Shown: piece after piece, positions 1 through 64,000 of the stretch
Position numbering within the stretch: the first letter of the stretch is position 1
Layout: the number at the start of each line of letters is the position of its first letter
Sequence record: NZ_CP083859.1
Source: a plasmid
DNA length: 64,000 nucleotides
Reading direction: 5' to 3' (one strand)
Notes under the pieces: model-generated
The model's database searches: none
Told to the model about the DNA's origin: nothing
Seen by the model: the letters and a program-made list of their open reading frames with translations, nothing else
Position numbers and translations under genes: made by a program

Positions 1-73
1 TGCGAAAAAGACAGCGGAGAAAATCGCGCAGACTACCGAGCAGAAGCTCGTCCGGCTGCTCGCTGATACGCCC

Positions 74-1966
74 GTGCAAATCTTCCCGTACTCCCGCCTG
101 TCACACACTGACTTAAACACGCGCATCATTCCGCATACCGATCAGGAAGTGGAAGAGATGGCAGACAGCATTCAGGCAATGGGCATCCTCCAGAACCTGA
201 TCGGTGCAGAACTGCCGGACGGTACGATCGGCATTGTCGGCGGGGAAGGTCGCCGCAGAGGCACAGGCATTCTGGTGATGCGCGGTGTGCTCGATGCAGA
301 CACGCCGTTTGTTCCGGTGAAAGTCCTGCCCGTTGAGATGGCTGTGGCGGCCTCGATGATCGAGAACGGTCGACGTAAAAACATGCATCCCGCCGAGCAG
401 ATTATCGGTTTTCGTACCCTTCAGCAGGAAGGTAAAACGTCCTCTCAGATCGGCGCACTGATGGGCTATCACCCGCGCCACGTTCAGCGCTGCCTGAAGC
501 TGGCGAATCTTGCCCCCTCCCTGCTGGATGCGCTGGCGCGGGATGAAATCTCCCTTGAACAGTGTGAAGTCCTGACACTTGCTGATACTCATGAGCGTCA
601 GGAGCAGGTCTGGAAAGAGGCTGTTGAACAGTGGCGCGATCCTGCCGTACAGACTCTGCGCAAAATGGTGACCGACGACAAGATGGCCATCAGTCACCCT
701 ATGTTTGAGTATGTGGGTGAGGAAGCCTATACCGCCGCTGGCGGTACGCTGACCGCCGACCTGTTCAGCGACAGGGACAGCACCTTTGCCGATGCGGCGC
801 TGGTGAAATCTCTGCTGGCTGGCAAGCTCACCGTGCTCGCCGCTCGCGTTAAGCAGGAGCAGGGCTGGGGCTGGGCTGAGTTCCGTATGACGGAACTGCG
901 TGCCAGCGGTGAGGACGGTGAACAGTACCGTTTTGCGATGCCGAAAGCTGTCCTGACGGAAGAAGAACAGAAGCGCGTCAGTGAGCTGGAAGAACAAAGG
1001 GATGCCACTGAAAGCTACGATTACGAATACGAGCTTCAGCAGGATATCGATGACATTTACTGCGAGGCGCAGTACCGCGAAGCCACGCCGGAATTTCGCG
1101 CCGCGCACGGAATCTGGGTGTCATGGGACGGTAGCAATTTTCAGGTTCAGCCTGGTATCCGCAAGCTGACCGACGAAGACCGGGTAGCTGAAGAACAGGC
1201 GCGTCAGGAACGTGAAAGCAATGTGATCAGACACACCACGCCTGAAATTCCCGCCGACGCCTATCCGGCAACGCTGGTAAAAGCTATGTCAGCCGAACGG
1301 ACTCTCGCCGTTCAGGCCGAACTGGCGGGTCGTCCCGACGTATCGGTGGCGCTGCTGACGTGGACACTGTGCCTCAGTATGTTTGACCGCAGCTACGGTA
1401 AACGCAGCGAACCGCTGAAAGCCTCCGTGTCCTCGAATCAGTATCACCTTGCATCACTGGCTCCATCCGGTGAAGAAGGGAAGGCGCTGACGGCGCTCAA
1501 AGCGCAGAAAGAGGCGCTTCAGGCAACGCTGCCCGAAAACTGGCATCTCGATTTCACGTGGCTGCTTTCATGGTCAGCGGAGCAGGTGAACACCCTGCTG
1601 GGATTCTGTGCCGCGCACGGTATCAACGGTATTCAGGAACGTATGTACAACCATACGCAGAAAAGCGAACTGGACGGGCTGGAAGCGGCGCTGGACTTTG
1701 ACCTGCGCAAATGGTGGCAGCCGGATGCTGAGAGCTACTTCGGCAAGCTCACCATCGCCCAGATTGGCAAAGCCTACGAAGAAGCCGGACTCAGTGCCCG
1801 CGCCGGAGAGATTGTGAAGCTCAAGCGCCGCGATGCGGCGAAGGCCGCCGAGCAGGATCTGAATGCTCAGGGCTGGCTGCCTGACTGGATGGTGCGCACA
1901 TCACCAACCGCTGAGGCTGAAGAAGCCACCGAAACCGACGCTCACACCACTGACCACGCTGCTTAA
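74..1966 (+). CDS. ParB-like nuclease domain protein of the F-type leading region
   Basis: 630-aa ORF. Its N-terminus has a ParB/Srx-like motif (IIPHTDQEVEEMADSIQAMGILQNLI). It sits immediately upstream of psiB, as in F-like plasmids. Confidence 0.7.
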   Translation: MQIFPYSRLSHTDLNTRIIPHTDQEVEEMADSIQAMGILQNLIGAELPDGTIGIVGGEGRRRGTGILVMRGVLDADTPFVPVKVLPVEMAVAASMIENGRRKNMHPAEQIIGFRTLQQEGKTSSQIGALMGYHPRHVQRCLKLANLAPSLLDALARDEISLEQCEVLTLADTHERQEQVWKEAVEQWRDPAVQTLRKMVTDDKMAISHPMFEYVGEEAYTAAGGTLTADLFSDRDSTFADAALVKSLLAGKLTVLAARVKQEQGWGWAEFRMTELRASGEDGEQYRFAMPKAVLTEEEQKRVSELEEQRDATESYDYEYELQQDIDDIYCEAQYREATPEFRAAHGIWVSWDGSNFQVQPGIRKLTDEDRVAEEQARQERESNVIRHTTPEIPADAYPATLVKAMSAERTLAVQAELAGRPDVSVALLTWTLCLSMFDRSYGKRSEPLKASVSSNQYHLASLAPSGEEGKALTALKAQKEALQATLPENWHLDFTWLLSWSAEQVNTLLGFCAAHGINGIQERMYNHTQKSELDGLEAALDFDLRKWWQPDAESYFGKLTIAQIGKAYEEAGLSARAGEIVKLKRRDAAKAAEQDLNAQGWLPDWMVRTSPTAEAEEATETDAHTTDHAA

Positions 1967-2003
1967 TACCGGAGGCCGCCGCCTTCGGGCGGCGGGAACA
2001 GAC

Positions 2004-2438
2004 ATGACTATGCAATATGACCTGAACCAAATCAACAAACTGACCGCCTCCGACCTGGAGTTTATCCGTCAGCAGGGCGAGGACGCGCGCCGCGCCCTCA
2101 GCGATACCGTGACCGGCCTCCTGTCGACACCAGAAGGATGGCGCGTCTGCGCCGAATACCGCAGCGAGTTCGGCGGCTTCTTCCCCGTCCAGTGCCGCTT
2201 CAGCGCGGACGGCAGCGATGACTGGCATCTGTGCGTGTGCAGCCCCGGCGAAGTCTCGCCTTACTGGCTTCTGGTACTGCTCTCCTCCGGCGGGGAAGTG
2301 GTGCGTACCCTTTACCAGAGTGACACGCTACAGCCTGACCGGATAAGCCAGCTGATCGCGCAGCTGGCAGGTATGCGCCGCTTTAACTGCACTGCCCGCA
2401 CCGTGGCGAACCTGATGAGCGGGGATGTGACAGCATGA
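2004..2438 (+). CDS. psiB: Plasmid SOS inhibition protein PsiB
   Basis: The translation MTMQYDL...EYRSEFGGFFPVQCRF...CSPGEVS matches F PsiB (GEYGSEFGGFFPVQVRF...CSPGDVS). The ATG at 2004 lies inside the longer tool ORF 1863-2438. Confidence 0.85.
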   Translation: MTMQYDLNQINKLTASDLEFIRQQGEDARRALSDTVTGLLSTPEGWRVCAEYRSEFGGFFPVQCRFSADGSDDWHLCVCSPGEVSPYWLLVLLSSGGEVVRTLYQSDTLQPDRISQLIAQLAGMRRFNCTARTVANLMSGDVTA

Positions 2439-3163
2439 TCCCATCCTCACACGCGCTCGTTTCCCTGAAGCCCGCCCGTCAGGCTGCAATACAGGCTATC
2501 AGCCATGTTGAGTCTGCCCGCGAACGCGGCGCACGACTGCCCGCCATGCCGTATGTGCGTACCTTTCTGCGTCTTCTCACGGGCAGCGGACGCCTCAACG
2601 CCACGGTGGCCAGTAAAATACCTGGCCTGCACTGGGTGCCAAATAACCGTCATTCGAACCTGAAACAGGTCGAGGAGGCGCTTAACACGATGATCGCCAC
2701 CAGTGGCGAAGCCTGCCCGCTGCCGCTCACGATTGACGTACAGGCCGAACTGTTTCCTGAGGTCATGCACACCCGCACGGGTCGACGGCTGCACCGGTCC
2801 GGCATTAAGACCACGCGCCAGCTGCGCCGCCAGTCCCGTGAGTACGAACAGCACTGGAAACTGCGCCAGAACCTGCTGGAGCAGGCGAAAATTGACCTGA
2901 ATTTTCAGTCTCCGGAAACCGTCTGCACCTGGTACACCCGGTGGAGCGACGAGTTTGACGCGGCAGAGCTTGCCGGACCGTTCTGGCGCTGGCAGTCGCG
3001 GTTCGCGTCGCTGAAGGAACTTGACTGGCTTCGCATCAGCGGTGAGCCGCTGTATACAGTGATGTATGAAATCCCGTTTATTGTCCGAGAAACACCTGAG
3101 CATGTTCGTGTCGCTGAACGCTGGCAGGTGCCAAATAAGCTGGCTGACCGGAGCGGTGTATGA
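2435..3163 (+). CDS. psiA: Plasmid SOS inhibition protein PsiA
   Basis: 242 aa, directly downstream of psiB with an ATGA start/stop overlap. The N-terminus MIPSSHALVSL..ARERG resembles F PsiA. Confidence 0.8.
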   Translation: MIPSSHALVSLKPARQAAIQAISHVESARERGARLPAMPYVRTFLRLLTGSGRLNATVASKIPGLHWVPNNRHSNLKQVEEALNTMIATSGEACPLPLTIDVQAELFPEVMHTRTGRRLHRSGIKTTRQLRRQSREYEQHWKLRQNLLEQAKIDLNFQSPETVCTWYTRWSDEFDAAELAGPFWRWQSRFASLKELDWLRISGEPLYTVMYEIPFIVRETPEHVRVAERWQVPNKLADRSGV

Positions 3164-3486
3164 AGTGGCGCTATTCCCTGCGCTGGAAATTGCCGCACAA
3201 GCCCTGCCCAGGTCTACTGGAGCTGGTTTCAGTTGTCGTGGAGGCAGGGCAGGCGGCACCTGAGGAGGTGATGGCACGCTGGGTTGCTGGCTCAGGTTAC
3301 GCTGTTTGCGTGGATTTTCTCGGTCAGAAACAGATCCAGCGCTGGAGCGATGAACGGAAAGCCGCAGTGAGAAGGCGCAATATGCAGGCACGGATTAATC
3401 GTGTTGCCCCTTTGTTTGCCGATGAGTTAATCGAGCGTGAGCTGGCTGCAAGTCAGGCATATTTCAATGGCAAGTCCGCCCGATGA
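3160..3486 (+). CDS. hypothetical protein, translationally coupled to psiA
   Basis: 108-aa ORF whose ATG overlaps the psiA TGA (ATGA). No recognisable domain. Confidence 0.45.
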   Translation: MKWRYSLRWKLPHKPCPGLLELVSVVVEAGQAAPEEVMARWVAGSGYAVCVDFLGQKQIQRWSDERKAAVRRRNMQARINRVAPLFADELIERELAASQAYFNGKSAR

Positions 3487-3541
3487 ATCAGATACAATGT
3501 TGTCTGACTGCTCAGACAAAACATATAAGGAAAGCAGAATT

Positions 3542-3916
3542 ATGAGGTACTGGTTGCTCGTTATCTTCCTGAACGTGCTGTTCTATTTAATCGTTAAGCA
3601 TGCTGCGCCAGAATGGCATGGTACGCCTGGTTATTATGCAGGCCAGATCATCTGCACACTAATAGCTCTGGTCATCACATGGCGTGATCCGCCTGGCTGG
3701 TTAAATGAAATCCTGCTCGGCGTAATGAAATACGGAGTTCTGAGTGCCGGGATCATCTTCTTTGTCTGGGGCGTCGGGTACAAGCTGGCATTCTGGGGGC
3801 AGGGTAATTCTGATGCCGAATTTGTAAGTGCATTTGACGTCATTTTGCCCAATCTTGCGCTGGTCACGGGCGTAGTGATCGCGGGATGGGGATACCTGAG
3901 ATATTTCAGGCGTTAA
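3542..3916 (+). CDS. small hydrophobic membrane protein
   Basis: Internal ATG with an upstream AAGGAAAGCAG ribosome-binding site. About three hydrophobic helices (WLLVIFLNVLFYLIV, ICTLIALVI, VLSAGIIFFVWGVG). Confidence 0.5.
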   Translation: MRYWLLVIFLNVLFYLIVKHAAPEWHGTPGYYAGQIICTLIALVITWRDPPGWLNEILLGVMKYGVLSAGIIFFVWGVGYKLAFWGQGNSDAEFVSAFDVILPNLALVTGVVIAGWGYLRYFRR

Positions 3917-3954
3917 GCAGCATAAAGCGTGGATATACCTGGTAAGAAAGAGCA

Positions 3955-4072
3955 CCTGCCCGGTATAATCGACGTGGCGCTTGAGGCTTTTTGCCTCATG
4001 ACGTGAAGGTGGTTTGTTGCCGTGTTGTGTGGCAGAAAGCAGAAAGCCCCGTAGTTAATTTTCATTAACCCA
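3955..4072 (+). promoter_or_regulatory. candidate hok/flm promoter and mRNA leader remnant, separated from mok/hok by IS150
   Basis: TATAAT at 3964-3969 lies about 110 bp upstream of the IS150 insertion point. By analogy with hok/sok loci, the hok promoter, tac and sok target should lie just 5' of mok. Confidence 0.3.
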
Positions 4073-4119
4073 TGTACTGCACCCATTTTGTTGGACGATG
4101 AAATGGAATAGTCCCTGAT

Positions 4120-4641
4120 ATGTCAAAGCCAAAATACCCCTTCGAAAAGCGCCTTGAAGTCGTGAATCACTACTTCACAACTGATGATGGTTACAGGATC
4201 ATCTCTGCACGTTTTGGTGTGCCTCGAACCCAGGTCAGGACGTGGGTTGCCCTCTATGAAAAACATGGAGAAAAAGGTTTAATTCCCAAACCTAAAGGCG
4301 TTAGTGCTGATCCAGAGTTGCGCATTAAGGTCGTGAAAGCCGTGACCGAGCAGCAGATGTCCCTCAATCAGGCTGCTGCTCACTTTATGCTTGCTGGTAG
4401 TGGTTCTGTAGCCAAGTGGCTGAAAGTCTATGAGGAGCACGGAGAAGCTGGTTTACGCGCACTCAAGATCGGCACCAAAAGAAACATTACAATGTCAGTT
4501 GATCCAGAAAAAGCGGCGTTAGCATTGGAGCTGTCGAAAGACCGACGTATTGAGGATCTTGAAAGACAAGTTCGATTCCTTGAAATGCGGCTTACGTATC
4601 TAAAAAAGCTGAAAGCCTTAGCTCATCCCGCGAAAAAGTGA
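4120..4641 (+). CDS. insJ: IS150 OrfA (InsJ-like, HTH)
   Basis: 173 aa, MSKPKYPFEKRLEVVNHYFTTDDGYRIISARFGVPRTQVRTW, a near match to IS150 InsJ from memory. Confidence 0.9.
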   Translation: MSKPKYPFEKRLEVVNHYFTTDDGYRIISARFGVPRTQVRTWVALYEKHGEKGLIPKPKGVSADPELRIKVVKAVTEQQMSLNQAAAHFMLAGSGSVAKWLKVYEEHGEAGLRALKIGTKRNITMSVDPEKAALALELSKDRRIEDLERQVRFLEMRLTYLKKLKALAHPAKK

Positions 4642-5489
4642 AAGTACTCAACGAGCTAAGGCAGTTTTACCCTCTTGATGAGCTTCTCAAGGCAGCGGAG
4701 ATACCGCGCAGTACGTTTTATTACCATCTAAAGGCTCTCAGCAAGCCTGATAAGTATGCGGATGTTAAAAAGCGTATTGGTGAGATTTATCACGAGAATA
4801 AAGGTCGTTACGGATACCGTAGGGTAACGTTGTCTCTCCATCGAGACGGGGAACGGATTAACCATAAAGCCGTTCAGCGCCTGATGGGAACCCTCTCGCT
4901 TAAGGCAGCGATTAAGGTCAAACGATACAGCTCCTACAGAGGAGAGGTAGGGCAAACCGCCCCCAATGTTCTCCAAAGGGATTTCAAGGCTACACGGCCA
5001 AACGAGAAGTGGGTTACCGACGTTACTGAATTTGCAGTCAATGGGCGAAAGCTGTATTTGTCTCCAGTAATAGATCTCTTCAACAACGAAGTTATTTCTT
5101 ACAGCCTGTCGGAAAGACCTGTGATGAACATGGTCGAGAATATGCTCGATCAGGCATTCAAAAAGCTTAAGCCTCACGAGCATCCTATTCTGCACTCTGA
5201 CCAGGGATGGCAGTATCGTATGAGAAGGTATCAAAACATCCTTAAAGAACAAGGCATTACACAGAGCATGTCCAGAAAAGGCAATTGTCTGGATAATGCA
5301 GTCGTGGAATGTTTCTTTGGAACCTTAAAGTCGGAGTGTTTTTATCTTGACGAGTTCAGTAATATAAGCGAACTGAAGGATGCTGTTACGGAATATATTG
5401 ACTACTACAACAGCAGAAGAATTAGCCTGAAATTAAAAGGTCTGAGTCCAATTGAATATCGAACCCAGACCTATGTGCCTCGTGTTTAA
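4638..5489 (+). CDS. insK: IS150 OrfB (InsK-like DDE transposase), normally made as an OrfAB fusion by -1 frameshifting
   Basis: 283 aa with an rve-type DDE core (WVTDVTEF ... HSDQGWQY ... [19 protein letters not shown]). It overlaps the orfA 3' end in the -1 frame. Confidence 0.85.
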
Positions 5490-5531
5490 CTGTCCAACTT
5501 TTTGGGGTCAGTACACCACGAGGCCACCTGT

Positions 5532-5744
5532 ATGCCTAGACAACATCAGGATAGCCTCTTAGATGCCGCAAGGCAAGGAGAAGAAGGCCATGAAACTGCC
5601 ACGAAATACCCTGCTCTGGTGCGTATTAATAGTGTGTCTCACACTGCTGATATTCACTTACCTGACACGGAAATCGCTCTGCGAAATCCGATACAGGGAC
5701 ACGAACAGGGAGGTGGCAGCTTTTATGGCTTACGAATCCGCTAA
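5532..5744 (+). CDS. mok: Mok (modulation of killing) reading frame overlapping hok
   Basis: ATG at 5532 in the frame that overlaps hok and ends 4 nt before the hok stop. This is the standard mok/hok arrangement. The tool's upstream TTG start at 5502 lies inside the IS150 right end. Confidence 0.55.
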
Positions 5745-5748
5745 GTAG
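5590..5748 (+). CDS. hok: Hok/Gef family membrane toxin
   Basis: The 52-aa product [52 protein letters not shown] is a near-canonical Hok sequence. Confidence 0.85.
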
Positions 5749-6623
5749 CTAACCCCGGCGGGGGGACCCCCCCCCGCCATTCAGGGGCTGAGACTGTGTG
5801 GACATGCCTGAAGCGCCTTTATGAAGGGGTTGCCGGTTCGCCGGTAGCCCCTTTTTCCATCCCGAAGGGTGCAGTCGCATGCATGAACAACCCGGAAGGT
5901 CTGTTCCCCTGCGGGGAACGGGGGAAGGGGGACGCGCCTTCGGCGCTGCCCCTCTGCTCCCTCCGCCTTGCCCTCTCTCCTGCCTGATTTTGCTGAAGTC
6001 AGCGCGCCATTAGTTACCTGCCTGTATCTGGCTTCAGCCTGGTTTTCCCTGTGTTCTTCATCCCGGGCGTCATATCCGTCGTCCTGCTGGTTAACTTCCT
6101 CAGCTGCAGCTCCGTGGCCATAACCCGAAAACAGGGCAGGGCGATGGCCCCCTTCGGCTCCCGGCCAGCGCTGCTGTCCGGTCGTCGAGCCCCACTCCGC
6201 CAGGGCGGCCGCTGCGCACCCGCCAGGCTCCGCCGAACCCCTCCGGGTTTCGGGCCATACGGCTAGGGTCTGATGGCGAAGGTCAAGGGCTGCGGCTTCT
6301 CCGGCCGTGCCGTCCGGAACGCCTTCACCGCGCCGGCTGATGCCGTCGCTTTAATGGCGCCACGCCGTTCCGACGTGTCGGGTGTGTGCATCCTGTTCCC
6401 CCGGTGAAGCCATCCCCCGTGTGTCCTCACGCGGAGGGCTGCTTGTAGCACCGTCGGGTCGTCATCCAAGGGGTGAAATGCACTCCGCCAAAACTTTTTT
6501 TCGTGCCGCAAAAACTTTAGTCTCCGCCCCTTTCCTTCCGCCCTTCGCCGTTGCTCCTTTGCCCTTTGCCGCGAGAGAACTCACCAGGGAGATGGACTGC
6601 CATCACCACAGGAGAAAACCAGG

Positions 6624-6917
6624 ATGCACACACGAAACGTCAACGTCAAAACCGCCGCTCAAGAATCTACCGGAAGATGTGATTCAAACCTCACCACGTC
6701 CCAGTTTACGGATCTGTTTTGCTGGGTCCTGGCCGCATCGGAAGGGGAGCCACAACCGGTAATTTTTACGCCGCCAGAGAATGCCACTGAGCTGACGTTA
6801 ATAAATGACGAATGCCCGGATTATATCTCTGTCTGGGTTGTAGATGGTCGCCCGGTGGCAGCTGCAATCCCGCTGGATAATTTTCACCGCGTTATTTCTT
6901 CATCTCTTACTAAATAA
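6624..6917 (+). CDS. hypothetical leading-region protein
   Basis: 97-aa ORF with an AGGAG ribosome-binding site 7 nt upstream, immediately preceding the DUF932 gene. Confidence 0.5.
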   Translation: MHTRNVNVKTAAQESTGRCDSNLTTSQFTDLFCWVLAASEGEPQPVIFTPPENATELTLINDECPDYISVWVVDGRPVAAAIPLDNFHRVISSSLTK

Positions 6918-6933
6918 TCAGGAGTAAATAAAA

Positions 6934-7755
6934 ATGGTCAGTTTCGCAAGCCGCTATCGTATGCCTGCCTCGATCCGCAAAGACCGTCCGCTGACGAATG
7001 ATGAATTACAGCGCATCGTTCCGAGCGCGTTCTCATCGGATAAACACGATTCACGCTCTGAACGTTATACGTATATCCCGACCATTAACATTCTTGATCG
7101 CTTACGTGATGAAGGTTTTCAGCCATATTATGCAACGCAGTCACGTACACGTGACCAGGATAAAAGCGACTTTACAAAGCATATGCTTCGCCTGCGCCGT
7201 CATGACCAGATTAACGGAAAAGAAGTGCCGGAAATTATTCTGCTGAATAGCCATGATGGTTCAAGCAGCTATAAAATGATCCCCGGCATGTTCCGTCAGG
7301 TTTGCAGTAATGGTCTGGTTGCATGGAAGGATTTTGGTGAAATCCGCGTACCCCACAAAGGGGATATTGTCGGGCAGGTTATTGAAGGCGCTTACACGGT
7401 GCTGAAAACATTCGACGCGGTTGATGAAAATATAGACCTCATGAAAAGCATTCAGCTCACTTTGCCTGAGCAGCGCCTTTTTGGTGCGACCGCCCTGGAA
7501 CTTAAATACGATGGAAAACCAGCGCCGATTACACCGGAGCAAATTATTAACCCTCGCCGTGTGCTCGACAGAGGCCAGGATTTATGGACCACGTTTAACG
7601 TGGTGCAGGAAAATGTGATCCGTGGGGGAATTCGTGGCAGAACGGAAAAAGGGAAGATGACCAGAACGCGGGAAGTCACCGGAATAGATGGTGACATCAA
7701 ATTAAATCAGGTGCTCTGGAAAATGGCGGAGGAGTTTGCAAAACTGAAGGCCTAA
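6934..7755 (+). CDS. DUF932-family protein (F orf273-like leading-region gene)
   Basis: 273 aa. Its position and length match the conserved DUF932 gene next to gene X in F-like leading regions. Confidence 0.75.
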   Translation: MVSFASRYRMPASIRKDRPLTNDELQRIVPSAFSSDKHDSRSERYTYIPTINILDRLRDEGFQPYYATQSRTRDQDKSDFTKHMLRLRRHDQINGKEVPEIILLNSHDGSSSYKMIPGMFRQVCSNGLVAWKDFGEIRVPHKGDIVGQVIEGAYTVLKTFDAVDENIDLMKSIQLTLPEQRLFGATALELKYDGKPAPITPEQIINPRRVLDRGQDLWTTFNVVQENVIRGGIRGRTEKGKMTRTREVTGIDGDIKLNQVLWKMAEEFAKLKA

Positions 7756-7783
7756 AAATTAAGCCGCTCAACAGAGCGGCTTT

Positions 7784-8323
7784 TTACTGCACGCTATGTG
7801 ACGATGCTGTTTCTGCAATTTTAATATCATGCTCCTTTCCCGCAGCTGGCGCGAGACGTTCTGAAAGTAACTTTTTTCTGGCCAGTAATACACGATATAT
7901 ATTTTTGATATCCTGTGCATAGGCCTTGCGCTGTACAATGAGCTTTTTGCTCGGTCCAGTATTATACATCCCCACGCTGTCCCAGTTTTTCCCGTATGAC
8001 CGAAAGTTGTGCGCCAGTACCCATGCTCCCGTATAAACGCAGATACATGGATCATTTAACAGGCGCTCACGGGTAATATTGAAGTTTTTAAGTTTACCGT
8101 AATGGGAACTGTTCACCTGCATACCGCAGACATCTTCCGTTCCATTCCTGTTTGATCCATTTATCGCATCCGGTACAAGATGGCTCTCTTTAATCGAAAT
8201 TGACATAAGCAGCAGCGGATCAATTTGGTAATCTTTCCCGGCCTGATCAAAGCACATCTGCGGAGCTGCGCCAGCAGATAGTGAAAGAGTCAGTAAAGCA
8301 GCAGGCAGTAACGATATTTTCAT
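7784..8323 (-). CDS. Lytic transglycosylase (F gene X/orf169-like, SLT domain) with signal peptide
   Basis: MKISLLPAALLTLSLSAGA signal peptide, then the SLT motifs LLMSISIKESHL and AYNTGP-like (MYNTGPSK). Located between the leading region and oriT, as in F. Confidence 0.85.
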   Translation of the reverse strand: MKISLLPAALLTLSLSAGAAPQMCFDQAGKDYQIDPLLLMSISIKESHLVPDAINGSNRNGTEDVCGMQVNSSHYGKLKNFNITRERLLNDPCICVYTGAWVLAHNFRSYGKNWDSVGMYNTGPSKKLIVQRKAYAQDIKNIYRVLLARKKLLSERLAPAAGKEHDIKIAETASSHSVQ

Positions 8324-8399
8324 GGTTTGGCCTTTTAGCGAAATAAACGGGCTCTGGAGAGGCGCTTTAAAAAATACCCCGGCGGATCGTCGCAATCAA

Positions 8400-8890
8400 G
8401 TAAATTCACTACAAACGCGCCTGAGCGCTCTCCTGAAGGGATTTAACACCTGTCCGAAATAAACATGCCAGAACGGTATACGGTATTAACATGCCGCTCT
8501 TTACTAACCCTTTAAAACATCACACCCCACGCAAGACTTCGTCTTGCAGATTTTTCCTTTCATTTCAGTGGGATGTTTGTAAGAAATTTGCGCGCTTTTG
8601 GAATGTGACCGTTTAATGTCGTACATACCGACACTACACTATCGTATAATCCTGATACCTGTTAGTGTCGGTATGTCACACATGTATCATACAATTGTAG
8701 ATATGCTTTAATTACATTGAATTATATATCGCACAGTGTCACACTATCGCACATCATAGTGCTGGATTGTACTACTGTATAGAACAGAAATGCACAGCAG
8801 TATCAACCCATTACAGCCTTGCACAGCAATGTGGAAATCCACCAACAGGCCATACATAGTGTCGGTTCCGACACTAACTTAAAACAGGTA
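8400..8890. other. oriT: F-like oriT region (nic site, TraM-binding inverted repeats, traM promoters)
   Basis: The reverse complement of 8505-8536 reads GCGTGGGGTGT/GATGTTTTAAAGGG, against the F nic GCGTGGGGTGT/GGTGCTTTTGG. That puts nic near 8521/8522 on the minus strand. Inverted repeats ATACCGACACT/AGTGTCGGTAT (8627-8675) and AGTGTCGGTTCCGACACT (8860-8878) are TraM-site-like. The region is AT-rich and non-coding between gene X and traM. Confidence 0.75.
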
Positions 8891-8896
8891 AGAAAT

Positions 8897-9292
8897 ATGG
8901 GAAGAGTCGGCATCTACCTTAAAGATAAAATTGAACGCGAAGTTCGCGATATTGTTCAACAAGACCTGCAGAACGGCGCTAATGCTGGAGAAGCAAACAT
9001 ATCAGCTACCTGCAACGAATTAATCCGGCTTGGACTGCTTGTTTATAAACGCGATGGCGAGGATGGCAATCAATTTGATATCGAAGGATATCGAAGAGAC
9101 CTCATAAGAAAAGCAGCCGGCTCACGCGAAGGCACAGTTCTCATTGCCACCCTAATCGCTGAGATGTATTTAAAAATGACAGGAAAAGACGGCGAAGGCA
9201 GCCTTGAAGATACGCTTGATATGATTTTAAGCGGCATAAACACAGCCGAGAACGAAGCAGAAGCAAGGCACTTCATCAACGAAAAAGAATAA
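8897..9292 (+). CDS. traM: TraM (relaxosome accessory protein)
   Basis: 131 aa starting MGRVGIYLKDKIEREVRDIV, an RHH-like N-terminus, found immediately after oriT. The tool ORF 8819-9292 has an upstream extension. Confidence 0.85.
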   Translation: MGRVGIYLKDKIEREVRDIVQQDLQNGANAGEANISATCNELIRLGLLVYKRDGEDGNQFDIEGYRRDLIRKAAGSREGTVLIATLIAEMYLKMTGKDGEGSLEDTLDMILSGINTAENEAEARHFINEKE

Positions 9293-9324
9293 ATCTGTGA
9301 GCCGGACACCCCGGCCCACATCGA

Positions 9325-9981
9325 TCACAGGGACGGTTTTTCATCCCAGGGAAGGTCACTTTTCTCCACCTCCTTTATTTTTTCTTTCAGGAACACCTCG
9401 AACTCCATGCAAAGAACTTTAAGCGCCTGCACATCCTCATTCTGGTCAAGTAACCTTTCCGTAAAATAACCCAGCGTATTCATCAGACGGGTGAGCATTT
9501 CATCATTCAGACTACGGTTATGCACCTTCGCCATTGCCCTGATTTCATCTGCAAGGTTTTCAGGAATTCGCATGCTATATCCGGTTGCTTTCCCCGGAAG
9601 CAAAACTCTTTCACCCTCACGCCACATCCACAATTGCTCCTGCTTGGGCGAGGATTTAATTTCTCCAGCATCATCAAGAGATTCACCATCAAGTAATTGC
9701 CCTAGCCACTCTTCAAATCTCACCGCCAGAGCAATGAGCCGCTCACCCTCCGCAGTTTTAATGACAGGCTTGCCGGGCTGATAATTCAGCGACAACAAAA
9801 GCCTGGCAATAATTTCCTCATTCACACTTCTGTTGCCAGCTCTGGCACATATTCTCAGCTCCATAAGCAGATTATCCGGTGCACGCAATCGCCACTCCAC
9901 CGCCTCACCTGGCTGGAACTTGCGTGGACGGCCGCGACCATCCCACATTTTTTCTTTTACTTTCATAGCTATAGATCCCAT
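9325..9981 (-). CDS. Tandem ribbon-helix-helix (Arc/MetJ, TraY-like) DNA-binding protein, encoded antisense between traM and traA
   Basis: 218-aa ORF with a GGAG ribosome-binding site. It has two RHH units carrying the TraY-type NRS motif (VEWRLRAPDNLLMELRICARAGNRSVNEEIIARLLLSL and YSMRIPENLADEIRAMAKVHNRSLNDEMLTRLMNTL). No plus-strand traJ or traY ORF exists in 9293-10162. Confidence 0.6.
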   Translation of the reverse strand: MGSIAMKVKEKMWDGRGRPRKFQPGEAVEWRLRAPDNLLMELRICARAGNRSVNEEIIARLLLSLNYQPGKPVIKTAEGERLIALAVRFEEWLGQLLDGESLDDAGEIKSSPKQEQLWMWREGERVLLPGKATGYSMRIPENLADEIRAMAKVHNRSLNDEMLTRLMNTLGYFTERLLDQNEDVQALKVLCMEFEVFLKEKIKEVEKSDLPWDEKPSL

Positions 9982-10162
9982 AGACCATCTCCGAACTTAC
10001 TGGTCAACAAAGCCTACCCACTTACATATTCGGATAAATCTGAATGGTTCCAAAAAGTGTGACATGCGTCACAGTTTTTTTTTTTTAGGGTCATGGGACA
10101 ATTGCGCCCGCGTAAACAAGCACTTACGCGATTCACTTTTGTTTACTTCGGAGAAAACAAAC

Positions 10163-10516
10163 ATGTTAACCAAAGGCAGTGCCCTTAACGTCGGTAAGGG
10201 ATGGGCGGTAGCGTCTTTATTCCGCAAAGCACGCGAAAATCGCCAGGCTAAATTTTACTTAAAGTCAGCAGGCGCTTTTTTAATTGCACTTATGGTCACT
10301 CACCCGGCATTCGCATCTGGTACCGACCTTCTTTCCTCGCAGAACGCCACGGTTAATTCCACCTTCGGCTCCGGCTCATCACTGGTTAAATGGTTCTATA
10401 TCGCCGAAATCATCATGGGCCTGTTTATTTACATTAAGGCCCGCTCACTACTGGTATTCGTCGGTATCGTTATGGCAATCATCTTTACCCGTGTCGCCTT
10501 CGGTATCGCGAGCTAA
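10163..10516 (+). CDS. traA: TraA propilin
   Basis: 117 aa with a long leader plus pilin core (NATVNSTFGSGSSLVKWFYIAEIIMGLFIYI..), homologous to F TraA (TVKATFGKDSSVVKWVVLAEVLVG). Confidence 0.85.
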   Translation: MLTKGSALNVGKGWAVASLFRKARENRQAKFYLKSAGAFLIALMVTHPAFASGTDLLSSQNATVNSTFGSGSSLVKWFYIAEIIMGLFIYIKARSLLVFVGIVMAIIFTRVAFGIAS

Positions 10517-10822
10517 ATGATGAACGGGGAAGGAGACAAATATAACTTCCCGGAAACAATGAACCAGCAGAACCGCTATTTAGGCTTACCGATTGACGAA
10601 TTTATTGTTACCGCACCCCTTTTAGTTTTGGGGGTGCTTAACAACCTGTCACTCGAACTTGGTGTAATTGCGGGAATCCTCTGGTTCATCGTCAGATATC
10701 TGAAAAAAGGGCAGGGGTCGTACTGGTTGCTTAATTTCTGCTACTGGCACCTGCCATCACTTTTATTCAAAGTAACCTTTCGCCAGATACCTGACTCAAG
10801 TTTCCGGCACTGGAGGGCATAG
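10517..10822 (+). CDS. traL: TraL
   Basis: 101 aa, NKYNFPETMNQQNRYLGLPIDEF...PDSSFRHW matches the F TraL pattern. Confidence 0.85.
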   Translation: MMNGEGDKYNFPETMNQQNRYLGLPIDEFIVTAPLLVLGVLNNLSLELGVIAGILWFIVRYLKKGQGSYWLLNFCYWHLPSLLFKVTFRQIPDSSFRHWRA

Positions 10823-10828
10823 TTTTTC

Positions 10829-11410
10829 ATGAAACTGAATATTAAAGGAGAGCGCGATAAACAACTCCGCTATGCGTTTATTGGTCTTTCAGCTTTAACT
10901 TTACTCATGAGCGCAGGGAATGTACTGACAGGGTCACTGGCATGGTATTTCGCCACAACCCAGAAAACCATCACCACGCCGTTAACGTTTAACCGCCCAT
11001 TTGCATCAGATTCTAAAAGTGTCGATGCGACCGGTCTGACACAGTTCGCCGCTTCCTTTATTTACTGGCGACTCAACGTTACCCCGGAAAACATCGAACA
11101 TAACCAGAAAATGATTCTTGGATTTGTCCCCTCCGCCGAACGGGACGTACTCAAGAAAGCCCTGGACATAGAAACTGAGCGCATCCAGAAAGCGGGCATC
11201 ACCACCCAGTTCGACACGAAAGAAATTCGCGTCATGGATGATGGCTCCGTGCAGTACAGCGGGGTACTGAAATCCTCCACCACAAACGGCGCAATCATCA
11301 CGCCACTGAAAGACCAGGAAAAAACCTACCGACTGAAACTGAGTTATGACAACGGTGTGATTAACCTCCACAGCTTTGAAGAACTCAAGCCGGTATCTTC
11401 CACTAACTGA
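10829..11410 (+). CDS. traE: TraE
   Basis: 193 aa with an N-terminal transmembrane segment and PLTFNRPFA/ILKSSTTNG motifs like F TraE. Confidence 0.85.
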   Translation: MKLNIKGERDKQLRYAFIGLSALTLLMSAGNVLTGSLAWYFATTQKTITTPLTFNRPFASDSKSVDATGLTQFAASFIYWRLNVTPENIEHNQKMILGFVPSAERDVLKKALDIETERIQKAGITTQFDTKEIRVMDDGSVQYSGVLKSSTTNGAIITPLKDQEKTYRLKLSYDNGVINLHSFEELKPVSSTN

Positions 11411-11421
11411 CAGGACTGCCC

Positions 11422-12162
11422 ATGAAATTTCGCATTTCACCGGCAGCTGCTGCTGTGTTTCTGGCAGCGGGATTATTTACCAGCGGCCTCCGGGCCGCTT
11501 CCTCACCCGCAGCCATTCCGTTTGAGAACGACGCCGCCTTTAACGTCACTCTCAGCAACACCAACCCGAGTAAGGTTGTTGTAGACGGAGAACTCATTAC
11601 CAGCATCAGCGGACCAACCGGTGCGTATGACCAGAGCCAGACCGAGGACGGAGCGCTTATTTTGTCTCCGCTTGTTGGCCAGAACTTCACCCTGTTTATC
11701 CAGACTGACCACGGTTCATCGCTGAGCCTGAACGTCAGGCCGCAGCCGGGTAACGGCAAAACACTGCGCTTCACCCCGATGTCACCACCACTTCGCAAGA
11801 ACGACGATGCGAAGGCATGGGAAGAAGGGCAGACCTATGAAAAAACGCTGGTTGCGCTATCCCGCGCCGCAGTCAATGGCCAGGTGCCGGACGACTACCG
11901 GGAATACCCGGTCAGCCGCATGCCGGCTTACACACCCGCCAGTGATGTACGCCTGACGCCTGAACGCCAGTTTGTGGGCAACCACCTGCGGGTTGTTCGC
12001 TTCCGGATGAGCAACCCGGGCAGCATCACCCGCAGCCTCCGCGAGCGCGATTTCTGGCGCAAGGGCGTCCGGGCCGTAATGCTGTCGCAGAATCAGCTCT
12101 ACGCTGGCGGTGAGGGCTATGCCTGGATTGTGTTTTCAGATGACGGAGACGCCCGCTCATGA
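11422..12162 (+). CDS. traK: TraK (secretin-like)
   Basis: 246 aa with a signal peptide, found between traE and traB. Confidence 0.8.
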   Translation: MKFRISPAAAAVFLAAGLFTSGLRAASSPAAIPFENDAAFNVTLSNTNPSKVVVDGELITSISGPTGAYDQSQTEDGALILSPLVGQNFTLFIQTDHGSSLSLNVRPQPGNGKTLRFTPMSPPLRKNDDAKAWEEGQTYEKTLVALSRAAVNGQVPDDYREYPVSRMPAYTPASDVRLTPERQFVGNHLRVVRFRMSNPGSITRSLRERDFWRKGVRAVMLSQNQLYAGGEGYAWIVFSDDGDARS

Positions 12163-12635
12163 CCATCAGCCTGAATGAAAACCTGAAAACCCGCCGCAAG
12201 CAACTGGCCATCCTGGCCGCCGTCATCATTGGCGGCGCAGCTGCAGCAGGCGGCGTAATGTGGTACGGGCAATACCAGCAAAAACAAAAGCAACCCGCAC
12301 CGGTTGCAACACCAAACCTGACCGGCGTTGTGACCGCGACGTTTAACGAACAGGTCAACGATGCCGCGCTGACACAGCAGCAGGCAAAGACCTCCGCTCT
12401 TGAGCAAAACCTTGCCACGCTTGCTCAGCAGTTCGCGCAGAACAAGCTCACAACCGAGCAGAAGCTGGCCGAGAAGGACGCTGAAATACAGCGCTTGAAT
12501 GACCAGCTAACGAAAGCCCCCGGCAGCAACCAGACCACTGGCCAGCAGACACCACCTGTTGGCCAGAACGGAACACCACTCCCCGGTCCCGTTGCTGGCG
12601 GTCAGGCCCGGCCACCCGAATACACCGTAAAGTGA
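12159..12635 (+). pseudogene. traB: traB truncated after codon 158 (intact TraB is about 475 aa)
   Basis: The N-terminal TM and coiled-coil region is TraB-like (KRKQLAILAAVIIGGAAAAGG). The ORF then stops (…PPEYTVK*), and no TraB continuation exists in any frame before traD'. Confidence 0.8.
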
Positions 12636-12639
12636 GCTG

Positions 12640-12876
12640 ATGTTAGCGAGGGCTTATATGAATGTATTTGGTTCACTTCCTGAGGGGCAGGGAATGACCA
12701 TCATTGCTGGCTGGGCTGGCTATGAATTCACTCTATATGGTCTGGAGCCCCAGGAGTGGCATTCACCGGTTTATAAGGATGTGGCCTCCTCAGTCCGTTC
12801 TGTGGCTGCATACATTAATGCACAGGACTGGGAGGACGGATGTCAGCAGGCCAGATATGAACTGAGTCTGATGTAA
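12640..12876 (+). CDS. orphan 78-aa ORF at the tra deletion junction (possibly a 3' remnant of a lost gene)
   Basis: Open frame only. Not recognisable as TraT or TraS. Lies 116 bp upstream of traD'. Confidence 0.3.
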   Translation: MLARAYMNVFGSLPEGQGMTIIAGWAGYEFTLYGLEPQEWHSPVYKDVASSVRSVAAYINAQDWEDGCQQARYELSLM

Positions 12877-12991
12877 TAACCCGACGTTTTCCCACTCGCG
12901 CTATCACGTAATTCATCACCCTTTTCAACGTTTCTCCCCTGATAACACACATCACCGAACAGGTGATGCAATAACGGCCGGACAACACTCT

Positions 12992-13642
12992 ATGAGCTTC
13001 GCAGGAAAAAACCTCACTCAGGGCGGGCAGATGACCGCCTACCGCTGGCGCATGTTCATTCAGGTGAACAACTGGATAGGATTCTGGATCTTCATCCTGT
13101 TCGCCGTGCTAACTACCGCCATTTTTCTCTGGCGAATTCCACAGGAAGCCCTTGATAACGGCTCCCTGTGGTGGTTTGCCAGCATCAACAGCAGTTTTAT
13201 CGATCTGATGCCGGCAACGGGGACGCCAAAAATTTACGACGTCCACTACTGGTATGCGCCAACCGCGACGATGATGGTGCTCAAAATGACCCTGCCGCAG
13301 ATCTATACCGACCTGTATATGCAGGAGATGGGCAACCAGTGCCTGACTGAGCTGCAGTGGGCGGCCGGCGCCAGCGGGTTGTTCAGTATGGTGGTGTTTA
13401 TCGCCGTGACATGGTTTATCGCCAGTATCGGCAGAAAGGAAAGTGAAGATGAATACATTTCCGGGATGCAGCTGACTGATAAGCCAGCTGAAGTGAACAA
13501 GCTCCTGCGTAAAAACGGTGAGTTCTCTGACCTGCGCGTGGGTGATCTGCATATGGTCAGGATGGCGGAGGTACTCAACTTCCTGATGCATGGCACTATC
13601 GGGGTGGGGAAGTCGACGCTGATACGCTGGTTGCAGAGCTGA
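12992..13642 (+). pseudogene. traD: traD 5' fragment (N-terminal 216 codons through the Walker A motif)
   Basis: MSFAGKNLTQGGQMTAYRWRMF..GMQLTDKPAEVNKLLRK..HGTIGVGKSTLIRWL matches F TraD through GTVGAGKSEVIRRL. It then terminates at the TGA at 13640-13642. Confidence 0.8.
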
Positions 13643-13651
13643 GCGGAGGCA

Positions 13652-15328
13652 GTGAAAACGTCACCGGAGGCGCGGTCCCGTACGCTCATCATTGCGCAGC
13701 TGAACGCCGACCGTAAGGCGATAAATGCTGGCATTCATGCCGCGCTGGCAGCGCGGGGAGAACTGGGGGAGAAGGCTATTAAGGTGCCGGTGCTCGATAA
13801 AATCACCCATACGCGCCATGAGTTCAATAAAACAGAGTCCTGGGAAGCCGGGATGGTGGTTAAACGCGGTGACCGCTACCAGGATGTGGTAGCCGTTGAC
13901 CGTAACGGCAGCACGGTGACGGTACGTGATGAGGAGGGGAAGATTGCTCTGGTTTCACCGAAGGAGCTGATCACCGGTGACGTGCAGCTGTTTCGCCGCA
14001 GCGAGATGGAAGTCCGTTCCGGCGATCTGCTTAAGTTCACGGCGACCGATCGCGAACAGGGGCAGATGGCCAACCAGCGCTATACGGTGGAGTCGGTCAG
14101 CGAGGAGGGGAATATCCGTCTGAAGGGGGAGAACGGTCGCGTCACCATCAATCCTGAGAAGGTCCGGGCGCAGCAGAATCTCGACTACGGCTGGGCCGTC
14201 ACCGGCTACGGCGCACAGGGGGCCAGCAGTGATTATGTCATTGCGCTTGAGGGCACGAAAGACGGACGTAAGGCACTGGCTTCCCGTCGTGCCTTCTACA
14301 TTTCAGCCTCACGCGTCAAGGAGCACGTCCAGATTTACACCGACAAGAAAGCGGACTGGGTTAAGGCGGTAAAAACGCCGGAGCGTGATATCAAAACGGC
14401 GCACGATGCGCTGGCACCAGAAACGCAGCGCAAACAGGCGAAAGCCATCTGGGCAATGGGGCAGCCGGTGAATAAAACGGCCATCGGTCGCGCCTGGGTG
14501 CGCCATCAGGGCATGCAGGATGCGTCACTGACGGCAAAAATCATCCCGGCCACCCGGCGCTTTCCTGAACCGGCGCTGGCGCTGCCGGTGTATGACAACA
14601 ATGGCAGGAGTGCGGGCCTGGCCATGGTTTCCCTGGTTGCCAGCCCGGAAGGGCGGATGACACAGGGGGAGACCCGGATGGTCATGACAGAACGTGCCCG
14701 TGGTGCGGTACTGCAGCGAAGCCAGTCAGGCAACACGATTGTGGCCAGTGACCTGGCGGCCGCGCTTGATGCAGTACGACATCACCCGAAGGACGGCGTG
14801 GTCTGGCAGACCGGCGATGAACCGCCTTCAGCATGGTTGCTTAAGGTGAGCGGTGGGACAAAACAGGATGTGTCGCCGGGTATTGTCTCCACGCTGACTG
14901 ACGAGCAGAACGTACAGCAACTGCGCGAACAGATGCTGGCAGACCAGATTCGCAATGAAGACGCCGGACGGAACAGGCAGCCGGAGTCGTTGCTGCCGGA
15001 AATTCCGCAGGAAGAGGTGATCAGACTGAAACCGGAAGACATTAACCCGCGTAAACCGGAACCACTCACCCCGGATGCAGATGTAATCGCCAGGGTGAGA
15101 GGTGAGGAAAACACCGGTGGACAGGAAATGAAAGCTGCTGCAGGTGTCAGGAGTGAGCTGGAAGGTGCTGACAAGGCATCCGGTGAACAGTCGCGGGCAT
15201 CGCGTGTGATTGCAGATCTGGCAAACGCTGAGCGCGACATGCTCAGGGTGGCAGAAAATACTGAACGCGGCCGCATGCCGGAGCGTGAAGAACAGACCCT
15301 CACCCGTACCATTCAGAAAGAACGCTAA
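13652..15328 (+). pseudogene. traI: traI 3' fragment (C-terminal domain of the TraI relaxase-helicase, about 558 codons)
   Basis: VTGYGAQGASSDYVIALEGTKDGRKALA..YISASRVKEHVQIYTDKKADW aligns with F TraI ITAHGAQGASETFAIALEGTEGNRKLMA..YVALSRMKQHVQVYTD. It is in the same frame as traD' and separated from it only by a TGA. The relaxase and helicase domains are absent. Confidence 0.8.
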
Positions 15329-15356
15329 TCCCCCATTTAACAATGAGACTCAGACG

Positions 15357-16142
15357 ATGAAAGTACACAAATTAGCAGCATTAATAGTTACAACATACAT
15401 TGGCTTTATTGCAACAGCACACGCTTCGGCCCCTCAGCCGATATTCAGCCCGGAGCAGGAGGCCCGTATCGGGGAAATCGCAGCAGACTACCTGGTATCC
15501 CACCCGGAGATACTGGTGACGGTCAGTCATAAGCTGCAGGAACAGCAGAAGGCACGTAAGCAGAAGATGTTTGCACTCAGCGTGATGGAGAATCAGGCGA
15601 ACCTTCTGCATGATCCGGATACCCCGGCTTACGGGCCTGATAATACAAAGGTCGCGGTGATTGAATTCTTTGATTACCAGTGCGTGTTCTGCAGCCGCTT
15701 TGCGCCGGAGCTGGAGAAGGTCATGAAAGCGCAGCCGGACGTCCGCTACCTCTTTAAGGAGTGGCCAATATTTGGTGGCCGCTGGGAAGCCTCACTTCAG
15801 GCAGCGCAGCAGGGGCTGACGGTCTGGCAAAAGAAAGGGCCGCAGGCCTATGTCACCTATCACAATGCCATCTACGCCACCGGGCATAATGAAGGCAAAC
15901 TGACGGTGGAGGATATTCGCGTTGCAGCGTCAAAGGCGGGGCTGGCCACCTCAGCTCCTGGCGACCATACCGCGTCTCTTGAGAAAAACAGCAATCTGTC
16001 GGAGGCGCTGGGACTCACCGGAACGCCGGGGATCATCGTCATGCCCGTTAGCGGGGCGACTCCCGACACCATCACGGTTTTCCCGGAAGCTGTAACCGCT
16101 GACAGGCTTCAGGTAGCAATCCGGAAAGCCACGGCCAGATAG
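15357..16142 (+). CDS. DsbA-like periplasmic thiol:disulfide oxidoreductase (plasmid-borne)
   Basis: Signal peptide MKVHKLAALIVTTYIGFIATAHA and a thioredoxin CxxC motif (CVFC). The tool ORF starting at 15210 is an upstream extension overlapping the traI 3' end. Confidence 0.8.
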   Translation: MKVHKLAALIVTTYIGFIATAHASAPQPIFSPEQEARIGEIAADYLVSHPEILVTVSHKLQEQQKARKQKMFALSVMENQANLLHDPDTPAYGPDNTKVAVIEFFDYQCVFCSRFAPELEKVMKAQPDVRYLFKEWPIFGGRWEASLQAAQQGLTVWQKKGPQAYVTYHNAIYATGHNEGKLTVEDIRVAASKAGLATSAPGDHTASLEKNSNLSEALGLTGTPGIIVMPVSGATPDTITVFPEAVTADRLQVAIRKATAR

Positions 16143-16242
16143 AAGATTTCAATTTCCTGTTTGCTGTGCCAGCCACATATGCAACCAACTTTTTTTAGCA
16201 TATAGTTAAGTTCAGTAGTAAAATGCAGCGCCTCGTCGAGAG

Positions 16243-16791
16243 ATGATGATTATGGAGCCCGTCGTGAAATTTAAAATCCAGCACTTGCAGGCCGCAGTGG
16301 CACTGGTTCTTGCCAGTTTCCAGCCGCAACCCAAAGCGGTTGCGTGTCAGCCTACGATTGTTGAACGGGTTTACGAAATGGGCTCCAGAGTCAACAAAAC
16401 CGATATCAGCGAGCTCACTGTTGCTCTCAATGACGTAGCTGAAGAATTACGCTCAAGTCGCATCGAGCTGGCACGGTATGCAGACAGCGATTTCGCCGGC
16501 GCTATCAAAGTCGCCAGCGACATCAGAAATCATACTATCCATGTCGCAGGTATCGCAGAGTCCTTTGTTCTGATGCTGCCGGAAAAAAAAATCGTTCAGT
16601 CGTATGACAGGAATTCTGTTGAGTTTGCATTCTTTAAGGCCATTAAAATGGTCAGTCTTGCGACTAAAAACTACCTCAGTCTTATTGATCAAATCACACG
16701 AACGACAGAAGTGCGTGACTCTGGAATCAACCTCTCGGCCATGAATCACCTGCTGGATTCAGGCAACAGGGCAGCGGCTAAATGGCGTTAA
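16243..16791 (+). CDS. hypothetical 182-aa protein, candidate antitoxin/partner of the YafO-like toxin
   Basis: Overlaps the downstream YafO-like gene by 10 nt. No similarity to YafN/RelB/DinJ that I can recognise. Confidence 0.5.
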   Translation: MMIMEPVVKFKIQHLQAAVALVLASFQPQPKAVACQPTIVERVYEMGSRVNKTDISELTVALNDVAEELRSSRIELARYADSDFAGAIKVASDIRNHTIHVAGIAESFVLMLPEKKIVQSYDRNSVEFAFFKAIKMVSLATKNYLSLIDQITRTTEVRDSGINLSAMNHLLDSGNRAAAKWR

Positions 16792-17198
16792 CAGCTGAGT
16801 ACAGTCATGTCACGTGGGATACTTTTTTCCAGCCCACGTTTGCCGTTTACCCTGAGCTGGAGAGCCAGTTACAAGCAGAGTTCATTACGTATAAATCAAC
16901 TGGCGCACCGTCAAATCTTCTTGGAAGGGACGCCCCTTTTGATTACCCGCCATTCGCTGTCGATGCTAACGTCCAGCATATTCACGTTAATCTGCATTTC
17001 CAGCTCACCTGGAGTGCCAGACAAGAGAATTACAACCGTACCTCAGATCACTATCTCATTTACACAGAACACATGTGGGATAGCGGCCGCTTTCTGCTGA
17101 TGGGGCTGATAACACCGGCTCATGAACGTATGCCCGCGAGAGATACACGGTTACTCAGCTACTTTTCTGAAGTTGCAGAAGATTTTCACGCTTCATAA
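16782..17198 (+). CDS. YafO-family toxin (ribosome-dependent mRNA interferase family)
   Basis: EFITYKSTGAPSNLLGRDAPFDYPP...VQHIHVNL...WDSGRFLLMGLITPAHERMPARD...FSEVAEDF parallels E. coli YafO (DFISYKRDGVLPDIFGRDALYDD...VAHIHLAN...AWLLIAILKPEPHKLARD...MAEAF). Confidence 0.65.
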   Translation: MALTAEYSHVTWDTFFQPTFAVYPELESQLQAEFITYKSTGAPSNLLGRDAPFDYPPFAVDANVQHIHVNLHFQLTWSARQENYNRTSDHYLIYTEHMWDSGRFLLMGLITPAHERMPARDTRLLSYFSEVAEDFHAS

Positions 17199-17409
17199 CC
17201 CTAAAAATCACATATGGTACCCGGCAAAAGAACGAAAAGGACCGGCCATCCCGCATATCCAAACCACCCCGGTTCAGAAGGGGAAACGGGATAGCCGGCA
17301 GACCTACTTTAACGGAAGTTCCAATGTGACACCATTTCAGAAAATTGCAAGCATGCGAGCATCCACACCTACTATCTTGTTAACTTGTTATCTTAACGTG
17401 TTGTTAAGT

Positions 17410-18399
17410 TCATATCAGATCCAGACGGTCGCGCGCCGTTCGCAGGCGCGCCTCGCCGCGGCGATCGTACTGCTGGGTGGTGGTGACGCTGGCATGACCC
17501 ATCGCATCCTTCACCGTAATCAGGTCTTCCCCATTATCCAGCATGGCCGTGGCAAAAGTACGCCTTAAATCGTGCGGGGCGCATTTCGCTATTCCTGCCT
17601 GGCGCTGGCGCACCTGCAGGACATGGTACACTGCCTGGTCGGTGAGACGGTCATTCGTCAGGGTGTCAAAGCGACGGATACGGGTAAACAGCGGCCCGTC
17701 TTTTTCTCCGCGCACTTCATCGATCCACAGCTTTAGCCGCTGCCAGGTGCCCGCCGGCATATAGGCCAGCCGTTCCTTGTTCCCCTTACCCAGCACCCTG
17801 AGTGCTCGCTCAGTGGTGACAACGTCACTCAAATCCAGCCCCACGGCCTCCGACCGGCGCAGGCCGCAGCCAAGAATGACACCCAGCATCGCCGCATCCC
17901 GGAGGCCGATACTGGAGCCATCATCCTCGCAGGTACTGAACAGCGCTAGGATCTCCTCCGGCAGCAGGGCCCGGCCGCGGGGGAGACGGCTGCCGCGCAG
18001 GTTGCGCACCGCCCGGATGTGCTGGAAGCTTTCCACGTCCATCAGCCTGAGCATCCAGGCTTCCTTCGCCACGCCCTTGAGTGCCGAAAGGTAGGTGTTG
18101 ACGGTGGCCGTGGCCCGCCCGCTATCGCGCAGCAGCTCGGTCACAGCCATCACGTGATGACGCCGCAGGCTGCCCCAGCTGCAGGCATCCATGGAAGCTG
18201 AACCGAGCATGTCCGCGACGATGCTAAGGAACGAGGCCATGGTCTGCCGGCTGCGGGGGGAATTCAGGGAAAGCAGGTACGCCCGGGCGGGACTGACCGG
18301 ACCCTCGCCGCCTGTCAGCGCCGGCAGGAAATCCCCATCAGGTGGTATGACCGCCGGCGACATGGACAGGTCAGGATCATCATCAGGCATCTGTGTCAT
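17410..18399 (-). CDS. Tyrosine site-specific recombinase (XerC/XerD-like)
   Basis: C-terminal catalytic motif HDLRRTFATAMLDNGEDLITVKDAMGHASVTTTQQYD with the RHRY signature. Confidence 0.85.
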   Translation of the reverse strand: MTQMPDDDPDLSMSPAVIPPDGDFLPALTGGEGPVSPARAYLLSLNSPRSRQTMASFLSIVADMLGSASMDACSWGSLRRHHVMAVTELLRDSGRATATVNTYLSALKGVAKEAWMLRLMDVESFQHIRAVRNLRGSRLPRGRALLPEEILALFSTCEDDGSSIGLRDAAMLGVILGCGLRRSEAVGLDLSDVVTTERALRVLGKGNKERLAYMPAGTWQRLKLWIDEVRGEKDGPLFTRIRRFDTLTNDRLTDQAVYHVLQVRQRQAGIAKCAPHDLRRTFATAMLDNGEDLITVKDAMGHASVTTTQQYDRRGEARLRTARDRLDLI

Positions 18400-18599
18400 C
18401 CAGGGCTCCGTCAGGGCCGGAAACCGTCCGGCGCGCTGCGTGAAAAATCGGGGGAAATGATACCGCCAGAGCGTATCGCAGAAAGTCTACTTTTTCAAAG
18501 GTACATTTTAATAAGTAGATAAAGCAGCTATCTCGCCTTGATACTGGTGGTATTGCTCTTTACGAAACCTAGTCCGTTCCCTTAGCGGAAATGCTTATA

Positions 18600-19020
18600 G
18601 TTCCTTTGGATTGCTCGGCGCTGTGCTGGCTTTAGCCGTAACGAATATGACGAATGACGTCTTTTTCAAAGTGGGCCAGATAACCCTGATTGGCCTTTCC
18701 GCTAAGAATGCGATTCTGGTTATCGAATTCGCGAAACAATTGATGAAAGAAGGAAAGACCCTTATTGATGCGACATTGATTGCATTGAAGCAGCGCTTGT
18801 GGTCAATACGGATTACTTCTCTGGTTTTCACATTAAACACTGTTCCGCTGATGCTTACCATGGGGCCAGTGACAGCACAAAGCATGCGATCGGTACCAGT
18901 GTATTCGGCGGGATGATTAGCGGAACGCTACTGGCCATTTCCTTTGTTCCGGTATTTTTCGTAAATATCACCCGATTTACTGGCATGCGAAAAGACATAC
19001 CGGGGAATAGCCGGAACGGC
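18600..19020 (+). pseudogene. RND efflux pump (AcrB-like) C-terminal fragment, frameshifted
   Basis: LIGLSAKNAILVIEFAKQLMKEGKTLIDATL...VPVFFV is like the AcrB C-terminus. It is split over two frames (18611-18916 and 18799-19023) with no upstream body. Confidence 0.6.
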
Positions 19021-19912
19021 TAATCTCTGCGCTATGTTCCGGTCAGTTTAAAGCAGGCTTCTTGCTGAACTGGCTGGCATTACATTATCAAGGATATTAT
19101 GAACATCATTATCACACAAAGGTTAATTTAAGGGAGAGGATGCGGCAGCACTTTTCGATTACCTCTCTTCACCACGTGCTCCTTGCTTTTAGGTTGAAAA
19201 GTTACATTCACTAGCCGAGGCGGAGGTCGACGTGGCTAAACGAGCCACTGACCCAGCACAGTTTGCCGTTTGTCTAAAAACCGATACGTTAATCGGATAT
19301 CTTTTTGCGGACAATAGCAATAAGCCAGACAGCAATACCAGGTCAGTAGGCTGACACTTTACTCAACGTTATGAACGCCAGAGATATGCGAACGAGTCAT
19401 TTGCTGCATTGTTTGATTATTTATTTAAACAGACGTTTGTATGCCTGGGTGGAAGTTTACAATCTGGCTTCTCAAAAATTTTGTGAACGTTACACGCAGA
19501 GGTTGCAGAGCAATAGTGGCCCAGAAAAAATGCCTGCTAATTGAAATGAACAATATTCTTAGTGTTTTTAATGGTAATGCAGTTACTGAACACAATTTTA
19601 TTGAACACAGATCAATGATCTGACTCTCCACTAAATCAAAATTTCAACGTACCTTAGTCTTTGTCTATTTTTGAAAATAATAAGTAGCGGTAATTCTGAA
19701 TTGTTTATGAAGAGGTCCCGTACGCCTGCCGTTCACCATCATAAGCTAGCCGGATGCTCGTAACACTTATTTTGGCAATCCGACGGAGCTGACCGACTCT
19801 GCTAGTTACTTGAGGATGCCAAGACGCGCCGAACCAATCAAGTAAATGAAAGAAAACAGACAATGCGGCGCCGGAAACAAATACGAATGTTCAGAGTATG
19901 AGCAGTTGATAT

Positions 19913-19950
19913 GCACGAAAGGAAGAAAAAAGGCAGGGAGATTAATTCCC
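19913..19950 (-). terminator. Rho-independent terminator downstream of hns (bidirectional hairpin)
   Basis: AAAAAAGGCAGGGAGATTAATTCCCTGCCTTTTTT, a perfect 9-bp stem flanked by A and T runs, 12 nt after the hns stop. Confidence 0.65.
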
Positions 19951-19961
19951 TGCCTTTTTTA

Positions 19962-20366
19962 TCATTTAATCAAGAAGTCATCAACATTGCCGCCGTTGGC
20001 AATGTGTTCAGCAAAAACTTTAGGTGTACGGCCCTGGCCAGTCCATGTTTTAGTTTCACCGTTTTCATCGGTGTACTGGTATTTGGCCGGTCGTGCTGCA
20101 CGCTCTTTTTTAGGTTTTGTCTGGCCGGTGGAGAATTCAAGCAACTCTGACGGGTCAATACCATCATCCAGCATCAACTGGCGCAACTTATTCAGCTTCT
20201 CTGTACGTTCCGAAATCTCGTTACGTTTTGCTTCTTCTTCATCACGACGTTCCGAAACGATGACATTAAACTTCTCCAGAATGTCTTCCAGAGTTTCGAG
20301 AGGCAACTCACGCGCCTGAGCTCGCAGTGAACGGGTGTTATTAAGTGTTTTCAGTTCTTCAGACAT
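19962..20366 (-). CDS. hns: Plasmid-encoded H-NS family nucleoid protein
   Basis: 134 aa, MSEELKTLNNTRSLRAQARE...TWTGQGRTPK, a canonical H-NS/StpA C-terminal DNA-binding motif. Confidence 0.9.
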   Translation of the reverse strand: MSEELKTLNNTRSLRAQARELPLETLEDILEKFNVIVSERRDEEEAKRNEISERTEKLNKLRQLMLDDGIDPSELLEFSTGQTKPKKERAARPAKYQYTDENGETKTWTGQGRTPKVFAEHIANGGNVDDFLIK

Positions 20367-20960
20367 TTTAGCTCCAGAGGGTAGTAATCATAATCTCAGT
20401 TGATTATGAAACATTAAAAAATAAAATCAACAGAAAGCCAACTGAATTAATGAACAATGTCGAACGGATTCACTTCTTTATGTTTCTTAAAATGAATGAA
20501 CTGCGCTTGAAGAGCTTCTGAGACATTGTGCCTTGGTATACAGGTTGTAAAGTCGCATGGGGTTCATACATGTTAGATGGGAACGATACTTAAAATGAAT
20601 CACAGGTAGGGATTTACCCGGCATATTTATGATGTTAAAAAGTTAGAAATACAAAATTAGTTACAAAAACCTTATGGCAACTCATACCATATACCTGGTT
20701 TAAAATGCATCAACCCTGACTACTTGAGAGTGTTTTGATAAGCGTGGGTCAGGGGTAATGTTACCCCTTATATGAAGATAATCTGAGTTCAGCTTTGATG
20801 TAAGGTATTCGCTGATAGTGGCTATGGCAAGCATAATGCTGAGTCAGGGCAACTTTGGTCGAAGATAAATAAACGCTCCCGGTTAAAGTTTTACTTACCA
20901 TTGCAGGAGTAATGGTTTACCGGGTGCGCATATTTTATGCTCTCTGTCGGTTACTTTGTG

Positions 20961-21449
20961 TTAAGGGGATTCATTTTTCCGAATCTTCTCATTTTCACGG
21001 CTTTCCTTTAAAAGCTCGTCAATCACACGTTCCGTTATTTTTTCCACGGCCTCGCTTCTTGAGAGACCTTCCATATCCGCAAGCCTGTCTATCTTCCGCA
21101 GTATTTTCATACGCAGCGATAAAGAGACCGCTGTTTTTTTATCTTTATCCAGAATGACGCGGCCACCTGACTCTGTGCTTTTCAGTTCGGCATTCTTTGC
21201 CAGATCATCACTCATCCGTCGCAGCGTTTTTTTATCAAGGTTACCCGGCGTGATCATCTGGTAAGAGTGACTGGCCTTGCTGTACTTTATTTCTGCTGAA
21301 TAGTCTTCCCTGAGTGCTTTAAGGGCCCGTGTCAGGGTTGGCTCTGAACATTCCAGGCTGGTGATGATATCGGCGGCAGGAACCGGTTTCCCGGTGCCCA
21401 GTAAATTAGCCAGAGTGAAAATGCGGACCTGTCGCGTATTGAGTTGCAT
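20961..21449 (-). CDS. terW: TerW-like DNA-binding regulator of the ter locus
   Basis: About 160 aa with an N-terminal wHTH (GKPVPAADIITSLECSEPTLTRALKALRE) and a C-terminal RHH-like segment. It holds the terW position, divergent from and upstream of terZ-F. Confidence 0.6.
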   Translation of the reverse strand: MQLNTRQVRIFTLANLLGTGKPVPAADIITSLECSEPTLTRALKALREDYSAEIKYSKASHSYQMITPGNLDKKTLRRMSDDLAKNAELKSTESGGRVILDKDKKTAVSLSLRMKILRKIDRLADMEGLSRSEAVEKITERVIDELLKESRENEKIRKNESP

Positions 21450-21451
21450 CG

Positions 21452-22675
21452 TTAGTTAAAGCCTGCGTCAAAAAAAAGTGGTTCAATTGCCTGAAAGATA
21501 AATGTCGTGCTCATCTTTCTGATAACCGGATAGTCTCCAAGCGCTTCCACCGGATCCACATGTTCTATCCCGGCAAAATTAATCGACGCCATCTGTGCTC
21601 TGCTAAATTTGCATGACAGGATGTATTCGTCTTCAAGATACCCGGTCCGTTTACTGATGCGCTGGGTAAAACCTGAAACCACCACGTAGTCAAAGGGTAG
21701 TGTATGCAGGGCAATACCGGCCAGGCGCAACAGGCACCCATGAACATGGCGTGCGTAATTTTCTCGCTGTGCTTTTTGCGTCATGGCCTTTTCGGTGATT
21801 TCTGTACCGCGGGCATTCACACCGTAAGTTTTATCAGGCATGTCTTCTATCTCAGGCAGATCGACATCGAGCCAGACCGTGGACTGTTCAGGTTTGACTT
21901 CGAACGTCACCAGAGTTTCCCGTGGCCACTCAGTTTGCGCCAGTACCTCACCCAGTCGGGACTCAAAGAAAGCACTGTCCCTGCGAAACTGGTCACGGGC
22001 TTCAGCCTGCGATGCGATCAGCCTGCTTTCATGCTCCTTAGCCTCGAATTGCCAATTGGCATACTGTTCAGCCCAGGCGGTGCGCTGCTGCTGATAGCGA
22101 TGCTGGCGGAGCGTATTTTCTCGTTCCGTATCAGCCAGCGTCTGCTGCCATTGATTCCTGAGCTCCTCAAGACGCTCTGCACGGGCCGCATCGGATTCAA
22201 ACCATTTCCCAAAAAATCCTACACTAGTGCTCTCATCCGGTTGCTCTGGTAAGGGCATCAACTCAGGTTTCGCCGGACGTACCGGCGCCGGTACCAGCCA
22301 GGGTTTCTGACGACTGGCCAGATATTCTGTTTCCAGTTCGGACCAGCTGATACCCTGGCGGGGATCCGGCGTCAGCTCATGGATATTGGCAATACTGCTC
22401 ACAACAGACATCAGTGCGCCCACTTCCTTTTCGAGCTCCAGCCGAATAGAAGGATCGGGTTGTGCGCTACGGGCAGTACGTGAGCGGGCTGAGCTATCCA
22501 GTCTGGTGCGATAACTCAGGCCGGTACCCGGCAAACCCAGGTTGGCATAAGTGCCCCGGCTACCAATGGATACAGACGCCCCCCGCGGTCCTACGCTGAG
22601 ACTCGGTGCGCCGTTACTTAAGTTCAGCCGTACGCCGGGAATGATGTTGATCGTTTTACGAAATCGAAATCCCAT
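21452..22675 (-). CDS. DUF4236-domain protein (N-terminal MGFRFRKTINIIPGVRLNLS motif), ter-associated
   Basis: 407 aa. The N-terminal approximately 50 residues fit the DUF4236 signature; the rest is unassigned. Co-oriented with terW and the Ter biosynthetic module. Confidence 0.55.
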   Translation of the reverse strand: MGFRFRKTINIIPGVRLNLSNGAPSLSVGPRGASVSIGSRGTYANLGLPGTGLSYRTRLDSSARSRTARSAQPDPSIRLELEKEVGALMSVVSSIANIHELTPDPRQGISWSELETEYLASRQKPWLVPAPVRPAKPELMPLPEQPDESTSVGFFGKWFESDAARAERLEELRNQWQQTLADTERENTLRQHRYQQQRTAWAEQYANWQFEAKEHESRLIASQAEARDQFRRDSAFFESRLGEVLAQTEWPRETLVTFEVKPEQSTVWLDVDLPEIEDMPDKTYGVNARGTEITEKAMTQKAQRENYARHVHGCLLRLAGIALHTLPFDYVVVSGFTQRISKRTGYLEDEYILSCKFSRAQMASINFAGIEHVDPVEALGDYPVIRKMSTTFIFQAIEPLFFDAGFN

Positions 22676-22685
22676 TACGACATCC

Positions 22686-23642
22686 TCAGTTTTTCTGTGA
22701 CAGTGGCATCAGTCTGATACCCTCTGCGCTTTGTTCCGGGATCATGCCATATATCCGGGCTCGTTCCAGTATGCTCGCTGCCCAGCGGCGATGCGTTGCC
22801 GGTTCGCACATCGCGCCCTGCGATTTGAATACAGCCTGAGTGGAGTTGAGGATCCGGAGCGCATCCGAATGTTCGCCTGCTGATACCTTCAGTGCGTTTT
22901 CGATAACATCAATCTGAGCAGGGTGGATGGCCGTTTTACCCACCAGCCCATGCGCCATATCAAGCGCCAGCTCCCGCGCCATAATGTCATGATCGTCAAT
23001 ATGCTCACAGACTGGCGCCGTCAGCGCAAAATCACGCGGACCGAATACTGACACCAGCATTTTAATCACGTAGCCCATAGGCCCGTCGTAAAGTGTCAGA
23101 TTCCGCGGCCGTCTCAGCGAGACCACATTCATCAGGTCATTTCCGCCGATACGCAGGGCAATGAGCCGATCAAGGCATGGATGAGAAAGTAGCTTTTCCG
23201 CAAGTTCACGCATCCGGAGGACATCAAACACGTCGTCGGTTTCAAGGGTCGGCATAAGACAAAGGTGCGTGTCTGCCATTGCCGCCCACCATTCCGGCAA
23301 CGAGGCCAGAGTGAATTTTGGCAGTACAAAACCGTCAACGGCGCTCAGGTCGACATTCTGAACCAGCCATTGCCCCATTTCCGTATGTCGCGGGCGAATA
23401 AACACCAGCGGCCAGTCCTGGTTACCGGCACGTAATTTTTCCTGGCTGAGGCGCTGCAGCAGCTGTCTCAGATTTTCCAGCGCCCGGGGGATATCTGTTT
23501 CACTGACCGCATCCTCCAGACAAATGACCAGCGAGCGAAGTCCCGGGATCTTGCCGTCCAGGATAGCTCCCTCAATATCGTAACGGGTTGCGGGCATGTA
23601 CAGCGTGGCGCCAAGATTCCAGGGCGAGAGGCGATTTTTCAT
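22686..23642 (-). CDS. HpcH/HpaI aldolase / citrate lyase beta-like enzyme (Ter-linked biosynthetic module)
   Basis: 318 aa; CitE/HpcH-like fold inferred from the motifs ICLEDAV and GKTAIHPAQI. Confidence 0.65.
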   Translation of the reverse strand: MKNRLSPWNLGATLYMPATRYDIEGAILDGKIPGLRSLVICLEDAVSETDIPRALENLRQLLQRLSQEKLRAGNQDWPLVFIRPRHTEMGQWLVQNVDLSAVDGFVLPKFTLASLPEWWAAMADTHLCLMPTLETDDVFDVLRMRELAEKLLSHPCLDRLIALRIGGNDLMNVVSLRRPRNLTLYDGPMGYVIKMLVSVFGPRDFALTAPVCEHIDDHDIMARELALDMAHGLVGKTAIHPAQIDVIENALKVSAGEHSDALRILNSTQAVFKSQGAMCEPATHRRWAASILERARIYGMIPEQSAEGIRLMPLSQKN

Positions 23643-24736
23643 CAGAGCACCTTTTTAATAATGGTCACGGCCCGGTACTGGCCAAGTGCGTCACCCATTT
23701 CGGTAACGATGATCCCTTTATCGCGGGCCAGGCCTACCAGTAACTCGACATCCGGATCGCTGACTGAGCGTACAAACACATGATCGGGTACCCGGCGTAA
23801 TACGGCGCGGGTTGCTTCAGCGATACCCGGTTTAATCCGGTTGATGCTGTCGACCGCATACCTGTCAGCAAGGAGGGCGATCACATCACGACTCTTCTGC
23901 CACAGACCGGTATTCGCTGCCATATTCCAGTCGAGCCCGGGTACAGCCGCGGGATCGAGTTTTTCGCGATAATCGGCAACCGTCCCGACCAGCAAGCGGC
24001 TGCATTCGTACTCATTCAGATGTTCGCACACGACGCAGCCGTGTAACCCTTCAGTAGTCCATACAGAGCGTGAAATAAGGCCTGATACCGGCGCCCCCAT
24101 AATCCCGAACGGGATCAGCCAGTCATCATCGCTTGCCGCCAGCCAGGAGCAGCCACACGGGTCAGCGAGCACCACAAGGCGGGGGTGTTCCGGATAACCG
24201 CTGCGTCCTTCCAGGGAGCGAACCAGTTGACCCGTGATCGCGCCTTTACCGGTCCAGCCATCAACGAACACAATGCCATGTGTGCCATGACGGGATTCAA
24301 TGATATCCAGGGCAGCGGTATCGATGCCGCGATCACGAATGATGCTGATCCCGTAGTGGAAGGATGTTTTCCCCATGTCCCGCAGCGTCTGATGCAGCAT
24401 CACGCCCAGAGGCACACCGGCCCGGACGAGACTTGCCAGAATAATGGGTTCATCACCAAAGCGGTTGGCCAGTTCGCGGGCAAGTTGTGTTACTTCGTGT
24501 GCCAGTCGGGCCGCGCCACGATCCAGTGCGCGTGAGAATAGATCCAGATGCCAAGAGGTAGGGGCAGGCTCCTGGCTCAGCATGTCTGAATAATGCTTTT
24601 TGCCGGACTGGATCAGCGCCTCTTTTTGGTCAACCGGCGTCATTTCCATTTCAATGGGTTTGAGCAGGAACTGGACATCACTGGCGTCGTAAGAGCCCGA
24701 AAAAGGAATGAGTGGCTGCATCTTACAGTTCTCCAA
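23642..24736 (-). CDS. StiP-family cysteine protease-like protein (Ter-linked)
   Basis: 364 aa, conserved partner in Ter-associated biosynthetic clusters. The start may instead be the internal MQPLIP. Confidence 0.6.
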   Translation of the reverse strand: MENCKMQPLIPFSGSYDASDVQFLLKPIEMEMTPVDQKEALIQSGKKHYSDMLSQEPAPTSWHLDLFSRALDRGAARLAHEVTQLARELANRFGDEPIILASLVRAGVPLGVMLHQTLRDMGKTSFHYGISIIRDRGIDTAALDIIESRHGTHGIVFVDGWTGKGAITGQLVRSLEGRSGYPEHPRLVVLADPCGCSWLAASDDDWLIPFGIMGAPVSGLISRSVWTTEGLHGCVVCEHLNEYECSRLLVGTVADYREKLDPAAVPGLDWNMAANTGLWQKSRDVIALLADRYAVDSINRIKPGIAEATRAVLRRVPDHVFVRSVSDPDVELLVGLARDKGIIVTEMGDALGQYRAVTIIKKVL

Positions 24737-25514
24737 AAATTTTCATTGAGACGGCTTCAGCGAACTGGCTTTGACGCGGGATCCCGTACCAGCTGCAGAG
24801 CTTCATAAAGCGGTGATCGCTAAGACTGTCACCGAGCCCAATCACCGGGAATACACCTCGCTCGGCACGTAATTTGTTCAGCAACCAGGTAACGGCCAGA
24901 CCTTTTTCCACGGGATGAGGAAGCCAGGCAACATTGTTGCTGTTACGGTGGATATAGAAGTCCGCGACCGGGAATACCGCTTCAATCTCGTCTGCAATGG
25001 CATACAGCTCATCAAGCCGTGTGCTGTCGCGGTGCTTCATCACCAGATAGACGGGTGTGCCGTCATATTCATAGTTGAGTCGCGCCCAGGCGTTAATGCC
25101 CCTGGCTTCCATCATCTCTGTGATCGCACGTTGCATGGAGATAAGCCTCTCTTCGTACTGCGCCAGGCCCTGCAACATGTGCGCTTTCCAGTCCTCGTCA
25201 GGCTGACCCTGTGGGTTCAGGATAACGGCACCATGGGTTGTAATCGCCCAAGAGTGGAAGGGGATCTGCACGCGGCTGATTTCTTCAGTGCCGCGGGCCG
25301 TCACCGGAATAAGTTCAGCCTGCTCCAGTAACCAGTCCACCAGCATGGACTGCTCTTCAGTCATGAAGCTGCGTGGCGCTAAACTTCTGTCCAGCGCTCC
25401 GGTTTTAAAGGGCTCCAGCGCGAGCTCATCCACCATTTTGCGTCGGGTCTGGAAGAGGGTGTCATCAAGGTCACTCAGGACAACGGGTTTATTCATAGCT
25501 AATAATCTCCACAC
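24723..25514 (-). CDS. HAD-superfamily hydrolase (Ter-linked)
   Basis: LSDLDDTLF, the HAD motif I (DxDxT). Confidence 0.7.
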   Translation of the reverse strand: MWRLLAMNKPVVLSDLDDTLFQTRRKMVDELALEPFKTGALDRSLAPRSFMTEEQSMLVDWLLEQAELIPVTARGTEEISRVQIPFHSWAITTHGAVILNPQGQPDEDWKAHMLQGLAQYEERLISMQRAITEMMEARGINAWARLNYEYDGTPVYLVMKHRDSTRLDELYAIADEIEAVFPVADFYIHRNSNNVAWLPHPVEKGLAVTWLLNKLRAERGVFPVIGLGDSLSDHRFMKLCSWYGIPRQSQFAEAVSMKIFGEL

Positions 25515-26631
25515 TGGCGGCTACTCCTGCCAGCGTCTTCATCAGGTGACTGTCCACGCTGGCCGCTGGCGTCTCGGTGCAAAGCAGAACGCGATCAAAC
25601 CGCTGGTGCGCAACGTTGTATAAAAAATTGGGAATGCCCAGACCATAGTTATCCGTGAAGGCAATAGCCGACTGAATGGCGAAGCCTGTGGCTATCGGTG
25701 ATCGGGTAGTGGAACTGTAAAACGCATCCGCACCGGCCTCGGCCAGACGCTCAGCAAGCAGGAACGGTTCCCACACAAATTCACCTGTGCCCAGCACCAG
25801 CACGCGTTCTCCCGGTGAGATGGTGATATTACGGCCCAGGTCATTAGCGGGCGCCGTCATCCCCAGTCGGCCCCAGGACTGTTTGCCGGTGATGGGGAAG
25901 TTACCCCGGGAAGTCACATTCACCGCTGGCATTACCGGGACGGGCGCGTCCGGGATGGGTTCCCACTGCCATGCACCGCTGACCAATGACAGCGTGCGCA
26001 CCGGCAAAGGACAACGCGTTTCCAGCGCATCACCACTCCAGTCGGTGAGTGTGACAGCCACAACCTGCTCCAGCTGTGGCAACCGGCCAGTATTGCGCAG
26101 TGCCGCAAGGAGATTGATGAAGGTGTTACCGGTTGTGGCTTCATCATCAATCAGAACCAGGGTTCGCGCTTCGGTCACTCTGCGGCGCATTTCCGCCTCA
26201 GCGGGCAGGTAGATCAGATGATCTGTCGCATGGCTGTGCTCTTCCTTAAATTCACACAGCAGTTCACCGTCCTGAGGATGGCGCGTTGAGGTCAGGTAAA
26301 CGGAATCCGCGTACTGGTGGCGAAGTTCATCAAACACGCCAGCCCCGAGACCTACCGCAGTCTCGGCCATCCCGATAAACAGCACCGGTCCGGGAACGGA
26401 CTCCGGAAACTGGCGGGCCAGACGCTGGTATGCCTGACGCATTGTCGAAGGAGGAACCGGAATATGTCTGCCCAGCACTTTGCTGACAAAGAGAAAAGCA
26501 CGTTTCGGGTTATGGCGCTCAGCAATATCAAAAAGATCGTTAAGGGACATCTCGCCCCGGGCGCGTGTGACCTGAATCGTGCCGCATAACAATGCACGTC
26601 GATAAACAGTGTCTTCGTTCAACAGTGACAT
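25489..26631 (-). CDS. Phosphoribosyltransferase-domain protein (Ter-linked PRTase)
   Basis: VLIDDEATTGNTF is a PRTase phosphoribosyl-pyrophosphate-binding motif. Confidence 0.7.
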   Translation of the reverse strand: MSLLNEDTVYRRALLCGTIQVTRARGEMSLNDLFDIAERHNPKRAFLFVSKVLGRHIPVPPSTMRQAYQRLARQFPESVPGPVLFIGMAETAVGLGAGVFDELRHQYADSVYLTSTRHPQDGELLCEFKEEHSHATDHLIYLPAEAEMRRRVTEARTLVLIDDEATTGNTFINLLAALRNTGRLPQLEQVVAVTLTDWSGDALETRCPLPVRTLSLVSGAWQWEPIPDAPVPVMPAVNVTSRGNFPITGKQSWGRLGMTAPANDLGRNITISPGERVLVLGTGEFVWEPFLLAERLAEAGADAFYSSTTRSPIATGFAIQSAIAFTDNYGLGIPNFLYNVAHQRFDRVLLCTETPAASVDSHLMKTLAGVAASVEIISYE

Positions 26632-26639
26632 AGTGAGCC

Positions 26640-27698
26640 TTAATTAATACGGTTGGTGAGGTCGGCTGGATAGACGATGACATCGGTAATGGATCGCACC
26701 GTTGCAGGCTTGAAGGAAACCATCGCGTTATCTATCACTTCATTTTTCGACATCAGGCCCAGCTGGTGGAAGGCAAACAGCCCCGGCAGATTTACGCCGC
26801 TGCGCAACGTGTATCCAATCCCACCTGACGGACGCATATTCGTCTCAAGCAGCACTGGCTTGCCGTTGTGGTCATTACGCGTCTGCACATTGGTGAGGCC
26901 GTCCGCGTTCATAGCCCGGGCACAGTTACAGGCCAGCTCGTATGCTTCGCCGCAGTTCACCAGATACTGAAGCGCACCTTCTTTGCGACGTCCCACAGCT
27001 GCGAGGACTTCACCCTTGTGCGCCAGAATATCGACAGAATATTCGGGTCCAGGCAGATACGGCATCAAAACAAGGGGGGTAAACGTCTTAGCGGCGCTCA
27101 GCGCTGCAATATACTGGCCGGGTTTCACGATCCGGTTTTCCGGGTTGTTGAATACCGCTATGGAGGAGGCCTCGTCATCGAAACGCCAGAATCCCATGCC
27201 ATAAATACCCGTGACGGGTTTGACACATAGCGGAGTATCCGCAAAAGGAGGATTAGCAAGATGGTCCTGCAGCGCCGAAATCGAGTTGATGCGTACAGAA
27301 GGGACGACCGGCAGTCCACATTGCTGCATAAAGTCAGCGAAAGTAACTTTATCGTCGGCAAGCGTCAGCCAGTCAGAAGCCGTCGCGCCAGTGGTGAGCG
27401 TAGCGCCCGACGCTTCGATTGCAGCACGATGCTGTTCGAACCACTGACTATTTCGTCCCGTATGAACAGCATTAATCCCGTGTTTCCCGATAGTGTCGAG
27501 AATGAAAGCAAGGCGGCTTTCCGGGTCAGAGGGTTCGATTAGCGCATAGTCAGCAACGGCAAGCAATTCATTACGTTCGTGACGATGAGAGGCATAAACA
27601 ACAAGATTGAAGTTATTAAATTTAGCGAAAGACTTCATTCCCTGAATAATATCACGCTGTGATGAAAGTCCTTCCATAAGCCAAATTTTGTTTTTCAT
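26640..27698 (-). CDS. ATP-grasp enzyme (Ter-linked)
   Basis: 352 aa; its length and position fit the ATP-grasp ligase of the Ter-associated module. Confidence 0.6.
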   Translation of the reverse strand: MKNKIWLMEGLSSQRDIIQGMKSFAKFNNFNLVVYASHRHERNELLAVADYALIEPSDPESRLAFILDTIGKHGINAVHTGRNSQWFEQHRAAIEASGATLTTGATASDWLTLADDKVTFADFMQQCGLPVVPSVRINSISALQDHLANPPFADTPLCVKPVTGIYGMGFWRFDDEASSIAVFNNPENRIVKPGQYIAALSAAKTFTPLVLMPYLPGPEYSVDILAHKGEVLAAVGRRKEGALQYLVNCGEAYELACNCARAMNADGLTNVQTRNDHNGKPVLLETNMRPSGGIGYTLRSGVNLPGLFAFHQLGLMSKNEVIDNAMVSFKPATVRSITDVIVYPADLTNRIN

Positions 27699-28024
27699 TT
27701 TTTAAGTTATTACCTGATAAGTTCAAGCTGTTAAGGCGGTTATGAGAGTCTAAGAATGTCTTAAGTTGATGTCAATCATAATATGATTGTTAAATGCGGG
27801 CATTTTCAACGCTGTGACTGTGATCATGCAGGGGGTTTATACACTTATATTTCAGCAACCTGAAAGATTTAAGTGCGCAACAATGTAGCGAAAATACAGC
27901 CCTGGATCAAAAAAACCTAAAAATTTGTTCTTGCCTCAGAACTTCATCATGATATGATTTTTTACGTTAGTGGATAAGCGTTATCTCTGGGTTAACTTTC
28001 TCATCACCATTTAAGGAAATAAAT

Positions 28025-28606
28025 ATGGTTTCATTAAGCAAGAATCAGACGGTTTCACTCACTAAACAATCTTCTGCACTCAGCCAGCTTCAGTTTGGTC
28101 TTGGCTGGGATCCAATTAAGAAAAAAGGGCTGCTGGGTGGGTTGTTTGGTGGCAGTGGTTCCATCGATCTAGATGCCGGATGTGTCCTCATGGACAGCGC
28201 CGGAAACAAAATCGACACCGTCTGGTTCCAACAACTGAAATCCAAATGTACGGCTGTTGTTCACAGCGGCGACAACCTGACAGGTGAAGGCGATGGTGAT
28301 GATGAAGTGATCAATGTCAATCTGAGCAAACTGCCTGCAAATGTCGAGTACCTGGCCTTTACCGTGAACAGCTTCCGTGGTCAGTCGTTCAACGATGTCG
28401 ATAATGCATTCTGCCGTGTAGTTGATCAGACCAACAAAGAACTCGCCCGTTATCAGCTGACCGAGCAGGGCGCCCATACCGGCATCGTTATTGCGTCCCT
28501 GCGTCGTAATAATGGCAACTGGGACTTCACGGCCCATGGCCACCCATGCCGCGGTCGTACCATTACCGATATGCACTCCGATATCGTTTCAACGGTAGTC
28601 CGCTAA
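28025..28606 (+). CDS. terZ: TerZ (TerD-family)
   Basis: 193 aa, MVSLSKNQTVSLTK...[13 protein letters not shown], with the calcium-binding GDN(R/L)TGEGDGDDE signature. Confidence 0.85.
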   Translation: MVSLSKNQTVSLTKQSSALSQLQFGLGWDPIKKKGLLGGLFGGSGSIDLDAGCVLMDSAGNKIDTVWFQQLKSKCTAVVHSGDNLTGEGDGDDEVINVNLSKLPANVEYLAFTVNSFRGQSFNDVDNAFCRVVDQTNKELARYQLTEQGAHTGIVIASLRRNNGNWDFTAHGHPCRGRTITDMHSDIVSTVVR

Positions 28607-29775
28607 TGAACCTGACGCCGGGGGGCAATGCCCCCGTACCATCACAGGAGCTCCGGGTTCGAATCACCTCAGGTGGTCCGGTTGACGCCTCTGCGTTTCG
28701 TCTTTATGCAGACGGAAAAGTGCAGGGGGATGCGGATATGGTCTTCTACGGCCAGCTGCGCAACGATGATGGCACTGTCAGCCTGGTGAGTGAGGGACAG
28801 TATTCAACATTTACTGTCGCTCTTAACCGGCTGAGGACCGATGTCCAGAAAATTGCCTTTACCGTTACCTGTGACGGTGGGCAGACCGTTGCTGGTCTTC
28901 GCAATCTGTCTATTGACGTAGAGCAGGGTGCAACCCGTCTGGTTAGCGGCGTCGTGGATTTAACGGGCCGTCAGGAAGCTGCGCTCATTCTGGGTGAATT
29001 CTATCGTCGTAATAACGAGTGGAAATTCCGCTTCGTTGCTCAGGGTTTCAATGGCGGACTAAAGCCGCTGGCGGAACACTTTGGTGTTGATATCGCAGAC
29101 TCACCGGCTCCGGACACTACAACTGCGCCGCCTGCCGTTACGCCACCAGCACCAGCTCCGGCAGCTAATAAAGTAAGCCTGAGCAAGGTTTCCCTGACCA
29201 AGGAGAAACCAGCAATCAGCCTGGCCAAACGCGATAACTTTGGCGAGATCCGTATCAATCTTAACTGGAATCGCGCAAGCGGCAGCTCAGGACTGAGGGG
29301 CATGTTTGGTTCCAAAGGGATTGATCTGGATCTGGGTGCCTTTGTAGAGCTGGAAGACGGTTACAAATCGGTAATACAGGCGCTGGGTAATGCCTTCGGT
29401 GATTATCATGACGAACCTTATGTTCAGCTGCAGGGCGATGATCGTACTGGCGACAATGCTTCAGGTGAATGGCTGCACATCAACGGCCGCGAATGGAAGC
29501 ACGTTCGTGAGGTCCTGATCTATGCCTTCATTTACGAAGGTGCGGCCAGCTGGGATAAAACAGATGGGATCGTCACCATCCATGTTCCGGATCAGCCGCC
29601 TATTGAAACCCGGCTGACAGAAGGCGATAACCGTCGCACCTTGTGTGCGATTGCCCGCCTTGTCAACGAAAATGGCGCCATCAAGGTGGAGCGAATCAAC
29701 CAGTATTTCAAAGGCCAGTCTGAAATGGACAAAGCCTTTAACTGGGGCTTTCGCTGGAGCGCCGGTTCTAAATAA
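28606..29775 (+). CDS. terA: TerA
   Basis: 389 aa from the ATG overlapping the terZ stop (TAATG). Duplicated TerD-like architecture. Confidence 0.8.
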   Translation: MNLTPGGNAPVPSQELRVRITSGGPVDASAFRLYADGKVQGDADMVFYGQLRNDDGTVSLVSEGQYSTFTVALNRLRTDVQKIAFTVTCDGGQTVAGLRNLSIDVEQGATRLVSGVVDLTGRQEAALILGEFYRRNNEWKFRFVAQGFNGGLKPLAEHFGVDIADSPAPDTTTAPPAVTPPAPAPAANKVSLSKVSLTKEKPAISLAKRDNFGEIRINLNWNRASGSSGLRGMFGSKGIDLDLGAFVELEDGYKSVIQALGNAFGDYHDEPYVQLQGDDRTGDNASGEWLHINGREWKHVREVLIYAFIYEGAASWDKTDGIVTIHVPDQPPIETRLTEGDNRRTLCAIARLVNENGAIKVERINQYFKGQSEMDKAFNWGFRWSAGSK

Positions 29776-29797
29776 CGTCACATCAAAGGATTTAACC

Positions 29798-39873: not shown

Positions 39874-41232
39874 GAAAACAAAGAATCAATACTTCTTTTA
39901 GAAAAAATAAATGAAAATAACTCCAATATTCTCAGCAAAGAAATACTACCCTATATTATTGAATTTGCGCAGGGTTTTCCTTGGCTTTTAAAAAGAACGA
40001 TAGCTCATGTTTTAAAACTCACTCGAAAAGGTGACTCTCAGAGGGACTTAATCAGTGCGGGCTTAAAACTGAACGACCTTTTTGAAGAAGAGCTTGAAGG
40101 TTTGGATGAAATTGAAAAAGATTATCTAGTTAAGATTGCAGCCAAGCTACCAGCAGATTTCAATGAACTTCAATACCAATTTGACGAAGACCCAATGCTT
40201 GTAAAAGTCCTCGATAAGTTAACAGCTTACAGATTGGTACGCTTGAGTGGTTCTACTTATGATACTTATAACGATGTTTTCAAAGAATATCTTGTATACC
40301 AAAAGCTTCCCGAGTTTAGACTGCTAGTTATTTATAGAATGTATCCAAGTTCTGTTATATCTCAGTTTCATAAACTGATAACAATGAGAAAGCTGACAAT
40401 TACAAAAATAACAGAAAACCTAAATGTAAGGGAAGGTTACGCATTTAATCTCGTGAAGGAATTGCGGAATTTAGACTTGCTTGATGCAGTTAAAAGTGGT
40501 GAATGGATAATTCCAACAAATGTAAGAGATATATATTCTCAAGGTACTCTTGCTGGTTATCTACGCCGAAAGATTTTAGACAATCAACTCGTCGAGACTT
40601 TACTTAAAAAAAATCTTTCTGGAGAAAAAATTTTCGAGAGCGATATACCCACGTATTTTTCCGAATCTTATCCTTTTATTGAGGCATCAGAGAAAACATG
40701 GGGATTATACTCTACGATTTTAAAGTCATGGTTGCTTGCCCTAAAAATTATAGAAATTGATGGAGAAGGTCGCATTATTGCCTCAGATGTGTCGCATAAT
40801 GATGCAACAGCTGAGTTAGGAAATCTTAAGAAAATTTCGGGCTTAAGGGCAGGAAATAAAGGGCTTTTCTTCCCTGTAACATCTCACGCCAAAATGATTG
40901 AAGTTACCAGTTTGATACTGAACGGTGAAGAGCCTACTGGAAAAGAAGCGCTTAAAGCAAAATCTGATTTAAATAATGCTGGTGTTTTAGTCGGTGGACA
41001 TTTAGCAGTATCTAATATTGAAGAGCTTAATGAGGCACTTACAGCTCAAATACTTGATGACGGGTATGAGGATTTCTGGAAAGCAATACATGCTGATCAG
41101 CCCTGTTATGAAATTTTTAAAGGTATTGCAGGGGAAGGATTAACTGAGTCCACCCTTAAATGTCGCTTAAGAAAGTTAACAGCTTTAGCAAAAAAACTGA
41201 AAATCATACCAAACAAAAGATTCAAATATTAA
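39874..41232 (+). pseudogene. AT-rich C-terminal fragment of an ATPase-like protein, 5' end removed by the IS3-family insertion
   Basis: The ORF 39835-41232 starts inside the IS right inverted repeat. The downstream 450 aa are low-GC with winged-helix-like repeats (LTAYRLVRLSGSTYDTYNDVFKEYL) reminiscent of the C-terminal DUF234/wH part of Arch_ATPase-type proteins. No Walker A motif is present. Confidence 0.45.
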
Positions 41233-41416
41233 TTACTGTCATAACGTTAAAAAGTAGCGGATGCATTCCTCCGCTACTTAACTTACACTCAAGGAGCGAT
41301 TATATTGAATATTTTCAAAGCCTGTGGGGGCATCAATGTCCGCTCTTCGCTCATAACGGACTGCGCTCACTTATTGCAGTGAGCGTTACCTTGTGTTTAA
41401 TGCCAGCCTGGTATAG

Positions 41417-42412
41417 TCAGGTTGACAGTACCGGTTTCAGGCTTTCGTCATTAAAAACGGTTCCGGTCTTCAGGACGCCATAACACCAGTGCACCAGTTT
41501 CCGCATCAGCGCGCCAATGGCCACCATTTTAGGTTTACCCCGCAGGCACATCTCATCGTAAATATTACGCATTCGCTTATTGTAGATTTTTCCGCACAGG
41601 GCGGACATGTAAAGCTTCGCTCTCAACTGAGGGGGGCCGATTTTCGACATCCGCGGTCGGCGCCGGACCGATGTGCCTGAGCGTTTCTCGATCGGCACCA
41701 CGCCCAGAAAGGCGGCAGCCTGCTCAGCCGATACAAAGTTATGGCTGCGAAGCACGACCAGCATATGCATCCCCTGCTGGGGACCAACCGATTTAATTGA
41801 GCTCAGCAGTGTATAATCACGCCTCAGTGCAGGGCTGGCTTTGATATGTGCTTTTATCTGCCGCTCGATATTACTTACCTCCTCGCGCAGAAGCTGCGCC
41901 ATACGCCTGCAGGAACTGATAATATCTGCAGGTGTGTCTGTCGACAGGTATTTTTCCAGCCTGTTCTCCTCACGCAGGGCATCACCCAGCAGAACATCCC
42001 GCCGTCGCAGGAGTGCACCGAGATATCTGATTTCGGGTGCCGGCGGCTCCCAGCGGTGTGGCTTCTTAAGGAATGCGTAACAGGCCAGCATATACGCATC
42101 CACCTTATCCGTTTTTGTCATGATTCCCATGCCACGCGCAAACTCCCGACTACGGTGAGGGTTGGCCAGAGAAACCCGGAAACCGGCATCATGTAACTCA
42201 GTGGCCAGCTGTTCGTGATAAACACCGGTAGCTTCCATTACCACATGAACATCTTCCGGACCGCAGTGCTGAAGCCTGAGCCAGCGAAGAATATTTTCAA
42301 CTGAATGTCTGTTATTCTGGATGTTACGGGTTTTTATGCGTCCTTTGATACCGTCATAAAGCATGCAAAGATCCAGGGTGTTTTTACTTACGTCAATGCC
42401 GACTGGAAACAT
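41417..42412 (-). CDS. IS110-family (IS1111-subgroup-like) transposase
   Basis: MFPVGIDVSKNTLDLCML... DEDD-type N-terminus and a C-terminal SIKSVGPQQGMHMLVVL motif. The tool ORF extends upstream to 42541. Confidence 0.8.
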   Translation of the reverse strand: MFPVGIDVSKNTLDLCMLYDGIKGRIKTRNIQNNRHSVENILRWLRLQHCGPEDVHVVMEATGVYHEQLATELHDAGFRVSLANPHRSREFARGMGIMTKTDKVDAYMLACYAFLKKPHRWEPPAPEIRYLGALLRRRDVLLGDALREENRLEKYLSTDTPADIISSCRRMAQLLREEVSNIERQIKAHIKASPALRRDYTLLSSIKSVGPQQGMHMLVVLRSHNFVSAEQAAAFLGVVPIEKRSGTSVRRRPRMSKIGPPQLRAKLYMSALCGKIYNKRMRNIYDEMCLRGKPKMVAIGALMRKLVHWCYGVLKTGTVFNDESLKPVLST

Positions 42413-42642
42413 GGTCAAACTCCTCTCACATAAACCGTCACGCCTGTTCGCCTTGTACATACGGAGTCGAGCTCCCGGTAACCGTTCAACCTGATGTGCT
42501 GGCGTGAAAGGAGAAGCGGAGGGCCATATGCTGCAAATCAAGGTTCAGTGGTGCAGACTTTTCTGACCTTAAGGGAAGGGGGCGGCTCACTCTGCTTCAG
42601 TGGTGGTAGCTAATCACCACAAACTGTTAGATACAAGCCACC

Positions 42643-43032
42643 GTGGCGGATGTCACCCAGGTCGACAAACTGCTGCACGGCGACGAGAACGTCGTCTGCG
42701 CCGATGACGGCTACACAGGCGTCGAAAAGCGCTCCGAGCATGCCGACCGAGAAGTGATCTGGCAGGTCGCAGCACGCCGCAGCACCTACAAGATGCTCGA
42801 TAAACGCAGCGCCCTGTACAAAGCCAAGCGCAAGATCGAGAAGGCCAAGGAGCAAGTGCGAGCGAAGGTAGAGCCCCCGTTTCGCGTGATCAAGCGGCAG
42901 TTCGGCTACACCAAGGTACGTTTCCGAGGGCTGGTGAAGAACACTGCACAACTGGTGACGCTGTTTGCCCTGTCGAACCTATGGATGGCCCGCCGACATT
43001 TGCTGGCAAGCGCAGGAGAGGTGCGCCTGTAA
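42643..43032 (+). pseudogene. IS5-family transposase C-terminal fragment
   Basis: VCADDGYTGVEKRSEH...IKRQFGYTKVRFRGLVKNTAQL is a DDE_Tnp_1 C-terminus. The N-terminal two thirds are absent. Confidence 0.7.
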
Positions 43033-43256
43033 TGCGGAAAATGGCCGTCGCAAGGTGCTCGCGACGGCTGAAAGCACCGAAATGAGCGAGTGATCCGATC
43101 GTTTTTGATCGGTTCACCGCTTTCAAAATCAGCAGTGGCTGAAGTCAGCCGGAAATACAGGGCTACTTCAGACCATCCCTAGCTAGGGCTCGTAGTTCGG
43201 CGCAAGGCTGAAGTCGCTTGGCTGCTTCGCTGTGCAGATCCATGACCCACTTTCCA

Positions 43257-44408
43257 TCAAACTCCCGGTTGTAGTTCCACAAGCATCTCGCGAGTCTTGC
43301 CGGCCCGCTCCACTAACAAGACCACAACATCTCCAACGTTCTTGTCGTCTAGCCGGGCCTGTAATGTGGTGACGTCGTCAACGGCGATACCGTCGATGCT
43401 GATAACGCGATCGCCGGGCACGATGCCGCCTGCGGTGACCTCGACGCCGACGAGCCCGGCCCTGTGCGCCGCCGAGCCCGGCGTCACGCGCAATACGAAT
43501 ACGCCCTTACTGCCGGTCAGCGCCTGCAGACGCGTGTTAAGCTGCTCATCCACCTCGATGCCCAGCGCCGGACGGATGTACTTGCCGGTCTTTATGAGTT
43601 GCGGCACCACGCGCATGACGGTATCGACCGGCACCGCAAAGCCTATGCCGGCCGAGGCGCCAGACGGACTGTAGATGGCGGTATTGATGCCGATCAGCCG
43701 CCCAGCCGAATCGAGCAGCGGGCCACCGGAATTGCCGGGGTTGATGGCGGCGTCGGTCTGGATCAGGTGATCGATGGCCGGGCCGCCCGCTTCTCCCGGC
43801 AACGAGCGGTCGAGCGCGGAGACGATACCAGTGGTGAGCGTCCAGTCCAGGCCGAAGGGGTTGCCGATAGCAAACACCTTCTGACCCACCTTGAGGTCGG
43901 CACTGGTGCCGACCGGCACGGCCGGCGGGCGCTTGAAACCGACGCCGATCTTGAGCACGGCGATGTCGTGCGCGGGGCTCGTCCCCACCAGCGCGGCCTG
44001 GTAGTCGCGGCCGTCGGCCAGTTTGACGGTGGCTTCGGACGCGCCCTGGATGACGTGGAAGTTGGTGACGACGTGGCCGGCGTCGTCCCAGATGAAGCCC
44101 GAGCCAGTGCCGCGCGGCACGGAGAACACGTTGCGCGTCCAGACATCGCGTACTAATTGCGCGGTGGTGATATAGACCACCGAGGCGCGCGATTTTTCGA
44201 ACAGTTCGATGGTGGTTTTCTCGTCCGCCGCCAGATCGCCACGCGCCATCACGGTGCGTTCTGCTGCCTCGCGCGGACTGAACCAGGCCTCGATGGCGGG
44301 CAGAAACTGCCACAGCAGCATGAGCGCGGCAATACAGGCGGTGATGAAGAGCCAGCGCCGGACGAAGCGGTCCGGCGCGGGGCGTTGGTACGGGTCGAGA
44401 TAGGCCAT
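43257..44408 (-). CDS. degP: DegP/HtrA-family periplasmic serine protease with PDZ domain (LHR)
   Basis: Trypsin-like motifs GTGSGFIW, GNSGGPL and a C-terminal PDZ domain. Confidence 0.85.
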   Translation of the reverse strand: MAYLDPYQRPAPDRFVRRWLFITACIAALMLLWQFLPAIEAWFSPREAAERTVMARGDLAADEKTTIELFEKSRASVVYITTAQLVRDVWTRNVFSVPRGTGSGFIWDDAGHVVTNFHVIQGASEATVKLADGRDYQAALVGTSPAHDIAVLKIGVGFKRPPAVPVGTSADLKVGQKVFAIGNPFGLDWTLTTGIVSALDRSLPGEAGGPAIDHLIQTDAAINPGNSGGPLLDSAGRLIGINTAIYSPSGASAGIGFAVPVDTVMRVVPQLIKTGKYIRPALGIEVDEQLNTRLQALTGSKGVFVLRVTPGSAAHRAGLVGVEVTAGGIVPGDRVISIDGIAVDDVTTLQARLDDKNVGDVVVLLVERAGKTREMLVELQPGV

Positions 44409-44432
44409 GAGACGTCTCCTGTTGATGGGCAA

Positions 44433-45398
44433 TCAGCGCCACAGCCCGCTCGGGCGCCAGCGCGGTGGGCGCGTCGCCAAAGCGGATTCCGGCAAAAAAT
44501 GGGGCGCGCGGAGTGGCAACGCTGATGCTGGCCCAGGCGCCAACGTCAGCAGGTGTGCGATGCGCTCTTGCGTTGCCGGACGCGTGCGCAAGCAGGAGGG
44601 CTCGGGATTGCCCCATCCCGGCCATAGCCAGGCACGCCAGGAGCGGCTGACCCGCTCGATTTTCGCCAGCGCGGACGCCAGCCCCTGCGGGTCGCCAGTC
44701 AGTTCCGCCGCAAGGCGGTCAGCGTCGAACTCACGCACGCGAGACAAGCCGAGCTGTGCGAGCAGGGCCAGTTGGGGCGATGCGGCCAATAACAATAGAC
44801 CAGGCCAATAGACCTCCGCCGCGCCAACCAGCAGCGCGGGCAGGCTGAGCAGGATCGCGATCTGTCCCATAAGGGCCAGTAGGCACGTGAGGCGACTGAC
44901 GGAATCCGCCAGCCCCATGACACGCAGATCCTCATTAGCGATGTGCGCGACCTCGCGCGCGAACACACCCGCCAGCTCGCGTGGGCTCAGGCTGCGCAGC
45001 AGGCCATCGGTGAGGGCGATCGATGCCTCCTGCTTCGATCCGGTGGCGAAGGCGTTGACGACGGCACTGGGCACATAGTGCGGCACCGGCGTGGCGGGCA
45101 AACCGGCACGGGCGGGCAGCTCGCGCAACAGGGCCCACATCTCGTGGGCTTGTTGCGGGTGCAAGGCCCGTACGCGGTACAGGCGCAAGCTCAGCGCCGA
45201 CGCGGCTACCGGTTCCAGCAGCAACGCACCTGCAACGGCAAACAGCGCGAGCCACAGGCAGCCTTCCCCAAATGGCAGTCTCCCTGCTGCGGCTGCGATC
45301 CCGACCAGGGTCAGGACCAACAGCCCGGTCTGCAGGCGGTTGAGCCAGCGGTGTTGCAAGAGCGCAGTGCGCGGATCACTCGGATGATGACGGGTCAT
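44433..45398 (-). CDS. M48/HtpX-like membrane metallopeptidase homologue (LHR), HExxH reads RExxH
   Basis: Aligns to HtpX around AVIAHEISHIANGDM and REFHAD, but here reads GVFAREVAHIANEDL and REFDAD. Confidence 0.65.
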   Translation of the reverse strand: MTRHHPSDPRTALLQHRWLNRLQTGLLVLTLVGIAAAAGRLPFGEGCLWLALFAVAGALLLEPVAASALSLRLYRVRALHPQQAHEMWALLRELPARAGLPATPVPHYVPSAVVNAFATGSKQEASIALTDGLLRSLSPRELAGVFAREVAHIANEDLRVMGLADSVSRLTCLLALMGQIAILLSLPALLVGAAEVYWPGLLLLAASPQLALLAQLGLSRVREFDADRLAAELTGDPQGLASALAKIERVSRSWRAWLWPGWGNPEPSCLRTRPATQERIAHLLTLAPGPASALPLRAPHFLPESALATRPPRWRPSGLWR

Positions 45399-45873
45399 GC
45401 TCAGAGGTCTCGGCGGCGCGGTCGCCGCGCTTGCGCAGCAGCCAGTAGGTCGCACCCAGAGCCAGCGTGGCGCCTGCCAGCGCGGCTATCTTTGCGGGGC
45501 TCGCGTCGGAGTCGAGGATGACGAACTTGCGGGAGAGTGCGATCACCGCGATCAGGACCACCGTCTTAACCTGGATGATGCTGTCCCGACGCAGCGCCAC
45601 GCGCACGATGGAATGCTTGAACTCCATCGCGATCAAGAGCGTCATGATCATGCCGAACACGCTCTGGAATACCTTGTGGTCCAGGGGATTGAAGGCATCG
45701 AGAACCAGCAGCGTGAAGACGATGGAGATGAGCTGGAACAGCGACACCATGATGATGACGGCGATCACCGCCGACAGCACGAGCGCGACGACCTGCTCGA
45801 AGCGCTCGTAAAAACTCATGATGGCCAATTGGTCACGCAAGACCTGAAATGGGTTAAGGCGTTTTGATTTCAT
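45376..45873 (-). CDS. psiE: PsiE-family membrane protein (LHR)
   Basis: 165 aa with four transmembrane helices in a PsiE-like topology. Confidence 0.7.
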   Translation of the reverse strand: MKSKRLNPFQVLRDQLAIMSFYERFEQVVALVLSAVIAVIIMVSLFQLISIVFTLLVLDAFNPLDHKVFQSVFGMIMTLLIAMEFKHSIVRVALRRDSIIQVKTVVLIAVIALSRKFVILDSDASPAKIAALAGATLALGATYWLLRKRGDRAAETSEHDPSSSE

Positions 45874-45875
45874 GA

Positions 45876-47585
45876 CTATGAACTCCCTGGAAAACGGCTG
45901 CTGTCGAGACGGCGGCGCATTGCGCTGATGTGTCCTTCAATCAACTCGGTCGACATGCCAAGCGTCGACATCACCTGTTCCGCCAGCCCAATAGCTGCGG
46001 CAAAGGATTGCTGATACACGCGCACGTTAGGCATGGCGCGAAATGCATCGGCCGCGGTCGTACTTCTGCATGACACCCACAAGGTTAGCGCCGGACGGCG
46101 CTCGGCAATCGCCTGGGCGATGCGCAACGCTTGCTGGGCATGGGCGAACGTTAGCACCACCAAGTGCGCATGCGTCAAGCCGGCAGCCAGCAAGGTATCG
46201 GGCCGACTGGCATCGCCATGGAACACCGGCGCGCCGGCGGCACGCGCGGCCTCTACCTTCTGCGCGTCCGCCTCCAGCAGCAGATGCGCCACGCCGGCGT
46301 GGCGAAGAATCTCGCTGACTGTCAGGCCAAGCTCGCCCGCGCCGCAAACGATGACATGGTCTCGATATCGCGTCGTCTGCGCGGCGATCTCGACTTCTTC
46401 AGCCTGGGGTGGCTGAATGACGCCGCCGGTGCGGCTCAAGAACCGGGCAAGTACATCGTGATGGCGGATCAGTAGCGGTGCCAGGGCCATGCTGAGCACC
46501 AGCGCGACCAGCATGGGTTGGACGACGGTCGCGGGGATCAGATGCTGCTGCAAGACCGTGCCCAACAACAGCAGGGCGAACTCGCCGCCGTGCCCCAACG
46601 CTATGCCCGTGCGCCAGGCATCGAGGGCGGACAGGCGCGTCGCCCGCAAGGCCAGCGTATTGAGCAGGATCTTGACCGGTACCAGCACCACCAGCCACGC
46701 CAGCACCGCCAGCGGTGCCGAAAGAATCTGTGCTGCGTCCAGTTGCAGGCCGATGGTCACGAAGAACACGCCCGACAACACATCGCGAAACGGCCTGAGG
46801 TGGCTTTCCATGTGGTGCCGGAAGTCGCTCTCGCCCAGCACCATCCCGGCGAGGAAGGCCCCCAGGGCGGCGGATACGCCGACCGCGTGCGCAGCAGCGG
46901 CGGCAGCCACCACCACGCACAAGGAGACGAGCACGAACGATTCCTCGTGGCCCCGCCGCGCCACCCAGCCCAGCAGGCCATGCAACAGACGGCGCGAGAC
47001 GAGGGCCGCTGCCGCGAACAGCAGCAGCACACCGAATACTTCGAGCAGCACATGCTCGATCTTCGGCGACTCGCCGCGCGCCCAGATCGCCAGCAAGGCC
47101 AGCAGGGGCACGCTGGCCAGGTCCTGAAAGACCAGCACGGCGATGGCACTGCGTCCGTGGCGGGTGGTGAGCTCGCCTTGGTCGGCCAGTTGTCGGCTGA
47201 CCAGCGCCGTGGACGACATGGCCGCCGCAGTGCCGAGCAGCGCGGCGCTCTGGCCGGGCTGCCCCAGCCACATCAATAGCAGGATCAGCGGCGGGGCCAC
47301 GGCGATCATCTGCAGAGCGCCCGCCATCAGCACCGTCCTGCGGGCGAGCCAGAAGTCTCCGAGGGAGAATTCCAGTCCGACCATGAACAACAGCAGCGCC
47401 ACGCCCAGCTCGGACAGAAAGCTCAGCGTCTCCCCCGGCGCGATCACGCCGATGACTGAGGGGCCCAGTACAACGCCGACAGAGAGATACCCCAGCAAGG
47501 CGGGCACTCTGAACGCCGCCGTGGCCATCGCCGCCAGGCTGCAAGCCGCCAGCAGGATTAGCGTAGTGCCGAGCAAGCCCTGCAT
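45876..47585 (-). CDS. kefB: KefB/KefC-type K+/H+ antiporter with TrkA-N domain (LHR)
   Basis: 569 aa, a CPA2 membrane domain plus a Rossmann fold (VIVCGAGELG). Confidence 0.8.
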   Translation of the reverse strand: MQGLLGTTLILLAACSLAAMATAAFRVPALLGYLSVGVVLGPSVIGVIAPGETLSFLSELGVALLLFMVGLEFSLGDFWLARRTVLMAGALQMIAVAPPLILLLMWLGQPGQSAALLGTAAAMSSTALVSRQLADQGELTTRHGRSAIAVLVFQDLASVPLLALLAIWARGESPKIEHVLLEVFGVLLLFAAAALVSRRLLHGLLGWVARRGHEESFVLVSLCVVVAAAAAAHAVGVSAALGAFLAGMVLGESDFRHHMESHLRPFRDVLSGVFFVTIGLQLDAAQILSAPLAVLAWLVVLVPVKILLNTLALRATRLSALDAWRTGIALGHGGEFALLLLGTVLQQHLIPATVVQPMLVALVLSMALAPLLIRHHDVLARFLSRTGGVIQPPQAEEVEIAAQTTRYRDHVIVCGAGELGLTVSEILRHAGVAHLLLEADAQKVEAARAAGAPVFHGDASRPDTLLAAGLTHAHLVVLTFAHAQQALRIAQAIAERRPALTLWVSCRSTTAADAFRAMPNVRVYQQSFAAAIGLAEQVMSTLGMSTELIEGHISAMRRRLDSSRFPGSS

Positions 47586-47588
47586 CGG

Positions 47589-48029
47589 TCAGCGCCCCAC
47601 TTGCGTCGACGTCCAGCGCACGATGTCCTGCGCGCCCATCGCGCCGGCCTGACGGGCGATCTCCCGCCCACCCTGGAACAGGGCGAGCGTCGGGATGCTG
47701 CGGATACCGAACTGCGCGGCCAGGTGGGGCTCAGCCTCGGTATTCACCTTCGCCAGCCGGATCCTCGGTTCGAGCTGGTGCGCCGCTTGCTGGAACTGTG
47801 GCGCCATCATCTTGCACGGCCCGCACCATGGCGCCCAGAAATCGACCAGCAGCGGCAGATCGCTGCGCTCCACGTGGCGCGAGAACGTCGCCGTGGTCAA
47901 CTCGATGGGCTCGCCCGTAAACAAGGGCTGCTGGCAGCGGCCACAGTTGGGATGTTCCGATAGCTTCGCAGTCGGTACGCGGTTGATGGACTGGCAATGC
48001 GGGCAGACGAGGTGAAGATCATTCTTCAT
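47589..48029 (-). CDS. trx: Thioredoxin with N-terminal zinc-ribbon (TrxC-like, LHR)
   Basis: CPHC...CGRC zinc-ribbon plus the thioredoxin active site WAPWCGPCK. Confidence 0.85.
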   Translation of the reverse strand: MKNDLHLVCPHCQSINRVPTAKLSEHPNCGRCQQPLFTGEPIELTTATFSRHVERSDLPLLVDFWAPWCGPCKMMAPQFQQAAHQLEPRIRLAKVNTEAEPHLAAQFGIRSIPTLALFQGGREIARQAGAMGAQDIVRWTSTQVGR

Positions 48030-49185
48030 GGTTCGCCTCCTTGGACCACAGTGAGGCTGCCTCGCTTCGGGTCACAGACAATGCCGACCAATCAACGCCT
48101 TGGAGCCAATCGTTCCCGTTTTTGCTTACTCCGGCCTCTTCCAGATGAGCAGCGATGAATGCTTCGGCCTGCATGAGCCACCTTCGGACAGCATCTTCCT
48201 TACTAGGAATCAGCAGGATTTCAGAGACGCTGCTGGCATTCAGCCCGTCCACACGGATAAGCAGAAAAATGCGCCGCCACAAACGCGGCATGTCCTTCAG
48301 CAGGTCAAATGCAAAAGCGAACTCGCTCGACCGATCAATCAGCTCCTCCTGTTCCGCGATCGTTGCGACATCGGGATGCTGACTGCCAGCGAAAATATCG
48401 GCCAGCTTGAGTGTGTCATCGTGCTGATAAAATTCGAAGATTTCCTCTTCCACCATGGCCTCGGCCACGTCTTGGGCATCCGGTTCGACCGGCGCGTCCA
48501 GAGAAACGAATTCGCCAAATTGCCGGCTGCTTGCCACTTCGTTATCCAGGACGGCGAACAGATGCTTCAAAAGACCGGTGTAAGCCTCTTTTTCCCCCGG
48601 CACGGATTGCCATTCCACCTTAGCTCGGACAATCGCTTCATCCACCACGTCGCGCAGCGTCGGATAATCGCGCGGTAAATCGCCGACGGCCCGCAGATAA
48701 GCCAGCTCACGCCTTGCGACAGCCTCAAGTTTCGACAGTAGAGGCATTCGGGTCACCTCGGCCTCATGGGCGGCTGATGCGGGTTTTGCGGCAATCCGCA
48801 CCTTGAGCTCGCGCAAGCGCTCGCGTCGTGCTTTGCGCTTGATTTGATCCTGAGCATGCAGTCGGTCAAAATGCTTCTTGGCCTGACGGAACAACGACTG
48901 TGCGAGCATCTGCGCGAGGGGCGTCAGCTCGTCATGTGATGCAGTAACGCTGACAATCTTTTTGCCGGGCAGGTGCATATAGCCACTGGCCAGAAATTGC
49001 CGCTTGATCTTGTCGCGATCAAGGACGATTTGAAGTCGCGCTGAATCTTTAGTGTGTTTGTCGAGCAATGGCTTGAGGGCGTGCTCGATCACATTTCCCA
49101 AAGCTCTCTGCCAAGGTTCATGAAACTCTTTGTCGATAGCTCGATAGCTATATTGTATCTGCATGTATGACTCCTTCGATGTCAT
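48019..49185 (-). CDS. hypothetical protein (LHR)
   Basis: 388-aa clean ORF, lower GC than its neighbours. No domain assignable. Confidence 0.5.
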   Translation of the reverse strand: MTSKESYMQIQYSYRAIDKEFHEPWQRALGNVIEHALKPLLDKHTKDSARLQIVLDRDKIKRQFLASGYMHLPGKKIVSVTASHDELTPLAQMLAQSLFRQAKKHFDRLHAQDQIKRKARRERLRELKVRIAAKPASAAHEAEVTRMPLLSKLEAVARRELAYLRAVGDLPRDYPTLRDVVDEAIVRAKVEWQSVPGEKEAYTGLLKHLFAVLDNEVASSRQFGEFVSLDAPVEPDAQDVAEAMVEEEIFEFYQHDDTLKLADIFAGSQHPDVATIAEQEELIDRSSEFAFAFDLLKDMPRLWRRIFLLIRVDGLNASSVSEILLIPSKEDAVRRWLMQAEAFIAAHLEEAGVSKNGNDWLQGVDWSALSVTRSEAASLWSKEANHEE

Positions 49186-49243
49186 TTCTATGGAGGCATG
49201 AATCGAGGATGCTCATATCCATAGATTTTGGTTTGGCACGCTC

Positions 49244-49855
49244 TTACCCCAGGCGCGTTTTGCGAAGATTCCAACTCAAGAACAAAAGCGTGACGCCATA
49301 GACTGCCGCATGGAAACCCAACAGCCAGCCTGCGGCCACGAATGACTCGACCGGACGGGTAAAAAATATCCACAAGACGATAGCACCAAGGATAATCGAG
49401 AGCAGTCCACTGAGGGCAAGCCAGATTTCACCCTTGATTTCCCGACGCAGCCGAACGGCGGCGGATATCTCCAGCACACCGGTGAAAATCGCCCAGAAGC
49501 CCACGCTAGCCCATAAAAAAGAAGCCAAGACTATCGTGGCGACCCAAGGAGCAACCAGGACGACGACGCCCGTAAGTATGCCGACAATGCCGCTGAACAG
49601 CAGCCAGCCCCAGCGCTCTTTTTTCTGGATATGGCGCACCGCTGCAAACAAGTTGAACGCGCCATTGACCAAGGAAAATGCGCCGAACATGATGGTCATG
49701 GCCAACAGAGCCGATTGTGGCATCCAGAACGCGAGGGCTGCAAAAATCAATGCCAAGACACCGCGCAGCACAAAAAGCCACCAATTTTGGCTCAGCGAAC
49801 ACAGTGCTTTGGTGGGGTCATCCGCATTGGAATTGGCGATGGTGTCTGTGTTCAT
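49244..49855 (-). CDS. hdeD: HdeD-like acid-resistance membrane protein (LHR)
   Basis: 203 aa with six hydrophobic helices. Confidence 0.7.
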   Translation of the reverse strand: MNTDTIANSNADDPTKALCSLSQNWWLFVLRGVLALIFAALAFWMPQSALLAMTIMFGAFSLVNGAFNLFAAVRHIQKKERWGWLLFSGIVGILTGVVVLVAPWVATIVLASFLWASVGFWAIFTGVLEISAAVRLRREIKGEIWLALSGLLSIILGAIVLWIFFTRPVESFVAAGWLLGFHAAVYGVTLLFLSWNLRKTRLG

Positions 49856-49944
49856 GCAATATCTCCTAAAGATCTATACAAAATAAAAAATCAAACACTC
49901 ATGGGACAAGAGAGGGGGTGCTATGCGCCCCCTCTCCAGCGGTT

Positions 49945-50832
49945 TCAGAACAACCTGGACAGTTTTGCCTTGACTTCATCGAGCCAGCCTTTTCCGCAGC
50001 CTCCCCCTCCCGTCTTTTCCTTGATTTTCTTGAGTTCAGCGTACAGGGGCTCAAAGTCCTTCCTTTTTCCATAGCCCAGCAGTTCTGCCATTTCCAACTG
50101 CTGCCGGGCTTCGTTCAACAATGTCTCCAGGCGCTCATTGGATGCTTCGCTGCGCTGACCATCTTCTACCAGGGGCTCGGCGCGCTTCAGGAGCAGCTTC
50201 GCACGCAGGACGGGCAGCGGAAGCACGCTGCGCTCCTCGACCAGCGTGCTGAGCGCTGACTGCAGCGCGGCTTTGGCTTCTTCGATCTTGCCCTGATCGA
50301 TCAGCGGCACGACTGCCTTCACGGCTGCGGGATAGGACGCCAAAGGGATGTTGGTGACCGTGATCACGATTTCACTGGCCAGCAAAGCCAGCATGTGGCG
50401 AGCCTGTTGCACCTCGCCATGTTTGAGGGCATCCAGCGCCTCGTCGGTCATCGCCTCAATGGTTTCCGTGTTGGCGAACAAGTCGTGCACGATGGTGCGC
50501 ACATCAACGCCGGCCAGGGCGAGCGTGGGTTCGCGCGCGACGATCAGCTCCAGCTTTCCCGTCACTTCGGCCAGCGTTGCCAATGCGCGTGCAGTGTCCT
50601 TGCCGTCAAGTGCGGCCAGCGCTGATTTGGTCAGCGACAAGGCCGAGACTGCCTCATCGAGGACTTGTTTACGTTTGTCTGCCGCCTGCGAGTCCGTTTC
50701 TTTCTGAACCTCAGGCTGTACCTCCGTGACGACTTCAGGCTTGGACTCTGGACTGACAGGAAGGCTGCTTACCGCGGCCTGTTCGTTTTTTCCTTCGTTC
50801 GTCGCATTGGGATTTGGTGTTTGCTCATTCAT
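49945..50832 (-). CDS. yfdX: YfdX-family protein 2 (LHR)
   Basis: A paralogue of the adjacent yfdX gene, sharing the C-terminal ELLGYGKRKDFEPLYAELKKI...GKGW motif. Confidence 0.75.
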   Translation of the reverse strand: MNEQTPNPNATNEGKNEQAAVSSLPVSPESKPEVVTEVQPEVQKETDSQAADKRKQVLDEAVSALSLTKSALAALDGKDTARALATLAEVTGKLELIVAREPTLALAGVDVRTIVHDLFANTETIEAMTDEALDALKHGEVQQARHMLALLASEIVITVTNIPLASYPAAVKAVVPLIDQGKIEEAKAALQSALSTLVEERSVLPLPVLRAKLLLKRAEPLVEDGQRSEASNERLETLLNEARQQLEMAELLGYGKRKDFEPLYAELKKIKEKTGGGGCGKGWLDEVKAKLSRLF

Positions 50833-50934
50833 GGTGATATGCCTCGTATGAGATAGTGAAAATAGGCGAATCTATTGGGGCTGAATGCGAACATCGCGAG
50901 ACTGACCGACAGAGCAGTCAGCCCCTTCATCACC

Positions 50935-51849
50935 TCAAAACAGCTTTTGGATGCGCGTCTTCAACTCGTCGAACCATCCCTTGCCGCTTTTGCCACCAGC
51001 TGACTTTTGCTCAATGGACTTCACCTGATCGAAGATGGGTTTGAAGTCCGCCTTCTTGCCATAACCCAGGATCTGCGCCATCTCGATCTCCGTGCGCACG
51101 GACGACAGCAAGGTGCTGAGCTCCTCGTTCTGCCTGGCATCGCGCCTGTCGGTCTCGGCCAGCTTTTCAGCTTTTGCCATCGCGGCTTCGGCCCGTAGCA
51201 CGGGCAGAGGAAAGGCGACCGAGGTCACCACCAGCGTGTTCAGTGCTCGGGCGAGTTCCGCTTTGGCGTTGTCGATCTTGCCGCTGTCGATGAGCCGTGC
51301 GGCCGACTTGATCGCTGCCGGGTACGTTGCCATCGGAAGGTTGTCGGTTTCGATTACGATTTCGCTGGCCAGATTGGCAACGATGGGCCGGGCCTTTTGC
51401 ACCTCGCCATCACTCAACAACTCCCGAGACAACTTGACCGCTTTCTTTACCGATTCCACGTTGGCGTGGATATCGTGGGTGATGACGCGTACATCGACCG
51501 GCGCCAAAGCAAGTTTAGCGTCGCGTGCCAATACCAGTTCCAGCTTTCCGCTGGCCAGTTCCAGCGCAGCAAGCGCCTCCTTGGTCTTGTTTGCATCAAG
51601 GAGGGTCAAAGCCTCCTGGGTCTTGGTGAGCGCCGTGATGGCGTCTTGAGTGAGCTCGGCACGCTTTTTATCGGCTTCCCGGGCGGCCTTGTCATCTACC
51701 TGTGGCTGTGCCGCCTTGGATGCGGCAGAGGGTGCTGCAGCACCTGGGCTAGAACCTGCCGCCGATTGGGCCAGAGCCGGTCCGCTCAGTCCGACGACGA
51801 CCGCCAGGGCAAGTGCGGAGAAGGTGTATTGTGGCTGTTTGATATTCAT
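50935..51849 (-). CDS. yfdX: YfdX-family protein 1 (LHR), signal peptide
   Basis: MNIKQPQYTFSALALAVVVGLSGPALA...ILGYGKKADFKPIFDQVKSI...GKGW. Confidence 0.75.
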   Translation of the reverse strand: MNIKQPQYTFSALALAVVVGLSGPALAQSAAGSSPGAAAPSAASKAAQPQVDDKAAREADKKRAELTQDAITALTKTQEALTLLDANKTKEALAALELASGKLELVLARDAKLALAPVDVRVITHDIHANVESVKKAVKLSRELLSDGEVQKARPIVANLASEIVIETDNLPMATYPAAIKSAARLIDSGKIDNAKAELARALNTLVVTSVAFPLPVLRAEAAMAKAEKLAETDRRDARQNEELSTLLSSVRTEIEMAQILGYGKKADFKPIFDQVKSIEQKSAGGKSGKGWFDELKTRIQKLF

Positions 51850-51871
51850 GATCTTGGGCTCCTGATTGAAG

Positions 51872-52330
51872 TTAGTTGACTGAGATTTCAATCTGTTTCG
51901 GTTTGTCTTGCTCGGCCTTGACAAGCCGCACTTCCAGCACGCCGTCTTTCATGGAAGTCGTCACCTTGGTCGGATCAACGTTGTCAGGCAAGACAAAGCT
52001 GCGCACAAAGCGGCCATAGGCACGTTCGATGCGGTGGAACTTCTTGCCCTGCTCCTCTTTTTCCAGTTTGCGCTCGCCGCTGATGGTGAGCACACCGTTT
52101 TCCGCGCTGACGCGCACGGCATCCCTGGGGACCTCCGGCAGATCCAGCTTGAGGAGGAATGCGTTCTCATCCTCGCTGATGTCCGCCATTAGAGCCCAGT
52201 CCGCCGTGGTCTTGGCTTCGTTGCCGGTACGGGCGCCCTGTCGCTGGGGTATTCGTCCGAACATCGTCGCCAGGCGGTTTTGCAATTCATCCAGTTCCCG
52301 GAAGGGGTCCCACGGAGTCAATGCAGACAT
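51872..52330 (-). CDS. Small heat-shock protein Hsp20 (alpha-crystallin domain), LHR copy 2
   Basis: WALMADISEDENAFLLKLDLPEV...GVLTISGER...GVLEVRLVK. Confidence 0.85.
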   Translation of the reverse strand: MSALTPWDPFRELDELQNRLATMFGRIPQRQGARTGNEAKTTADWALMADISEDENAFLLKLDLPEVPRDAVRVSAENGVLTISGERKLEKEEQGKKFHRIERAYGRFVRSFVLPDNVDPTKVTTSMKDGVLEVRLVKAEQDKPKQIEISVN

Positions 52331-52417
52331 ATCGGTTCTCCTTGAACAATGCCGACGAATTGGATGACGCACTGAACAGAGCCGTCGGTTTACTCTGAAT
52401 GGCAGCTACTACTGTTT

Positions 52418-53385
<968 letters not shown>

Positions 53386-53476
53386 TCACGCTTGTAGACG
53401 ACCGCCACCGCGATCGATGCCAGGGAGGCTGCCCATGCCAGGCTGATGGAGTCGGACACGGCAGCCTCGCCCGCCA

Positions 53477-56326
53477 TCAAGATGCGTCGCTCGCCGACTT
53501 CTTCTTGCTCGAGTCTTTGCCAGCGTCGCCGTGCGGCGTCTCGGTCGCCTTCGCGACATCCGGCTGCTCCGGCTCGGCCGGGGTCTGCGGTGGCTCTTTG
53601 CGTTCGAACACCACGCGTTCGGCCTTGTCGTCCCAGCGTGCGCTGGCGTGATCGCCCTTGCCGATGCCGCCACCGAGCATCTCGCGCGCCAGCGCAGTTT
53701 CCAGCTCGCTGCGGATCAGGCGCTTGAGTTCACGCGCACCGAACTCGGGCTTGTAGCCTTCTTCCGCGAAATGGTCGATCAGCGTCTGATCGAAAGTGAG
53801 CGTCACGCCCTGGCTGGCGGCGCTGCGCGCCACGCGATCGAGCTGCAGGCCGACGATGTGGCGGATCTCCTCCTTGCCCAGCGCATGGAAGACGATGATC
53901 TCGTCGATGCGGTTGAGGAACTCGGGCCGGAAGTGGCCGCGCAGCACGTCCATGACCTCGGCCTTGGTCTTTTCGTACTCCTCGCCAGCCGCCTCACGCG
54001 CCTTCAGCCGTCGCTGGATGATGTCCGAACCCAGGTTGGACGTGGCGATGATGATGGTGTTGGTGAAATCCACCACCCGGCCCTTGCCGTCGGTGAGGCG
54101 ACCGTCGTCGAACACTTGCAGCAGGATGTTGTAGACGTCAGGGTGTGCCTTCTCGATCTCGTCGAGCAGCAGCACGCTGTAGGGCTTGCGCCGCACCTTC
54201 TCGGTGAGCTGACCGCCTTCGTCGTAACCGACATAGCCCGGAGGCGCGCCCACCAGCCGCGCCACGGTATGGCGTTCGCCATATTCCGACATGTCGATGC
54301 GCAACAGGGCGTGCTCATCGCCGTAGATCGATTCGGCCAATGCCTTGGCGAGCTCGGTCTTGCCCACCCCGGTCGGGCCCAGAAACAGGAAGGTAGCCAC
54401 CGGTTTACTGCCTTCGCGCAGGCCGGCGCGGGATAGCCGCACGGCATCGGCCACGGCACGGACCGCCTCGTCTTGTCCCACCAGGCGCTCGTGCAGCCGT
54501 TGTTCCAAGTGCAGCAGCTTTTCGCGCTCTTCCACCGTCAACTCGTTGACCGGGATGCCGGTCAGGCGCGAGACAACCTGCGCCACGTGTTCCGCCTTGA
54601 CCTCGGCACTGCCGGAGGCCCGCTCCCGCTCCCAGTCCTCGACGAGCTTCTTGAGCTCGGCCTCCTTGGCTTCGATGCGCTTGCCGAGCTCGGCGGCCTG
54701 GTCGTACTGCTTGCGCGCGGCCACGTAATCCTGTTCACGCCGTAGCTGGTGCAGTTCGGACTCCAGCTCCTGCACGGCCACCGGCCGGGCCGTGGCCGAC
54801 AGCTTCACGCGCGCGGCCGCCTGGTCGAGCAGGTCGATCGCCTTGTCCGGCAGGAAGCGCGCCGTGATGTAGCGGTCGGACAACTCGGCCGCCGCGATGA
54901 TCGCGTCCTCGGAGATGCTGACCTTGTGGTGCGCCTCGAAGGTGTCGCGCAGGCCGCGCAGAATCATGATGGTCTGGGCCACCGTCGGCTCGGGCACCGT
55001 CACCGGCTGGAAGCGCCGCTCCAGTGCGGCATCCTTCTCGATGTATTTCTGGTACTCGTTCAGCGTCGTGGCGCCGATCAGGTTGAGTTCACCGCGCGCC
55101 ATCATCGGTTTGAACACGTTGGCCACGTCCAGCCCGCCTTCGCCACCGCCCTGGCCGGCACCGACGATGGTGTGCACCTCGTCGATGAACAAAATCAGCT
55201 CGCCCTGGTGCTCGGTCACCTCCTTCAGCACCTTCTGCACGCGCTCCTCGAACTCGCCGCGATATTTGGCGCCGGCCACCATGGCGTTGATGTTGAGTTC
55301 CACCAGGCGCTTGTCGCGCAAGGTCTCGGGCACTTCACCCGCCACCATGCGCTGCGCCAGCCCTTCGACGATGGCGGTCTTGCCCACACCCGGCTCGCCG
55401 ATCAGCACCGGGTTGTTCTTCTTGCGCCGGGCCAGCACCTCGATGGTGGTTTCGATCTCCTGCGCGCGGCCGATCACCGGGTCGAGCTTGCCGTCGCGCG
55501 CCATCTTGGTCAGGTCGCGCGAGTACTTGTCGAGTTCTGGCGTGTTGGTCGGCGTCTCAGCGCGGCCATCCTCGGCGCCCTTGCCGACCACCTTGCTGAC
55601 CTGTTGGCGCAGCGCCTGCGGCGTCAGGCCGTAGCGGCGCAGCAGGTTGGCGGCCAGCCCTTCGCCTTCCTCGGCCAGACCGATCAGGAAATGCTCTGGA
55701 CCGACATAAGAATGGCCGAGTTCATTGGAGGCCACGAAGGCGCGGCTGAGCGCATCCTTCACGCGCGGCGACACGCCGATCTCGCCCTCGAAGGGCTTGT
55801 CCCCGCGCTTGGCCTCAGACTCGATCTGCCGCTTGAGGTCATCGACCTTGATCTTGAACTGACCCAGGATGGTCTTGACCACGTCGCTGTCGGCCAGCGC
55901 CAGCAGCAGATGTTCGGTATCCACCTCGGAGCGGCCAAATTCGGCAGCGTGTTTGGCGGCCTCCTGCAGCAAGGCTTCCGACTGTTCGCTGATGCGGCTG
56001 GCCAACCCACTGCCGCGACGGCGCGGCGCACCCGAACCTGCGGTGGCGGGCTCGCCAAACGAGGCATCGACCACGTCATCGGTATCGGCGGCAACTGGCG
56101 TCGCGTCTTCGCCGATGCGGAAGAAGTCACTGCCGAGGAAGTCCTCGAACAGGCCGCTGCGCGAGCCGAACAAGGCTTCCAGCGGCGAAACGGTGCGCTT
56201 TTGCTGGCGCACTAATTGCCGGTAATGGTCGTCGCACAACAGCATGGTGCTGTTACGACCGTTGAGATTGGCTTCTACCCGCATGGTGGCGGGTTGGCCG
56301 CAGACCTGGCATTGTTTTCTGGCCAT
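53477..56326 (-). CDS. clpK: ClpK/ClpG disaggregase-type Clp ATPase (two AAA+ domains, N-terminal zinc-ribbon)
   Basis: [13 protein letters not shown]..., two Walker A motifs (GEPGVGKT and GPTGVGKTE), Clp N-domain repeats. About 950 aa. Confidence 0.9.
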
Positions 56327-56431
56327 GCTGATGCTCCTGAGAAGGTTGACAAGGTTGAGGCGACGAGGCATCGCGAGCCGCGACTCCTCGTCTCGTGCCG
56401 GGTTTTTCTTGTGACGAACGAGCCTGCGACG

Positions 56432-57001
56432 TCAGCCGTTGATCGGGATCGAGCGTCCCTGCTTCGGCGCGCTGACCTCGCGCTTGTCGATCGTGACCGT
56501 GAGCACCCCGTTCTTGAACGATGCCTTGATCGAATCCTGGTTGGCGTCGTCAGGCAGGTTCAAGGCACGCTGAAAGCTGCCGTAGGAGCGCTCCACACGG
56601 TGGAAGCCACCTTCCTTCTTCTCCTGTTCCTGGCGCTTCTCGCCACGCACCATCAGCACGTCGTTGTCGAGAGTTATCTGGATGTCCTTCTCCTCGACAC
56701 CGGGCACTTCCAGGGTAATCTTGTACTGCTTGTCGGTTTCCTGGATGTCCAGGGCCGGCTTCAGCATGCCCGACCAATCGGATGGCCACTGCGGCATGTT
56801 CAACGCCGGAAAACCGAAGCCCCGGAATGCGTCATCGAACAGCCGGTCGATTTCCCGATGCAGTTGCAGGATCGGGCTGACTGGCCCGCTCGCCGCTGGC
56901 AGGTCATTGCGCTGCACCGGCAGGGAAGAGACGGTCTGCTGCTCTTGCTGCTCGTTCTTGAACCAGTTCCAGGGAGCCAACTTCTTGAAATCGATGTCCA
57001 T
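56432..57001 (-). CDS. Small heat-shock protein Hsp20, LHR copy 1
   Basis: 189 aa with an alpha-crystallin domain (YKITLEVPGVEEKDIQITLDNDVLMVRGEK...GVLTVTIDK). Confidence 0.85.
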   Translation of the reverse strand: MDIDFKKLAPWNWFKNEQQEQQTVSSLPVQRNDLPAASGPVSPILQLHREIDRLFDDAFRGFGFPALNMPQWPSDWSGMLKPALDIQETDKQYKITLEVPGVEEKDIQITLDNDVLMVRGEKRQEQEKKEGGFHRVERSYGSFQRALNLPDDANQDSIKASFKNGVLTVTIDKREVSAPKQGRSIPING

Positions 57002-57035
57002 GCCATACCTCCAGAAAAATTGGAAAACGAGTTAC

Positions 57036-57317
57036 TCAAGCCCTTTGCCTGCTGTGACGGGCAGTGCGCCCAGGCGACACGGGCTGCTCGGATGACTTCT
57101 GCTGTTCACGCTTGCGCATCACCTCCTTCTTTGCTCCGGCTCGGGTCTGATCATTGATGCACTGATCGATTTCACTTTGACGAAGCCGCCACGTCCCGCC
57201 CATCTTGAAAGCCGGAATTTCCCCGTGTGCGGCGAGCCGATAAAGCGTCCGCTTGCCGACTTTCAAGTACGCAGCCAATTCATCGAGCGTGAAAATCACC
57301 TGTAGGTGCGCTTTCAT
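57036..57317 (-). CDS. MerR/excisionase-family HTH regulator (LHR orf1-like)
   Basis: MKAHLQVIFTLDELAAYLKVGKRTLYRLAAHGEIPAFKMGGTWRL. GGAGAG ribosome-binding site before the internal ATG at 57317. Confidence 0.7.
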   Translation of the reverse strand: MKAHLQVIFTLDELAAYLKVGKRTLYRLAAHGEIPAFKMGGTWRLRQSEIDQCINDQTRAGAKKEVMRKREQQKSSEQPVSPGRTARHSRQRA

Positions 57318-57799
57318 CTCACCCTCTCCAATCGCGCCGCTTTGCGGTTCCGGCCAAGGAAATCCTTGCAATACTTTGTAATATTAGACCTACTATGAAT
57401 AACTTCAAGAGTCAATGTGCAGCGTTCTCCCGCCCCATTGATGCAGGTCAACTGCTCAGGCAAGGCACAGGGGGGCGGCCTGATCAGGCAATGGACAGCG
57501 CCTGGCTCCTCAGCCTGCGTGTGCCACAGGCGCCTCGATCAAACACCGATCCTCACGTTGTAGCCGAGTGCCCGCAGCCCCTTGCTCGTCTGCATGTTCC
57601 TTGGCGGAAACTCGTCTGGGCGCGCCCAGACGACGATTTCCCCGAGGCTGCTCAGGCCAACGTGCGGAATTGCCCAGTCGTCGCTGCGGATCGCGTTCCA
57701 GAGTCGGGCCGAAACACTTCCGTTGCCCCAGACAACGTAGTTCAACAGTATCCGTCCGGCCAACACACCTTCCCGACACCGCCGCCGAAGGCCATGGCC

Positions 57800-58141
57800 C
57801 ATCAAGCGGATTTTCCATGCGCCCTCAGCGCCGTACCTACAGCAAATCTTTCAAGGCTCAGGTCATTCAGGAGTGTTCTGAACCCGGTGCCTCCATCGCA
57901 AACATCGCCTTGGGCTACAGCCTCAATGCCAACCTCGACCACAAATGGATTCGGCTGCCTACCCAGAAAACCACGGCTATCCAGCCAGCGTTCATCCCGT
58001 TGCCTTCTCAAATGCTCGGCGTGGGTTCGCATACTCAAGCGCGCTGCTGCGATCATGAGTTTGATCCAGTCGGCCCGTAATAATGGGCACGATCCGTATG
58101 CCTATCTCAAGGATGTGCTGACACGGTTGCCGTCCCTGTAA
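57800..58141 (+). pseudogene. IS66-family remnants (TnpA N-terminus and TnpC C-terminus, internal deletion)
   Basis: MRPQRRTYSKSFKAQVIQECSEPGASIANIALGYSLNANLDHKW is IS66 TnpA-like. ...SLIQSARNNGHDPYAYLKDVLTRLPSL is an IS66 TnpC C-terminus. Confidence 0.55.
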
Positions 58142-58633
58142 CAGCCTGAAGTTGACCTGGGTAATCAAATACCGGTGTAGTGATTAGGAAACAGGGCTCG
58201 GATAACATCATGGCGCAGGTCATTGAACCTACTAACGACGCCGGATATATGGTCGCAAACCACATCGAACTAGTACTTGCATCACCCGGGGCGTCCTGAA
58301 GTGGTTTACTGAATTTGGCCACCTGAACAGAGGTGATATGCTCACCTCAGAACAACACAGGTGTCATAATGAAAAAAAAGAAATTTCAGCGCAGAGTTTA
58401 AACGCGAATCCGCTCAACTGGTCGTTGACCAGAACTACACCGTGGCAGATGCAGCCAGCGCTATGGATGTCGGCCTTTCCACAATGACGCGATGGGTGAA
58501 ACAATTACGTGATGAACGGCAGGGCAAAACACCAAAAGCCTCCCCCATTACCCCGGAACAAATTGAAATCCGTGAGCTCAGGAAAAAGCTACAACGTATT
58601 GAAATGGAAAATGAAATATTAAAAAAGGCTACT

Positions 58634-59854
58634 GTAGATTCAATCTGTCAATGCAACACCCCTTTCAATTATCTCTTTCGGTGTTTTGAACTTCAGTGTC
58701 TTTCTCGGTCTGTTGTTTAGCTGAGCAGCAACCAGATCTAGTTCATGTTGAGTATATTGGGCAAGACATGTCTTTTTAGGAAAGTACTGCCGAATTAGCC
58801 CATTTGTGTTCTCATTTGTTCCCCGCTGCCAAGGACTCTGAGGATCGCAGAAGTAAACTTTAACGCCGGTGCTGACAGTAAATTCTAGATGTCTGGCCAG
58901 TTCCATTCCTCTGTCCCATGTCAGTGATTTTCTGAGTTCTGACGGTAAACTCAGGAATTTGTCGGTAAGAGCCTGATTTACTGAGACAGAATCTTTGCCC
59001 CTGAGTCTAAGGATGATCGTATAACGTGATTTTCGGTCTACAAGTGTGGCTATATGAGAGTTTTTTGTACCTGAGACTAAATCGCCCTCCCAATGCCCCA
59101 GAGAGCGTCTGTTATCGATATTTCGGGAACGTTCGTGAATTGGTGTTCCGTTCACTATGTTAATCGTACCTCTTTCGCCTTTGCGGGTATGACGCCTGCC
59201 ATGGCGAAGGCTATGCGACCGTCGCAGATGCTGTATATTCAGGTGGTGTAGCGCTTCACGGCTACGAAAGTACAGCGTTTTATAAATTGTCTCAGGTGAT
59301 ATTCGCAGCGTTTTTTGACGTGGTTTTGTTCGCCTTAACCATCCTGATATTTGCTCTGGAGACCATTTCATCTCCAGCTTTTCCAGAACAAGCTTTCGCA
59401 ATGGTAAATTTTGATCCAGTAAGCACGGTTTTTGGCCTTTTCGCCATTCTGTTGGCTCGGTTATTAGCATCAACAGCTTTGTAATAGCGTCTGCCCCGAT
59501 TACGCTGAACTTCACGTGAGATCGTCGAAGGACTGCGATTCAGCGCAGTAGCTATCGCACGAATGCTCATTTTGGCTGACAAACCAGCTCGTATCTCCTC
59601 GCGCTCAGACAGTGTCAGGTGAGCTACAGCCCGCTTACGCTCATGGGGTTTTATGCCGCCAGTATCCCTTAACATAGTGAAGATCGTTCCGGGTTTTGAA
59701 CCCAGGATATTCGCTATTTCACTGAAGCCTGTTCCGTTCTTCCATAGTTCAAAAACAGAGGCTTTTTCCTCTGCTGTAAATGTTCGTCTCATTCAAAAAA
59801 CCTCCGCAACCCCATGTTTTCACATAACTGTTGCGTTGACCAATTGAATCTACA
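58634..59854 (-). mobile_element. IS30 (1221 bp) inserted into IS911-like orfA
   Basis: Terminal inverted repeats TGTAGATTCAATCTGTCAATGCAACACC at 58634 and GGTTGCGTTGACCAATTGAATCTACA ending at 59854. The length equals IS30. Confidence 0.9.
58640..59792 (-). pseudogene. IS30 transposase, frameshifted into two overlapping ORFs
   Basis: The N-terminal HTH part (59292-59792, MRRTFTAEEKASVFELWKNGTGFSEIANILG) and the C-terminal DDE part (58640-59515) overlap in different frames near the MAKRPK/PCLLDQN junction. Confidence 0.8.
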
Positions 59855-60734
59855 ACCGCGCTCTTGATGTCAGACTCCCTGAACAGTTCTCGATAATCGG
59901 GAAACTCAGGGCGCGTTATCCTGTGGCCACTCTCTGCCATGTGTTCGGGGTTCATCGCAGCAGCTACAAATACTGGAAAAACCGTCCTGAAAAGCCAGAC
60001 GGCAGACGGGCTGTATTACGCAGTCAGGTACTTGAACTGCATGGCATCAGCCACGGCTCTGCCGGAGCAAGAAGCATCGCCACAATGGCAACCCAGAGAG
60101 GCTACCAGATGGGGCGCTGGCTTGCTGGCAGACTCATGAAAGAGCTGGGGCTGGTCAGTTGCCAGCAGCCGACTCACCGGTATAAGCGTGGCGGTCATGA
60201 GCACGTTGCTATCCCGAATCATCTTGAGCGACAGTTCGCCGTAACGGAACCAAATCAGGTGTGGTGCGGTGATGTGACCTATATCTGGACGGGTAAGCGC
60301 TGGGCGTACCTCGCCGTTGTTCTCGACCTGTTCGCAAGAAAACCAGTGGGCTGGGCCATGTCGTTCTCGCCGGACAGCAGGCTCACCATGAAAGCACTGG
60401 AAATGGCATGGGAAACCCGTGGTAAGCCCGTCGGGGTTATGTTCCACAGCGATAGTAATAATGCCGATGTCAGTCTTTACCACCACTTAGTTTGCCGTTT
60501 AACCAGATTGGTGTGATTACTGATGCAGTGAAGACCTTCCCGCATCCTGACTCACACAGCGATCGACCTTTTGTGTCCTGCCCTGGACCCGTCGGTTGCC
60601 GGAAGCGCCTTCATGCGAGGCATCTCCTCACCGATGCGCGTGACTCAAGAAGGGCCTGACGGCTTGTCTCGTTACTGTCCTGTCCGGGTTATCTGTCTGG
60701 AGATTCAACTCTGTTTCCTCACAGGAGCTCTGTC

Positions 60735-60971
60735 ATGGTTGATAAAGTTACCGAAGCTGCCGTTGTGGGTGGCGTGGATACACATAAAGATTTGCACGTT
60801 GCCGCTGTCGTAGATCAGAACAATAAAGTCCTTGGGACTCAGTATTTCTCCACAACACGACAAGGTTACCGGCAGATGCTGGCATGGATGACCTCGTTTG
60901 GGACATTAAAGCGAATTGGTGTTGAGTGCACAGGTACCTATGGTTCCGGTTTGCTTCGTTACCAGTCATAA
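60735..60971 (+). pseudogene. IS110-family transposase N-terminal fragment
   Basis: VVGGVDTHKDLHVAAVVDQNNKVLG...GVECTGTYGSGLLRY, ending after 78 codons. Confidence 0.6.
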
Positions 60972-61056
60972 AACCAACCGGCGTCTTTTCAGAAGTTTGC
61001 ACTTCATCACATAGCGGTGGTTAAATTCGCTACATAAGCCCAAAAAGAGCAGGGGA

Positions 61057-62414
61057 CTAACGTTTCAGGCTGGCCCTGAATTCCGCTGGGTTTGCCAGCA
61101 CCGGATTGATAGCTCTTACTTGTTCCTGCACCCGGGCCTGTGCCCGCCTTTTAGGCATCTTCTTGCTACGGTCCCGTTTCCCGTCCCGCTCCAGTTCGTC
61201 CATCTTGTCCTGAGCGAGTTTCAGAACAGCCCCAAGACGCTTGTTATCAACGATTTGCCCCTGGTCGACACATTCCAGTTTGTCGAACACCTGATATTTG
61301 AGTGAACGGTAACCGTATTTGAATGCCAGCGTGCCGTCCGGATAGTCGAAGACTGTTATTTTTTCGCCAGCGATGCGAGTATTTTCTTCACTAGGTTCAA
61401 CCAGATATATCATTTTGTCATAGCGGAATGTCAGCGTTTTAGACAGCTTACGCAGTTACTGCCAGGCAAAGATATCATCCAGCTCTTCGTTGCTTTCAGC
61501 CACGGTTCGGTGCAGATCTTTGGGGTATTTTGCTGGTCTTGCGAAGCGACGATTGAAGTCGGCAATGAAGGTATCCAGCCAGGCGTTGGCTGCTTCAATA
61601 CTGCTGATTCCCTCGAGACACATATCCTTGATAAGCCGATCCTGAAGTGTCTGATTTGCTCGCTCTACGCGGCCTTTAGCCTGCGGACTGTTGGCACAAA
61701 TCAGTTCGATCCCCAGTTCAGAAAGCACGCGGCCAAACTGGGTAACACCGGTTGTGGTTGAACCACCATTATTGACCCTGAAAATGCCGTGCTTGTCGCT
61801 GTAGAACGCAAGGGGCTTGCCGTGTTGCTCGAGATACTCGCGGGTGGCCATCATGTAATCAAAGGCTGATTCAGTCTCACCAAAGCGAAGGTGCATCAGG
61901 CGACCAGTCGCGTCATCAATAAAGACGAGCAGGCAGCATTTGGGGGCACGTCCTTCAAACCAGTCATGCGGGGAACCATCGATCTGAACAAGTTCTCCGA
62001 GGCAGTCACGCCGGTATCTGGGTTGATGAACACGTGGCCTGCGACGTGAGTATGGGACCCAGAGTCCTCAGCCGTCATCCATTTTCTGAGCGTTTCAACA
62101 GACACCGTGATGTTATGGCGTTCGCGCAATTTTCCTGCGGCAAGCGTTGGTCCAAAGTCGCTGTAGTTATCGTGAAGTAAAGAAAGTACACGCAGCTTCA
62201 GTGACTCAGGAAGCCTGTGATTACCGGGGTGTCCACGCCGAAGGTTTGCCAGACCTGCGGCACCAGACTCACGAAAACGGTTCATTAACCGCTGTGTCTG
62301 ACGTTCGGTCAGAGCAAGCTGATGAGCAGCATCACGACGGCGCATGCGTTTATCAACAACTGACTGAATGACGTTGATCCGGCTGAGTTCTTTATCTGAC
62401 ATGGTCACAAGCAT
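61057..62414 (-). pseudogene. ISNCY/IS481-like DDE (rve) transposase split into three ORFs
   Basis: HTH N-terminus (61896-62414), rve core with ...SDKHGIFRVNN...NSPQAKGRVERANQTLQDRL (61456-61896), and a C-terminal piece (61057-61413), in consecutive frames. Confidence 0.55.
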
Positions 62415-62608
62415 CCTGATGTCTCCATGGCCTGAGGATTGGATCCTTTATGCCAGAAAAAGTGACATCACTAAATGGGTTAAAAGTGACATCAGAATAT
62501 TGCAGTTACAAAGCCGGTTCGCATAACAAAGATTATGTTAAATTCAATGGTAAAATCATTATAAATCAATATCTTAAATATAGAACAAGCCCCTTTCTTC
62601 CTCAAACC

Positions 62609-63348
<740 letters not shown>

Positions 63349-64000: not shown

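Follow-up and report, generated by a model that had tools for sequence, protein, structure and literature searches.

A predicted tandem ribbon-helix-helix regulator of the EntFR family between traM and traA of a group D F-like plasmid

In the Enterobacter cloacae complex, F-like plasmids of group D are common vehicles of genes for resistance and stress tolerance. In "Five shades of F," Fernandez-Lopez et al. (2016; PMC5102898) assigned the F-like plasmids of Enterobacter and its relatives to MOBF12 group D, with pENT01 as the prototype. The group was characterised as negative for FinO and TraJ, and as having a conserved DNA-binding protein at the traJ locus (PMC5102898). This protein was named EntFR, a Phyre2 model showed it as a double ribbon-helix-helix (RHH), and it was suggested to be functionally homologous to TraY, or perhaps to TraJ (PMC5102898). 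A full-text literature search for "EntFR" returned this paper, a purely computational study, as the sole match, and a broader literature search found no later work on group D regulation.

Several other systems are close enough for comparison. TraY of F (PF05509; 9f0x chains E-G) is a single-chain RHH dimer (PMC12117103); like EntFR, it carries two RHH units in one chain, and its gene is a neighbour of traA in an F-type transfer region. EntFR differs from it in being ~80 aa longer, in having an arm and a helix with each unit, and in being encoded on the opposite strand, outside the operon; significant sequence or profile similarity between the two proteins is missing. Arc, Mnt, and AmrZ (PF03869; 1arq, 3qoq) share the RHH signature with EntFR, including RS(V/L/M)N.E, and AmrZ also has an N-terminal arm ahead of its RHH and a helical extension behind it. 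These three are dimerising single-RHH chains, whereas EntFR consists of two fused units, like the engineered single-chain Arc (1u9p).

In Pseudomonas aeruginosa, the Arc-like RHH protein TprA forms a triad with NdpA2 and the H-NS-like MvaT and controls expression of the pil2 pilus operon as well as transfer of the integrative and conjugative element (ICE) PAPI-1 (PMC8565334). TprA thus resembles EntFR as an Arc-like RHH protein of a conjugative element, one that controls the pilus and transfer genes of that element; however, it has ~80 aa and a single RHH, it belongs to a type IVb pilus system, and its RHH similarity to EntFR is weak. TraJ of F-like group A plasmids is found at the same genomic position as EntFR, which may likewise act as a plasmid-specific switch for the tra promoter. 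The two differ in that TraJ has an unrelated fold and no similarity to EntFR, and group D is without FinP/FinO control.

An EntFR orthologue in the traJ/traY slot

The window, which is the whole 64-kb stretch of plasmid DNA analysed here, contains the following features around this slot:

8897..9292, plus strand: traM, encoding a relaxosome protein (Pfam Tra_M, E=7e-11)
9296..9320, no strand assigned: GC-rich hairpin between the convergent stops of traM and entFR (terminator scan, folding)
9325..9981, minus strand: entFR, a 218-aa ORF of 657 nt with an ATG start; probable start at ATG 9966, giving 213 aa
10163..10516, plus strand: traA, encoding the F-type pilin, first gene of the tra operon (Pfam TraA)

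The end of traM at 9292 and the start of traA at 10163 leave 870 bp between the two genes. Both genes also matched NCBI family models at scores below the respective cut-offs: traM matched the NCBIfam TraM model with E=7e-12 (45.7 bits; cut-off 104), and traA matched the TraA pilin model TIGR02758 with 60.3 bits (cut-off 76.55). An earlier sequence-only reading of this DNA had described the 870-bp gap, the minus-strand ORF of 218 aa, and the protein motifs AGNRSVNEE, HNRSLNDE, and GRGRPRK; all are exactly as it gave them, and the gene does converge on traM and diverge from traA. Within the entFR family, MKVKEK (Met6, at 9966) is an invariant N-terminus, and PGAP calls the 213-aa form in plasmid record CP123378.1, which is 100% identical here. 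EntFR probably has 213 aa, since MKVKEK is the start in most gene calls and in every diverged homologue. Folding of the hairpin at 9296-9320 yielded -19.7 kcal/mol for the minus strand, where a U-rich tail is present, and -14.7 kcal/mol for the plus strand, which has no U tract; the hairpin resembles a terminator for entFR.

Using TBLASTN, we aligned the protein to that of pENTE01 (NC_009425.1) with 78.6% identity and 99% coverage. The pENTE01 counterpart lies between traM and traA and is annotated as "Arc family DNA-binding protein." Judged by this similarity, the gene in the window is an orthologue of entFR, already named and described and not new. No essential difference separates it from EntFR of pENTE01 (PMC5102898): the family, locus, orientation, and double-RHH prediction are the same, and TraJ is lacking in both plasmids, as is FinO in the tra region of pENTE01. 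The sequence-only reading had given, as a finding that would refute it, that the arrangement is standard in a well-studied plasmid family; it is indeed the standard one of MOBF12 group D, for which the protein was named in 2016 (PMC5102898). The analysis confirms EntFR in a regulatory slot and adds no new element. Beyond the published picture, it describes the repeat module of 105 aa, the invariance of the RGRPRK arm, the conservation of the CRP box, and the truncated tra operon beside this copy; the new details are that the arm is AT-hook-like, that F TraY is the best though weak structural match, and that the CRP-consensus box is invariant and followed by a T-run.

At this locus, a 2.3-kb segment shares 100% identity with plasmid CP123378.1 of Enterobacter ludwigii (IncFIB/IncFII); PLSDB has it in 208 records, including 161 from Enterobacter. 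TBLASTN identified EntFR, down to 40% identity, in 247 PLSDB records (161 given as Enterobacter); the matches are nearly always annotated as "Arc family DNA-binding protein," and a large protein collection holds 189 clusters of homologues. The gene order traM> <gene traA> was present in all 10 group-D loci inspected, pENTE01 of Enterobacter sp. 638 among these, and extends to Kosakonia, Cronobacter, Atlantibacter, E. coli, Klebsiella sp., Rahnella, Pantoea, and Phytobacter. This layout is kept down to 40% protein identity. In genome scans, it should be read as a group D signature and not as an anomaly.

The window holds traM and traA, L, E, and K, without similarity to TraJ or TraY. When F TraJ and F TraY (from NC_002483) were aligned to the whole 64-kb window by TBLASTN with word size 2, the best match had only E=0.27, in agreement with the sequence-only reading that traJ and traY are absent. 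In the complete tra region of pENTE01, traJ, traY, and finO are all missing. The tra operon of the window is a deletion remnant, with entFR and its control region intact. Beyond traK, it contains the following:

after traK, at the position of traB in pENTE01: 158-aa ORF (no Pfam match)
12992-13642: N-terminal fragment of TraD
13652-15328: C-terminal third of TraI
downstream of the TraI fragment: DsbA-like gene, the one that follows traI in pENTE01

PLSDB typing lists the identical plasmid as non-mobilizable. An H-NS family protein is also encoded on the plasmid.

Domain structure of EntFR and its relation to TraY

Five segments were delimited in the protein, numbered here by the 218-aa ORF:

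9919..9939, minus strand: AT-hook-like basic arm GRGRPRK, aa 15-21
9790..9903, minus strand: RHH unit 1, aa 27-64 (strand, helix A, helix B; Arc 25.5 bits; AlphaFold2)
9688..9753, minus strand: helix following RHH unit 1, aa 77-98 (low-confidence AlphaFold2 helix)
9475..9585, minus strand: RHH unit 2, aa 133-169 (Arc 31.2 bits; AlphaFold2; aligns to AmrZ and Arc)
9361..9438, minus strand: C-terminal helix, aa 182-207 (AlphaFold2, pLDDT 50-62)

Pfam Arc (PF03869) matched EntFR in two stretches, with E=7e-14 and 51.8 bits for the whole protein. When the halves were searched separately, the N-terminal half scored 25.5 bits and the C-terminal half 31.2 bits, both above the gathering cut-off of 20.4. 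Self-alignment of EntFR paired aa 9-93 with aa 114-198 at 33% identity (E=4e-16). EntFR is a tandem duplication of a module of ~105 aa in which an Arc-type RHH is flanked by a basic arm on its N-terminal side and a helix on its C-terminal side. Within the arm, RGRPRK is unchanged across the 24 close and the 8 diverged homologues; the Pfam AT_hook model (PF02178) matched the Pantoea homologue alone, at a sub-threshold 13.3 bits (cut-off 17.4).

An AlphaFold2 model computed with 24 close homologues as input had a mean pLDDT of 57.9, which is low overall confidence, and showed the pattern strand-helix-helix-helix twice, with the RHH cores at pLDDT 71-81. RHH unit 1 was predicted as a strand at aa 27-34 and helices at aa 36-48 and 53-64 (pLDDT 71-79), and RHH unit 2 as a strand at aa 133-140 and helices at aa 141-153 and 158-169 (pLDDT 75-81). 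In the internal repeat, the helix behind the first unit aligns with the helix behind the second. The tandem RHH put forward by the sequence-only reading is thus borne out by the Arc scores of both halves, by the internal repeat, and by the predicted secondary structure. By analogy with AmrZ and Mnt, the C-terminal helix possibly has a role in oligomerisation; because the model is modest, we make no claim about oligomerisation geometry.

The NRS motif in each unit had been read as TraY-type. It is the helix-B cap common to RHH proteins generally, and the longer string in EntFR, RS(V/L)N(E/D)E, matches RSVNSE of Arc and RSMNSE of AmrZ in profile alignments. A search of PDB sequences with the EntFR family profile identified AmrZ (3qoq, E=4.9e-4) and Arc. 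Among NCBIfam models, that of TprA (NF052309) matched with E=0.003 and 18 bits against a cut-off of 150, within the RHH.

The sequence-only reading had suggested an inverted, expanded traY that took over regulation of traM and the traA promoter. If entFR descended from traY, the gene would have been inverted and enlarged while keeping both jobs of TraY, as relaxosome accessory factor at oriT and as promoter activator. The single-chain tandem-RHH design and the slot are indeed the same as for F TraY, and neither the window nor pENTE01 offers another TraY candidate. In a Foldseek search of the PDB, the best matches to the EntFR model were the chains of F TraY in a relaxosome structure (9f0x_E, E=8.5e-3, target TM 0.57-0.66), and behind them came an engineered, permuted version of Arc in a single chain (1u9p) and AvtR (4hv0); we checked 9f0x_E, and this chain is TraY, from the F relaxosome cryo-EM structures of 2025. 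However, all of these matches are weak (E of 8.5e-3 or weaker) and start from a low-confidence model. At the sequence level, the Pantoea homologue matched Pfam TraY (PF05509) at a sub-threshold 16.2 bits (E=0.012; cut-off 21.3), whereas the window protein did not match this model at E<=10, with F TraY scoring 130 bits as the control and both halves of EntFR being Arc-positive. BLASTP of EntFR against F TraY gave a nonsignificant E=0.43, and hhalign of the family profile against F TraY gave a probability of 0.13%. The repeat unit has ~105 aa, with extra arms and helices that are missing from TraY. As for position, traY would be expected to open the tra operon and to share a strand with traA; entFR is on the opposite strand in 10 of the 10 group-D plasmids inspected. 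An unannotated gap of ~500 bp between entFR and traM in Pantoea was searched for a hidden traY-like gene and held just short, unconvincing ORFs.

Descent from traY is improbable on this evidence. EntFR probably has a TraY-like architecture, in which one chain would form a full RHH dimer, and its sequence places it in the Arc/AmrZ branch. The other option of the sequence-only reading, an RHH regulator recruited into the slot, is the better fit. Overall, the interpretation in that reading is partly supported, with entFR as a recruited Arc-type tandem-RHH gene whose sequence has no detectable homology to traY. The structural parallel with F TraY offers a question that can be tested in a nicking assay.

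The divergent control region and a proposed mechanism

We aligned the spacer between entFR and traA from nine plasmids with EntFR identities of 40-100%. The region contains the following features:

9982..10162, no strand assigned: divergent entFR/traA control region (conserved blocks in a diverged spacer, 9-plasmid alignment)
10058..10073, no strand assigned: CRP-consensus palindrome TGTGA-N6-TCACA, TGTGACATGCGTCACA (perfect match)
10075..10086, plus strand: T12 run (conserved, after the palindrome)
10097..10102, plus strand: candidate -10 hexamer GACAAT of the traA promoter (on conservation only)
10109..10130, plus strand: inverted repeat CGCGTAA-N8-TTACGCG in the traA leader (alignment, folding)
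10112..10161, no strand assigned: three G(T/A)AAACAA(G/A) repeats (direct, inverted, direct), candidate operators

Counted from the probable start at 9966, the control region comprises 196 bp. The CRP-consensus palindrome is the single match in 64 kb, with 0.02 expected. GTGA-N6-TCAC is invariant in nine of nine aligned plasmids and the N6 spacer varies; the pattern across the nine is (T/C)GTGA-N6-TCACAG, then a run of 11-13 T. Box and T-run occur once in each group-D locus fetched, 79-83 nt upstream of the traA start codon in every one, and they are absent from F. Scanning of the entFR/traA intergenic region for a sigma-70 consensus promoter found no site. A10098 and T10102 are invariant in nine of nine plasmids and fit positions 2 and 6 of a -10 element, which makes GACAAT at 10097-10102 a candidate for the traA -10.

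The residues of the DNA-reading beta-strands of EntFR fall into two clades, with VEWRLRAP and GYSMRIP in one and QYRKLWLP and AFSSSFP in the other. Because these strands differ between clades and the box is invariant, we infer that the palindrome is read by a conserved host protein, most simply CRP. That the palindrome is EntFR's own operator is less likely, as the beta-strand residues are clade-specific and the palindrome is unchanged. In F, conjugation requires crp (PMC7762799), and the same paper cites action of CRP at the traJ promoter of pRK100 (its reference 17). Alternatively, the palindrome and T-run, which fold as a terminator-like hairpin (-11.3 kcal/mol, z = -2.8), could be an intrinsic terminator that halts plus-strand read-through; this could coexist with a CRP role.

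Closer to traA, the inverted repeat CGCGTAA-N8-TTACGCG shows, in its pENTE01 version, a single compensatory change from C-G to T-A and a single G.U pair (by eye). Three of the seven matches to G(T/A)AAACAA(G/A) in the window lie within 50 bp, with 2.15 expected per 64 kb for a pattern that was chosen post hoc. In the same place in the distant clade, TTACG occurs two or three times with a spacing of 10 bp (by eye). The TTACG / GTAAACAA repeats and the inverted repeat in the traA leader are the best candidates for EntFR sites. The targets for experiments are thereby narrowed to the 196-bp region, the invariant CRP box, and the candidate operator repeats.

Overall, the best explanation, and one we regard as probable, is an EntFR orthologue in the traJ/traY slot that is predicted to regulate the divergent control region together with CRP. 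The two RHH units would pair within the chain into one pseudo-dimeric DNA-reading head, as modelled on F TraY, and the RGRPRK arm would add minor-groove contacts in AT-rich DNA. EntFR would bind the 196-bp control region and so set transcription of the tra operon, and it would regulate its own gene from the same region. Host CRP, bound to the TGTGA-N6-TCACA box ~43 bp upstream of where traA transcription is likely to start, would work alongside EntFR. The domain make-up, duplication, conservation, and synteny of EntFR are observed directly; its pairing, its binding sites, the direction of its regulation, and the involvement of CRP are what we infer. By analogy with TraJ, TraY, or TprA, we lean slightly toward EntFR acting as an activator or anti-silencer, because of the TprA precedent and the H-NS family protein on the plasmid.

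A possible relaxosome function and remaining alternatives

Upstream of traM, the window contains an oriT:

8521..8547, no strand assigned: oriT nick core CACACCCCACGCAA (8521-8534), followed by inverted repeat GCAAGACTTCGTCTTGC (shared with F)

The 14-nt nick core is identical to that of the F oriT and was found in 11 of 13 fetched loci. Nine of ten group-D plasmids have it, and the core in Kosakonia is one base off. The nick position within 8521-8534 is presumably that of F, from which we take it. Palindromes also lie upstream of traM, TAGTGTCGG..CCGACACTA in the window and of the CAGTGCCGGA type elsewhere; since they covary with the traM allele, they are probably TraM sites.

A second job for EntFR as a TraY-like relaxosome accessory factor at oriT would be compatible with regulation of the control region, and it is plausible because other TraY candidates are missing from these plasmids; functionally, TraY is defined by binding to oriT beside the IHF site and by stimulation of TraI nicking. 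In F, three TraY molecules in a train lie 61-90 bp from the nick (PMC12117103); the group-D sequence at that position is poorly conserved. We also compared oriT with the entFR/traA spacer of six plasmids in search of a common motif, and shared 9-mers were at chance level. With this region poorly conserved and a shared motif missing, a relaxosome role is neither favoured nor disfavoured. One candidate for a shared site, a 26-nt similarity between 8547-8572 and 10017-10042, is not kept in relatives and was rejected. A bolder version has EntFR doing the work of both TraJ and TraY, as a single-chain Arc-type RHH with an AT-hook arm that switches on the tra operon from a cAMP-CRP-dependent divergent promoter and also loads the relaxase at oriT. 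We hold this version only tentatively, as possible but well short of likely; if it were true, conjugation of group D plasmids would be linked directly to carbon status, with no antisense control by FinOP.

The opposite restriction, that EntFR is a relaxosome accessory protein only, aiding nicking by TraI at oriT with no role in transcription, strikes us as unlikely, to about the same degree as descent from traY. It draws on the need of F-like relaxosomes for an RHH accessory factor besides TraM (PMC12117103) and on a nick core so nearly identical to that of F that a TraY-like partner would be expected. However, a gene that diverges from an operon across a conserved control region has the usual layout of an autoregulated transcription factor, and the findings just described for the TraY-train region and for shared motifs argue against this restriction as well. 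In addition, entFR is intact in plasmids without a relaxase, including this one, although this is weak evidence.

We consider it very improbable that EntFR has nothing to do with transfer and serves as an RHH antitoxin or plasmid-stability protein. Homologues are labelled "plasmid stability protein" in some source databases, and EntFR matched FitA-like RHH antitoxins just under the threshold (26.0 bits; cut-off 27), but an adjacent toxin gene is missing and, down to 40% identity, no plasmid inspected has the gene anywhere but between traM and traA.

Least credible of all, and practically dismissed, is a spurious minus-strand ORF that hides a damaged plus-strand traJ or traY: overlapping plus-strand ORFs of up to 96 aa are present, but the entFR ORF is intact in about 245 plasmids, similarity to TraJ or TraY is missing in every frame, and the substitution pattern by codon position fits the minus frame only. 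The sequence-only reading had stated that the gap holds no plus-strand ORF, which needs correction, as ORFs of 41, 58, and 96 aa overlap there; their stop-free lengths vary in relatives, and we rejected them as genes and regard them as antisense shadows. It had also allowed for a better-supported plus-strand traJ/traY frame, and the codon pattern speaks against one. Based on an alignment of seven diverged homologues, 48%, 32%, and 87% of the columns at minus-frame codon positions 1, 2, and 3, respectively, are variable; it is the minus frame, that of entFR, on which selection acts, and the gene is real.

CRP-consensus box and leader repeats upstream of traA

The spacer between traA and entFR, the minus-strand gene for the tandem RHH protein EntFR, contains two sets of sequence elements.

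10058-10086: CRP-consensus palindrome TGTGACATGCGTCACA, a perfect match to the consensus, followed by the T12 run (10075-10086, plus strand)
within 10109-10161: traA leader, with inverted repeat CGCGTAA-N8-TTACGCG, plus three copies of the repeat G(T/A)AAACAA(G/A)

The palindrome occurs once within the window. Across all group D plasmids inspected (MOBF12 F-like plasmids of the Enterobacter type), the CRP box and T12 run are invariant, and the box lies 79-83 nt from the traA start. Together, the palindrome and T12 run could also serve as a terminator hairpin. In the prototype group D plasmid pENTE01 (NC_009425), the leader inverted repeat carries a single compensatory change together with one G.U pair; these sequence differences give as much of a hint of an RNA hairpin as of an operator.

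An IS630 element was observed in the Klebsiella sp. WP3 plasmid (locus L009, 21-1046), approximately 350 bp past the CRP box, on the control region's traA side. The gene table for this plasmid, which is incomplete, has no traA entry for that stretch. Both the CRP box and entFR are still intact beside the element.

oriT, probable TraM sites and the traM/entFR junction

8521-8547: oriT nick core CACACCCCACGCAA, then inverted repeat GCAAGACTTCGTCTTGC
8616-8683 and 8857-8878: palindromes based on TAGTGTCGG / CCGACACTA, upstream of traM
9296-9320: single GC-rich hairpin, filling the 32-bp gap that separates the stop codons of traM and entFR, two convergent genes

The nick core is identical to that of the plasmid F oriT; plasmid F carries its own inverted repeat, of different sequence, at the position of GCAAGACTTCGTCTTGC. 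In relatives whose traM N-terminus is different, a CAGTGCCGGA type replaces the palindrome motif. Because the motif switches with the traM N-terminus, the palindromes probably bind TraM and vary in step with it.

The junction hairpin has a U-rich tail on the entFR strand only; transcription from traM might therefore continue past it, antisense to entFR, as far as the T12 run at 10075. Whereas entFR and traM are 32-39 bp apart in the Enterobacter clade, ~500 bp of unannotated DNA separates them in the Pantoea (L005 3134-3640) and Phytobacter (L006 3128-3670) plasmids, and all ORFs within this gap are short and unconvincing.

Remnant tra operon and accessory genes

The tra operon at 12159-15328 is a remnant left by deletion. 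A 158-aa ORF occupies the traB position of pENTE01; after it come an N-terminal piece of TraD and only the C-terminal third of TraI, and the relaxase domain is absent from this remnant. In agreement with the missing domain, the identical Enterobacter ludwigii plasmid CP123378.1 is typed as "non-mobilizable."

In the annotation of CP123378.1, the stretch at 74863-111637, which is expected to continue the window, includes a heat-resistance island (clpK, sHSP20, yfdX, kefB-GI and psiE-GI), a ter operon for tellurite resistance and an H-NS family gene carried on the plasmid.
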